In this document: in pieces, positions 1 to 63,884 of the stretch
Layout of the letters: each line of letters opens with the position of its first letter
How positions within the stretch are numbered: the stretch's first letter is position 1
NCBI GenBank assembly: GCA_033442325.1
Contig: JAWQFM010000003.1
Location: 2,667,657 to 2,731,540 of the forward strand
From: Salpingoeca rosetta
Lineage: Eukaryota; Protista; Choanoflagellata
Length of the DNA stretch: 63,884 nucleotides
Reading direction: 5' to 3'
Made by a program: the position numbers and the translations under genes
The notes under the pieces: generated by a model
What the model saw: only the letters and a program-made list of their open reading frames with translations
What the model was told of the DNA's origin: nothing
Database searches by the model: none

Positions 1-244
1 ACACACAAGCCAGGGACCTTCCACCGCATCCCATCTCTCAAGCACCTGCACACACACCACCCCTTTGTCATCATCTGAGTTCTGCAGCATCTTTGTCTGT
101 GGCTGTTTGATTTGATGGGAGATTGTGCAATAAACCCGTTACAATGTGCATGGAAGCACATGTTGACAACGTGCATGGAATCAAACAACAAAATAACAAG
201 AACGAAAAAAAAGACAAAGAGACACAAGCAAGCAAGAAACGACC

Positions 245-1832
245 ATGCTGCAGACGATTGGGCGGGTGAAGAAGACCAAGTGGCTGGCACCCGTGACATC
301 GTTTGCGGTGGGCTCCGTCTTGCTACCCGAGAGGTGGATTGCCGCTGCCGAGACCGCCATAGCAAGTGCGTTCCTCACGGAGTGTGTGCGCGTGTGCGTG
401 TGTGTGTGTGTGTGTGTGAGTATTTGAATGGTTATGTGCGTGCGTGCGTGTGTGTGTGCTTGTTGGAAGCAGGTGGCAACTTGAGCACGTGTGAATGTGG
501 TGGTTGATAAGGTCGCTGATGTTCTCGTGGTTGTGCATGTGGTTGTGTGTTTGTGTATCAGATAGTGGCGCGTCGCAAGCACAGGTGTTTGAGGATGCGT
601 CCAAGTTTCACGCCTTTTGGGCGAACCGTGACATGCCAGACATAGAGCTACCAGAAGCATCGTCTGTGCGAGGTGTGCATGTGTATGTGTGCGTGCATGT
701 GTGTGTGTGTGTGCGTATGTGTGTGTGTGAATATGTGCGTGCATGTGAATATGTGCGTGCATGCGTTTTGTGTGTGTGTGCGTGTATGTGTGTGTGTGTG
801 TGCGTGCATGCGTTTTGTGTGTGTGCGTGCATGTGTGTGTGTATGCGTGCATGTGCTGTGTGTATGTGTGTATGCGTGTGTGGGTGTGTGTAGTGGCTCC
901 CTACCTCGTTGCTAACTTCCTGCTGTCACCTGTTGCTCATTGGTGAGTTCGACATGAATCTCATGCGTGTTTGCTTGTTTTGTTTCCGCTGCACGCTGTG
1001 CAGATCGAGCATATGTGTCGGAGGATGGAGTCAAGTATAAGAATCATCTGCGTTATGGAGAGCGGGAAGCACTTGCGTTTTTGGTATCGCAGGCACCACA
1101 CACGTTTGCTAGCACCCACCGCGTTCTCAACGAAGTGAGTCATGGACGAGGTTGTTGCTGTTTGCCATTGCTGTTTGCTGTTTGCTGTTCGTTGCTGCTG
1201 GGGATGATGACAACGGTGATGTTTCATCAACTTGCTGTCACGTCGAGTTCCACGAAAACCATGACACCTTCCAGCCATGACCAACACGCACACNNNNNNN
1301 NNNNNNNNNNNNNNNNNNNNNNNNNNNNNNNNNNNNNNNNNNNNNNNNNNNNNNNNNNNNNNNNNNNNNNNNNNNNNNNNNNNNNNNNNNNNNTTTTGAT
1401 TCAATTTAGTGGCCGTGTAGGGATGCTGGGCCGTCGAACGTTCTCTGATCTGTTTGTACATGTCTGCGTCGCCGTGTCTCTTACGGGCGGGGCTCGACGC
1501 GTCTAGCGGGGGTCTTGCGTATAAGAGACGACACTAGCACGCCCACAAGCCTCAAGCCTTCATCATCTACGCAGGCTCGAAATTTTAAACTATTATGCTA
1601 TCTAATAGCGTTGAAGGAGATCTCTTCAGAATTAGCGCAGGTCTCCACAATATGATGCGTTGGCACGTGGGGGGCTCAGCGACATGCGTCACGGCGCGAC
1701 ATTATGACCCACTGTCATTCATTTCGGCGCTTCCGATCCGTCGCTGTCTAGGCATCACGACAACGGTGAAGGGGCATCAACCCGGCGCCTCGCGGAGCTC
1801 GCCCTCAACCAGGTAACGTTTTCGCCATGAAG

Positions 1833-1924
<92 letters not shown>

Positions 1925-4900
1925 TACATCCCAATTGCGTGCAGTTGAGAATTCGGGATCCAGCGTTTCAGCCGTCATCTGTGCTGGACTTTGGCGCTGG
2001 AACAGGCACATCAACATGGTGAGAGCACCTGTTTTGTGCACCTGAGGTGCCATGCTCGTTTCAGCGCTGTTGGTGGCAGCATCAGTTGACCTTCTTCTGC
2101 GCTTTACCCTGGCATGGTGGCTGCACATGCTCCTGCACCTGATTGCACCACATTAACACTCTCCTCCCCTCCACACCTACCCCTCCCCCTCCTGCACACT
2201 CAGGGCACTGCATGACACATGGAAGTCGAGCGTTGACTCCATCACATGCGTGGATACGTCCTTGGCCATGCTGAACCTCTCCCAACACATGCTGGAGGGT
2301 ACGTAGCGACGCTGAGCGACGCTTAGCGATGACCACACACACATCAGCACATGTGCGCCGTCTTCACTCACACACACACACATGCACTTTCATGCGGGCT
2401 GAGCTTCACGTAAATAACCTTCGCGTTCTCCCTCTCCCTCTCCCATTGTCCATGTACCTGCACGTGTTGCTGTGTTTGCTTGCGCTGCTTCCAGGTATTG
2501 ATTACGATCGCCACAGTCGATTCCAACAGTTTCTCTCCCCCAAGGTAACTCAAATGTGTGCGCGTGTGTAAGTATGTGCAGTTGCATTGTGTTTGTGCGT
2601 GTGTATGTTTGTGTGTGTGTGTGTGTTTGTGTTTGTGTTTGTGTGTGTGTGTGTTTGTGTGTGAGAGAGAGTGTGTATGTATGTGTGTGTGTGTGTGTGT
2701 GGTCGGCTTTGTGTTGTCATTTCCTCTTCAAGCGCTAGTAGTACGCCACTACTGAAGCTCTTGCTCCTCTCCCCACAATACACACATGCTGCGCTTCATT
2801 GCACACTCCAGGGTGAGCACGACCTTGTGCTTGCCAGCCATACACTGAGCGAGCTGCCATCTGGTGACGCCCGCCGAGCAGCCCTCACATCCCTCTGGAA
2901 CAAGACAACCTCATACCTCGTACGTTGCGTGTGTGTGTGTGTGTGTGCACGTGTGTGTGCGCGTGTTTTCGTGCATGCGCTTCCAACCGTTGTCCATTCG
3001 TTCATGTCCTGCGGGCTGTGAGTCAGGTCATGTTCAACGCACTTCCACACTCACACTCTCACTCACACACACTCTCTCACTCACACTCTCACACACACAC
3101 ACTCACTCACACTCACTCACTCACCCACTCACATACACACACACATACACACACACACGCACTCACCCACACATACACACACGCACTCACCCACGCTCAC
3201 ACACATACAACAGGTGCTGGTGGAGAATGGGAGTGCGTGGGGGCACATGTGCATGCTTGAAGCTCGCCAGCACATTGCCGCGCTTGCGCTGCACGACAAC
3301 CAAGCGCACCTGGAGGCAATACACAGCAGTGACGATGAGGACACTGCGGGCCCTTCCGCTCATGATGGCCCTGGCTCTGACGCTGCAGCAACGGCGGCCG
3401 CGACACGAGAAGAAGAAGAAGAAGAAGAAGGCCATCAGCGCCACCACGATGGCGATGGTGATGGCCAAGAGCAGGGGGTGGCGTTTGCTTCCACTGCTGC
3501 TGCGGCAAGTACTGCACCGTACACAATGCAGCTGGTGGCCCCGTGCCCGCACATGTACCAGTGTCCCATGACGCAGACGTCCCACCCGTGCCACTTCCCC
3601 GTCTCCGTCGTCTGGCCTCCTTCCCTGGTGCGTATCACTGTTCATGTGTGTATGTGTGTGCATGTGCGTGTAAGTGCATGTGTGGTTTGGGGACGAGGGC
3701 CGATGGCTGCATGCCGTTGTGTTGTGACCGTGAATGATGCCTTGTTTTCCACACACACACACACACACACTAACGTGTGCGCACATATCGCACACACACA
3801 CACTAACGTGCGCGCACACACATATCACATATCACACGCATCACGCGCGCGCACACATCACACACACACACTCTTACGCACACGAAACAACAACAGATGT
3901 TCCACCGCAGCCTGCGTCGCCGGCAAGTGCGCAGAAGCAAGTTTTCGTACTTAATCTTGAAGAAGACAACATACTCCGCGGACCAGTGGCAGCAGTACCG
4001 GACCCATATCAAAACCTGTGGTGAAACCTTTGCCGCAGAGCAAGACAAAGAGCAGCGCGAACGCAAACGCCAGCGTCAGCAAGCGTCAGCAGCAGCAGCA
4101 GGAGAAGAGGAAGCTTCAGCAGACAACCACCCACAACCACAAGGACAACACCACCACCACCACCGCGGTGCAGACAACACGCTGGCTGCGATGGCCGCAT
4201 ATGCCGGCACGGTGGCGTCGGGCGCGCTCGGGGCCGCACACACCATCGACAGCCGCACACCAGCAGCAGTGGCAGCAGCAGAAGCAAAGGAAAAGGATGA
4301 TGATGAGGAGGAGGAAGACGAGGAAGATGATGATGAGGAGGAGAAAGAAGAAGATGAGCAAAAGGAAGAGGAAGAAGAGGAGCAAGACGCCGCCAGCGAC
4401 AGCACATCGTCGACAACACACAATCGCCAAGTTGACGCCGAAGGCGATTGCCCAACGCCAACAGCAGTCGATCAACAGCTTCATCGTGTCGTGGCCAGTG
4501 TGTCCCGCAAGAAAGGATTGGTCACTGCCAGGACCTGCTCCTTCAGCGGTGGGTATCGGTGGTTGCTTGCTCATGTCGCACGGAGCTCTTTGTTTTTGGT
4601 TCGTTCGTTTTGTGACTTGGAGCGGCGTGTTGGCGTGTTGGCGTGTTGTTGTGTGTTGTGTGTGTGCGTTGCTGGTGCGGCAAACGCAACACACCGCAAC
4701 ACAACGCAACGCGATACGACGCACAAAACGCGTCACGACGCACAAAACGCGTCACACACGCGAACAACGCCACACCAAACATGACCACGCCACACAAAAC
4801 GCTAACGGCGGCACACACGCGAAACGTGCAAACATGCACGTTCCATCAGAGCGGGCCTTGCCAGGGACCTCATTTTGGCCCGCTCTATTTCTTTGTGCAA

Positions 4901-5124
4901 CTGTGTCCACTCTCGTTTTGGTCATGCTGGGACAGTCTTGCACGGCGTGGAGAGTCTTTCCCGTGGCGCTCACCCAGTTTTATTTTGCGATTTGGTTGTT
5001 TTGTTTCGCCACCCCAGGGAAAATTCGCGATGTCACCTTCAGTAAGCGGCGGGTCAACGACGACTTGAAGTGGCGGGCCGCAAAGAAGATGGCATGGGGC
5101 GATCTTGTTGCGGCGAATAGATAG
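245..5124 (+). CDS. METTL17: Mitochondrial small-subunit assembly factor / methyltransferase-like protein METTL17 (Rsm22 family), multi-exon
   Basis: Spliced exons give LRYGEREALAFLV (1004-1134), SAM motif I FQPSSVLDFGAGTG (~1944-2017), TCVDTSLAMLNLS (~2204-2298), HDLVLASHTLSELP (~2812-2919), VLVENGSAWG...APCPHMYQCP...PCHF (3214-3627), KFSYLILKK...RKKGLVTARTC (3897-~4550) and C-terminal RAAKKMAWGDL. All are Rsm22/METTL17 signatures, including the four Cys that bind Fe-S. The gene spans a 100-N gap inside an intron. Confidence 0.88.
1294..1393. other. Assembly gap (100 N)
   Basis: Run of N. Confidence 1.
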
Positions 5125-6096
5125 TTTGCAATGTGGCTTTTCATTTTTCCCATGTCTGGTCAACCTACATAGGATGCGTTGACCAACCCACAAAGCTTCG
5201 CCTCTCGCGTGTTGTGTGTCGCTCCGTCGCAGCAGCAGCGTGCTCTCTTTGTTGGTGTTTTGGCGCAGTCAGGGCCACATAGTGGTCATGCTTGCTGCAG
5301 CGTGCTTGCTTCAACAGCAGTAAACCCACCCACAAAACAACGTGCGCTTCGGTTGTGCGGGGCGTGGTCGCCCTGCTTTTGCCGTGCCCAGTGTGTGTGT
5401 GTGTGCCTTTGCTTGGTGGGACCACGTTGTGCTCTGCGGCATGCATTTTCCCTGACCCTCCACCCATACCTCCGCTCCTCTCTCCCCCCCCCCTCTGTCT
5501 TTGTTCTTGCCACGTTCTGTTTCACGTGTTACATTACCCTTTGCTCTGCCCGCCGTCCCTCCGTGGGTCGATCTCTTTGTTCTTCTTCCATCGTCGAGTC
5601 GTAGCTGTGCTCTGCTTTGGAGCTAGTGGTGGTGTTGTTGTTTGCCCCCCCCCCCCAAAAAGCTCTCACCATTTCATGCTTGCTGAGTCGCAGACGCAGA
5701 CACAGCCCATTTTCCATTTGTCACGCCTGCCTTCCAAGCCAAGCCCTCCCTTGTTCTTTGCTTTGCTCGTCTCGTCGATCACTCCAATATCCTCCCTCTT
5801 CCAGTTCTTCCTTTCCCTGATCCCTCCCTTGTCGCCCTTGTCGCCCTTGTCGCCCAGTCCAGCAACCCTGCAATCACGCCAGCCACGCCTACAGCGAGCG
5901 ATTGTGATTTTGTGCGCCGCAAACACATCCACTACTGCCCCCACCACTATCACCTTCCTCTCCGCCTCTTCCACCGCCCACGCCGCACACGCGTTCCTCT
6001 TCCACGCAAGAAGGGGTCACCACCTTGACGTCGCTCCGTCCCACCACCACTACCACCACGCACGCAGTGTACCAAAGATAGTCATCGTCCACGACC

Positions 6097-8834
6097 ATGC
6101 CGCGCACCCCTCGCCGCAAATACAGTCAGTGTGTGTGCGCGCGTGCGTGTGTGTGTGTGTGTTGTGTATCTGCGTATGTGTGTATCTGCATGTGTCTGCT
6201 GCGTATGTGTGTTGCGTGTGCGTGCGTGTGTTGTGTGTGCATGTGTGTGTGTGTGTCTCTCTCTCTCTCTATGTGGTTGTACATGATCTTCTTGTCGGTC
6301 GTTATCTGTGCGAAACTGTCTCTGCTGTCATGATGCTCTTGACTCTCCAAGCTATCCTTTCAAACATTCTTCCTCCCCCCTTCCCATCCTCCACACGCTC
6401 GTACTCACTCACAAACAACACCCACTCCGCTCCCACTCACTCCATGCAGCGTTCACGGATTCCGCCCACTCGGTGGACCGCTGTAAACAACTCGGCGTCG
6501 GCATTCTCAAAAAGGGCAAGACGGCTGTGCGCGAAATTGCAAAGACGCACGGCAAGAGCGTCCTCCGCCATCGCTCGCAGGCCCTCGATACCATGAGCAA
6601 GCAGCGGCGCCGCAAGTGCGACAGGCTCATTGCCAAGGCGTACACCACCCGCAACGATGAGGTCGAAAGTGCTCTCGCCCTCGAAGAACTCCACGCGTTC
6701 TGCTTCCAAGTTCCAGAGGGCTGGGAAACCATGACCCGCAAGTACAAGTTTAAGACCCGCACCCAACAAGATCGCGCCTTTTACCTCCGCCTTCAAGCTG
6801 TCGCCATCATCCTCTACAAGCGATTTGGAGGTGCGTATGTGTGTGTGTGTGTGTATGTGTGTGCATATTTGCTTGCTTGAGTATGTTCGTCTTTGCTTGT
6901 CTCTGCTTGTTCTTGTTGTTTGAGTATGGCCGTCCCTGCTTGTGTATGTTTGTTGTTGTTGTTTGAGAACATGAGTGTATGTTATTATTGCCTGCTTCCT
7001 GATGCTTGCTGGTGTATGTTTCCTTTACATGTGACACGAGGCCTGATCAACTCGGATACTCTTTGCTCCTTTTTCGTTTTTCTTGTCTTTACTGATTCTG
7101 GTACTGTGTCCTATCGCGACCTCATCATGTCAAACCACTCCTCGCTTCACTGCTTCACTCCAACTGCGTTCGGTCTTCCTCCTTTCCGTAACAACAGGCT
7201 GCTACAAGACACTGGTTGAGAGCTCAAAGACCATGCTCCGCGACTACGACTACAGCAAGAACCCAAGAAAGCGTAAGAGCTACCACCTCCTCCTCACATG
7301 CGTGTTGACCCAAGTTGTTTGGCATGGGCGCCACAACGGCGGCAGCTTTCATGTGTCAAACATCCAAACATCTAAACACATCCAACTATCCATACACACC
7401 CGGATGTTTAAACATGGACACGTCCGGAATGCGCACACGTACACATACCATGATCATCCGTGCACTGAAAACGAAACGTTGACGAAACTAAATCCTCAAT
7501 CTAACGCCAACAACACCACCCCACGAACATGCAACAACAACACCTCCGCCTCTTGTAGGAAAAGGTTCCCGCCGCACCTCGCGCTATCCCGCGCGCAGGG
7601 GAAGGAGCACTCGCCGCTCCGCACGAGACGAACAACAGCACAAGGAAGAGCAGGAGGAGCTTGAGGAGCACATGCAGATGGATGAAGATGAGGAGAACGG
7701 TGTCCCCGACAACAACAGCGGGACTGCAGCTGTTCCTGACAACGCTTCTCATCGCATTTCCAGCGGCCTCGAGCACGGCCGCGCCTCAGACGCGGGACAT
7801 GACAGCGACGCAGAGTCGGTGTTCACCTTCCAGCCCATCTCCTCCGCCCCGCCATCGCCTTCCATGGCCGGCCACTCGGACGCGGAATCCGCTGCCTCAA
7901 CACCGCGCCGTCGCCAGTCCCGGCGCAGCAGCCACACACGCAGCACTGCATCGGCTGCAGACATTGCCGGTGACCCGCTGATGCCTGTGCCCATGAACCC
8001 AATCAGCGCCACCACGCACACCATGTTGCATGCAAGCACGTCGCCGGTAGATGCGCACATGTACATGGACGGCAGTGACACCGACAGCCTCCTCCTCCTC
8101 TCTGAGCCAAGCTCCCCCGAGTTTGCTTCCGCGTCGGACTCCGAAGCCCCACCCGCATTCCGCGCTCCTCCAGAGCCTTCCCCAATCTGTTTGATGCAGC
8201 TCAACGACATTGTCGAGCACATCCAGGCTTGCCAACGTACGTACCAAACAGCACCAATCAAACAACAAGGACACACAGAGGCGCTTGCGCCCCCCCCGTG
8301 CATGCAAGCACACACACACACATACACACACGCACATACACACACATACACACACATACACACACACACGCACACACACACACACACACGCGCACACACG
8401 CACACACACGCACACACACACACACACAAGCTGGCTGTCTCTCTCTCTCTCTCTTGTTTGTCCGCTTCTTCACTTCACACCAACCAACGCACGTTCACGT
8501 CTTCTCGTGTCCTGCTCTCACAAACTCCCCACCAATGCCCTGCACTTCGCCCTCTCCGACAGTGACGCTCGCCTACACCAAGATTGCCTTGTATTGGGAC
8601 ATGAACGAGGACCTGACCCTGCTTGATATTTACTTGCAGCTCTTGTCCCTCTGCCCCGAGCTGCACGCCACCTTCGAGGCAGTCGCTGCCGACAACGCTG
8701 TTGCATCATCAAACGCAAAGGGAGCACCCATGCCCTACGCGCTAGTTCTCGCGCCGTGTGACGCCCAGCCAACGCCCCTCGCCCACGAGCAGGCCGCTCG
8801 CATTGCTTCCACCGGCATTCCCATCCACTGGTGA
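6097..8834 (+). CDS. Hypothetical protein, about 477 aa, 5 exons
   Basis: Phase-consistent GT-AG exons at 6097-6124, 6450-6830, 7198-7272, 7559-8236 and 8563-8834 (sum 1434 nt). Basic helical N-terminal region, S/P/acidic disordered middle, small folded C-terminal domain. No recognised family. Confidence 0.7.
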
Positions 8835-10418
8835 ATGGTGGACATTTATTCAGTCGTGTCTGCCTCGTCAGCAGGCACCAGCAGTTATTCTTTCCTTCAT
8901 CGTGCCTTTCCAGATCATCGTCGTCATCATCGTCATCATCGTCATCATCGGATCAGCCTCCGCTTTTCGGTCTCGCACTCGGGCGCTCAGCCACGCATAC
9001 GCGTTGCTCTCTGGATTCTATCTTTGGCTTTCATTTCACCAGCAGTCGGATCGCCCTCCTCCTTCGTACTCTCGTTCTTTCGTTCTTTCGTTCTTTCGTC
9101 GTCATTTAGATGACGCGTGATTGTAACCACTTTCGGCCGCAGCAGGCCCATGCCTCGCCCGCCCAAAGGCCCCACAGCCTCAAGACAGTCACCATGGCAC
9201 GACTTACTTTATTCAACCAATACTCCACTCGTCGTCGTGGCTGTCTGCGTTCCTGTTGGTGGTGCATGGTTTGTTGTTTGTTCTAGTGTTGGGTGTCTTT
9301 TCATCTGTTGTTTAGTTGTTTCATTCTTCTTCTGATTACTGATACTTTGCTTTGTATCGCCATGTCGCTCGTCGCTCTGTGCTGCTTCCGCTTGCCCTAG
9401 CTCTTTGTGCTTTGTGCTGTCTTCCTAACGAGTCTGCATCAGCTCGTGTGTCCTTGCTTGTCTGTTTGCTTGCTCTGCCTATCTCCTTGCACATGTGCGT
9501 GTTGCCAGTGTTGTGGGTTGCACCACCTCCGCTCAGTTGTAGTTGTGGCTCCTTACTATGCGTGCCGTTGGATGTGGGTGTGTCCATGTGGTTTTCTGAT
9601 GCACTCTTCTCTTGTCCTTGTCTTGATAATTGCGATTGGTTACAGTTATATGTGCTTGCTCTTGCAAGTTCTTCCCGATGGCGTGTTTGTCTGCTGTTCT
9701 CGGCAGGCGGTTCAGAGGTTGCCCACCGTGTTGTTACAACGTCATGTTACTCCCGCGCGTGTATGAATGCATGTGCGTTTTGATACACGTGTTAAGTTGA
9801 AGAAGCGACAATACAATTGATGAAGCTTCTCCTGCAGCAACGTAATCATCAGGGGGTGCAAGGGAGAGAAGGACAAACTAGATGCATACAAGCAGAAACA
9901 AGCAAACAACAGACAGGCAAGAAAGCAAACAGCACATAGGCAAACACACACACACACACAGCTACAGACAAACGCACACGCAATAACACACATACACATA
10001 CATACACACACACACACACACAGAGCCACCACAGAGTATCCTTTGACCGATTCATTCGTTTAGTTATTGCAGGGAACGAAAGGACGGACGGGCATGCGGC
10101 AAGCAAGTTAACACTTGCTTGCAAAACAACACCCCAATACACCGCTACAAGTGCAAGCAAATTACAGATGCAGAGCAAAAAGAGCAAGAAGCAACAGCCT
10201 ATCTAACGAGCTAGCTGGAAACCAAAGTAAAGGCGACCCAAAATCCAAGATGATAACACACACAGGCGAACAAAAGCCGGGGGGTCGTTGAATACGCGTG
10301 TCGAGCAAAACAGATGGCACGAGCGAGGGCCGGAGCGCAGCAACGCAGCAATGCCTTCAACAAGCAAGTGCATGTCATGTGCTGTTATTGGAAAAGCAAA
10401 CACAACAAGGTGGGGGAT

Positions 10419-11027
10419 TTACGTCCCCGCAGACGCGGTGGCAGACGCGGCGTGCGGTGCTGTGGACGGTAGAGCCGTAGGCGGCGAACTTGCAGCCAAC
10501 CGCCAAAAGGAGAGAGCGATGAGCAGCACCAGGAGCGCCGAGTTGATGTGCAGACACCACCGGCGCAGAGCCGCCACCCGCTCCTCGTCAAACCGCGGCG
10601 ACGGGAGCAGCAGCTCAAACACGGCCTTGAGCATGTGTGCACCGTCAAGTAGCCAGCAGGGGAGGGCGTTGAGGACAGCCAGCGCCGGGGAGAGCGCAAT
10701 CATGTAGCCGAGAAACGTGCGCACAGCCAACGGGAAGCGAAGGCTGGACACCCCAAGCGGCACATAGTCCGACAACAGCACAGACCTGAGAGAGAGTGTG
10801 TGTATGTGTGTATGTGTGTATGTGTGTATGTGAGTGAGTGAGAGTGTGTGAGAGAGAGTGTGTGTATGTGAGTGAGTGAGTGAGTGAGTGAGTGAGTGAG
10901 TGAGTGAGTGAGTGAGTGAGTGAGTGAGTGAGTGAGTGAGTGAGTGAGTGAGTGTGTGTGTGAGTGAGTGTGTGTGTGAGTGAGTGAGTGAGTGAGTGAG
11001 TGAGTGAGTGAGTGAGTGAGTGAGTGA

Positions 11028-11066
<39 letters not shown>

Positions 11067-11300
11067 TGAGTGAATGCGTTGATTCTGAGTCAGCAAATCA
11101 ACAACAATGCAGACAAGGGTTGAAAACGGAGGCACTGCGTGCAAACTCACTGCGAGAATTCGTTCAAGGGCCCAAGAAATAGTACGGGCTCTTTTCCCGC
11201 CACGTGGAATCGAACAAAGTGCCTTTGTGATGCGAGCGAGCACATGCCCAGTGGATGAGCAAAGGGCGAGGGCTGTGATGCTGGATGTTTCAGAGTAAGC

Positions 11301-11361
<61 letters not shown>

Positions 11362-12038
11362 GCACACAAGCACAAAGGCACAGACAGACACAGACACAGA
11401 CACAGACGGACACACAGGCACACGGACACGCACACTCCCCCTCCCTCACACACACAACGCATGGTCTCTCACATGTCGTCGACTTCGAGGGTGACGTTCC
11501 AGCAGGCAAAGCCGTCACTGCAGTGCGAATGCGCGACGCAGCGATCAACAGCAGCACTGTCTGCGGCCTGAACACGAGCAGTCACAAGACAACAGCAACA
11601 ACGGTTAACGGCAGCACACGGCACACGGCGGTACAGCGCAACATCAAACCATGCGAACGAAGGTTTACAAAAGGGCGAGCTTTGACATATGTGTTGCGCA
11701 GCGAAGGGGGGGGGGCGGCGGGGTTTGCATGCTGACAGCAATGGGAGTGAATGCAACTTGCCTTTCGCGCTGGGATGCACTTGAACAAGCCCTCCGCCCG
11801 CTGCGCAAAGCACAACCTGAACCGACACAAACCCAAAGGCACCATGAGCAAGGTGGCTGCCATGATAAGAGAGGTGGCATGGCGGTCCAGTCGCTGCCAT
11901 CACGTCAACGTGCGTGTCATGGGCGACCGCAAACAGCAACCACGCCCCTTTTTCTTCCTTACGCAGCTGAGACGATAAATCCTCTCCTAAAAAACCTCAA
12001 CCCACTCCCCGCTTCTCTCCAGAACCCACATCCACCCC

Positions 12039-12090
<52 letters not shown>

Positions 12091-12118
12091 CACACGCACA
12101 CACACACACACACACACA

Positions 12119-12162
<44 letters not shown>

Positions 12163-12602
12163 CACACACACACGCACACGCCATTCATGCAATGCAAGCC
12201 GCACCTTGACTGCGAGGTGTCGCCCGTGTCCTCAACACAGCAGTCCGCGTGCACCTCTGCGTGTGGATCCACACCCGGCGGTGGTTTCAGCGGCGGATAT
12301 GCGTCCACGAGCGAACGGCTCAAACACATGCCCGTGCGCCCCGTCACACGCAGCGCCTACCATGCAGCGTTGGAGGGAGGAAGAGGGGAAGAGGGGAAGT
12401 GTGCGCGTGCGTGAGCACGCTTTGTGTGGTATGTTTGTGTGCGCGCGCCTTGTTATATGGGTGTGTCGAAGACTCACCTCAATGTCCCCAAAGCAGCGGT
12501 GAATGTCCTCAATCGTGTTGACCTCGCAGCCTTCATCTGCAAACACGCGGCCACCTCAGTGCAGCATTAGCAATTCTGCAGATGCATACAGAGACGCACG
12601 AG

Positions 12603-12633
<31 letters not shown>

Positions 12634-13000
12634 AACACATACACACACACACACAGACGCAACACATACACACGCACACACAGACACACACACACACACA
12701 CAACACATACATACACCCACCCTCCCCACGAAACGAGGCGACTGACTGATGGCGGTGATGACATCCCCAGGCTGGAGCGATGCGGCGAGCGGGGAGTGCA
12801 CATCAAGCGCAGCAACAGCAACGCCGTGACCATACATATACGACGACGACAGAAGCGCTGATGGCAGTGGTTGGCGGCAGTGGTTGGCGGCATGATAGTG
12901 AGCTGAGCATGATGGGTTGAAAGAGGCCAACTGGGAAGCTTGAATGTCATGGTGGCAGGCAGGTCAATATTTCTGCATGATCACACACACACACACACAG

Positions 13001-13074
<74 letters not shown>

Positions 13075-13943
13075 CACGGCAACGCACTTGGAAGGGCGAG
13101 GTAGACGGCAAACGCTAGAAGAGCGAGCACGATGTTGTGCCAGACGCCGGCGCAGAAGATGCGGAGCTGCTGAAATGCCTTGACGGCATTCAGCTGCGGC
13201 GAGTGCAGTTCAACAAAGGCGCCCGGGAGAACAACCTGGATGAACATGCCGCAGTTCTCGATGTACACATCGTGCAGCGCAGCGGCAATGCCGTGGCCCG
13301 CCTCGTGGAACAGGCTGTTGAGCAGCACCACCACAAAGAAGATGAGCGTGTGCTCTGCGGGTACGTTGACGCCCGGGATGAGTGGGCGCATCTCAAACTG
13401 CCGGATGCGCGGCGCGTGTGTGGAAGTCGTGCCCGCCACACCGGCGGAACTGCTGCCACTGGACTCTGTCATGGGCAGCCCAGCGCCGTGCTGATGGTGC
13501 TGGTGCTCGTGGCCCGGCAGGGATGGCGACGTGGCGGGCATGGAGAAGGAAGGAAGAAGGTCGGCAGCGGTGACCGTCAGGTTGAACAGGACCAGTAGCG
13601 GCCCCAGCGCCAGCAGCGCACAGCCAACAAACACCCCAAACGAGAACCACAGCCGCCAGGCCGTGGGCGACCACAGGGCGATGCGGTAGAAGTATTTTGC
13701 GATCCGGTTGGAGGTGAAGGTGATGCTGAGGAATGAGATGCGGATGCCGCGCTTGTCCAGCCACGCCCTGTATGCCGAGGACGTCGAGCTCTTGCTTCCG
13801 CTCGACGGCTGGGGTGCCAGGTACGACGACGCGGCGGCCACTGATGACGACGGCATCGACGATGTGGAGGTTGACAGGAAGGCGTGCACGCCGTGGATGA
13901 AGATCCACGCCAACGCGATCCACCCCAGCAGGCCACCAAGCAT
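10419..13943 (-). CDS. MBTPS2: Membrane-bound transcription factor site-2 protease (peptidase M50), multi-exon
   Basis: Hydrophobic N-terminus [13 protein letters not shown], Ser-rich stretch, [23 protein letters not shown] zinc motif, [22 protein letters not shown]-like [16 protein letters not shown], Cys-rich luminal exons and C-terminal [11 protein letters not shown] (NxxPxxxLDG). Confidence 0.93.
10830..11072. repeat. Intronic (TGAG)n/(TG)n microsatellite
   Basis: Long tgagtgag... array in the last MBTPS2 intron. Confidence 0.95.
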
Positions 13944-14189
13944 GGTGGTGCCTGCTTGATGGGTTGGTCGATTGGTTGGTCGCCTGGCTTGCTTGTCGAG
14001 GGGTTGGTGAGGCTGCGCAACCTGAAGAAAAGCAAAGAAGCAAGGGGTATGTGTATGTGTGTGTGTGTGTGTGAGGATGTGGAATTCAAGACCACTGCCG
14101 CAAGTACATACATGGCAGCCGATGACGTTTGCTGGGGTAAGACACAGACACATACACACACACATGCACACACACAACATACACACACA

Positions 14190-14312
<123 letters not shown>

Positions 14313-15335
14313 ACGCACGTGAAGCGATCGCCGTGCTTCACTTGTGTTGTTGTTTGTATTTGTGCTGTTCCTTCCCTTCTCCCTTCTGTTGTCCTTCCAG
14401 CAGCCAGTCGACAGTCGACAGAGTCAAGTCAAGCAAGTCCCCGTGACTCATGCAACTCACAAACAACAGCACGACCACAGCCGCACAGCTGCTTCTTCAC
14501 TTCGTTGGTTTGTTGTTGTCGCTATCTTTGGCGCGAAACAAGCCAGTGTGTGATGTGTGGGATTTCAGCAGCAACGCCACAGAATAAAAAATTCTTTTCT
14601 AATTCCGTGGCACCTTCGCAGACAGACACCAAAAGCAAGCGAGTGAGCGAGCAACCGACTGACTGACGTCTGGCTCCCTTCTCCTTCCCTCGAACCCTCG
14701 CTCGCTTGCGTCGCCTCTCATCAACATCAACAACAGAACAACACAATCAACACACACACACACACACACACATCGCTTCATCAAGCCAGAACGTTGTTTA
14801 GCTACGGAGGTGTGTGTGTGTGTGTGCGTGCACCGAGACTCTCCGGTTTTAGCTCGTCAGGTGTTTGGCCTCACATTTGCCGCTGGAACTGCGACACAAC
14901 CGAAAACAGCACACGACAACCAAAAGGTGTGTTGCGTGTGTGCGCGTGTGTGCGCGTGTGTGTGCGTGTGTGCTGTGTGTGTGCGTGTGTGCCGAGATTG
15001 GAAGGCCGCGCACGGCGTGGTGCGTGCATGTGGCCACAGAATTCGTTGTGCTGCTGCTGTTTGTTTGGTGAGCCTGGTGTGCCCACCTTCACGACTCGCT
15101 GCCGCCACTGTTGTCCCCACATCGCAGTTCTCCTCACCTTGCGTTGCATGTCTGTTGTGTTGCTTGCCGTTACATTACCGCTTTCGCGCTCACTGCGTGC
15201 GCGTTTCTTCGGCAATCAAGGTCCCCAAATCAGTCACCCAGTAACTGAAGCTGCAGCAACTAAGCTCCAGCTCACCCGTCGCGGCCGCAACAAGCTCCAG
15301 CACACACACATACATACACCACACACATACATACA

Positions 15336-15435
<100 letters not shown>

Positions 15436-15579
15436 GATTGCTGAGGGAGCAGCAGCCACGACCACTGCTCGCATCATCGCAACTCGTACACAACAACACG
15501 CCTTCCCTCTGCATCATTGGCACCGCCACCACACGCACACCAACCACAAACACGTGGCCGCCGCACCAACACAACCGCC

Positions 15580-16424
15580 ATGTCTGTGAAGGTGGCTGTG
15601 CGATGCCGCCCCTTCAACAAGCGGGAGCTCAAGCTCAAGAGCGAGTGCATCGTGGAGATGCAAGGCAGCTCCACGTGCCTGTACGACCCGGGCAGCAAGC
15701 TCAAGGGCCAGAAACCGAGACAGTTCACCTTTGACCACTCCTTCTGGAGCTTCGACGGCGAGGATGACCACTTTGCAACGCAGCACCACGTGTTTGACTC
15801 CATCGGCAGCCAGCTCATGACCGATGTTGTTGCCGGGTACAACGCGTGCGTCTTCGCCTACGGGCAGACCGGCGCCGGCAAGTCGTACAGCATGATGGGC
15901 GGCAAGGGCGACGACCGCGGCATCATCCCGCGCCTGTGCGAGAACCTGTTCGACGTGATCCAGGAGAAACAGGCTGACCCGTCATGGTCCGCAAAGGTGG
16001 AGGTGCGGTACATGGAGATTTACCTGGAGAAGGTGCGCGACTTGCTCAACCCGGCGAAGCAGAAGCCGCTCAAGGTCCGCGAGCACCAGTCCACGGGGCC
16101 ATATGTGGAAGGGCTCACCTCCCACGCCGTCACAGACTTTGAAGGCGTCAAGACCCTCATGGACGACGGCAACAAGGTCCGCGAGGGCGTGCGAGCGTGA
16201 GGGTGTGTGTGCGTGTGTGCGTGTGTGTGACTATGCTTTTGCTTGTACGTTTGGGCATGTGAGTGTGATTTTCGCGTATTGTTGTTGCTGCCCATGGCCT
16301 TTGCTCAGGCACACTTCTTTGCTTCACTTCTTGTCCAGCGTTCCTTGAACAAACACAAACACACGCACAAACACACGCACACGCTGTGCACATGCGCTCA
16401 CTTGTTCCCTCCCTCTCCCTCCTC

Positions 16425-16497
<73 letters not shown>

Positions 16498-19400
16498 GGC
16501 AGATGCGGACGGTGGCTTCGACGTCGATGAACGACGTGAGCTCGCGGTCCCACGCCATCTTCCAGATTGTGTTCACGCAGATTCAGGTGACCAAGCGCGG
16601 GCGGCGCGAGGTGAAGACGGAACGCGTGAGCAAGATCAACCTCGTCGACCTGGCCGGCAGCGAGCGCTCGGGGCAGATCAACAAGGACCAGTCCAGCCGC
16701 ATGAAGGAGGGAAACATCATCAACCTCTCCCTGTCCACGCTGGGCAAGGTCATCTCCACCCTGGCGGACATGTCTGCGAAGAAGAAGACGCTGCACGTGC
16801 CCTACCGCGACTCAACCCTGACGCAGCTCCTGCGCGAGTCACTTGGCGGTAACTCCAAGACCATCATGCTCGCAGCCATCAGCCCGGCAGACAAGAACTT
16901 CGACGAGACGCTGTCCACGCTGCGCTACGCAAACCAGGCCAAGCGCATCATGAACAAGGCCGTGGTGAACGAGGACGCCACAGCCACCATGGTCCGCAAG
17001 CTCAACGAGGAAATTGAGATCTTGCGCGCGCAGCTGCAGCAGGCAGGCACAGGCACCACCATCCCGGGCACGCCAACAGCAAGCAAGCTGCCAAACAGCA
17101 TCAAGCTTGGAGAGCGCTGCTTTGAGACGGTGGACGAGGTGCAGTCGGCGCTGCAGGAGAGCGAAAGCCTCGTGGTGGAGCTGACAAAGTCGTGGGAGGA
17201 GAAGCTCGAGCAGACGCTCGAGATGCAGCGGGAACGGTCGCAGCAGCTGGCAGAGCACGGCATTCTCATGGACGACAACGAGGACACGCCTGTTGGGGTG
17301 ATGCCGCCCGCCAAGGTGCCGTACCTGATCAACCTGCACCACTCACCGGCGGCCACGGAGTGCCTGGTCTACTTTCTCAAGGCAGGCGTGACCCTGGTGA
17401 CGCAGCTCGGCACCGTGTTTGAGCAGGACCCCCTACACACCAGCTTCGATGACAGAATAGCAGGCACCACCACACAACAGCCGCTCGCTGGTGGCGTGGT
17501 GGGCGATGATGATGACGACGACGACGACGACGACGACGACGATGATGATGATGTCGGTGGTGGTGAGCGTGGTGGTGGTGATGGTGGTGGTGGTGATTAT
17601 GGTGATCCTGGTGACGGTGGTGGCAGGAATCAGGTAGTTGATGGCCGCGGCAAAAGCAACAGTGGCGATGATGCTGATGATCAAGAGGGAGCAGACAGCC
17701 TGCAACAGCCTGCATCAAACCCTGCAACGACAACAGCACGAGACAACAACGAAGACAACGTGTTCGCGGACGGCGAGCAGCGCCCAGTTCAGCCGCCATC
17801 GCCTGCCTTCTCCGATGTCGTTGAACACCACAAGGAGCACCTCCGTCGCCTGAGCCGCAGCAGCAGCGTCCACAGCCTCGCATCCAGCCGCGACGGTAGC
17901 GAGCTCAACACCAGCGCCAGCACCAGCCTCCGCATGCCCTGGTCGCCACAGACACCATCGTCTGTGCTCACCCGCCCGCGCTCGGTCGCAGGCTCTGTGT
18001 CGTCGGAGGTCAGCGTCGGGGACACCCTGCGCACTATCCAGCTTGAGGGCGCTGAAATCTTCCCGGAGCACTGCGAGTTCCACTGCGTGTACCGTGACGA
18101 GACGGCAACGGTGAGCATCGACCCCATTGACACGCCCAACATCCTCGTCAACGACCGCGTGCTTGACGGCCCCATGCGCCTCAAAACCGGTGACGAAATC
18201 CTGCTGTCACCGTACCACCTGTTTCGCTTCGACAACCCCTTTGAGCGCAAAGACCCCCGTGGCGCGCCGGACCGCTACGCCTTTGCATCGTCCTCGCGCG
18301 CATCTGCACAGAGCGGCGACGTGTCGTCGAGAAACGGGACGCCGCTCTCGTTTGCAGGGCCAGCACCGCCGCCACAGCTGCTGCAGCAGGGCGAAGGGCA
18401 CGCCGTCTCCCCCTCATCGCTGCGCAGAGAGCCGCAACAGCAACAGCAGCAGCAGTATGGTGTGACGGGTGCAATCCCCGGCGGGCCGGTGCCAGCTGCA
18501 CCAACTGCAGTCACAGCCGTCACCACGGCAATGGAGGCGACTGCATCTGGCATGTCGCTGGACACGAGCGACCTGTCAGCGGAGGTGGAAGGGTGCATCT
18601 TGGACGAGAGACTGGAGTACCCTGAGCAGTACAGTGGCGCAGGCATATCTGCAGACGCACGCGAGGGTGGCGCGAGCGGCTGCTTCAACAACGACGCCGA
18701 TCAGCAGCAGCAACGACAACGTGGTGACCACCAGCATCACAGAGCTGGCGCAACCACACACCATATTCCCAACACGCCTACTTCCCAGCAACAACAGGAA
18801 CAGCAACAGCAACAGCAGCAGCAGCAAGCACTGGCGCTGAAGACGCAGACGCGGTTTGAGCACGCGCGCGAGGAAGCGGCGTTTGAGTACGACCCCGGCA
18901 CCGAGGACCTGATTCTCACGGCGATGATCACAAACATGGACGTGCACCGCCCAGAGTTCAAGCTGTTCCCGGCGTACGCGTGCTACCTCCTCATCCGCGG
19001 GTGCCAGCGACAGGGCGGGCAGGCGCCACACGAGCGCACGGCCGTGCTGCTGTCCAAGATGGCAACGCTGCTCAAGATGTCGCTGATGGACAGCCACGAC
19101 CTTGCCTCCCGCGCATACTGGTTTGCAAACTGCTCCGAGCTGTCCATGGTCCTGCGCTCAGACCTGACGCTCGTTGAGTATGGTTGCGCGCGCACACAGC
19201 AGGAGCTGGCCGAGATTGCCCGCGACGCGCACGACATGATCCTGGCCACGGTGAAGCGACGGTTCAAGGCTGCGCCAATCGCGCTGCTGTATGACGACTC
19301 TGCCTTCCCCATGGCCAACAGCCCCACGCTCCTGGCATCGTCCGTGTCCTCTGTTGCCTCCTCCTCCTCCTCTTCGGCGTCGTTGTCGCTGGCTGCACAC

Positions 19401-20957
19401 CGCGGCCATGCCAAGCGCGGTGCAACTGGCGGTTGCGGTGGCAGTGGTGGTGGGGGTCACGTGACTGTGAGTTATGTCATTGACTCGCTGGATGCGCTGT
19501 GGCGCGTCCTGAACGGGTGTTTGCTGTCTGCGCGCACCGTGAAGCAGATCTTTGACTCCACCTTCAACTACATTGGCGCCGTGTGCTTCAACGAGTTTAT
19601 TGACAACACAGACATGTTCCAGTGCGAGCGCGGCATGCTGCTCCGGTACAACCTGACCCAGGTGTCGGAGTGGGCGCGCAAGCGTGGCCTGTCCACGGAC
19701 GTCCACTTTGTGCACATTGTGCAGGCTGCGCAGCTGTTGCAGGCGCAGAAGACAAGCCTGCAGTACTTGGACATGATCTGCGACAGCTGCAACCGCCTCA
19801 ACTCGCTGCAGATGGAGCGCATCCTGTGCAATTACACGCCCACGCACGGGGAAGATCCCATTGCCACCAACCTCATTGACTGCATCAAGGCACGCTTCAT
19901 GGCCTCCATTGACAAGAAGAACCTGGTAGAAGATGAGTCTCTTGCTGGCCGCATTCACCTCCACCGCAACCCGGACTTTTCGCTCCCCTTTCGCCTCTCC
20001 GGCGAGTCTCACATGGGCACGGGCCTGGTGCGTCTTTCTTCATCCGCGCAGTGTTGTGCTGTGCATGGTGGAGTGCTGCTGGTGTATTTTTGTGCGTGTG
20101 GTGTGGGGTGTGTGGTTTGTGGTTTGTGTGCGTGGTGTGTGGTTTGTGGTTTGTGTGCGTGGTGTGTGCGTGTGGTGCGTGGTTTGTGGTTTGTGTGCGT
20201 GTGGTGTGTGGTTTGTGGTTTGTGTGCGTGGTGTAGGTGTTGTGCACATGGTTTGTGTTTTCCGTGTTCGTGTCACCTTTGGTGCTGTGACAGCTGTACA
20301 ACTGTCTGTGAACACCATACTCATCACTGCTGCAACCTGAATCATTGCAACCTCTCTGTTTGTTCGCGCCACGCGTTCCAGGTGGATGTCGAGCTGATTC
20401 GGAGCGTCAAGGGGGTCATGCAGAACCTGATTGATGCGTCCATGCGCCCGCGCAACAACGACGCCGATAACGACACGGAGAGCGTGGGCGGCAGCGTCTG
20501 CAGCGACCTGCAAGCTGAGCGCGACGACACACACGGGCACAGGGACCACAACACCAGCACTGACAGTGGCAGTGGTGATGGTGGCTCCAAGCATGCAGGT
20601 GCACAGCAACGTGGGGATGGTGGTGAGGCGCAGGCAGCGAAAGCGGACGCTGAGGAAGAGGACACAAACGCGGAGAGGAATGAAGGGAGGAACTGCAGCA
20701 GCAGTCATGGGAGTGGTTCTCGGTCTAGCAGCGTCACCGGGACCGCCAGCACCGCACACGACGGACCGCACAAGCGCTCGCCATTCTCGTCATCGTCACC
20801 ACCGTCGTCGCCGCATGGCACGTTTGCGCGCGTTCAAGCATCCAAGAACGAGGTGGTGCCAGCGGACGCGTGGGCATCGCTGCACTTGTTCCCTCAGGCG
20901 GAGCTTGCGCTTGTCCGTCACCGCCCGCCACTCTCCTTCTTTGACCTGCTCAGCTGA
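15580..20957 (+). CDS. Kinesin-3-type motor protein with split FHA domain and C-terminal Dilute (DIL) domain, 3 exons (15580-16176, 16503-20027, 20382-20957)
   Basis: MSVKVAVRCRPFNKRE, FTFDHSFWS, P-loop GQTGAGKS, switch I SSRSH, switch II DLAGSE, HVPYRDSTLT, kinesin-3 neck KAVVNED, SWEEKL, FHA halves PYLINL...CLVYFLKAGVT and IQLEGAEIFPEHC...HLFRFDNP, DIL signature QIFDSTFNYIGAVCFNEFI...GMLLRYNLTQVSEWA...HIVQAAQLLQ...LNSLQMERILCNYTP. Confidence 0.92.
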
Positions 20958-21633
20958 TTGTGTTTGTGTTTGTGGTGTTTGTGCGTTCAGTGTGTGTGTG
21001 TGTGTGTTTGTGCGTTCATGTGTGTGTGTTTGTGCGTTCATGTGTGTGTGTGTGTGTTTGTGTTTGTGTTTGTGATTGCGTTCAGTGTGTTTGTGTTCAT
21101 GCCTTCCATTGTCATGTTTGAGAGCAGTGTATGCGTGATTTGCAGCAGTGAGATGTTGCTTCTCTGGTCTCGATTTCTCCTCTTCTGCTAATCGATTGCA
21201 TTGATGAGCTTTGCGTTTTGTTTTCTCGCTCGATCGCCGCCCCGTTCCGGTACCAGCTCATTGTTATTGTGTTTTCATCGTTCCTGTCGTAGAAGTGAGG
21301 GAGGGAGGGAGTGAGTGACGACAAAGGGAAGCATGGTTGCGCCTTGCCCGCTTGGTCGTGTGTATTTTCGTTCTCGTGTTCGTTTCTCGTGTTTAGGTCC
21401 ACGATATGTATAAACAACCAGCCCACTCATGTGCACGGGAAACAGACAACTCGCCCAAGCTGGTGCCAATTTCTCGAAATTGTACGCAGGCGATGGATGA
21501 CTGCGTCAGGTGTATGTGCATGCATGCATCGACAGGGCACGAAAAGACGAATGAAAAAGGGCCAAGCAAGCAACCAAGCAAAACAGCATGGCCAAGCGAG
21601 GGATGCTGGGGCTGCCGTTGATAGTTGCGCCGT

Positions 21634-23195
21634 TTATGAGTGTGGTTGTGCATCTGAGGACTTGTTGAGGGCGACAGCGTAAACGTCGTCGTGGTGCAGC
21701 TGCGGTGCGTGCGTGCCTGTGCAAGTGCTCGTGTCCGTAGCGAGTTGGTACACGGGCTGCGGTCCTCCCCGGCCGCGAGCAACGGACCCCATTCGCCGCA
21801 AACGGAACATCCGATCTGCAGCCTGGCGCGTGCAACGCAATGTGTGAGTGAGTGAGAGTGAGTGAGAGTGAGAGTGAGTGAGTGAGTGAGTGAGTGAGTG
21901 AGTGAGTGAGTGTGTGTGTGAGTGAGTGTGTGAGTGAGTGTGTGAGTGAATGGGTTGTAGGCGCATGATTCCCGTAAACTGCAACCCCCCAAAAAACAAA
22001 GCGCCTCACCTCGTCGTTGGGCCCTTGTTGCAAGACGTTGACATTGTCGTAGATGGTGTCAAACGCCAACTGCACGTTCTCATATCCGGCGGGGCGCTGC
22101 TGCGCTTGGCGAATCTGCTCCACCAAGTTGTCGTATCCACCACGCATACGACTCGCAGCTCTCGCGCTCTGGTGGTGATTCATGATTGGTTGGTGATTGG
22201 TTGGTGGTTGGTGAGGCGATCAACGTCATGCTCGCGCAACAAAGAAGAAAAGCAAGCATCACTGCCAAGGGTATTGCAAATAAACCGCATGCCGCAGGCT
22301 CCGAACAAATGGGTGCACCTGTTGCATGAGTGTGCTGGTGGTGTGTGCTGCGTGCAAGCACAACAGCTCCGGATCAGCAGCCTGAAACGCCTCCTCTGCA
22401 TGACTTGTTTGTTCGCGCTCAACAGTAAGCACACGCAGCATTCGCGCCCCAAAAGGCGTCGTGTACTCGACTTGCAGCTGCATGGTGTGTGTGTATGTGT
22501 GTGTGTGTGTGCATGTGCGTGAGAGAGACAGAGAGAGAGAGAGAGAGTTTATGTGTGTGTGTGCACGTGCGTGAATTTACACGCGTGCACGTGCGTGAAT
22601 TTACACGCGTGTGAATATACACGCGTGCTGGACGGAAGCCAGTCACAGCATCAGCAAACACAATGTGCCAAGCAAGCACCGAGCATTCATACAGGCACAA
22701 TTCGTAGTCATCATGGCCACACGAACTTGAAATGGCAGCCGTTGATCGGCTGCGGGCGGCATACACGGGACAGGGAGCTGAGCAGCCTGGGACGGAAGAA
22801 TGGCTCCAAACTGATTCAGTACGGTGGTGCGTGGTTAGGACATGCATGTCAATGTGATTTTTTTGTGGTGTATGAGAACGGGTTGGCAGGTGGGTGGATG
22901 CATTGGGTCTTGCGAGCGACAAAGCATGCTGTGTCACCATGAGTTCCGTGCACGAGCCCCTGTTTGGGGTTCATGTTGTACCTGGAATGTGGTAAAGACG
23001 TCGTTTGAAATGCAGCCAAGACGCTGCGTTTCAAAGCTCATGCCAATGTCAGTGCACAAGGGATGCCCGAAGCGGTATGCCTGCAAACTGCGCAAAGCGG
23101 GACATTGGTGGAACACAAACAATGATGAGGCGGCGTGTCAACACGGACCGAAATGGTCAATCAAACAATCGCAAACGATCTCAGCGCAAGTACCT

Positions 23196-23253
<58 letters not shown>

Positions 23254-23514
23254 CAACCAAGTGTGTGTGATGAGCTTGATGGCGACGGAGGACGCGACAA
23301 AGTCCTCACGCACAATCTTCCGCAAGGTTTCAGTCAACTGCAGTTGATTGGAATTGTTGGAGGTAACGTAGATGCATGTGAACAGGTGTATATGGAAGAC
23401 ACACGCACGCATACACAGTGACAGTGTGCGAAGGTTGAAACTGAGTTTAGAATTCCATGCCTGTGTTGCCCGCAACACTCCATCACACCCCGCTCGCCCC
23501 TTTATGGACCCCTG

Positions 23515-23600
<86 letters not shown>

Positions 23601-24453
23601 NNNNNNNNNNNNNNNNNNNNNNNNNNNNNNNNNNNNNNNNNNNNNNNNNNNNNNNNNNNNNNNNNNNNNNNNNNNNNNNNNNNNNNNNNNNNNNNNNNNN
23701 NNNNNNNNNNNNNNNNNNNNNNNNNNNNNNNNNNNNNNNNNNNNNNNNNNNNNNNNNNNNNNNNNNNNNNNNNNNNNNNNNNNNNNNNNNNNNNNNNNNN
23801 NNNNNNNNNNNNNNNNNNNNNNNNNNNNNNNNNNNNNNNNNNNNNNNNNNNNNNNNNNNNNNNNNNNNNNNNNNNNNNNNNNNNNNNNNNNNNNNNNNNN
23901 NNNNNNNNNNNNNNNNNNNNNNNNNNNNNNNNNNNNNNNNNNNNNNNNNNNNNNNNNNNNNNNNNNNNNNNNNNNNNNNNNNNNNNNNNNNNNNNNNNNN
24001 NNNNNNNNNNNNNNNNNNNNNNNNNNNNNNNNNNNNNNNNNNNNNNNNNNNNNNNNNNNNNNNNNNNNNNNNNNNNNNNNNNNNNNNNNNNNNNNNNNNN
24101 NNNNNNNNNNNNNNNNNNNNNNNNNNNNNNNNNNNNNNNNNNNNNNNNNNNNNNNNNNNNNNNNNNNNNNNNNNNNNNNNNNNNNNNNNNNNNNNNNNNN
24201 NNNNNNNNNNNNNNNNNNNNNNNNNNNNNNNNNNNNNNNNNNNNNNNNNNNNNNNNNNNNNNNNNNNNNNNNNNNNNNNAATCAACAAACCCATTTACAC
24301 AATAAGGCAACACATTCATACAAAAGCACACAACAAAAAAAAAAAATAAAAAAAATAAAACACCCATCACCCTAATGATGCTTCCATGCCATCTCTCTCT
24401 CCCAGCCTCCCTGTTTATCTTCGGGCTCTCTATCTCCATTTCGGTGGCACACA

Positions 24454-24495
<42 letters not shown>

Positions 24496-24807
24496 CGCAC
24501 GCACACATCACAGACACACACAGCTTTCGCGTGTGCGCTATAAAGCTGCGAGGTCTGTGTTTAATGTGATCAGCACGAGGGGGTCCTCTGGTTTTGTGAG
24601 CAGATGACTCCACCCAGCACCGCGCAACTCTGGGTGAGGCTAATATTGTTGGGCGAGGCTGGTGGAGAGTGTGTATTCTTTGGCGGGTGCGGATGGTAGA
24701 GAGTGGTTTTTTTGTGTGGGTGTGGGAGAGAGTGTGAGAGAGAGTGAGAGGGAGACAGAGAGAGGGGGAGAGGGGGGGGGGGGGGGGAGAGAGAGAGAGA
24801 GAGAGAG

Positions 24808-24839
<32 letters not shown>

Positions 24840-24882
24840 AGTGAGAGAGAGAGAGAGAGAGAGTGAGTGAGAGTGAGTGAGT

Positions 24883-24913
<31 letters not shown>

Positions 24914-25709
24914 CAAGCAAAAAAATGTGATGAACATACGCACGTGCCACAGTGTCAAGGCAATCGCGTGACCATGCCGTACCAGATCAGCAAGGCAGCC
25001 CTGAATGGCCGCCTTCATGTGGTCCAGGCGCGACACATAATGCTCTCCATCACCATCCCGCACCGTTGACGTGACGCTGACGAAGGTGGACGTGGTGTGG
25101 TGGAAGGAGAGAGAGATGATGTGAGGAAGAACAATTTTCATACTCAACAAGAACAACACACAGAGGGACCGCACAACCACCGCGCACCCAACACAAGGGC
25201 TGCAAAGCATGACAAAACGAAATGATGTACAGAAGGAACGCGGTGAACGGCGGTGATAAATCATGCTTGCATGCTGGCGAAACCCACCCCATGCTTCCAC
25301 TGATGTCAATGCAGAACACATAGAGCGGTGCTTTTGGGCGCTTCTTGATGGTAGGGCCCTGGTTATGTCGAAACGAACGCATCAACAACGCATTTAAACC
25401 AGTGGAGCACGCGCGGAATGTCAATCAACGACAAGGTACAGTTGTGCCAGCGCACAAATGCATGAGGGAACAAGGTTGTAGCTGGGCAAGGTGGCGTTGC
25501 GCGAACCGAGAGCGTATACTCGACGGTTGAGTGTCCAGCCAGTTTCTTCAACGCCTTGTGCTTCTTCACGACATTGTCCTGTGAGCAAGTGGGCGAGGAA
25601 GCGGGTGAGCGAGAGTGTGGATGCCGTGATGATTGCGGCGAAAAGGTGCCTTGTAACACTTGCCAATGAGCTGGCGCACGTTCAGACACGCACACACACA
25701 CGCACACAC

Positions 25710-25782
<73 letters not shown>

Positions 25783-26681
25783 ATCACACACGCGCACGCA
25801 CAAACAAACAATATCACCTTGCGGCAGAATTCACAGCGCCAGGCTGATCCCTCCAGCTGCGAGAACTCGTTGGCATATGCACCGCAATTGCTGCACGGCC
25901 ACCAGGACACACAATCGCGCATTCGGTGAAACGGACGCGGCACACGCGAGGTTGCTTTTTCGGAGACACATCCACAGCAGAAGAGACAAAACACGTGCAC
26001 TGAAGCGTGTGGAAACTCTATAAGTTGACTGCGGTCGCGCGCACGTGTGTGTGTGTGTGCACGTACAGTGTTTGTACCTGCATTGGACAGTTTGGTCCTT
26101 GGTGGCCTTGTGGGCTTGCGGATCGCTGACAATCTGGGCCGGCCGCACAACGAGGAAGTTTGTGTCCACGGTCATGCCCTCGTCGCTCTCCTCTTCGGGG
26201 ATGCCATGTGTCTGTGCACAAAGGATTTGAGTCGCACGGAAGGCATGAAGGAGTGTTGGTGAAACCATTGTGCGTGTGTGTGTGTGCGTGTTGCGTGTGT
26301 TGCGGGGAGGGGGAGGGGAGATGTTGTGGTTGGAGGAGGTGAGGAGTAGCAAGAGTGACGAGCGGTAATGGGTGGGAGCATCATATGGGTTAGGTGGCTG
26401 GCATACCGGCAGTGGTCCATAGACGTGTGTTTGCTGGACATTGTCGTAGTCCACATGATCCCCTACGCGTGTGCATGTGCATGTGAGTGAGTGAGTGAGT
26501 GTGTGTGTGCATGTGCGTGTGCATGTGTGTGTGTGTGTGTGCAAGTGAGCAAATGGGAGAACGACGATCGTGCCTGGAAGCGCAAGTTTGCAACAGCGGA
26601 CAAACCACAAATGACTGGCGGACAAACGGACAGACAGACAGACGGACAGACGGACAGACTAACAGACTGGCGGACAGACAG

Positions 26682-26719
<38 letters not shown>

Positions 26720-27042
26720 CCGGACACAAAGTACATTGCAAACACACACGCACACACCCAGACACGCGCACACACCCAGACACAAAGTACACGCGCACAC
26801 ACCCAGACACAAAGTACATTGCACACACACACACACACACACACAGAAAACACATTGCAAACACATCCATGACAACCGATCGACCCACCTTGAACGCGAA
26901 GGGCGCGCATGCTGTCGTGGGCTGTGCGTGTGCGTTCATCCTCCTGTACAGCTTCCTTCATGTGCACAAACCGCGAACCAAAGGTCACCATGGGCGCACC
27001 AGCACCAGCGCCGCGGACAGCCATTGCATCGTCGTCCTCCAT
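21634..27042 (-). CDS. Sec23/Sec24-type Zn-finger + vWA protein (CPRAS1-like, no Ras domain visible), multi-exon, interrupted by a gap
   Basis: Exon 1 MEDDD...MVTFGSRFVHM; spliced QCSNCGAYANEFSQLEGSAWRCEFCRK (CxxC...CxxC); vWA start PLYVFCIDISGSM; YVSRLDHMKAAIQGCL; LPFQ|LQVEYTTPFGARMLRVLT; DEAADRMFRLRRM. Central exons fall in the 23601-24279 gap or in low-quality sequence. Confidence 0.7.
23601..24279. other. Assembly gap
   Basis: Run of N adjacent to a (TG)n tract. Confidence 1.
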
Positions 27043-27156
27043 CGTCTCTGCTGTCTTCTTCGTTGTTTGTGTTTGGCCTTTGTTGACGTTTCGCGAAAAT
27101 CTTCAGCTACTTATCGGCACACCCGAGGGAGGAGTGCTCGCTCGCTCGTCATCATC
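27043..27156. promoter_or_regulatory. Probable bidirectional promoter (114 nt between divergent ATGs)
   Basis: vWA gene starts at 27042 (-) and the secreted protein at 27157 (+). Confidence 0.5.
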
Positions 27157-28524
<1,368 letters not shown>

Positions 28525-28675
28525 TACGACATGGTGGCGTGGTGGCCGCGTGCATTTGTGTTTGGCTTGCAGGCAAAAACCCCTTAAGATTGAATGCAGT
28601 GCTCAAGTATGTGTGCAACTCACCCATGGAGGTGTGGGTGACGTGACGCGCACACGACTGTCGCATGGTTTTTGA

Positions 28676-28736
<61 letters not shown>

Positions 28737-28745
28737 TCTTCGTCG

Positions 28746-28824
<79 letters not shown>

Positions 28825-29632
28825 CTCTCTCTCTCTCTGTTAAGTTCAGGCAGGTTTTGCTGTTCTCAAGCCATTTTGATGATGTTATCCGGCGCATTTC
28901 GAGTAGACAGTGCATGTCACGGTTTCCAACCGTCTTCCTTCGTTATAGTGTTTTGCCTTGCATTGCGCTTGCAATGCAGGAATTCCTGCCAGCAATATCA
29001 ACTCTCAATACACGCTCGTTCTGCACCCTTGCCACTGAATGACGACCATATGGGCATAGGCGCATGCACGCGCGTTTTGTTGCTTGAATGGGTGCATTGC
29101 ATCGCTGGCATCATGAATGAAGGGACGCAGCATGTGTGCGCATGTGTGTCTGTGTTTGGGCAGCCCAAAACACAAAAGCGTGGTGTAGTAGTATGCAAGC
29201 AACACAAGCAAGGATCGAAGCAAGCAGGGCACCGTACATGGATGGAACATAAGCGCCGCCGCAACCCGACAAGCAAGAAAAAACACAGCCCACAGCGCGG
29301 CGCTGCTATCAAACAAGGTCATCACGTAACGAGCCAGGAAGAATACATGGATGGGGCTACAGTGCAGCTTCAAGGACAACAAGTAGCCAAGGACAAGAAG
29401 GAGACGCACGGAAGGCACACACTCATGCAGACACGGACACAGACACAGACACACACACACAAACAAACATATGCACAACGTAGTCATACACACACAGACA
29501 CACAAACAGACACAGACACACAACAGACACAGACACACAACAGACACAGACACACAAACAGACACAGACACACAACAGACACAGACACACAAACAGACAC
29601 ATACACAACGCAGTCATACTCAGAGACACAAG

Positions 29633-30532
29633 CTAGAACATTTGTTTGCCCATGTAAGTCTGGGTGTCAAAGCCGAAGATCTCAAAGTCCTCCTTGAATC
29701 TCTTGACGACGGCCTGTGCAGCCTCCTTTGTGTAAAAGTCGGCCCGCGAGCCCTTCTCCTTGGCTGCGCGCTCGCCGGCGTTGTTGACGCGGGGCTTGTG
29801 CAGGGGGCGGTTCACAGACGCGTCAATGAGCTCCGGCACGTCCAGGATCTTGGACACGCGCACGAGGTCCTCGTTGAGATTCTCAAGGTGGCCGACAAAG
29901 TCAAACACGGGGCAGCCGCGGTTGTCGGCGTTGAACATGGCCTGTGGGCTCCAGTGCACGCTGGCGAGGAAGGAGCCCATCTTCATGGAGCCGCGGTCCG
30001 GGTCCAGCGCCCACTCGGAGAACTCCGTCGGTGTGCCGCTCTTGTCCCGCATAAAGTCGACGGCCATGGCCCATGAGGAGATGGCGCGGGAGTACGGGTT
30101 GCGCACGAAGGTGACGATCAAGTAGTCTGGATGCGCGCGCACGGACGGGGCGCAGTTGTCCACCTCATACACGCCGGGGCAGGTCGGGTCGTGGTTGCCG
30201 CACAGCCACTTCATGAATGCGCCCTTGATCTCTGACCCGCCGCTCTTCAGCACGTGCGTGACAATGAACTTGTACTTGTGCACGACGAGGCAACCAGATC
30301 CGGCCCCGCGCTGGCCGCTGATGCGCATTGTCGACGTGCGCAGGGACTCTGGCCGATGGATCAGCCCGTACGGCGCCATGGCATCCGTGTCTGGCGATCC
30401 GCCGCACCGGTGGTACTTGCACCTGTTTGTGTCCTTGTCCAGCGTCACGCAGACGTCTGCCTTGTTCCCACGCACCACGTACTCCGATGAAGATGACACC
30501 ACCGCCGCCACATCTCCGCCACCTGCTTGGCT

Positions 30533-30574
<42 letters not shown>

Positions 30575-31045
30575 AGCTTGCTGCTGCTGCTGTTGTTGTT
30601 GCTGCTGGTGCTCCTTGAGCTGTTGATGGTGCACGTCCTGTTTCTGTTCCAGCTCCTGCTGCTTGTGCTGCTGATCCCGTTGCTCAGCCTTGATGCGCTG
30701 CAACTCGGCCTCGTGCTCTTTCTCCTTCTTCACCCATGCTTGCTTCAGATGGTCGTTCTCCTGCTTTTGCTGGTGCAGCAGCGTCTCCAGCTTTTCCTGC
30801 CGCTTGACGAGATCCTGCAGCTGGCTCTGCACAACTTCGTCGCCCCCATCCCCCACTTGCCGTGGAGGCCCATGTTGCTGCTGGTGCTGCTGGTGTTGCT
30901 GTTGGTGGTGGTCTTCGTGTTCATCCCATGGCGCGGCAAGGTCTCTTGCTCTGCGCACGTCTTGGTAGTGTCGCCCGCGCTCAACAACGAGCAGCACCAC
31001 CACCACAAGCAGCACCACAGAGACGTGTCGCCACGACAGCCGCAT
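29633..31045 (-). CDS. Golgi type II membrane carbohydrate sulfotransferase (Sulfotransfer_2, CHST/HNK-1ST-like), about 470 aa, intronless
   Basis: N-terminal anchor VSVVLLVVVVLLVV, Q-rich coiled-coil stem, 5'-PSB HVLKSGGS, 3'-PB TFVRNPYSRAISSW, HWSPQ, DFVGHLENLNEDL, C-terminal FKEDFEIFGF. Confidence 0.87.
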
Positions 31046-31331
31046 GTTTTGGGTGGTCGCAGCAGTGTGTTGGCTGGGAAAAAAAGTGAGCACTACATTT
31101 TGTGGTGCTGGCTGTTGTTGTGGCCCTGGTTGTTGGCGTGTGGCGGCGGCTGTTGTGCTACCGTGTGGGTGTTTTGGTGTGGGGGCTGGTGTGCTGCATG
31201 CATGTCTTTCTTGTGGTGCTGTGTACATATTTGTTGTGTAACAACGTGCAAGCTGCGCATGAACTTTGATCGCTCGAACACAGGAGGAAGCAAGGAAGGA
31301 AGAAAGAAAGAAAGGCAGGAAGGAAGGTGTG

Positions 31332-31450
31332 CTATGCTAGCCGCAAGGTGGTGGCTGCGAAAGGGAGGTTGTCTGTCTTCTTGTACAGGTTCTCTGGAAA
31401 CGCTTGCCACATGAACCATAACGCCATACCAACCATGACCTATGTAGAGT

Positions 31451-31504
<54 letters not shown>

Positions 31505-31826
31505 CGCGCGTGTGCATGCGTGTGTATGTTACGTTGTGTACGTGTTGTGGTGTTTGTGAGATTGGCGAACTGCGTGGTTGCACATCGTAGGCAGCTGAAG
31601 TGAACAAGCATCGACATAGAAAACGGTGACATCAAGGCACTTGCCACACAAACACCAATAGCGCACGGGAGAGGCAGTTGAAGGAAAACACGCACACACA
31701 CACACACAATCAAAAGCAGAGTGAACAGCAACAGCAACGTTGACAGCGATAACACAACTCCCCCTCACGAACACACACACACACACACATACACACAAAA
31801 AAAAAAACACATGCACACATACGGAT

Positions 31827-31861
<35 letters not shown>

Positions 31862-32536
31862 TACGCGCACACAAATATACACACACACGCATATACGCAT
31901 GCACAAGCACACGCACGCACACAAATACACACACACACACAAATGTACAGATGTACACACGCACGCACAACAACACACCTGCGCAAGGCCGTGAAAGAGG
32001 CGGTACGGGTCGTGTTCGTCGTCAAGGCTGAGGTAGAAGAAGGCAGCGGCTGCTGCGAGGGAACCCAGGCCCCGGAGCACTTTCCCCCGCTGGAACGGTG
32101 GCGGCTTCACGTCCCCAACCAGCTTCACCACCATCAGCAGCACAAACACGCCCACAACATACGCCGTGTACCGCGTCTCCACCATCCAGTACCGGTCCTT
32201 GATCTGCGCAATCCACACCAGCGCAAAGGACAGGTACCGCAGCACCGTGTCGCGGGCCTCGTGGCGGTTGCCCATGAGAAAAATGCACAGGTGCAGGCCA
32301 TATGTTACGGTGAAGATGTTGGTGAGCTCGTGCCACTGGCGCCCAGACAAGAACAGCTCCACGTCCAGCGCATCTGTGAGGTTGTAGCACAGCGACGTCA
32401 CAAACTGAGCCAGGCCCACAAACAGCTCAAAGTGCCGCCCGCGCTCCGCAACCACCGCCAGGCTCGGCACAAACGCCAAGTCCGTCGTCGTCTCAAACAC
32501 AAACTTGAGCAGATGCTCAACCGTCAAGATTGCCAT
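31332..32536 (-). CDS. TMEM8/myomaker-like (DUF3522, CREST superfamily) 7TM protein, 221 aa, 2 exons (32536-31979, 31439-31332)
   Basis: [40 protein letters not shown] resembles the TMEM8/MYMK N-terminus. Seven hydrophobic segments. Spliced C-terminus [11 protein letters not shown]|[15 protein letters not shown]. Canonical phase-0 GT-AG intron. Confidence 0.78.
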
Positions 32537-32598
32537 CTTCACTGCAGCCAGCCACCACACTCGTTCACACTGACGATGGGCTCTACAGCACCCACTCA

Positions 32599-32657
<59 letters not shown>

Positions 32658-33774
32658 ACACACACACACACAGACACACGTTCACACGTTCACACGTTCA
32701 CGCACACACTGGCTGGTTGTTGGGAGGACGGCAACCACCACTGCTGTCCCGCTGCTTGCTCTCCTTCCTTCTTTGTTGCTGTGCAGTGTTTGCCTTGTAG
32801 AGGAATGCCGAATAATATGTGGTGGAATTCTTAGGACGACAACATTCACCAATTTTCGCCTTGGTTGTGTTTGCATGCAGCCAAACAGACCGCTGTTGTT
32901 GTTGTGCGTGAAAGCTTGCAGGCAACCCCGCTTCTCTCTGCTGGCGCTTGCCACAAGCAACAAGCAAAAGCATCAGAGGAGATCGTGTGCGCGACCCAAC
33001 ACAACCAACCAGCCAACAAACAAGCAAGCAAGCAAACAAGCAAACAGACAACACGAGCGCACGGAGAGACTGCAACCAAGCACACTGAGCAGTACTTTTG
33101 ACGTGCAGTGCTCCTCCTGAGCTCTGCTCCCTCCGTGTTCCTTTGCAAAGGAGGAACGAAGAACGGGCGACGTTGGAGCCAACTGCGACTCCTCTGTTCT
33201 TCCTCTCTTTGTTGTTGTTTATTCGTTGTTGTTGTTGTTGTTGTTGTTCTCCTTCTGACCTTTTTGTGCTTGCCGCACAACCTTTCCAACGAGACAGCGA
33301 CGACAGCAACGCGCGCACAGCGCACCACTTGGATCACGACTTCAAGTTCTCACAAGAACAACGACAAACCAAGTATGTACAAACTGTGATTGTCATTGTT
33401 GTGCGTGGGTGCGGCTCTTCGTGCGCTTTGCTTGCAAGCACGTGAGTGTGCTGTGAGGCGTGATAGTCACACGTGATACGGGTGTCATCCTGCGCGTCTT
33501 GAACCTTTGAGTGTCCGGTATCTCTTCCCCCACCCACCACCACATCGTCTTTTGCTGTTTTGTTTTGACACTGCTCTGACAAGTCTGCGGCTTTTGTGAC
33601 AACTCTTGTTGTTGCTCTGTCACTACACTACTCGCGCCACCCACCCTGACGTAACCCCCCCCCCCCCATCTGCTTCTTTGTGCTTCTTTGTGCCGACTTG
33701 CTCTCTCCCCGCTCCTCCTTCTCTCTCAGGCACACCTGGCTCTTCGACTTCATTTTCGCCAAAGGCCTGCAACC

Positions 33775-36700
33775 ATGCACTCACGGCCCAATCATAGGTA
33801 TGATGTGCCTTGCGCTCACATTCTTCCTGCTTGCAGTTGAAAAGGGGGTGGGGGGGGGAGTGCAGTCTGTCCATGTGCTGCTGCTGCTTCTTCTTGTTCT
33901 TGTTCTTGTTCTTGTTCTTCTTGCGCCAGCCACGACTCACTATTCTTCCCCTCCTCGACTCACTTTACCACACGTTTCTGTCCACCACCACCACACCCAC
34001 CACCACAACAACAACAACAACCACAACCACAACCGCCACCACCACAACAACAACTTAAACAACAACAACAACAACTTAAACAACAACAACAACAACAACA
34101 ACTTAAACAACAACAAACAACAACAACTTAAACAACAACAAACAACAACAACCACGATTTCACGTTCATTAGGGCTGTGTTGAGGCCAACACCATCTGCG
34201 ACACCTGCAGCAACGACTGCGCCGCAGAAACAAAGCCATGTGCGAAGCACTGTTGCACTGGCCCACAAGCTCCTGGTTGCAGCGTGCACGCTGCTTCTTC
34301 TGCTTCTTCTGACCACGGCCGGCACTGCTTCCGGCCAAACGTGCACATTGCAGAACGCCCCTTGGGTGTACCTGGAGGCCGGCGCAGTCGCAGCCGTCGA
34401 CCCGCCGTCTGGGCAGGGCGGCTCCAGGATCACAATCACAGGAACTAACCTCCTTGGCGGCGGCACAAACATGACCCGCGTCACCCTCGCAGACATTGCT
34501 GTGGAGAACATCCTCTCCTTCAACAACACCATGGTCGTCGTGCGCGCGGCCGCGTCCCCAACAGCAACCACGGGCGACGTCCTCCTGCAATCTAACACGG
34601 GCGCAATGGTCGTCGCAAACAATTCCTTCACCTACCTCGTGCCGGGCGCCATCAACACGGTGTCCCCCAGCAGCGGTCAGGGCGGCACCTACATCACCCT
34701 GACGGGATCCCGCTTCCTCGGCGACTCTGGCATGCTCACCGCCGCCTACCTCGCCGACGTCCCGGCAGACATTGTCCGTCACAACGACTCCTTTGCCGTG
34801 TTGCGCGCCCGCCCTTCCGCCACCGCAGTGTCGGGCGACATTGTGCTTGTCGCCGCAAACGGCATCCGCGTCGTGGGCACGAACAGGTGGCGCTACGAAA
34901 CGCCGGGCTTCATCGCCGCCGCAGCGCCAAACTCGGGTGTCGTGGGTACCCGCTCGTACATCTTCGGCAACAACCTCCGCGGCTACGGCTCGCGCATCAC
35001 CAACGTCACCCTTGCCGGTGTGGATGCGCGCATTCTCGAGGAGAACAACCTCTTCGTCCGCGTCGTCGTCGCCAGCGGGCCCGACAACGCCACCGGCGAC
35101 ATTGTCGTCACCTCCGACACGGGCGCACAGGTCATCGCAGATGACGCCTGGCAGTACGTGCCGCTCGGAAACATCACCGCCCTCGAGCCCGCAGACGGTA
35201 TCACAAACACCCGCGTCACCATCCACGGCGAGAACCTCCTCAGCGGTGGCCAGTCAGTCATCCAGGTGCGCATGGCCGGCGTAGCGGCAAACATCATCTC
35301 CTACTCAGATGACCGCGTCATCGTCAACGCCGGCGCCTCAGACCTGCCAGGCACTCGCGGCGACGTCGTGCTCACCATCGACACGGGCCCCGAGGTCGTT
35401 CTGACCAACGGCTGGACCTACAACATCGTCCCTGGTGACATCTTCACCGTCGAACCAAACCGCGGCCAGCTGGGCACCCGCGTGGCCGTTGAGGGCGTCA
35501 GCCTCCTTGCCGGTGGAGACTCCATCCGCTCCATCACCATTGCTGGCGTGGAGGTCCTCAACATCACCCTACAGACCAACAACCGCGTCGAGTTTGTGGC
35601 AAACTACTCTGCCGTTGCCCAGTCCGGTGATATCATCTTCACCATCAACACGGGCGCCACCGTCCGCCGGCTCAATGGCTGGACCTTCGTCAGCCCCGCC
35701 GTCATCAACAGCAGCACCCCGGCAACGGGGCAGGTTGGCACGTACATCACCCTGCGCGGCTCAAGCCTCCTCGGCGGTGGATCAAGCATCACCTCTGCCA
35801 CCATCGGCACTGTTGCGGCGCGCTCCATCGTCTCCAGCAACGACTCCGTGGTCATCATCGAGGCGGGCCAGAACTCAACAGCCCTGGCCGGGCCGCAAGA
35901 CATTGTGCTCACGGGCAACTACCACGCCCGGATCACACACCAAGCGGCCTTTTCGTTTGTCGCCCCAAGCTTCATCACTTCGGTCTCGCCAAACCTCGGA
36001 CAGGGCGGCACGCGCGTCACCATCCGCGGCGAAGGCCTCACCGGCAGCCACAACGCAACCGCGTCAGTCTCCATCGCCGGGCAGGACGCAGAGGTGCTCA
36101 GCAGCTCGCAGACGAAAATCGTCGTTCGCGCCACTGCTCGCACCCAGGGCGTGGGCAACGTTGTGGTGCGCGCAACGGACGGTGCCCTCACCGTCAAGGA
36201 GAACGCGTTCTCTTACGCCATTCCCGGACAGGTGGATGCCGTGACTCCAAGGCAGGGCCAATATGGCACCACGGTCACCATCACGGGCCAGCGGCTGCTT
36301 GGCAGTGGCTCCTCCATCACCACGGCTTCTCTCGCTGGCGTGCAGGCGCAGATCCTCTTCAACAACAACAACACCATGATCGTGGTTCGCGCCGCGCGCG
36401 CCGCTCAGCCAACCTCCGGCCACATCATCCTCACGGCGGACACGGGCGCGCTCGTCGAGTCCACCATCAACTGGGCGTACCTGGAGGAGGGCAACGTCAC
36501 CCAGGTCTCGCCGGCTTCTGGCCAGGCGGGAACCATGGTCACCATCACGGGTACCCAGCTCAGGGGGCGGGGCTCAAGCATCGTCCTCGCCTACCTTGCT
36601 GGTGTGGAGGCCACCATCCTCTCGCAGACCGACACCCGTGTCATCGTGCAAGCAAACAACGCCAGCGCAAGCGCCCCGATGGCCGTGCAGCTCGAGGCAG

Positions 36701-39700
36701 ATTCCGGGGCCATCGTGTCTGGCGCCCCCACTTTCCGCTTCCTTGAGCGTGGCGCCATTGACTCAGTCTTTCCCGACAGCGGCCAGGACGGCACGCGCGT
36801 CACCATCACCGGCCAGCGACTCCTTGGCGGCGGCGCCTCCGTTGCTCAAGTCACCCTCGCCGATGTCCCTGTCAAGTCAATTGACTCGCAGAACGACACC
36901 TACATTGTTGTCACCGCAAATGTCAGCACCACCTTTGGCCTGGGTACCGTACGCATCACCGCAAATACGGGCGCGTTCACCGAGATGGAGGGCGCGTATC
37001 GCGCCTTGGAGACCAGCGTCATCAACCAAGTTGCGCCGTCCATCGGGCAGGCCGGAACCATTGTCACTGTGCTTGGCGAACGACTTCTCGGTGGTGGCGC
37101 AAGCATCGCCTCAGCCGTGTTTGGCACTGCACCCGCGACAGTCATGTCCTCGAACGACACGCACGTTGTGGTGGCCCTGCAGGCGGCTGCCCCCGGGCTG
37201 GTGTCGGTGCAACTGCAGGCCGACACTGGCGCTGCAACATCTCTGACAAGTGCGCTCACATACGCCGAACCAGGTAACATCACAAGTATCTCGCCAAACG
37301 TCGGGCAACTGGGCACCCTCATCACGATCAACGGTACCAACCTGCTTGCAGCTGGGTCACATATCGCCAACGTGCTGCTCGCAAATATCCCTGTGTTGGA
37401 GATTGTCAACTACACCAATACCCAAGTTGTCGTTCGCCCGAACGCGGATACTCCAGGAACGGTTGCGGTGACCATTGAATCTGACTCTGGTGCGACCACT
37501 ATTGCTGCAAACGCCTTCAACTACACGACGGCGTCGAGTGTGGCTGCGGTTGAGCCTGCGTCGGGCCAGTTTGGCACACGCGTGACCATCACGGGCGCGC
37601 GGCTGTACGGTGCAACCGGCAGCGCCGTTGTGCGCGTGCTGCTCGGCGGCGTGCCTGCAGTGATTGAGGACGAGAGCAGCACAAGCGTGACGGTGGTGGC
37701 GCAGCGAAATGCGTCTGCAGCTGTGAGCGACGAGGTGACGGTGGAGGCGGACTCTGGTGCGCTGACACGGGAGGCTGGGGCCTGGACGTACCTTGCTGAG
37801 GGCACGGTGATGGGCGTTGTGCCTGGCTTTGGACAGCTGGGGACGCGGGTCACCATCAGCGGCACGTCGCTGCTTGGCGGTGGCACGACGGCGTCCAACG
37901 TGACGCTGGCGTCTGTTGCTGTGCTTGAGATTGTGAGCTCGAGCGCGACGCAGGTTGTTGTTGTTGCTGGGAGCTCTGGCACGGCGGCGACGGGGGACGT
38001 TGTTGTTGTGTCTGACACGGGTGCGACGGTGCGCGGGAGCAACGCGTTTGAGTACCGGGAGCAGAGCGCCATCACCGGGGTGCAGCCTGCGCTTGGGCAG
38101 GTTGGCACGGTTGTGACCATCAGCGGCGAGCGGCTGCTGGGGCACGGCAGCGGCGTGAGCCGGGTGACGCTGAACGGCGTGCAGGCGATGGTGCAGAGCG
38201 CAAGCAACACGCAGGTGACGGTTGTTGCGGCGAGCGGGCCTGCCGGTGTGGGCGACGTTGTTGTGACTGCCGACACGGGAGCGCAGACGACGCTCGCGGG
38301 CGGGTTTGAGTACGCGGTGCAGGGCAACATCAGCGCGGTTGTTCCTTCGTCTGGGCAGTACAAGACGCGTGTGACGCTCCGGGGCAGCAACCTGCTTGGC
38401 AGCGGCAACAGCACGGCGAGCGTGGCGCTGGTGGGCCGGGAGGCGACGGTGCTGACGGAGAGCAACACGGAGATTGTTGTTGCAGCGGCGGCTGGGCCCG
38501 GCTCGCAGGTGACGGGCGACGTTGTGATCACGGCGGACACGGGGGCCCGGGTGGAGGAGCCCAACGGGTTTACGTACCTTGTGCCCGGGCGTGTGCAGCA
38601 GGTGCAGCCGTCGAGCGGGCGCGCGGGGACGCGGGTGACGATTGTCGGCGTGGACCTGTGCGGGCCTGAGGCGGACAGCGCAACGGCGACGCTGAATGTG
38701 ACGCTGGTTGGCATTGCTGCTGAGGTGGTGTCGACGGGCGGGTGCGGCGTTGTTGTGGTGCGCGCGGGGGACCTGGGCGCGAACATGACGGGCGACGTTG
38801 TGCTTGTGTCGAGCACGGGCGCTGAGGTGCGCGCAGTGAACGCGTTTACGTACATCTCTGAGGGCGCGATCACGAGCGTGACGCCGTCTGCGGGGCAGGG
38901 CAACACGCTTGTGACGATCCGCGGTGTGAACATGCTTGGCGGCGGCACGGGGGTTGCCTCTGTGACGCTGGCTGGTGTGACGGCGAGCGTGTTCACGGGG
39001 GTTGCCTCTGTGACGCTGGCTGGTGTGACGGCGAGCGTGTTCACGGTGCCGCCGACGGAGACTGAGATTGTGGCGCGTGCGTTTACGGGCAGCGGCCGCG
39101 GCGACGTGGTTGTTGTGAGTGACACGGGCGTGACGACGCGGCTGGTGAACGGGTGGACGTACAGCGAGGTGACGTCGGTGACGCCGTCGTACGGGCAGCG
39201 CGGAACGCGCGTGACGATTGGCGGTGTTGCGCTGACGGCTGGCGGCACGGACATCAGCAAGGTTGAGTTCAACGGGGTTGATGCGACGTCGATTGTGCGT
39301 GCGAACAGCACGGAGGTAGTTGCGGTGGCGGCGTTCAACAGCGTGCCCGGGGACGAGATGGGAGACGTGCGGCTGACGACGGACAACGGGCAGCAGGTGG
39401 TGCTGTCTGACGGGTGGACGTACCGGCCGACGGGGAGCGTCTTGTCTGTGGCGCCGTCGAGCGGGCAGGCGGGGACGCGCGTGACAATCACGGGCGACCA
39501 GCTGCTCGGGTACGGCACGGGGCTTGCGCAGGTGACGCTTGCGGGTGTGGGCGTGCGGGAGATTGTTGAGGCGAACGCGACGCGGGTTGTCGTTGTGGCG
39601 GAGGGCCGCGCGACGGCCGGTGCCGGGCTTGTTGAGCTGACGGCGGACACGGGAGCGACGGTGCGGCAGGCCAACGGGTTTACGTATGTTGCGCCGCAGA

Positions 39701-42700
39701 GCATCAGCGACGTTGTGCCGCGGACGGGCCAGGTTGGCACTGAGGTGACGATTACGGGCAGCGGGCTGCTTGGCGGCGGCAGCGCAGCGGAGGTTGTTGT
39801 GCTTGCTGGCGTGGAGGCCGAGGCTGTGTTGTCGAGCAGCAACGGCATGGTGGTTGTGTCTGCGGGCCAGTCTGCGCCGAGCAACGTGAGCAGCGTTGTT
39901 GTGACGGCGGAGACGGGGGCGACTGTGGAAGGCGCTGGGCTGTTCCAGTATGTGCGCGAGGGCGTGATCCAGAGCGTGACGCCGGCAAGCGGGCAGCGCG
40001 GCACGTATGTGACGATTGTGGGCACGGGCCTGCGCGGCAACAGCAGTGCGGTTGCGGGCGTTGTTGTTGGCGGCGTACCGGCAACGAGCGTTGTATCTGA
40101 GGCCGACGAGGTTGTGGTTGCGCGGCTTGACTCCGCGGGTGCGCAGAGCATGGTTGATGTGCAGGTGACTGGGACGAGCGGGGCGCGCGTTGTTGCTGCG
40201 GGGGCGTTTGAGTACCTTGAGGAGGGCCGCGTGACGAGCGCGGTGCCTGCTGGGGGCCAGATTGGCACTGTGGTGACGCTGGGCGGCGAGCGGCTGCTTG
40301 GCTGGGGCGCGAACGTGAGCCGGGTGACCGTGGGTGGCTCGGCTGTGCGGCGGGTTGTGTCTGCGAGCGACAGCGCTGTTGTGGTTGAGCTTGGGCGCGC
40401 GAGTGGCGGGAGCCAGGGCGTTGTGATTGAGAGCGACACTGGGGCGCTTGTGCAGAACGGCAGCCTGGTGACGTACCTGAGCGAGGGCCGCGTGTCGCGG
40501 GTTGAGCCGTCGAGCGGACGGGAAGGCACCGTGGTGACGCTGTTTGGCAGCGGGCTGCGGGGCGGCAGCAGCGGGGTGTCTGCGGCGCGGATTGGCGCTG
40601 TTGCGCTTCGCGTGCTGCAGGAGAACGACACTGTTGTTGTTGCTGTGATGGGCCGTGGCGGGCAGACGGGCGTTGCGGAGAACGTGACGGTTGTCGGTGC
40701 GAGCGGCGCGCTTGTGTCTGGTGCGGGCCTGTTTACGCCTGTGGGAGCCGGCGCGATTGCGACGGTGAGCCCGACGAGCGGGCAGTACGGGACGCGGGTG
40801 AACATCAGCGGCACGGGGCTGCTGGGCGGCGGCAGCACGGCACAGGCTGTTGAGCTGGGTGGCACGGCGGCGCTGAGCATTGTGAGCGCGAGCGAGACAC
40901 TGGTGCGGGTTGTTGCGAATAGCAGCCGCGCGCTTGGGCTCGGGAGCGTGCGGATCACGGCGGACACGGGGGCTGTGATTGAGCGGAACGCGACGTGGAC
41001 GGGCCTTGAGGACGGTGCGATTGTGCGCGTTGATCCGGCGAGCGGGCAGGCGGGCACGGTTGTGACGATTGCGGGCGTGCGCCTGCGCGGGGGCTCCTCT
41101 GGCGTTGCCAGCGTGACGCTTGCTGGGCGAGGCGTGCGGGAGATTGTGTCTGAGAACGAGACTGCCGTTGTTGTTGTTTGCGATGGCGGCGTTGCTGGCG
41201 CCGGGGATGTTGTGCTGACGGGCGCGAGCGGCGCTGTTGTGCGCGCGATGGCGGCGTTTGAGGTGCTTGAGGGCGGCGTTGTGACGGGGGTGACTCCGTC
41301 GCAGGGTGTGCTCGGCACGTTTGTGACGGTGACTGGGGAGCGGCTGCTTGGCGGCGGGGCGAGCGTTGCGCGGGTGATGCTTGCTGGTGCGGTTGCTGAA
41401 CAGGTGGTGTCTGCCAACTCGACGCGGGTTGTTGTTCGGGCTGGCGCGCCGGCTGGGATGGTGCCGCAGAACGGCAGCGTGGTGATTGTGAGCGACAGCG
41501 GGGCGGTCGTTGAGGCAGCGGACTCGTTTGAATACGGCGTTGCTGGCGTTGTGGCGAGCGTGAGCCCTGCGTATGGGCAGCTTGACACAGTTGTGACGAT
41601 CCGCGGCAGCGGGCTGCTGTCTGGCGGGCAGCATCTTGTGTCTGTGGTCCTGGCTGGTGTTGCGGCGAAGCAGATTGTGAGCTTCAACGCGACGCAGGCT
41701 GTTGTGGTTGCCAACGCATCTGCGACTGCGAGCTCGCTTGTGGGCGACGTTGTGCTTGTGAGCGAGACGGGCGGCCGCGCTGTCGGCGCCAACATGTGGG
41801 AGTACCGGGCGCAGGGCCGCATTTACGACGTGTCACCAAGCACGGGCAACAGTGGTACAAGCGTGCTTATTGTTGGTGAGAACCTGCTCGGCCATGGCAC
41901 TGGAGTGGAGAGCGTGACTCTTGGCGGCGTGGAAGCTGAGGTGCTGAGCGCAACGAACTTCTTCGTTCGCGTGGTCGCTGGGGCAGGCAACACGATGAGT
42001 GGCAACTCGATTGTGCTGACGTCTGACACGGGATCAACTGTGGCGCTTGCTGGCAGCTGGACGTACAGTGCGCCCGCACAGATTGATGCAGTGCAGCCCG
42101 CGGCTGGCCAGGCTGGCACGAGAGTGACAGTGACCGGCATGTCGCTGCTTCAGGGCGGTGCGCGCATTGCGACCGCACGCCTTGCTGGATATGTGGCGAC
42201 TGTGCTGAGCTCGAACGAGACGCGCGTTGTTGTGCAAGCGCCGGCCGGGTCTGGTGAAGAAATGCTTGGCGACGTTGTGCTCGTGAACGAGCATGGCGCG
42301 ACTGTGACTGCAAGCAACGCTTGGACACAGCTAGAGCCGTCTGACATTGACGTTGTTGCACCGGTTGTTGGCCAGGCTGGCTCGATCGTGACCATCACTG
42401 GCCGACGCCTTGCTGGTAGCGGCGACAGCGTGAGCGAGGTTGAGCTTGTCGGCGTACCTGCTGCACGCATTGTGTCTGCGAATGAGAGCACGGTTGTTGT
42501 TGAGGCTGGCGTGAATGCGGCGGCTAATGCAGCGGCGGTGCGAGGCAGCGTTGTGATTCGCCTGGGCGGCGGTGCCGAAATTGTTCGCTTCAGGCATTCA
42601 CATTTGCAACACCTGGTGTTGTGAGCAGCGTGGTCCCCGGCGAGGGCCAGCTGGGGACGTATGTGACGATTGCGGGCAGCGGCCTGCTGAGCGGCAGCCG

Positions 42701-44483
42701 CGGGCTCTCTGACGTGCGCCTGGGCGACACGAGCGTGCAGCAGATTGTGTCGCAGAGCAACACGCAGGTTGTTGTGCGTGCTGGTGACGGCATGGGCACG
42801 GCGCCGGGTGCGTACGAGAATGTGACGCTTGTGTCTGACAGCGGCGCGCCTGTTGTTGGTGCGCTGGTGTGGGCGTACCTGGATGCTGGCGTGATCAGCG
42901 GGGTTGCGCCGAGCCAGGGGCACTTTGGCACGTACGTGACGGTTCGTGGGCAGCGGCTGCTTGGCGGCGGAAGCGCGCTTGCGAGTGCGACGCTCAACGA
43001 CATTGCTGCGACAATTTTGTCTGCAAACAATACGGTTGTTGTGCTTCGGGCAAACGCGAGCAGCTCGTCTGGCATGGGCCACGTTGTGCTGACGGCGGAC
43101 ACGGGAGCCATGGTGTCTGCGGAGAACGCGTTTGAGTATGTGATGCCGGGTGTGATTTCGGGTGTGTCGCCTGTGTCTGGACAGGAGGGCACGGTTGTGA
43201 CCATCACGGGTACCGGGTTGCTTGGAGGCGGCAGCGATGTGGCGCAGGTGACGCTTGGCGGCGTGCTTGCGCTGCGCGTGCTTGCAGGCAACGACACGCG
43301 CGTTGTGGTGCAGGCTGCACGCGGCCCCGGCAGCAGCATGCGCGTGGAGGTGATGAGCAACAGCGGCTCGGTTGTTGGTGCTGATGGGCTGTTCACGTAT
43401 GTGGCCGAGGGTGCAGTACAGAGCGTGGCACCTGCGAGCGGCCAGGCCGGCACGCGAGTGACGGTGAGCGGTGAGCGCCTGCGTGGTGCCGGGGCGCGGG
43501 TTGCAGCTGTTGAGGTTGGCGGCGTGCTTGCAGCGATTGAGTCTGAGAACGACACGGTTGTGGTTGCGCGCATTCCGGAGAGCACGTCGCGCACTGGGCT
43601 GAGCGACGTTATTGTGCGTGCAGACACGATGGCTGTGATCCGCGCGGACGCGAGCTTCACGTTTGTTGCGAACGGGAGCATTGCGAGCGTTGAGCCTGCC
43701 CGCGGGCAGCGCGGCACGCTTGTGACGGTGCGTGGCGAGCGGCTGCTCGGTGCTGCGAGTGGGTTGGCGAGTGTGACGCTTGCTGGTGTTGAGGTTGAAG
43801 ACATTGTGAGCGCGAACGACAGCACTGTTGTTGTGTCTGCGGCGCGTGGTGCTGTGGGCAGCGGCGCTGTTGTGCTGACGGCGACGAGCGGCGCTGTTGT
43901 GACGGGTGCGGTTGCGTTTGAGTACACGATTGAGGGCAACGTGACGGACGTGTCGCCCTCACTGGGCCAGGCGGGCACCCTCGTCACCATCACGGGAACC
44001 AACCTGCTTGGTGGTGCGTCGTCGCTGCGCCGCGCATTCGTCGCTGGCGTGCCTCTGTCTTCCGTTGTGTCTGCCAATTCGAGTGCCGTTGTTGGCCGCC
44101 TCGGTCCATCCTCTCCACAAACAGGCAGGGTTGAACTTGTTTCCAGCACAGGCGCACTTGTGAGTGGCACCCCGCAGTTTACGTACCTGAACGCGAGCGC
44201 CATTTCGCTTGTGTCCCCAAGCGAGGGCCAGCGTGGCGTGTTTGTGAACATTTACGGACGCAACCTGTTTGGCGGCGGCTCCACCATTTCGAGCGTGGAG
44301 CTAGGCGGCGTGCCTGCAACCATCCTGAATGCGACGGAGACGATGGTCCGCATTCGCGCTGGCGAGTCCTTTGGTCTTGGACTTGGCGATGTTGTTGTGC
44401 AGTCTGACACGGGCGCAACTACACTGGTGCACGATGCTTGGACGTACGATGTGCCAAGCAACATCACTGCCGTTTGCGTTTGA
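33775..44483 (+). CDS. Giant extracellular protein of 38 tandem IPT/TIG repeats; 1-nt frameshift near 42590 and abrupt end (possible pseudogene or assembly error)
   Basis: Small exon 33775-33797 splices in phase to an exon starting at 34173. Signal peptide LLVAACTLLLLLLLTTAGTASG. Unit of about 87 aa: G-I-V-P--GQ-GT-VTI-G--LLGGG...VTLAGV...GDVV--ADTGA...AF-Y. 31 units in ORF 34177-42624 and 7 in ORF 42621-44483. Many N-glycosylation sequons. Confidence 0.85.
38947..39042 (+). repeat. Perfect 48-bp in-frame tandem duplication (TGVASVTLAGVTASVF x2)
   Basis: acgggggttgcctctgtgacgctggctggtgtgacggcgagcgtgttc occurs twice in tandem within repeat 18. Confidence 0.95.
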
Positions 44484-44629
44484 GACCCGAACGAATTCAT
44501 CATCTGCCTCGGGCGTGCTTGATCACGTGCGAGCGTGTGTGCGTGTGGGTGTTTCTTGAAGAGAGGGGGATGAAGTGGTGGAGTCGGTGATGGTGCGTGT
44601 GGTATGAACCGTGCTTGACAGTGGGGTAC

Positions 44630-44674
<45 letters not shown>

Positions 44675-45273
44675 GGGTGTCACTTTGAAGTTTGTGTGGC
44701 TGTTTCCGTTACTTTTTCTCTTTCTCTGCTTTGTGTTTTGGTTTCTGACTTGAGTTGCAAGCAGCAGTCACTATGCACTCTGTGGTCACACGCAGCATGT
44801 TGCACACACGTGCGTGCAGGCAACCCATGATTTCATTTTTGTTTCTTTCGTTTTGTTTCTTGTCTGACTTGACATGACGTGGCTTACGGATTGTGGATGG
44901 TGCGAGTGGTGGCGATTCACACCACCTTTCTTTTGACAGTGTCGCTTCGCCGCTTCAGCCATTTTTTCCAACGTGCTCGCTCGTCACATACAACACACTA
45001 CACTCACCTTCCCTTTTTGTTTCTTGTGTCAAACCATCCTATGTGCCATTGTGCTGCGCTGTGATGTGTGGTGTGCTGACGCCCCAAGAGTCGCTGTTCG
45101 TTTTTTTGCTCATGATATTCTGTCATTTCACACAATTTCCATTGCAATGAAACACAATTCGTTTCAATGATCAACTTCAAGAACACACGCACACACACAC
45201 GCACACACACACACAGGCACTTTCAGACATGCACACACATACACACACACGCACACACACACACACACACTGA

Positions 45274-46856
45274 TCATTGAGCATGTTCTCTTTGGGCTGA
45301 TACTGCTTCATCACCGACATCTTCATCGTCCTCACTTCCGCTGTCAATCATGTACCGCTGCTGGTGTCCGGTCTGTCCTCGTTGCCGTGCGTGTGCGTAC
45401 GGTTGCGCGTCCATGAGCGTTTCCCCGCTCTCCTCGCCGTCGTCGTCCTCTTGCGCCATCATCATCGGTCCACTCAGTGGCGATTGCCGCTGCAGCTGCT
45501 GTGCAACCGCCTCTTCCTGTTCGGGTCCTGCTGATGTGGCTGTGCTGTTTGCTTCGGCCGCGTCGCTGCTGCTGTGCCTGCTGCCCTGCATTTTCTTGTC
45601 GCTGTCAACGGCGTGTCTCGCTGCATGTGTGCTGCTTGCTGCCTCTGTGCTTGCTGTTGCTGTCGAGCTTGATGCTGGACCGCGCTGCTGGTGGCGTGAG
45701 ACAGAGCCAGGTTTTGGTTTCGCCTTGACTGGCTTGACTGGCTTGAGCGGCTCCTCAATCTTGGGTTCGGCAGGCTCCTTTGAGGTCAGGGAGTCCTTGT
45801 CGAAGTTGAACAGGTCTGTCCAGAAGTTTTTGCGTGCTCCTGGTGTAGGTGAAGGTGCTGCAGCCGTTGCATGACCGCTGCTGCCGCCGCCGCTGCTGCT
45901 GTTGCTGCTGCTGTTACTGCTACTGTTGCCGCGCGCTGTCGCCTTTGTCGTGCCTGCACCTGTGTTCTGCGAGCGACGTCGCAGGTTGTACTCGGCGCGA
46001 TTGCGAGGCAGGGCCTTGATCTCCTTCGGTGTGAGCTTGGGCACCTTGGTGAACACGTTGTCGGGCAGCGACGGTGGTTTGTCGGCGAGGGGCAACGTGG
46101 TCTGGTTGGGACGGCCATCATGTGTGCCGTACACCTGTTTGCGCAATTCCTGCAGCTTGAGCTGTTTGCTGCGCTCGTACCTGGCAACCAGCGTCACGGG
46201 CAGATGCTCCTCAGGCTCCCACGTGCTCTCTTCTTCAGGGAATCTGATGACGGCAACAACAGCCAGTGACATGTGAGTGCGAACGCGTGTATGGGTGTAG
46301 ATGCGTGCATGTGTATGTGTTTGTGTGCACCCATGTGTGCGCATGTGTGTGTGTGTGTGAAGATGAGGTGGACAACGCTGAGCATGACTGCAGACAAGGC
46401 GAGCAACGCTACGCACCCCTTCCATTTGACCCGAAAGATGTACTTAGAAGACCCGCGTTTCGCTAGCCTGTCTTCCAGGATCTGCTCTGGCTCAAACTCG
46501 CCAGCCACCACATCCTGTCCATGCAAGCAGTTGGCGGTAGGAATTAACGGTTGGAGTTGGTGTTGGTGACAACGTGACTGTGTGAGTGCTACACGTGTGC
46601 ACGGGCTGGTTGGTTGCTTGGTTGGTTTGCTTGGCAGGGCAAGAAACAATGAAAACGAGGACAAAGGCAGAGGGGACGTGGGTGAGTATGGATCAAGCGC
46701 TTACCTCCTTGGGAATGTATTCTGGTTGCTCATGTGCGCTGGGTGGCAGATGTGGGTTCTATGCAGCAACGCAGCGTGAAGGGACACACGAGTTGTGAGT
46801 GACGAAAGAAAACCACAAGCACACGAAACAAGCACAGACACACACAGACACACACA

Positions 46857-46919
<63 letters not shown>

Positions 46920-47086
46920 GGCTAGCGGTTTGCCATAAGGATCCGGCAGGAATGTCGACAGAGGAATCTGTGAGCACACCATCGTGTTCCTCGTTCCCTC
47001 GCTCCCCTGCTCGTCGCTTTCGTCGTGCATTCCTGTCGAGACGTGTCGATTTTGCCCAATATGAGGGCAACACCAACAGTTGAGCT

Positions 47087-47147
<61 letters not shown>

Positions 47148-48285
47148 GCGCGCATGCATGAAGGTTGTCGTTCTGCGTTCGCTCCATCGTGCGAGCGAGC
47201 TCTCTCATTTGAGCGTGCAGCACGAGGAACGACAGCTTTGCTCGACCACGGCTTGTACATACGCTCGTTAACGCCTTCCTCTCGTCCGCTCGCTCGCTCG
47301 CTTGCTTACCGTTGCCGCTGCTGGTACTTTTTGAGAACCACTGCCGGGATCTTGTTGGGTGGCAGCCACCGCCGCTTTTGCCTGTACCATGGGATGTGAC
47401 AAACAAAGCCGTCCAACAACGCGTTTGAGCCGCGTGTCGATGGGGAGGACGCAATGGTCAGGGAAGAGCAGGCATGGTGAAGATCAAGCGTACATCATGA
47501 CACATATGCAAGGTGACACCAACTCTGACGCACGCGCGTGCACAGCATCCACGACAGGAGTGCAATGCAGCAGCGACAGGTGCAGGCGTACCCGGATAGG
47601 TGCAGGCAATACTCGAGGACGCCGTCCCGTGTGCGACTGTCTGTGATTCTGCCCCTTGCCAAAGCGGACGCAGAACGGCCTCGACCTGAACCAGGGACGT
47701 GTGCGTCCATGGCATCAAAGTCGTCGTCGCCGTCATCGTCCATGGCAGCACCCATGTCGCCCTCGGAGAACCCGTCAGTGGACGAGCTTCTCCTCGCCGA
47801 ACGGCGCGCGCGCCCACCCCTGCGCTTCTTTTTCTTTCTCCCGCGCTGCGATCGCTTGCTGTGGCTCTGCTGCGGTGTTCGAGAAAGAATGCTGTGCAAC
47901 CTGCAATGTGTGGGCAAGGAAGGGCAGGTGTGAGTGTGGAACACAAAACCTCCACGTACTTACAGGTGCAAGCTCCACTCCATTGCACACAAGCACACAC
48001 GCACATCCTTCACACTGTTTGTTCATGCAGGCATGTCCGCAAACGCAAGGCACAGCACGCGACTCACTGTGTGTTTGGTGCAGCCTCTGTGAGCACGCCA
48101 TGACAAGGCTTGTCGTTGATCTTTGCCGACAACAAGAACGTCCCGTCACCCATGGGGATCAACTCTTCCACCACCACCCCAGCGACACGACCAGCACCGC
48201 CTGGGCCATCCTGCTGCTGCAAGAGGTCCTTGCTCTGGCTCAAGCTGCTACTGCCGCTGCTGCTGCTCGCAGGTGTGCTCATCAT
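45274..48285 (-). CDS. Chromodomain protein with one canonical and one degenerate chromodomain, about 7 exons
   Basis: Spliced EFEPEQILEDRLAKRGSSKYIFRVKWKG|FPEEESTWEPEEHLPVTLVARYE with an intact F/W/F aromatic cage. Upstream GRITDSRTRDGVLEYCLHLSG|QKRRWLPPNKIPAVVLKKY. NLS-like RKKKKRR and a long disordered C-terminus. Confidence 0.78.
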
Positions 48286-48675
48286 CGTTGTTGCTTGTTC
48301 AAACACACACGACGACGACAACAAAAAGCGGCAGGAAAACGCGCGCTTTCGTTTCATGGTGTCGCAAACCGCAATTCGGGTTGACGTGAAGCGTGGCAGG
48401 CTGCTGGCTGGTGTGCTTTCGCATCGCGTGCGCCGTCCGTGCATGCATATCATGTCATGACATTGCAATCAAATCACCCCACTATCCCCTCACACCAAGT
48501 CTCATGCAACACAAGGTCCGTCCTCCCTCCACATCTTCCCACTCTGTCGCCCTTCAACCTACATGTTTATGACACACGCACACGCACATGCGCGCAAGAA
48601 CACACACAAGCGCACACAAGTGCATCCATCACAAGTCAGATTGGAACGAAAGCAACGGAATCGAAAGACGTGAGT

Positions 48676-51484
48676 TTAGAGAGCAAAGTGATCGTAGGAG
48701 CCACTGCCGGTCGTGTCGGAGTGCAGGGACCCAACACAGCTCACAGACCCATCATCATCATCATCATCGCCCTCCTCTTCAACATGGAGATGGCCCCTTT
48801 CACCACCAGCGCTACCATCACCGCCAGCCAAGTGTTCATCTCCGCCATGACGGCCACCAGCAGGACGCCGCATCGCACGCTGCTGTCGCTGCTGCCGCTG
48901 CACGAGCACGCCGCTGCCGACGTGATGGCCCAGCAAGACAACGCGCTCCTCCTCCCGTTGCTGTTGGTCTGGCATGCAGCTGTCTGCAACGGGGCTTGCC
49001 TGTGGCAGGCAGTGACGCGGCTGCACAGCACGCCCCAGGCGCGACGGCACAATGGGCACTGCGCGGGACCCAAGGCGCTGTGGCTGTAGCGTTCCAGCCA
49101 GCTGCTGCATGGTGGCTGGTGGAATCTCGCCCGACGACACAACAGACACGGGTCCGCCCCCTTCCTCCGTGCTCTCTTCCTCGTCGTCGACGTCAACGTC
49201 ATCACCATAACCGCGGCCGCCCAGCGCAATCGCGCCAACGTCGTCGTCGTCACTGCTGCTGTTGAGGGCACCGCTGCTGCCGTCACTTTGCTCATGTTGG
49301 CCCACGCTAACACTGACACTGACGCTGCTGCTTGTGCTGCTGCTGCTGCTGTTGTTGCTCTGGAAGCTGACATTGCTGGCGGCACGCTGGCGTGCAGCCG
49401 CTGCCAGAGGGTGGAAGCCCATGCCCAGCAACTCCTGCGTGGACAGCGAGGGGCGAGTGCGCGTGCCGCGTGCCGGACTGCCGCGGTCGGCTGCGCCCAA
49501 TGGCTGTATCTTGCTCGGCGTGTACCTGCGCTGGGGCCGTACAGATTGGGAGCTGGACGGGCGAGGCCCCGAGGTTGGCGGTCGCGGCGAGTGCTTGAGG
49601 GGCGACGTGCGCGGGCGGCCCGACACACCCAGGGCTGTGCCTGACGATGCCATGGAGGACGACACAGACGTCAGCCGCGGTGCTGTCGACTGGAACATGG
49701 CGAGTGTGTCGAGGCCAGCACTGCCAGGCACCCACCCGGATGACACAGATGACATGCTCTGGGAGACGGGCTCACTCTCCACATCACACTCATCGTTCGT
49801 TTTAAGCAACGCCACGTCCCCTCGCCGTGGTGTGCCACCCTGGCGCTGACGTTGCTGCTGCTGCTGCTGCTGGAATGGCAGGTGAGTGCCTTGGCCAGTC
49901 CAAGCACCGGCGCCTTCGAGGTGCGACTGCTCGCCAGCCCTGTCCATCGATGCGCCAAGCGGCGTGCTCTCGGAGCGCAGCGGCGTTGACACCGGTGACG
50001 CCTGCAACATCGTTGGTGATGCATCAACCAGCGCAGACGGCGGCGGCGAGCGGGACAGGAGCGACTGCAAGGGCCGTGGCGCCGCCTGCACACCAACGCT
50101 CTCCAGCTGGGGGCGTGGCGGTGATGTTGCTGCACCTTGCACAGCGGGCTGGGACGGCGACTGCTGTGGGGTTCGAGCACCGCCTCCTGGTGAGCCCACC
50201 AGCAGCGCGCCGCCGTCATCAGCGTGGCCGGTGTGATGGCCGCGGTGTGGCGTGGCAAATGCAGACACGCCATCACCGCCGCTCTGCTCGTCACCAGATG
50301 GCGTGGGCGTCCCCTCGGATCGCGACAGGGGCGCCAACACCTCATCGCTGTTCGAGAGCGTGCGAGACATATCCATCCTACCAGCAAGCCACCTTTCTTG
50401 TTGCTGTTGCTGCTGCTGCGCTTGTGGCTGCCTGTTGCCCTGCTGCCCTTCATCGTCCGAGAACGGGTACGGGGGTGCTGCTGCTGCCACCGCTGGCACC
50501 GCCGACGTCGGCTCGAGCCAGGGCGATGTGGATGGTGCGCGGAATGCGCCGCCGGCCTGCCCGGCAAGATCACTGGGCGTGGGGCTCGGCGATGGCGTGC
50601 GAACGCGGTGTGCACCCCCACCCGATCCACGTGGTGCCACCAGCAGCTCGTCGTCATCGACAACAGCAGCGGCTGATGCGGTGGTGGCAGGCAGGGTGGG
50701 CTGCTCGTTGTCTGATGGCGTGCGTGGCTGTTCCTGTTCCTGCTGCTGCTGGCGTGTTTCGCTGTCGTCACGGGGCGCTCGGCGGCTACTCACGTCTGCC
50801 AGCGCCGTGTGCGCGTATGCAAACAACAGCGCGTCGACCTGCGTCTCAATGTCGTGAGCCGTCAGCCCAGCAGGCAGGGTGCCGGTGATTGCTGCGGCTA
50901 CTTCAGTATCGCGCTCTTGCTCGTCATGTGAGTCCGCGTCTTCCGGCTGTAGGGCCGACAGCTGCGACAGCGCCATAGACAGCAACTGGGTCTCAATCAC
51001 ATTTGGAAGATCAGCCACTTGCTGTTGGTGCTGATGGTGTTGTTGTTCTTGTCGTCGCTGATCTTGTTGCGAGATAGCTCGCGGGCCAGGTGCTGTCTGT
51101 GCCGTCTGTGCCCAGTCTGCATTTAGTGCTGGTGGTGCACGTGCCTGTGCCTCGTCTGGTTCTTCTGACACGGTTCGATTGGTGTGCAGCTGCTGTGGCG
51201 GTGTTGTTTGCTGCAGGAGCCGAAGCACATCTGCGGGTGGTGGCAGCTGTTTGGTTGGTGGTGTTATTGCTTGTGCTATTGAGTTCGCTCCTGTTGCTGC
51301 CGGCATGGCCTTGGCCCCACTGCTTTCCCCTTCTTGTTTGCGTTGGTGTTGTGCTCTTTTTTCAGTCTCTCCAACTGCCGTCTGCCTTGGACTGCCAGGT
51401 GTGACGACGGACGTACGAGACCCATCTGTGCTTGCATGCACACGAGTCCTGCGTTTGCCCAGGTCCTCAAAACCACTCCCATTT

Positions 51485-51520
<36 letters not shown>

Positions 51521-53074
51521 TGTTGCTGTTGTTGTTGTTGCTGTTGTTGCTGTTGTGGTTGTGGCTGTTGTTCACCGGCGTCATCCTGCGGTTGCTGTTG
51601 CATGTCCCTCCGTTCGTCCTCCACCGGCCGTGTCATCTCTCTCGCTGCAGTTGCATTTGCCGTTGCTGCGGTTGTTGTCGCTGTCGTCGGTGGTCGCTGT
51701 TCTGGCTCCTCCCAGCCCTCCGGCACCATCATGACCTCCACCACAGGTGCTTCTCCTTCGCCGACACCGGCGGGGTAGACTGGCTCGTACGGCTGAACCT
51801 TGCTCTGGTATTCCTCCTCATGATGGTGGTGACGACGACGACGATGCTGCTGTTGCTGTTGTTGCTGCTGCGGCTGATGCTGCTGTTGCTGTTGTTGCTG
51901 CTGCAGCTGCTGGTGGTGGCGGCTGCCATGCCCACCATCATGGTCGTAGCGTCGGTGCGGCCTACCCTTATGGCTAGGCTTGTGCCTGTGCTTGTGTGAC
52001 TTGTGTGACTCGTGTGTGTTGTAGTGTTGTGCGGTCGTGACAGCGTGGGCCTGTGCCACATGCTCCTGGCGCAGTCGGGACGCGCGCGTGGTGCGATATG
52101 CTGGCAACACGCCGTCAAAGGGTGATGGCGTTTGCGTGTGACTCACGCCCGCGTATGCTTGATCATACGCGCGCGCGTGCGCGGGTACGCGGGTAAGCTG
52201 GTGCCCTCGACCCATCACGGCGCGTTTTCGCGTTGGGGAGATGTGACGTCTTGCATGTTTTGGCACGTGTGCTCCAACACGCTTGGCAGCGCCGATACGA
52301 CGGTGACCAGTTCGGGTGCTGTCGTCCTGCTGCTGCAGCTGAGGTGGTGGCGGAGATGCTGGTGGCGATGACGGCGAGGACGATGACGATGATGGTGGCG
52401 ACGAGGACCAGTCTGACCGCACGTGAGGTGGAGTGGACACGTCAATGCCGGCAGCCTTGAGTGCCGCCTCCGCATACAGGCGGCGGAGGGCCACGTCCAC
52501 CTCCTTTGCCAGTGCAGATCGCGACGCAATGGATGGGGCGGCTCCACCAACGTGCCCGCTGCTGCCATCGTCTGCGCTGCTGCGGTTGCGTGCGTGTACA
52601 GCGTAGTCTGCGCCTGCCAGCTGCATGGTGGCCAGGTGCTGTTCGAGGTCCTGTCGCGATGCGAGCACGCGTTGCAGCGTGACCTCCGCTCGCCGCAGGG
52701 AGTCTGCCTCATTGCCGTTCTCCGTGTGCGCACCGCGGGTGGGTTGTGTGGTGTCGACTGCCGGCTTGGCCTGCGTTGTTGTCGTTGTCGTTGTCGTTGT
52801 CGTTGCTTGGGGTGGCGCTGTGTGTCGCAACTTGCTGCGGCCGGTGAAGGGGGTTGAGGTTGGCGCCGTAGCGGCTGCTGTGGACATGGCTGACGCTGTA
52901 GCTGCTCCAGTAACTGGGCTCGGCGTTGAGGCGGTGTGCTCGTGGGATGGCTGCTGTGCACGCATATATCGGTCAAGAGGGGTCGAGGTCTGCGGGTACA
53001 AACACGCAAGCAGCTTGTCTTTTTCCCTCTTGGCCGTATATTCCTGCATGCCTTCCCTCGCCGACTTTGCGTCC

Positions 53075-53150
<76 letters not shown>

Positions 53151-53529
53151 TGTGTGAATGTGTGTGTGTGTGTGTGTGTGAAAGTGTGTGTGTGTGTGTG
53201 TGTGTGTGAAAGTGTGTGTGTGTGTGTGTTAAAAAATTGTTCGCAGGAGTAAAGGTAGGCTCTACACTGCAATGGGAAGCGCAAGAGACATCCAAAGCAA
53301 ACGCGTGCGAATCAAGTGTACTTATGTTAAACAAACCTGGAGCAGCTTTGCGACTGCGTCTTGGACTTGGTTAAGTTTCTTGGACACGTTGGCGGCATTG
53401 GGGACGAGCTGTTGTGTGGCTGACGCAGCAGTCGCACCAGCAGGGCAGTGGCAAGCAGCGGGGCCGTTGCTGCATATGCTGCCGTGGTGGTGGCGGTGAT
53501 GGCGGTGGTGCTGACGCTGGTGAGGGTAG

Positions 53530-53567
<38 letters not shown>

Positions 53568-54113
53568 GTGCTGACGCTGTTGGGCGTTGGAGCCAGCGGC
53601 TGTGGGCTTGTTTGGTTGGTTGGCGTTGTTGGGCTTGGTGTTTCGCCGGGTTTGGGCGTCCAGATACTTGAGGATTTCATATTGGGACTGGGCGAGCGCC
53701 TTTTGCTCGGCTTGCATCTCGCGCAGCGAGCGCACAATGTCGCGGTCGGCATTGCGCATTCGCGGCACCAGCACTTTCCCCACAGGTGCACCCGCTCGCC
53801 GGCTGAAGTGGTGTGAGATGTGACGTGATGTGATGTGACACAATAGGCGATGGGGAGTGAGGGAAGGTGGCATGCAGGAGGGCACGCGCAAGCAGAAAAG
53901 CAGGACGGGAGGGGGAAAACAGTCGCAACAAAGAAATCGACACAAACACAAACACAAACACAAACGCATACACGCACGCGCGCACCACCCTGCATGTGTT
54001 GTTGTTCACTCTGACCTTTGACGAAAGGATGTCTTGACAGCTGCATCGCGGTCACTGTTCGTAGCCAGCCGCTGCACAATCACATCCTCCTGTTGCCGAC
54101 CGCCGCCGTTCAT
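48676..54113 (-). CDS. Large low-complexity coiled-coil protein, possibly TALPID3 (KIAA0586)-like, 3 exons
   Basis: Exons at about 54113-54013, 53800-53337 and 53074-48676. Coiled-coil SLRRAEVTLQRVLASRQDLEQHLATM...ALAKEVDVALRRLYAEA recalls the TALPID3 conserved segment. The rest is polyQ/S/P-rich. Confidence 0.55.
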
Positions 54114-54252
54114 TTTGGCAGCAGTCGCGATTGGTCTGGTTGGTTGGTCGGTTGGCGGCTTGAAAATTTCAAACGCCAACTCAACACCATAAACTGTAGC
54201 GACCCCTTCGCGCCAAAACAGGACCACCACTGCTGCAACCAACAACGACGAT
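54114..54252. promoter_or_regulatory. Probable bidirectional promoter (139 nt between divergent ATGs)
   Basis: TALPID3-like ATG at 54113 (-) and MSH2 ATG at 54253 (+). Confidence 0.5.
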
Positions 54253-61852
<7,600 letters not shown>

Positions 61853-62333
61853 TTTCGCTTGCTTGCAAGCATGATGGCTGGTGGGTGCATGCGTGCTGGG
61901 GCATTGCAAGCTGTGTTTGGTGCAAGTGCCCAGAGTGTCTCTCGTGCCGCTTGCTGGTGGTTCTGTCGTTTTCTCGTTGGCCAACCGTGCAACGCCAACC
62001 GTGCAAGGATCAGTTCGTTTTGGCGTTTCGTCTATGTTCTTGTTAACCGCACACACTTTAGCAAATACAATGAAGCGAAATGCAATGTTGTTGCACGAAT
62101 AAGCAACGCTCGGCGCCAAACGCACGCTCTAACCAGAAGGCACAAAGCTTCCAATTCAAGGGATAACGCGAAAACACAGCGAGCGGAATCAGGGACACGC
62201 TCAGTGTGAGAATGTGGTCTGCGGGTGTGCATGAGAATGGGTGACGGGAAAGTTGGAGGAGGGAGGAGTAATGTAACACATAACGTTGGCACCAAATATA
62301 ACAACCTTGCTTGCAAAGATATAAGCGACACTG

Positions 62334-62456
62334 TCAAATCTCTGCTTCCCGCATCCAGCCTCCAATGTGCTGTGACGGCCGCGCATCCCCATCATCGTCG
62401 CCACCACCACCACCACCGTTGTTCACACCATTCCTGAGCCGCACCATCTCCAGCCC

Positions 62457-62545
<89 letters not shown>

Positions 62546-62897
62546 GCTGCTGCTGCTGCTGCTGCGCGGCCGCGGCAGCGGCATTTCCCTCCACCTCACC
62601 CGCACCGTCGTGGTCGTCGTTCTGCTGTGCAATGCGCACACGGTGCCTCACAGCCATCGCCATCGCCATTCCACCCGCCCGCACGTCCGCCACCACCTCA
62701 TCCCCATCACCTGCATCACCACCATGCTCCTCATCACCGCTATCATCGCCATCACCACCATCACCATCACCATCACCAGGTGCACCTGCGCCCCGTCTCG
62801 CCTCCCTCCGCACGCGCGCAATTCGCCGCCGCATCTCATCCCCGGCCGCCCTGCAGAATCAGTGGACACATGATGTGAGCGGGACGAGGTGATGTGC

Positions 62898-62975
<78 letters not shown>

Positions 62976-63813
62976 GTGTGTGTGTGTGTGCATGTGTGTG
63001 TGTGTGTGCACATGTGTGTGTGCGTGTGTCCCTCTCCTTCTCGCCCACGCTCTCGTTCAGGCCGTGGCGTGTCCTTCCTTTCCCGCGTCTGTGTTGCAAG
63101 CAAGTGCATGCAGGCACTGACCGAAACTCCTCGTCGCGTGCTTGTCGTGCGCTGTTTGTTCGCGCAAACGCCCATGAAAACCCGACGGCCACAAACACGC
63201 CCGCCAACACACACGCCTGTGACGCATGCGTTGCCGTAGCATCACATGCACAGCGTGGTGCAGCTGGTGAGCAAGAAGCCATTCACCCCACCCAAGTTGC
63301 ACACACACACATACACACATACATACACATACACACACATACACACACATACACACACATACACACACATACACACACATACACACACAGCGCATTCTTA
63401 GTCCACACGCGCACGCAAGCGACGTACGGGTCACAAACACACCAGGATGATGAGGAACACTTGCAGCGGCGTTGCCTTGAGGGCGGAGCTGTCAGAAGAA
63501 ACGGGGTCGACAGAGCACTCTGACGCGTTGTATCCTGGCAGAAGCAGCAGCAGATGCAGAACAGAGGAGATAGAGAGGGGAGCCAGGTTGCAAGAGTCAT
63601 GACTTTCTTTGGTGGTGATAGTTGATGGATGGGTGCATGTGTGAGTGCATTGGTGTGGGCGTCTGCACTCTTGAGAGCATGCAAGGTGCGCCGCTGGATG
63701 TTTTGAAGAGCTGACTCACTGTGGTACTGTTCTTTGAGCTGGTAATAGGTGGTATCGGGGCTGCTGCCATTCAGGAAGCGTGCACCTGCTCGCCGCGCAC
63801 ACTCGTGCGGTAT

Positions 63814-63814
<1 letters not shown>
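62334..63814 (-). CDS. 3' part of a single-pass membrane protein; gene continues beyond the window
   Basis: Spliced exons give ...[19 protein letters not shown]|[11 protein letters not shown]...PLQVFLIIL|[19 protein letters not shown] (TM helix after N-glycosylation sequons), then a G/D-rich and polyQ cytoplasmic tail with stop at 62334. Confidence 0.55.

Positions 63815-63884
<70 letters not shown>

What the first reader, a model, noticed from the sequence alone, without database searches (positions are those of the whole stretch)
31332..32536. Myomaker-like, ectodomain-less TMEM8 protein with degenerate catalytic residues: candidate unicellular membrane-fusion factor
Seen in sequence: a two-exon gene encodes a 221-aa 7TM protein with no EGF or other ectodomain. 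Its N-terminus ([32 protein letters not shown]) aligns by eye with vertebrate myomaker (LLLPTLSSLAFLPTVSIAAKRRFHMEAMV). The CREST hydrolase motifs SxxxH / D / HxxxH read SLCYN, WHELTN and HGLAQ, so two of the three Zn-binding His and the catalytic Asp are replaced. Established: TMEM8A/PGAP6 is a GPI phospholipase with a large ectodomain, whereas myomaker (TMEM8C, 221 aa in human) is the short family member that drives myoblast fusion. Inference: this is a non-catalytic short TMEM8 in a probable choanoflagellate that could act in membrane apposition, gamete fusion or lipid sensing. Caveats: short DUF3522 proteins also occur in other protists, the residues lost differ from those lost in myomaker, and the C-terminal Cys cluster of myomaker is absent.
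Basis: partly seen in the sequence, partly recalled or inferred. Interest (0 to 1): 0.85.

Follow-up and report, generated by a model that had tools for sequence, protein, structure and literature searches.

The report
Short DUF3522 membrane protein, not myomaker
This is a real, expressed choanoflagellate gene for a small seven-helix membrane protein of the DUF3522/TMEM8 family, but it belongs to an old, widespread protist branch that lost the usual zinc-site residues, and nothing links it to the vertebrate cell-fusion protein myomaker beyond shared family and small size.

Summary
A two-exon minus-strand gene (32536-31979, 31439-31332) encodes a 221-aa protein. RNA contigs and reads confirm the splice and a poly(A) site at 31207. 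Exon 1 matches Pfam DUF3522 at E 4.7e-48. There is no ectodomain. Of the CREST catalytic residues, S48 and H182 are kept, while H52 is N, D72 is T and H186 is Q.

The myomaker and fusion reading is not supported. The closest relatives are 221-224-aa choanoflagellate orthologues, including Monosiga brevicollis MONBRDRAFT_25649. Next come short DUF3522 proteins of Amoeba, Diplonema, chytrids and marine protists. These short proteins split into two groups:
- A canonical group, with trypanosomatids, keeps all catalytic residues.
- A second group, holding the choanoflagellates, has lost conservation of the zinc site and gained an invariant RHFE / RY / D motif set.

Mouse myomaker is not detected by the protein alone or by a choanoflagellate profile. 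It scores 38-40 bits against the canonical group and 17-23 bits against the choanoflagellate group. Published work places myomaker's origin in a chordate Tmem8 duplication. The gene is the only DUF3522 locus found in its genome and is transcribed in RNA runs of several studies.

Verdict: an ordinary member of a known but uncharacterised family.

The parts
31979..32536 (-). Coding exon 1 (186 codons): TM1-TM6 and the first turn of TM7; carries the whole Pfam DUF3522 match
   Evidence: Translation; Pfam E 4.7e-48; RNA depth and contigs
31440..31978 (-). Intron (GT...AG, 539 nt), rich in (GT)n/(CA)n microsatellite
   Evidence: Sequence; zero RNA depth and contig joints 31437|31977 in runs X8 and X11; loose ends of raw reads. 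The intron lies at the same protein position (after HGLAQ) in related species, judged from read-through gene calls P0001 and P0002
31332..31439 (-). Coding exon 2 (35 codons plus TAG): rest of TM7 and the cytosolic tail with the conserved WQ..P....YKK.D motif
   Evidence: Translation; matches the C-termini of P0003, P0004 and P0005; RNA
31207..31331 (-). 3' UTR, with the poly(A) addition site at 31207
   Evidence: RNA contig of run X11 carries 21 T (plus-strand view) before 31207; read depth
32537..32808 (-). 5' UTR: shown to 32584. It probably continues through a (TG)n repeat (about 32608-32674, unmappable) to about 32808. It contains no ATG, and an in-frame TGA lies just upstream of 32599
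   Evidence: RNA contigs reach 32584; same-strand reads at 32675-32808 with similar depth; sequence. Continuity across the repeat is inferred

Best explanation
The gene encodes a 221-aa, seven-helix, CREST-fold membrane protein of the DUF3522 (TMEM8-related) family. It belongs to a pan-eukaryotic set of short, domain-only DUF3522 proteins, probably the 'hypothetical group 3' of Pei et al. 2011. Within that set it falls in the sub-group called clade II here. In clade II the outer-leaflet zinc/hydrolase site (S-x-x-x-H, D, H-x-x-x-H) is no longer conserved. A different residue set has become nearly invariant instead: R34-H35-F36-E37 at the cytosolic start of TM2, R100-Y101 and F104 in the cytosolic half of TM4, and D114. 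The family-wide W68-H69 is kept. Shown: gene model, expression, family membership, fold (on a 68%-identical orthologue), residue states and the clade pattern. Inferred: topology is N-out/C-in, as in myomaker and as the positive-inside rule predicts. The protein is most likely not a His3-zinc lipid hydrolase. It more likely acts as a lipid-binding or regulatory membrane protein whose conserved function has moved towards the cytosolic face. It is a constitutively transcribed single-copy gene, not a myomaker orthologue, and there is no evidence that it is a fusogen.
For: Pfam DUF3522, 164 bits. Orthologues of 221-224 aa at 57-68% identity in four other choanoflagellates, including M. brevicollis. 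The exhaustive HMM search gave 466 representatives at E<=1e-3, and nearly all of the best 150 are 200-250 aa. Named hits are Diplonema papillatum, Amoeba proteus, Lapot gusevi, chytrids (Gorgonomyces, Lobulomycetales), MMETSP protists and trypanosomatids. AF2 model of orthologue P0003: pLDDT 91.9, pTM 0.88, 7 helices. Best PDB matches are myomaker (TM 0.65-0.75, 9-16% identity), then ACER3. The ML tree separates clade I from clade II with 100 SH-aLRT, and the choanoflagellates form one clade at 96-99. In clade I, S48, H52, D72, H182 and H186 are each conserved in 0.96-0.98 of sequences. In clade II the same positions have top-residue fractions of 0.36-0.68, while H35 is 0.93, R100 0.96, Y101 1.00, F104 0.95 and D114 1.00. 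Loop charges fit N-out/C-in: K+R 7 against 3, D+E 3 against 7. There is one DUF3522 locus in the 55.4-Mb genome with either profile. RNA coverage is seen in runs of several studies.
Against: Function is inferred from residue patterns only, and no member of the short family has been studied. Residue positions relative to the membrane come from helix boundaries of a model of an orthologue, not from measured distances. Choanoflagellates keep S48, H69, H182 and the acidic D172-D173-x-x-D176 loop, so an unconventional metal site or hydrolase cannot be excluded. Choanoflagellates lack the clade II H86 (they have F). The exact branch point of the choanoflagellates is unresolved: an AU test does not reject placing them next to clade I (p 0.47). 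No joint tree with TMEM8A/B/MYMK could be built. Run metadata were coded, so 'constitutive' means only that the gene is transcribed in RNA runs from several studies.
Confidence: 0.65

Rival explanations
1. It is still an active intramembrane lipid hydrolase. It would use a re-built site from S48, H69, H182 and the acidic TM6-TM7 loop (D172, D173, D176), possibly with N52 and Q186 as second-shell or metal-binding residues.
For: S48, H69, D172, D173, D176 and H182 are invariant among the choanoflagellate orthologues. W68-H69 is nearly invariant across the whole short family. All of these residues lie at the outer ends of TM2, TM3 and TM7.
Against: Two of the three canonical zinc ligands and the Asp are gone. 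Across clade II these positions are poorly conserved and differ between sub-clades (H182 becomes L/M in one, H186 becomes Q/N in others), which is not the pattern of a maintained active site.
Confidence: 0.22
2. It is the choanoflagellate orthologue of animal TMEM8 that lost its EGF ectodomain secondarily. That would make it co-orthologous to TMEM8A, TMEM8B and myomaker.
For: It is the only DUF3522 gene detected in the genome. Capsaspora and animals are reported to have an EGF-type Tmem8 (10.1101/2021.07.24.453587). Pei et al. found group 3 to be sister to TMEM8 (PMC3146951).
Against: Its nearest relatives are short proteins of distant eukaryotic supergroups that share the same derived residue set. 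The simplest explanation is an old short paralogue kept in choanoflagellates. Myomaker, a TMEM8 derivative, is closer to clade I than to clade II. This was not tested with TMEM8A/B sequences.
Confidence: 0.09
3. One reading: a myomaker-like factor that promotes membrane apposition or fusion, for example of gametes, in a unicellular relative of animals.
For: It shares family, fold and small size with myomaker. Myomaker's own mechanism may be lipid binding rather than hydrolysis (PMC13562381).
Against: There is no specific kinship. Fusogenicity is reported as a chordate neofunctionalisation that is absent from amphioxus Tmem8 and tunicate Tmem8-related (10.1101/2021.07.24.453587). The residues kept and lost differ from those of myomaker. 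There are no C-terminal cysteines. The gene is transcribed in RNA runs of several studies.
Confidence: 0.04

Closest known systems
CREST 'hypothetical group 3' (Pei, Millay, Olson, Grishin 2011, PMC3146951): short protist DUF3522-type proteins from Trypanosoma, Toxoplasma, Paramecium and Monosiga brevicollis
   Same: [quoted passage not shown] A 60%-identical M. brevicollis orthologue exists (P0005), and trypanosomatid 221-aa proteins fall in the same family.
   Different: The paper describes universal conservation of the His/Asp set. The choanoflagellate branch and the rest of clade II lack H52 and D72, and often H186 or H182. The supplement listing the group members was cut, so identity of the M. 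brevicollis entry could not be verified.
Myomaker / TMEM8C (PDB 8T03-8T07)
   Same: DUF3522 family, 221 aa, no ectodomain, same 7TM fold (TM-score 0.65-0.75 for the orthologue model), same TM1 motif register, and N-out/C-in topology with the site on the outer side.
   Different: Identity is 9-16%. Myomaker keeps all three His and binds zinc but lacks Ser and Asp; this protein keeps Ser and one His. Myomaker lacks the W-H motif (L-E in mouse). It has a C-terminal Cys cluster. It is of chordate-specific origin and expressed in muscle.
TMEM8A/PGAP6 and TMEM8B/NGX6
   Same: DUF3522 transmembrane domain.
   Different: They carry a large extracellular region with an EGF-like domain and the full H3-S-D set, and PGAP6 is a GPI-specific phospholipase A2 (PMC13562381). 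Neither feature is present here.
Alkaline ceramidase ACER3 and adiponectin receptors (CREST superfamily)
   Same: Seven-helix CREST fold. ACER3 is the next PDB match after myomaker (TMq 0.59).
   Different: There is no sequence-level match. Their zinc site faces the cytosolic leaflet, with the opposite topology, and their full catalytic set is present.

Membership tests
Pfam DUF3522 (PF12036; TMEM8-related CREST branch) | HMM match above the curated gathering score over the whole domain | tested here: met
   164.2 bits against a cut-off of 29.3; profile positions 1-186 of 188
Pfam DUF3522 (PF12036; TMEM8-related CREST branch) | Seven-helix CREST fold | tested here: met
   AF2 model of the 68%-identical orthologue P0003: 7 helices, pLDDT 91.9. 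The top PDB matches are myomaker and ACER3. The window protein itself could not be folded because the spliced sequence has no reference
CREST metal-dependent hydrolases | H3-S-D set: S-x-x-x-H (TM2), D (TM3), H-x-x-x-H (TM7) | tested here: not met
   S48 present, H52->N, D72->T, H182 present, H186->Q
Myomaker (TMEM8C) orthologue | Phylogenetic position inside the chordate MymK clade derived from the Tmem8 duplication | tested here: not met
   Groups with protist short proteins. No phmmer or choanoflagellate-profile hit to myomaker at E<=10. Clade II profile 17-23 bits against clade I profile 38-40 bits. A joint tree with TMEM8A/B/MYMK was not possible
Myomaker (TMEM8C) orthologue | Three zinc-binding His kept, with Ser->Val and Asp->Ser | tested here: not met
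   Only H182 of the three His is kept, and Ser is kept (PMC13562381)
Myomaker (TMEM8C) orthologue | C-terminal cysteine cluster | tested here: not met
   No Cys in residues 197-221
Myomaker (TMEM8C) orthologue | Fusogenic activity | not testable with these tools
   Needs a cell-fusion assay
TMEM8A/PGAP6-type | Large N-terminal ectodomain with an EGF-like domain | tested here: not met
   TM1 starts at residue 6. There is an in-frame stop upstream and no upstream ATG, and the transcript is contiguous with the genome upstream of the ATG, shown to 32584
CREST hypothetical group 3 (Pei et al. 2011) | Short single-domain protist protein clustering with the M. brevicollis, Trypanosoma and Paramecium members, sister to TMEM8 | tested here: inconclusive
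   The M. brevicollis orthologue and trypanosomatid relatives are in the same family. The paper's member list was cut before this group

The most novel reading that the evidence does not exclude
The short DUF3522 protein acts in membrane apposition or fusion (for example gamete fusion) in choanoflagellates. A lipid-handling 7TM of this family would then have been used for cell fusion before animals arose. A milder and more likely novel reading (about 0.3): clade II is a pan-eukaryotic family of non-hydrolytic CREST 'pseudo-enzymes' with a new cytosolic-face functional site.
Probability: 0.04. Interest if true: 0.85.

Novelty: new member of a known kind. Interest (0 to 1): 0.28.

Why it matters
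As a candidate pre-animal fusogen it would have been striking, but the evidence points away from that reading. Two modest results remain. First, the case shows that small size within DUF3522 is an old and widespread state, not a myomaker hallmark. Second, it identifies a broad, unstudied branch of the CREST superfamily, found in choanoflagellates, amoebae, diplonemids, chytrids and marine protists. That branch has given up the conserved zinc site and fixed a new motif set. It would be a natural test case for how CREST hydrolases turn into non-enzymatic membrane proteins, which is the same question that is still open for myomaker itself.

Tried and rejected
- A phmmer search of exon 1 and a six-sequence choanoflagellate profile against PDB sequences found no myomaker at E<=10. 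Only broader profiles reached it.
- Two word-indexed profile searches meant to fetch named MYMK/TMEM8A/B sequences returned only short protist proteins.
- The spliced 221-aa protein has no reference. Database tools therefore received exon 1 (186 aa), and the fold was made on orthologue P0003. The full spliced protein was used only inside scripts.
- The ESM Atlas structure search gave no meaningful matches. The Atlas feature search only re-found DUF3522 clusters.
- The supplement of Pei et al. was cut before group 3.
- The AU test with the mixture model on 108 rows did not finish. A 50-row LG+G4 version ran and did not reject placing the choanoflagellates next to clade I, so I do not claim a resolved position within clade II.
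- The idea that H35 replaces H52 as a metal ligand was rejected. The two residues covary between clades, but H35 lies at the cytosolic start of TM2 and position 52 near its outer end.
- Earlier scan notes returned nothing for this place or for these words.

Full report
**1. What is there**

On the minus strand an ATG at 32536 opens a 186-codon exon that ends ...GCGCAG|GT at 31979. After a 539-nt GT...AG intron (31978-31440), largely made of (GT)n/(CA)n repeats, a second exon (31439-31332) adds 35 codons and a TAG. The spliced product is 221 aa.

RNA evidence supports this model:
- Assembled contigs from two runs of different studies join 31437|31977. Because GT occurs on both sides, this is the same joint as 31439|31979.
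- One contig ends in a poly(A) tail at 31207.
- Raw stranded RNA-seq reads from two further runs cover both exons on one strand and give zero depth across 31469-31937.
- Four raw reads run from 31977 into the first bases of exon 2.

The leader contains no ATG, and a TGA lies in frame just upstream of 32599, so no longer N-terminus is possible. Transcriptome-derived orthologues marked complete are 221-224 aa and continue after HG(L/I)AQ with the same tail as exon 2.

**2. Family and fold**

Exon 1 matches Pfam DUF3522 end to end (E 4.7e-48, 164 bits). The spliced protein cannot be passed to tools by reference, so I folded the 68%-identical, gap-free, 221-aa orthologue P0003 with a 76-sequence alignment. 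The model has pLDDT 91.9 and pTM 0.88, with seven helices at 6-31, 35-57, 65-87, 93-114, 123-141, 150-170 and 180-196.

Foldseek against the PDB puts mouse and Ciona myomaker first (TM 0.65-0.75, 9-16% identity), followed by ACER3. Among the PDB hits, myomaker is the only DUF3522 protein, and the 2026 review lists no structure for TMEM8A/B, so any family member would be expected to hit it first. Loop charges fit an N-out/C-in topology: K+R is 7 on the inferred cytosolic side and 3 outside, and D+E is 3 and 7.

**3. Catalytic residues**

A family profile aligns with mouse myomaker over its whole length (E 1e-10). The 2026 CREST review states that myomaker has Ser->Val and Asp->Ser but keeps three His and binds zinc (PMC13562381). 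Together these fix the five CREST positions, in window-protein numbering, as 48, 52, 72, 182 and 186. The window protein reads S, N, T, H, Q.

The only correction is that the Asp position is the T of WHELTN. All choanoflagellate orthologues share these states, so this is a conserved condition and not decay in one genome.

**4. Relatives**

The nearest proteins are from choanoflagellates.

An exhaustive profile search of 1.8 billion representatives gave 466 hits at E<=1e-3. Nearly all of the best 150 are 200-250 aa. The few longer ones carry no EGF-like N-terminus and look like gene-model extensions or fusions. Named members come from:
- Diplonema papillatum, Amoeba proteus and MMETSP protists
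- Lapot gusevi and a chytrid
- Lobulomycetales
- trypanosomatids

This fits the 'hypothetical group 3' of the CREST paper: short protist proteins including Trypanosoma, Paramecium and M. brevicollis, sister to TMEM8 (PMC3146951). I could not check the member list itself.

**5. Two kinds of short DUF3522 proteins**

A maximum-likelihood tree of 108 near-full-length sequences has one branch with 100 SH-aLRT that separates 52 sequences (clade I) from 56 (clade II). The choanoflagellates form one group inside clade II (96).

| Feature | Clade I | Clade II |
|---|---|---|
| Canonical site (S48, H52, D72, H182, H186) | each conserved in 0.96-0.98 of sequences | top residue reaches only 0.36-0.68 |
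| Other conserved residues | W68-H69, N73, D176 | W68-H69 kept (0.89) |
| Residue at 52 and 72 | H and D | mostly N at 52; S, T or N at 72 |
| Newly fixed residues | none | R34 0.84, H35 0.93, F36 0.93, E37 0.86, R100 0.96, Y101 1.00, F104 0.95, D114 1.00 |

By the helix boundaries of the model, the RHFE and RY/F residues lie in the cytosolic half of TM2 and TM4, and D114 lies at the outer end of TM4. This placement is inferred and was not measured.

H35 covaries with loss of H52, but it sits at the opposite end of TM2, so it cannot replace H52 as a ligand.

A 50-row AU test did not reject a tree with the choanoflagellates next to clade I (p 0.47). Their branch point at the base of clade II is therefore unresolved. 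The shared derived residues are the stronger argument for placing them in clade II.

**6. Relation to myomaker**

The window protein alone and a choanoflagellate profile do not detect myomaker at E<=10. The clade I profile scores it at 38-40 bits and the clade II profile at 17-23 bits.

Zhang et al. report the following (10.1101/2021.07.24.453587):
- MymK arose by duplication of an ancestral EGF-bearing Tmem8 gene in the tunicate+vertebrate ancestor.
- Capsaspora, fungi, plants and invertebrates have EGF-type Tmem8.
- Amphioxus Tmem8 and tunicate Tmem8-related are not fusogenic.

Small size in myomaker is thus a late, secondary loss, while in this family small size is the rule. The kept and lost residues differ, the W-H motif is absent from myomaker, and the tail has no cysteines.

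**7. Genome and expression**

Both the Pfam model and the clade I profile find only this locus in the 55.4-Mb assembly. The caveat is that intron-split genes are matched exon by exon. The stretch is held by runs of six studies, and about half of the words are held in many runs, as expected for the spliced mRNA. Run metadata are coded, so stage-specific expression could not be examined.

**8. Conclusion**

The link to myomaker and to fusion is not supported.

The most likely mechanism is inferred and carries moderate confidence. The protein is a lipid-facing 7TM protein whose ancestral outer-leaflet zinc site has been relaxed, and whose conserved function now depends on a cytosolic-side residue cluster plus W68-H69. 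An unconventional hydrolase remains a live alternative.

Noticed in passing
window 29633-31228 (-): The downstream neighbour is a Sulfotransfer_2 (PF03567, E 1e-15) protein with a long poly-Q/coiled-coil stretch. RNA contigs start near 31052-31066, so the real start is probably the ATG at 31042 (MRLSW..., a type II membrane anchor). That is about 150 bp from the poly(A) site of the DUF3522 gene.
   Followed up: partly
window 34177-42624 (+): A single 2815-aa open frame carries 19 IPT/TIG repeats (PF01833, E 3e-175). It looks like a giant cell-surface protein.
   Followed up: partly
window 31441-31525, 31680-31951, 32608-32674: Long (GT)n/(CA)n microsatellites fill much of the intron and interrupt the 5' leader. 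Read mapping is cut there. Prokaryote-style ORF callers read through the intron, as in the metagenome gene calls P0001 and P0002 of related species.
   Followed up: no
window 32675-32808 (-): Same-strand RNA of similar depth lies upstream of the (TG)n repeat. It is probably the continuation of the 5' UTR, but continuity across the repeat is not shown.
   Followed up: partly
ESM Atlas clusters: One DUF3522 cluster near this protein (277 aa, 50 members) has Nucleocytoviricota as its commonest known phylum. Giant viruses may therefore carry short DUF3522 genes.
   Followed up: no
P0040 (Gorgonomyces haynaldii KAI8908413.1): The annotated 434-aa chytrid protein combines a DUF3522 domain with an NSRP1_N domain. 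This is probably a fused gene model rather than a true architecture.
   Followed up: no
P0165, P0166, P0201 (JGI metagenome proteins): Some short DUF3522 proteins are labelled 'membrane channel-forming protein YqfA (hemolysin III family)' by their source. This reflects the CREST relationship, not a tested function.
   Followed up: no
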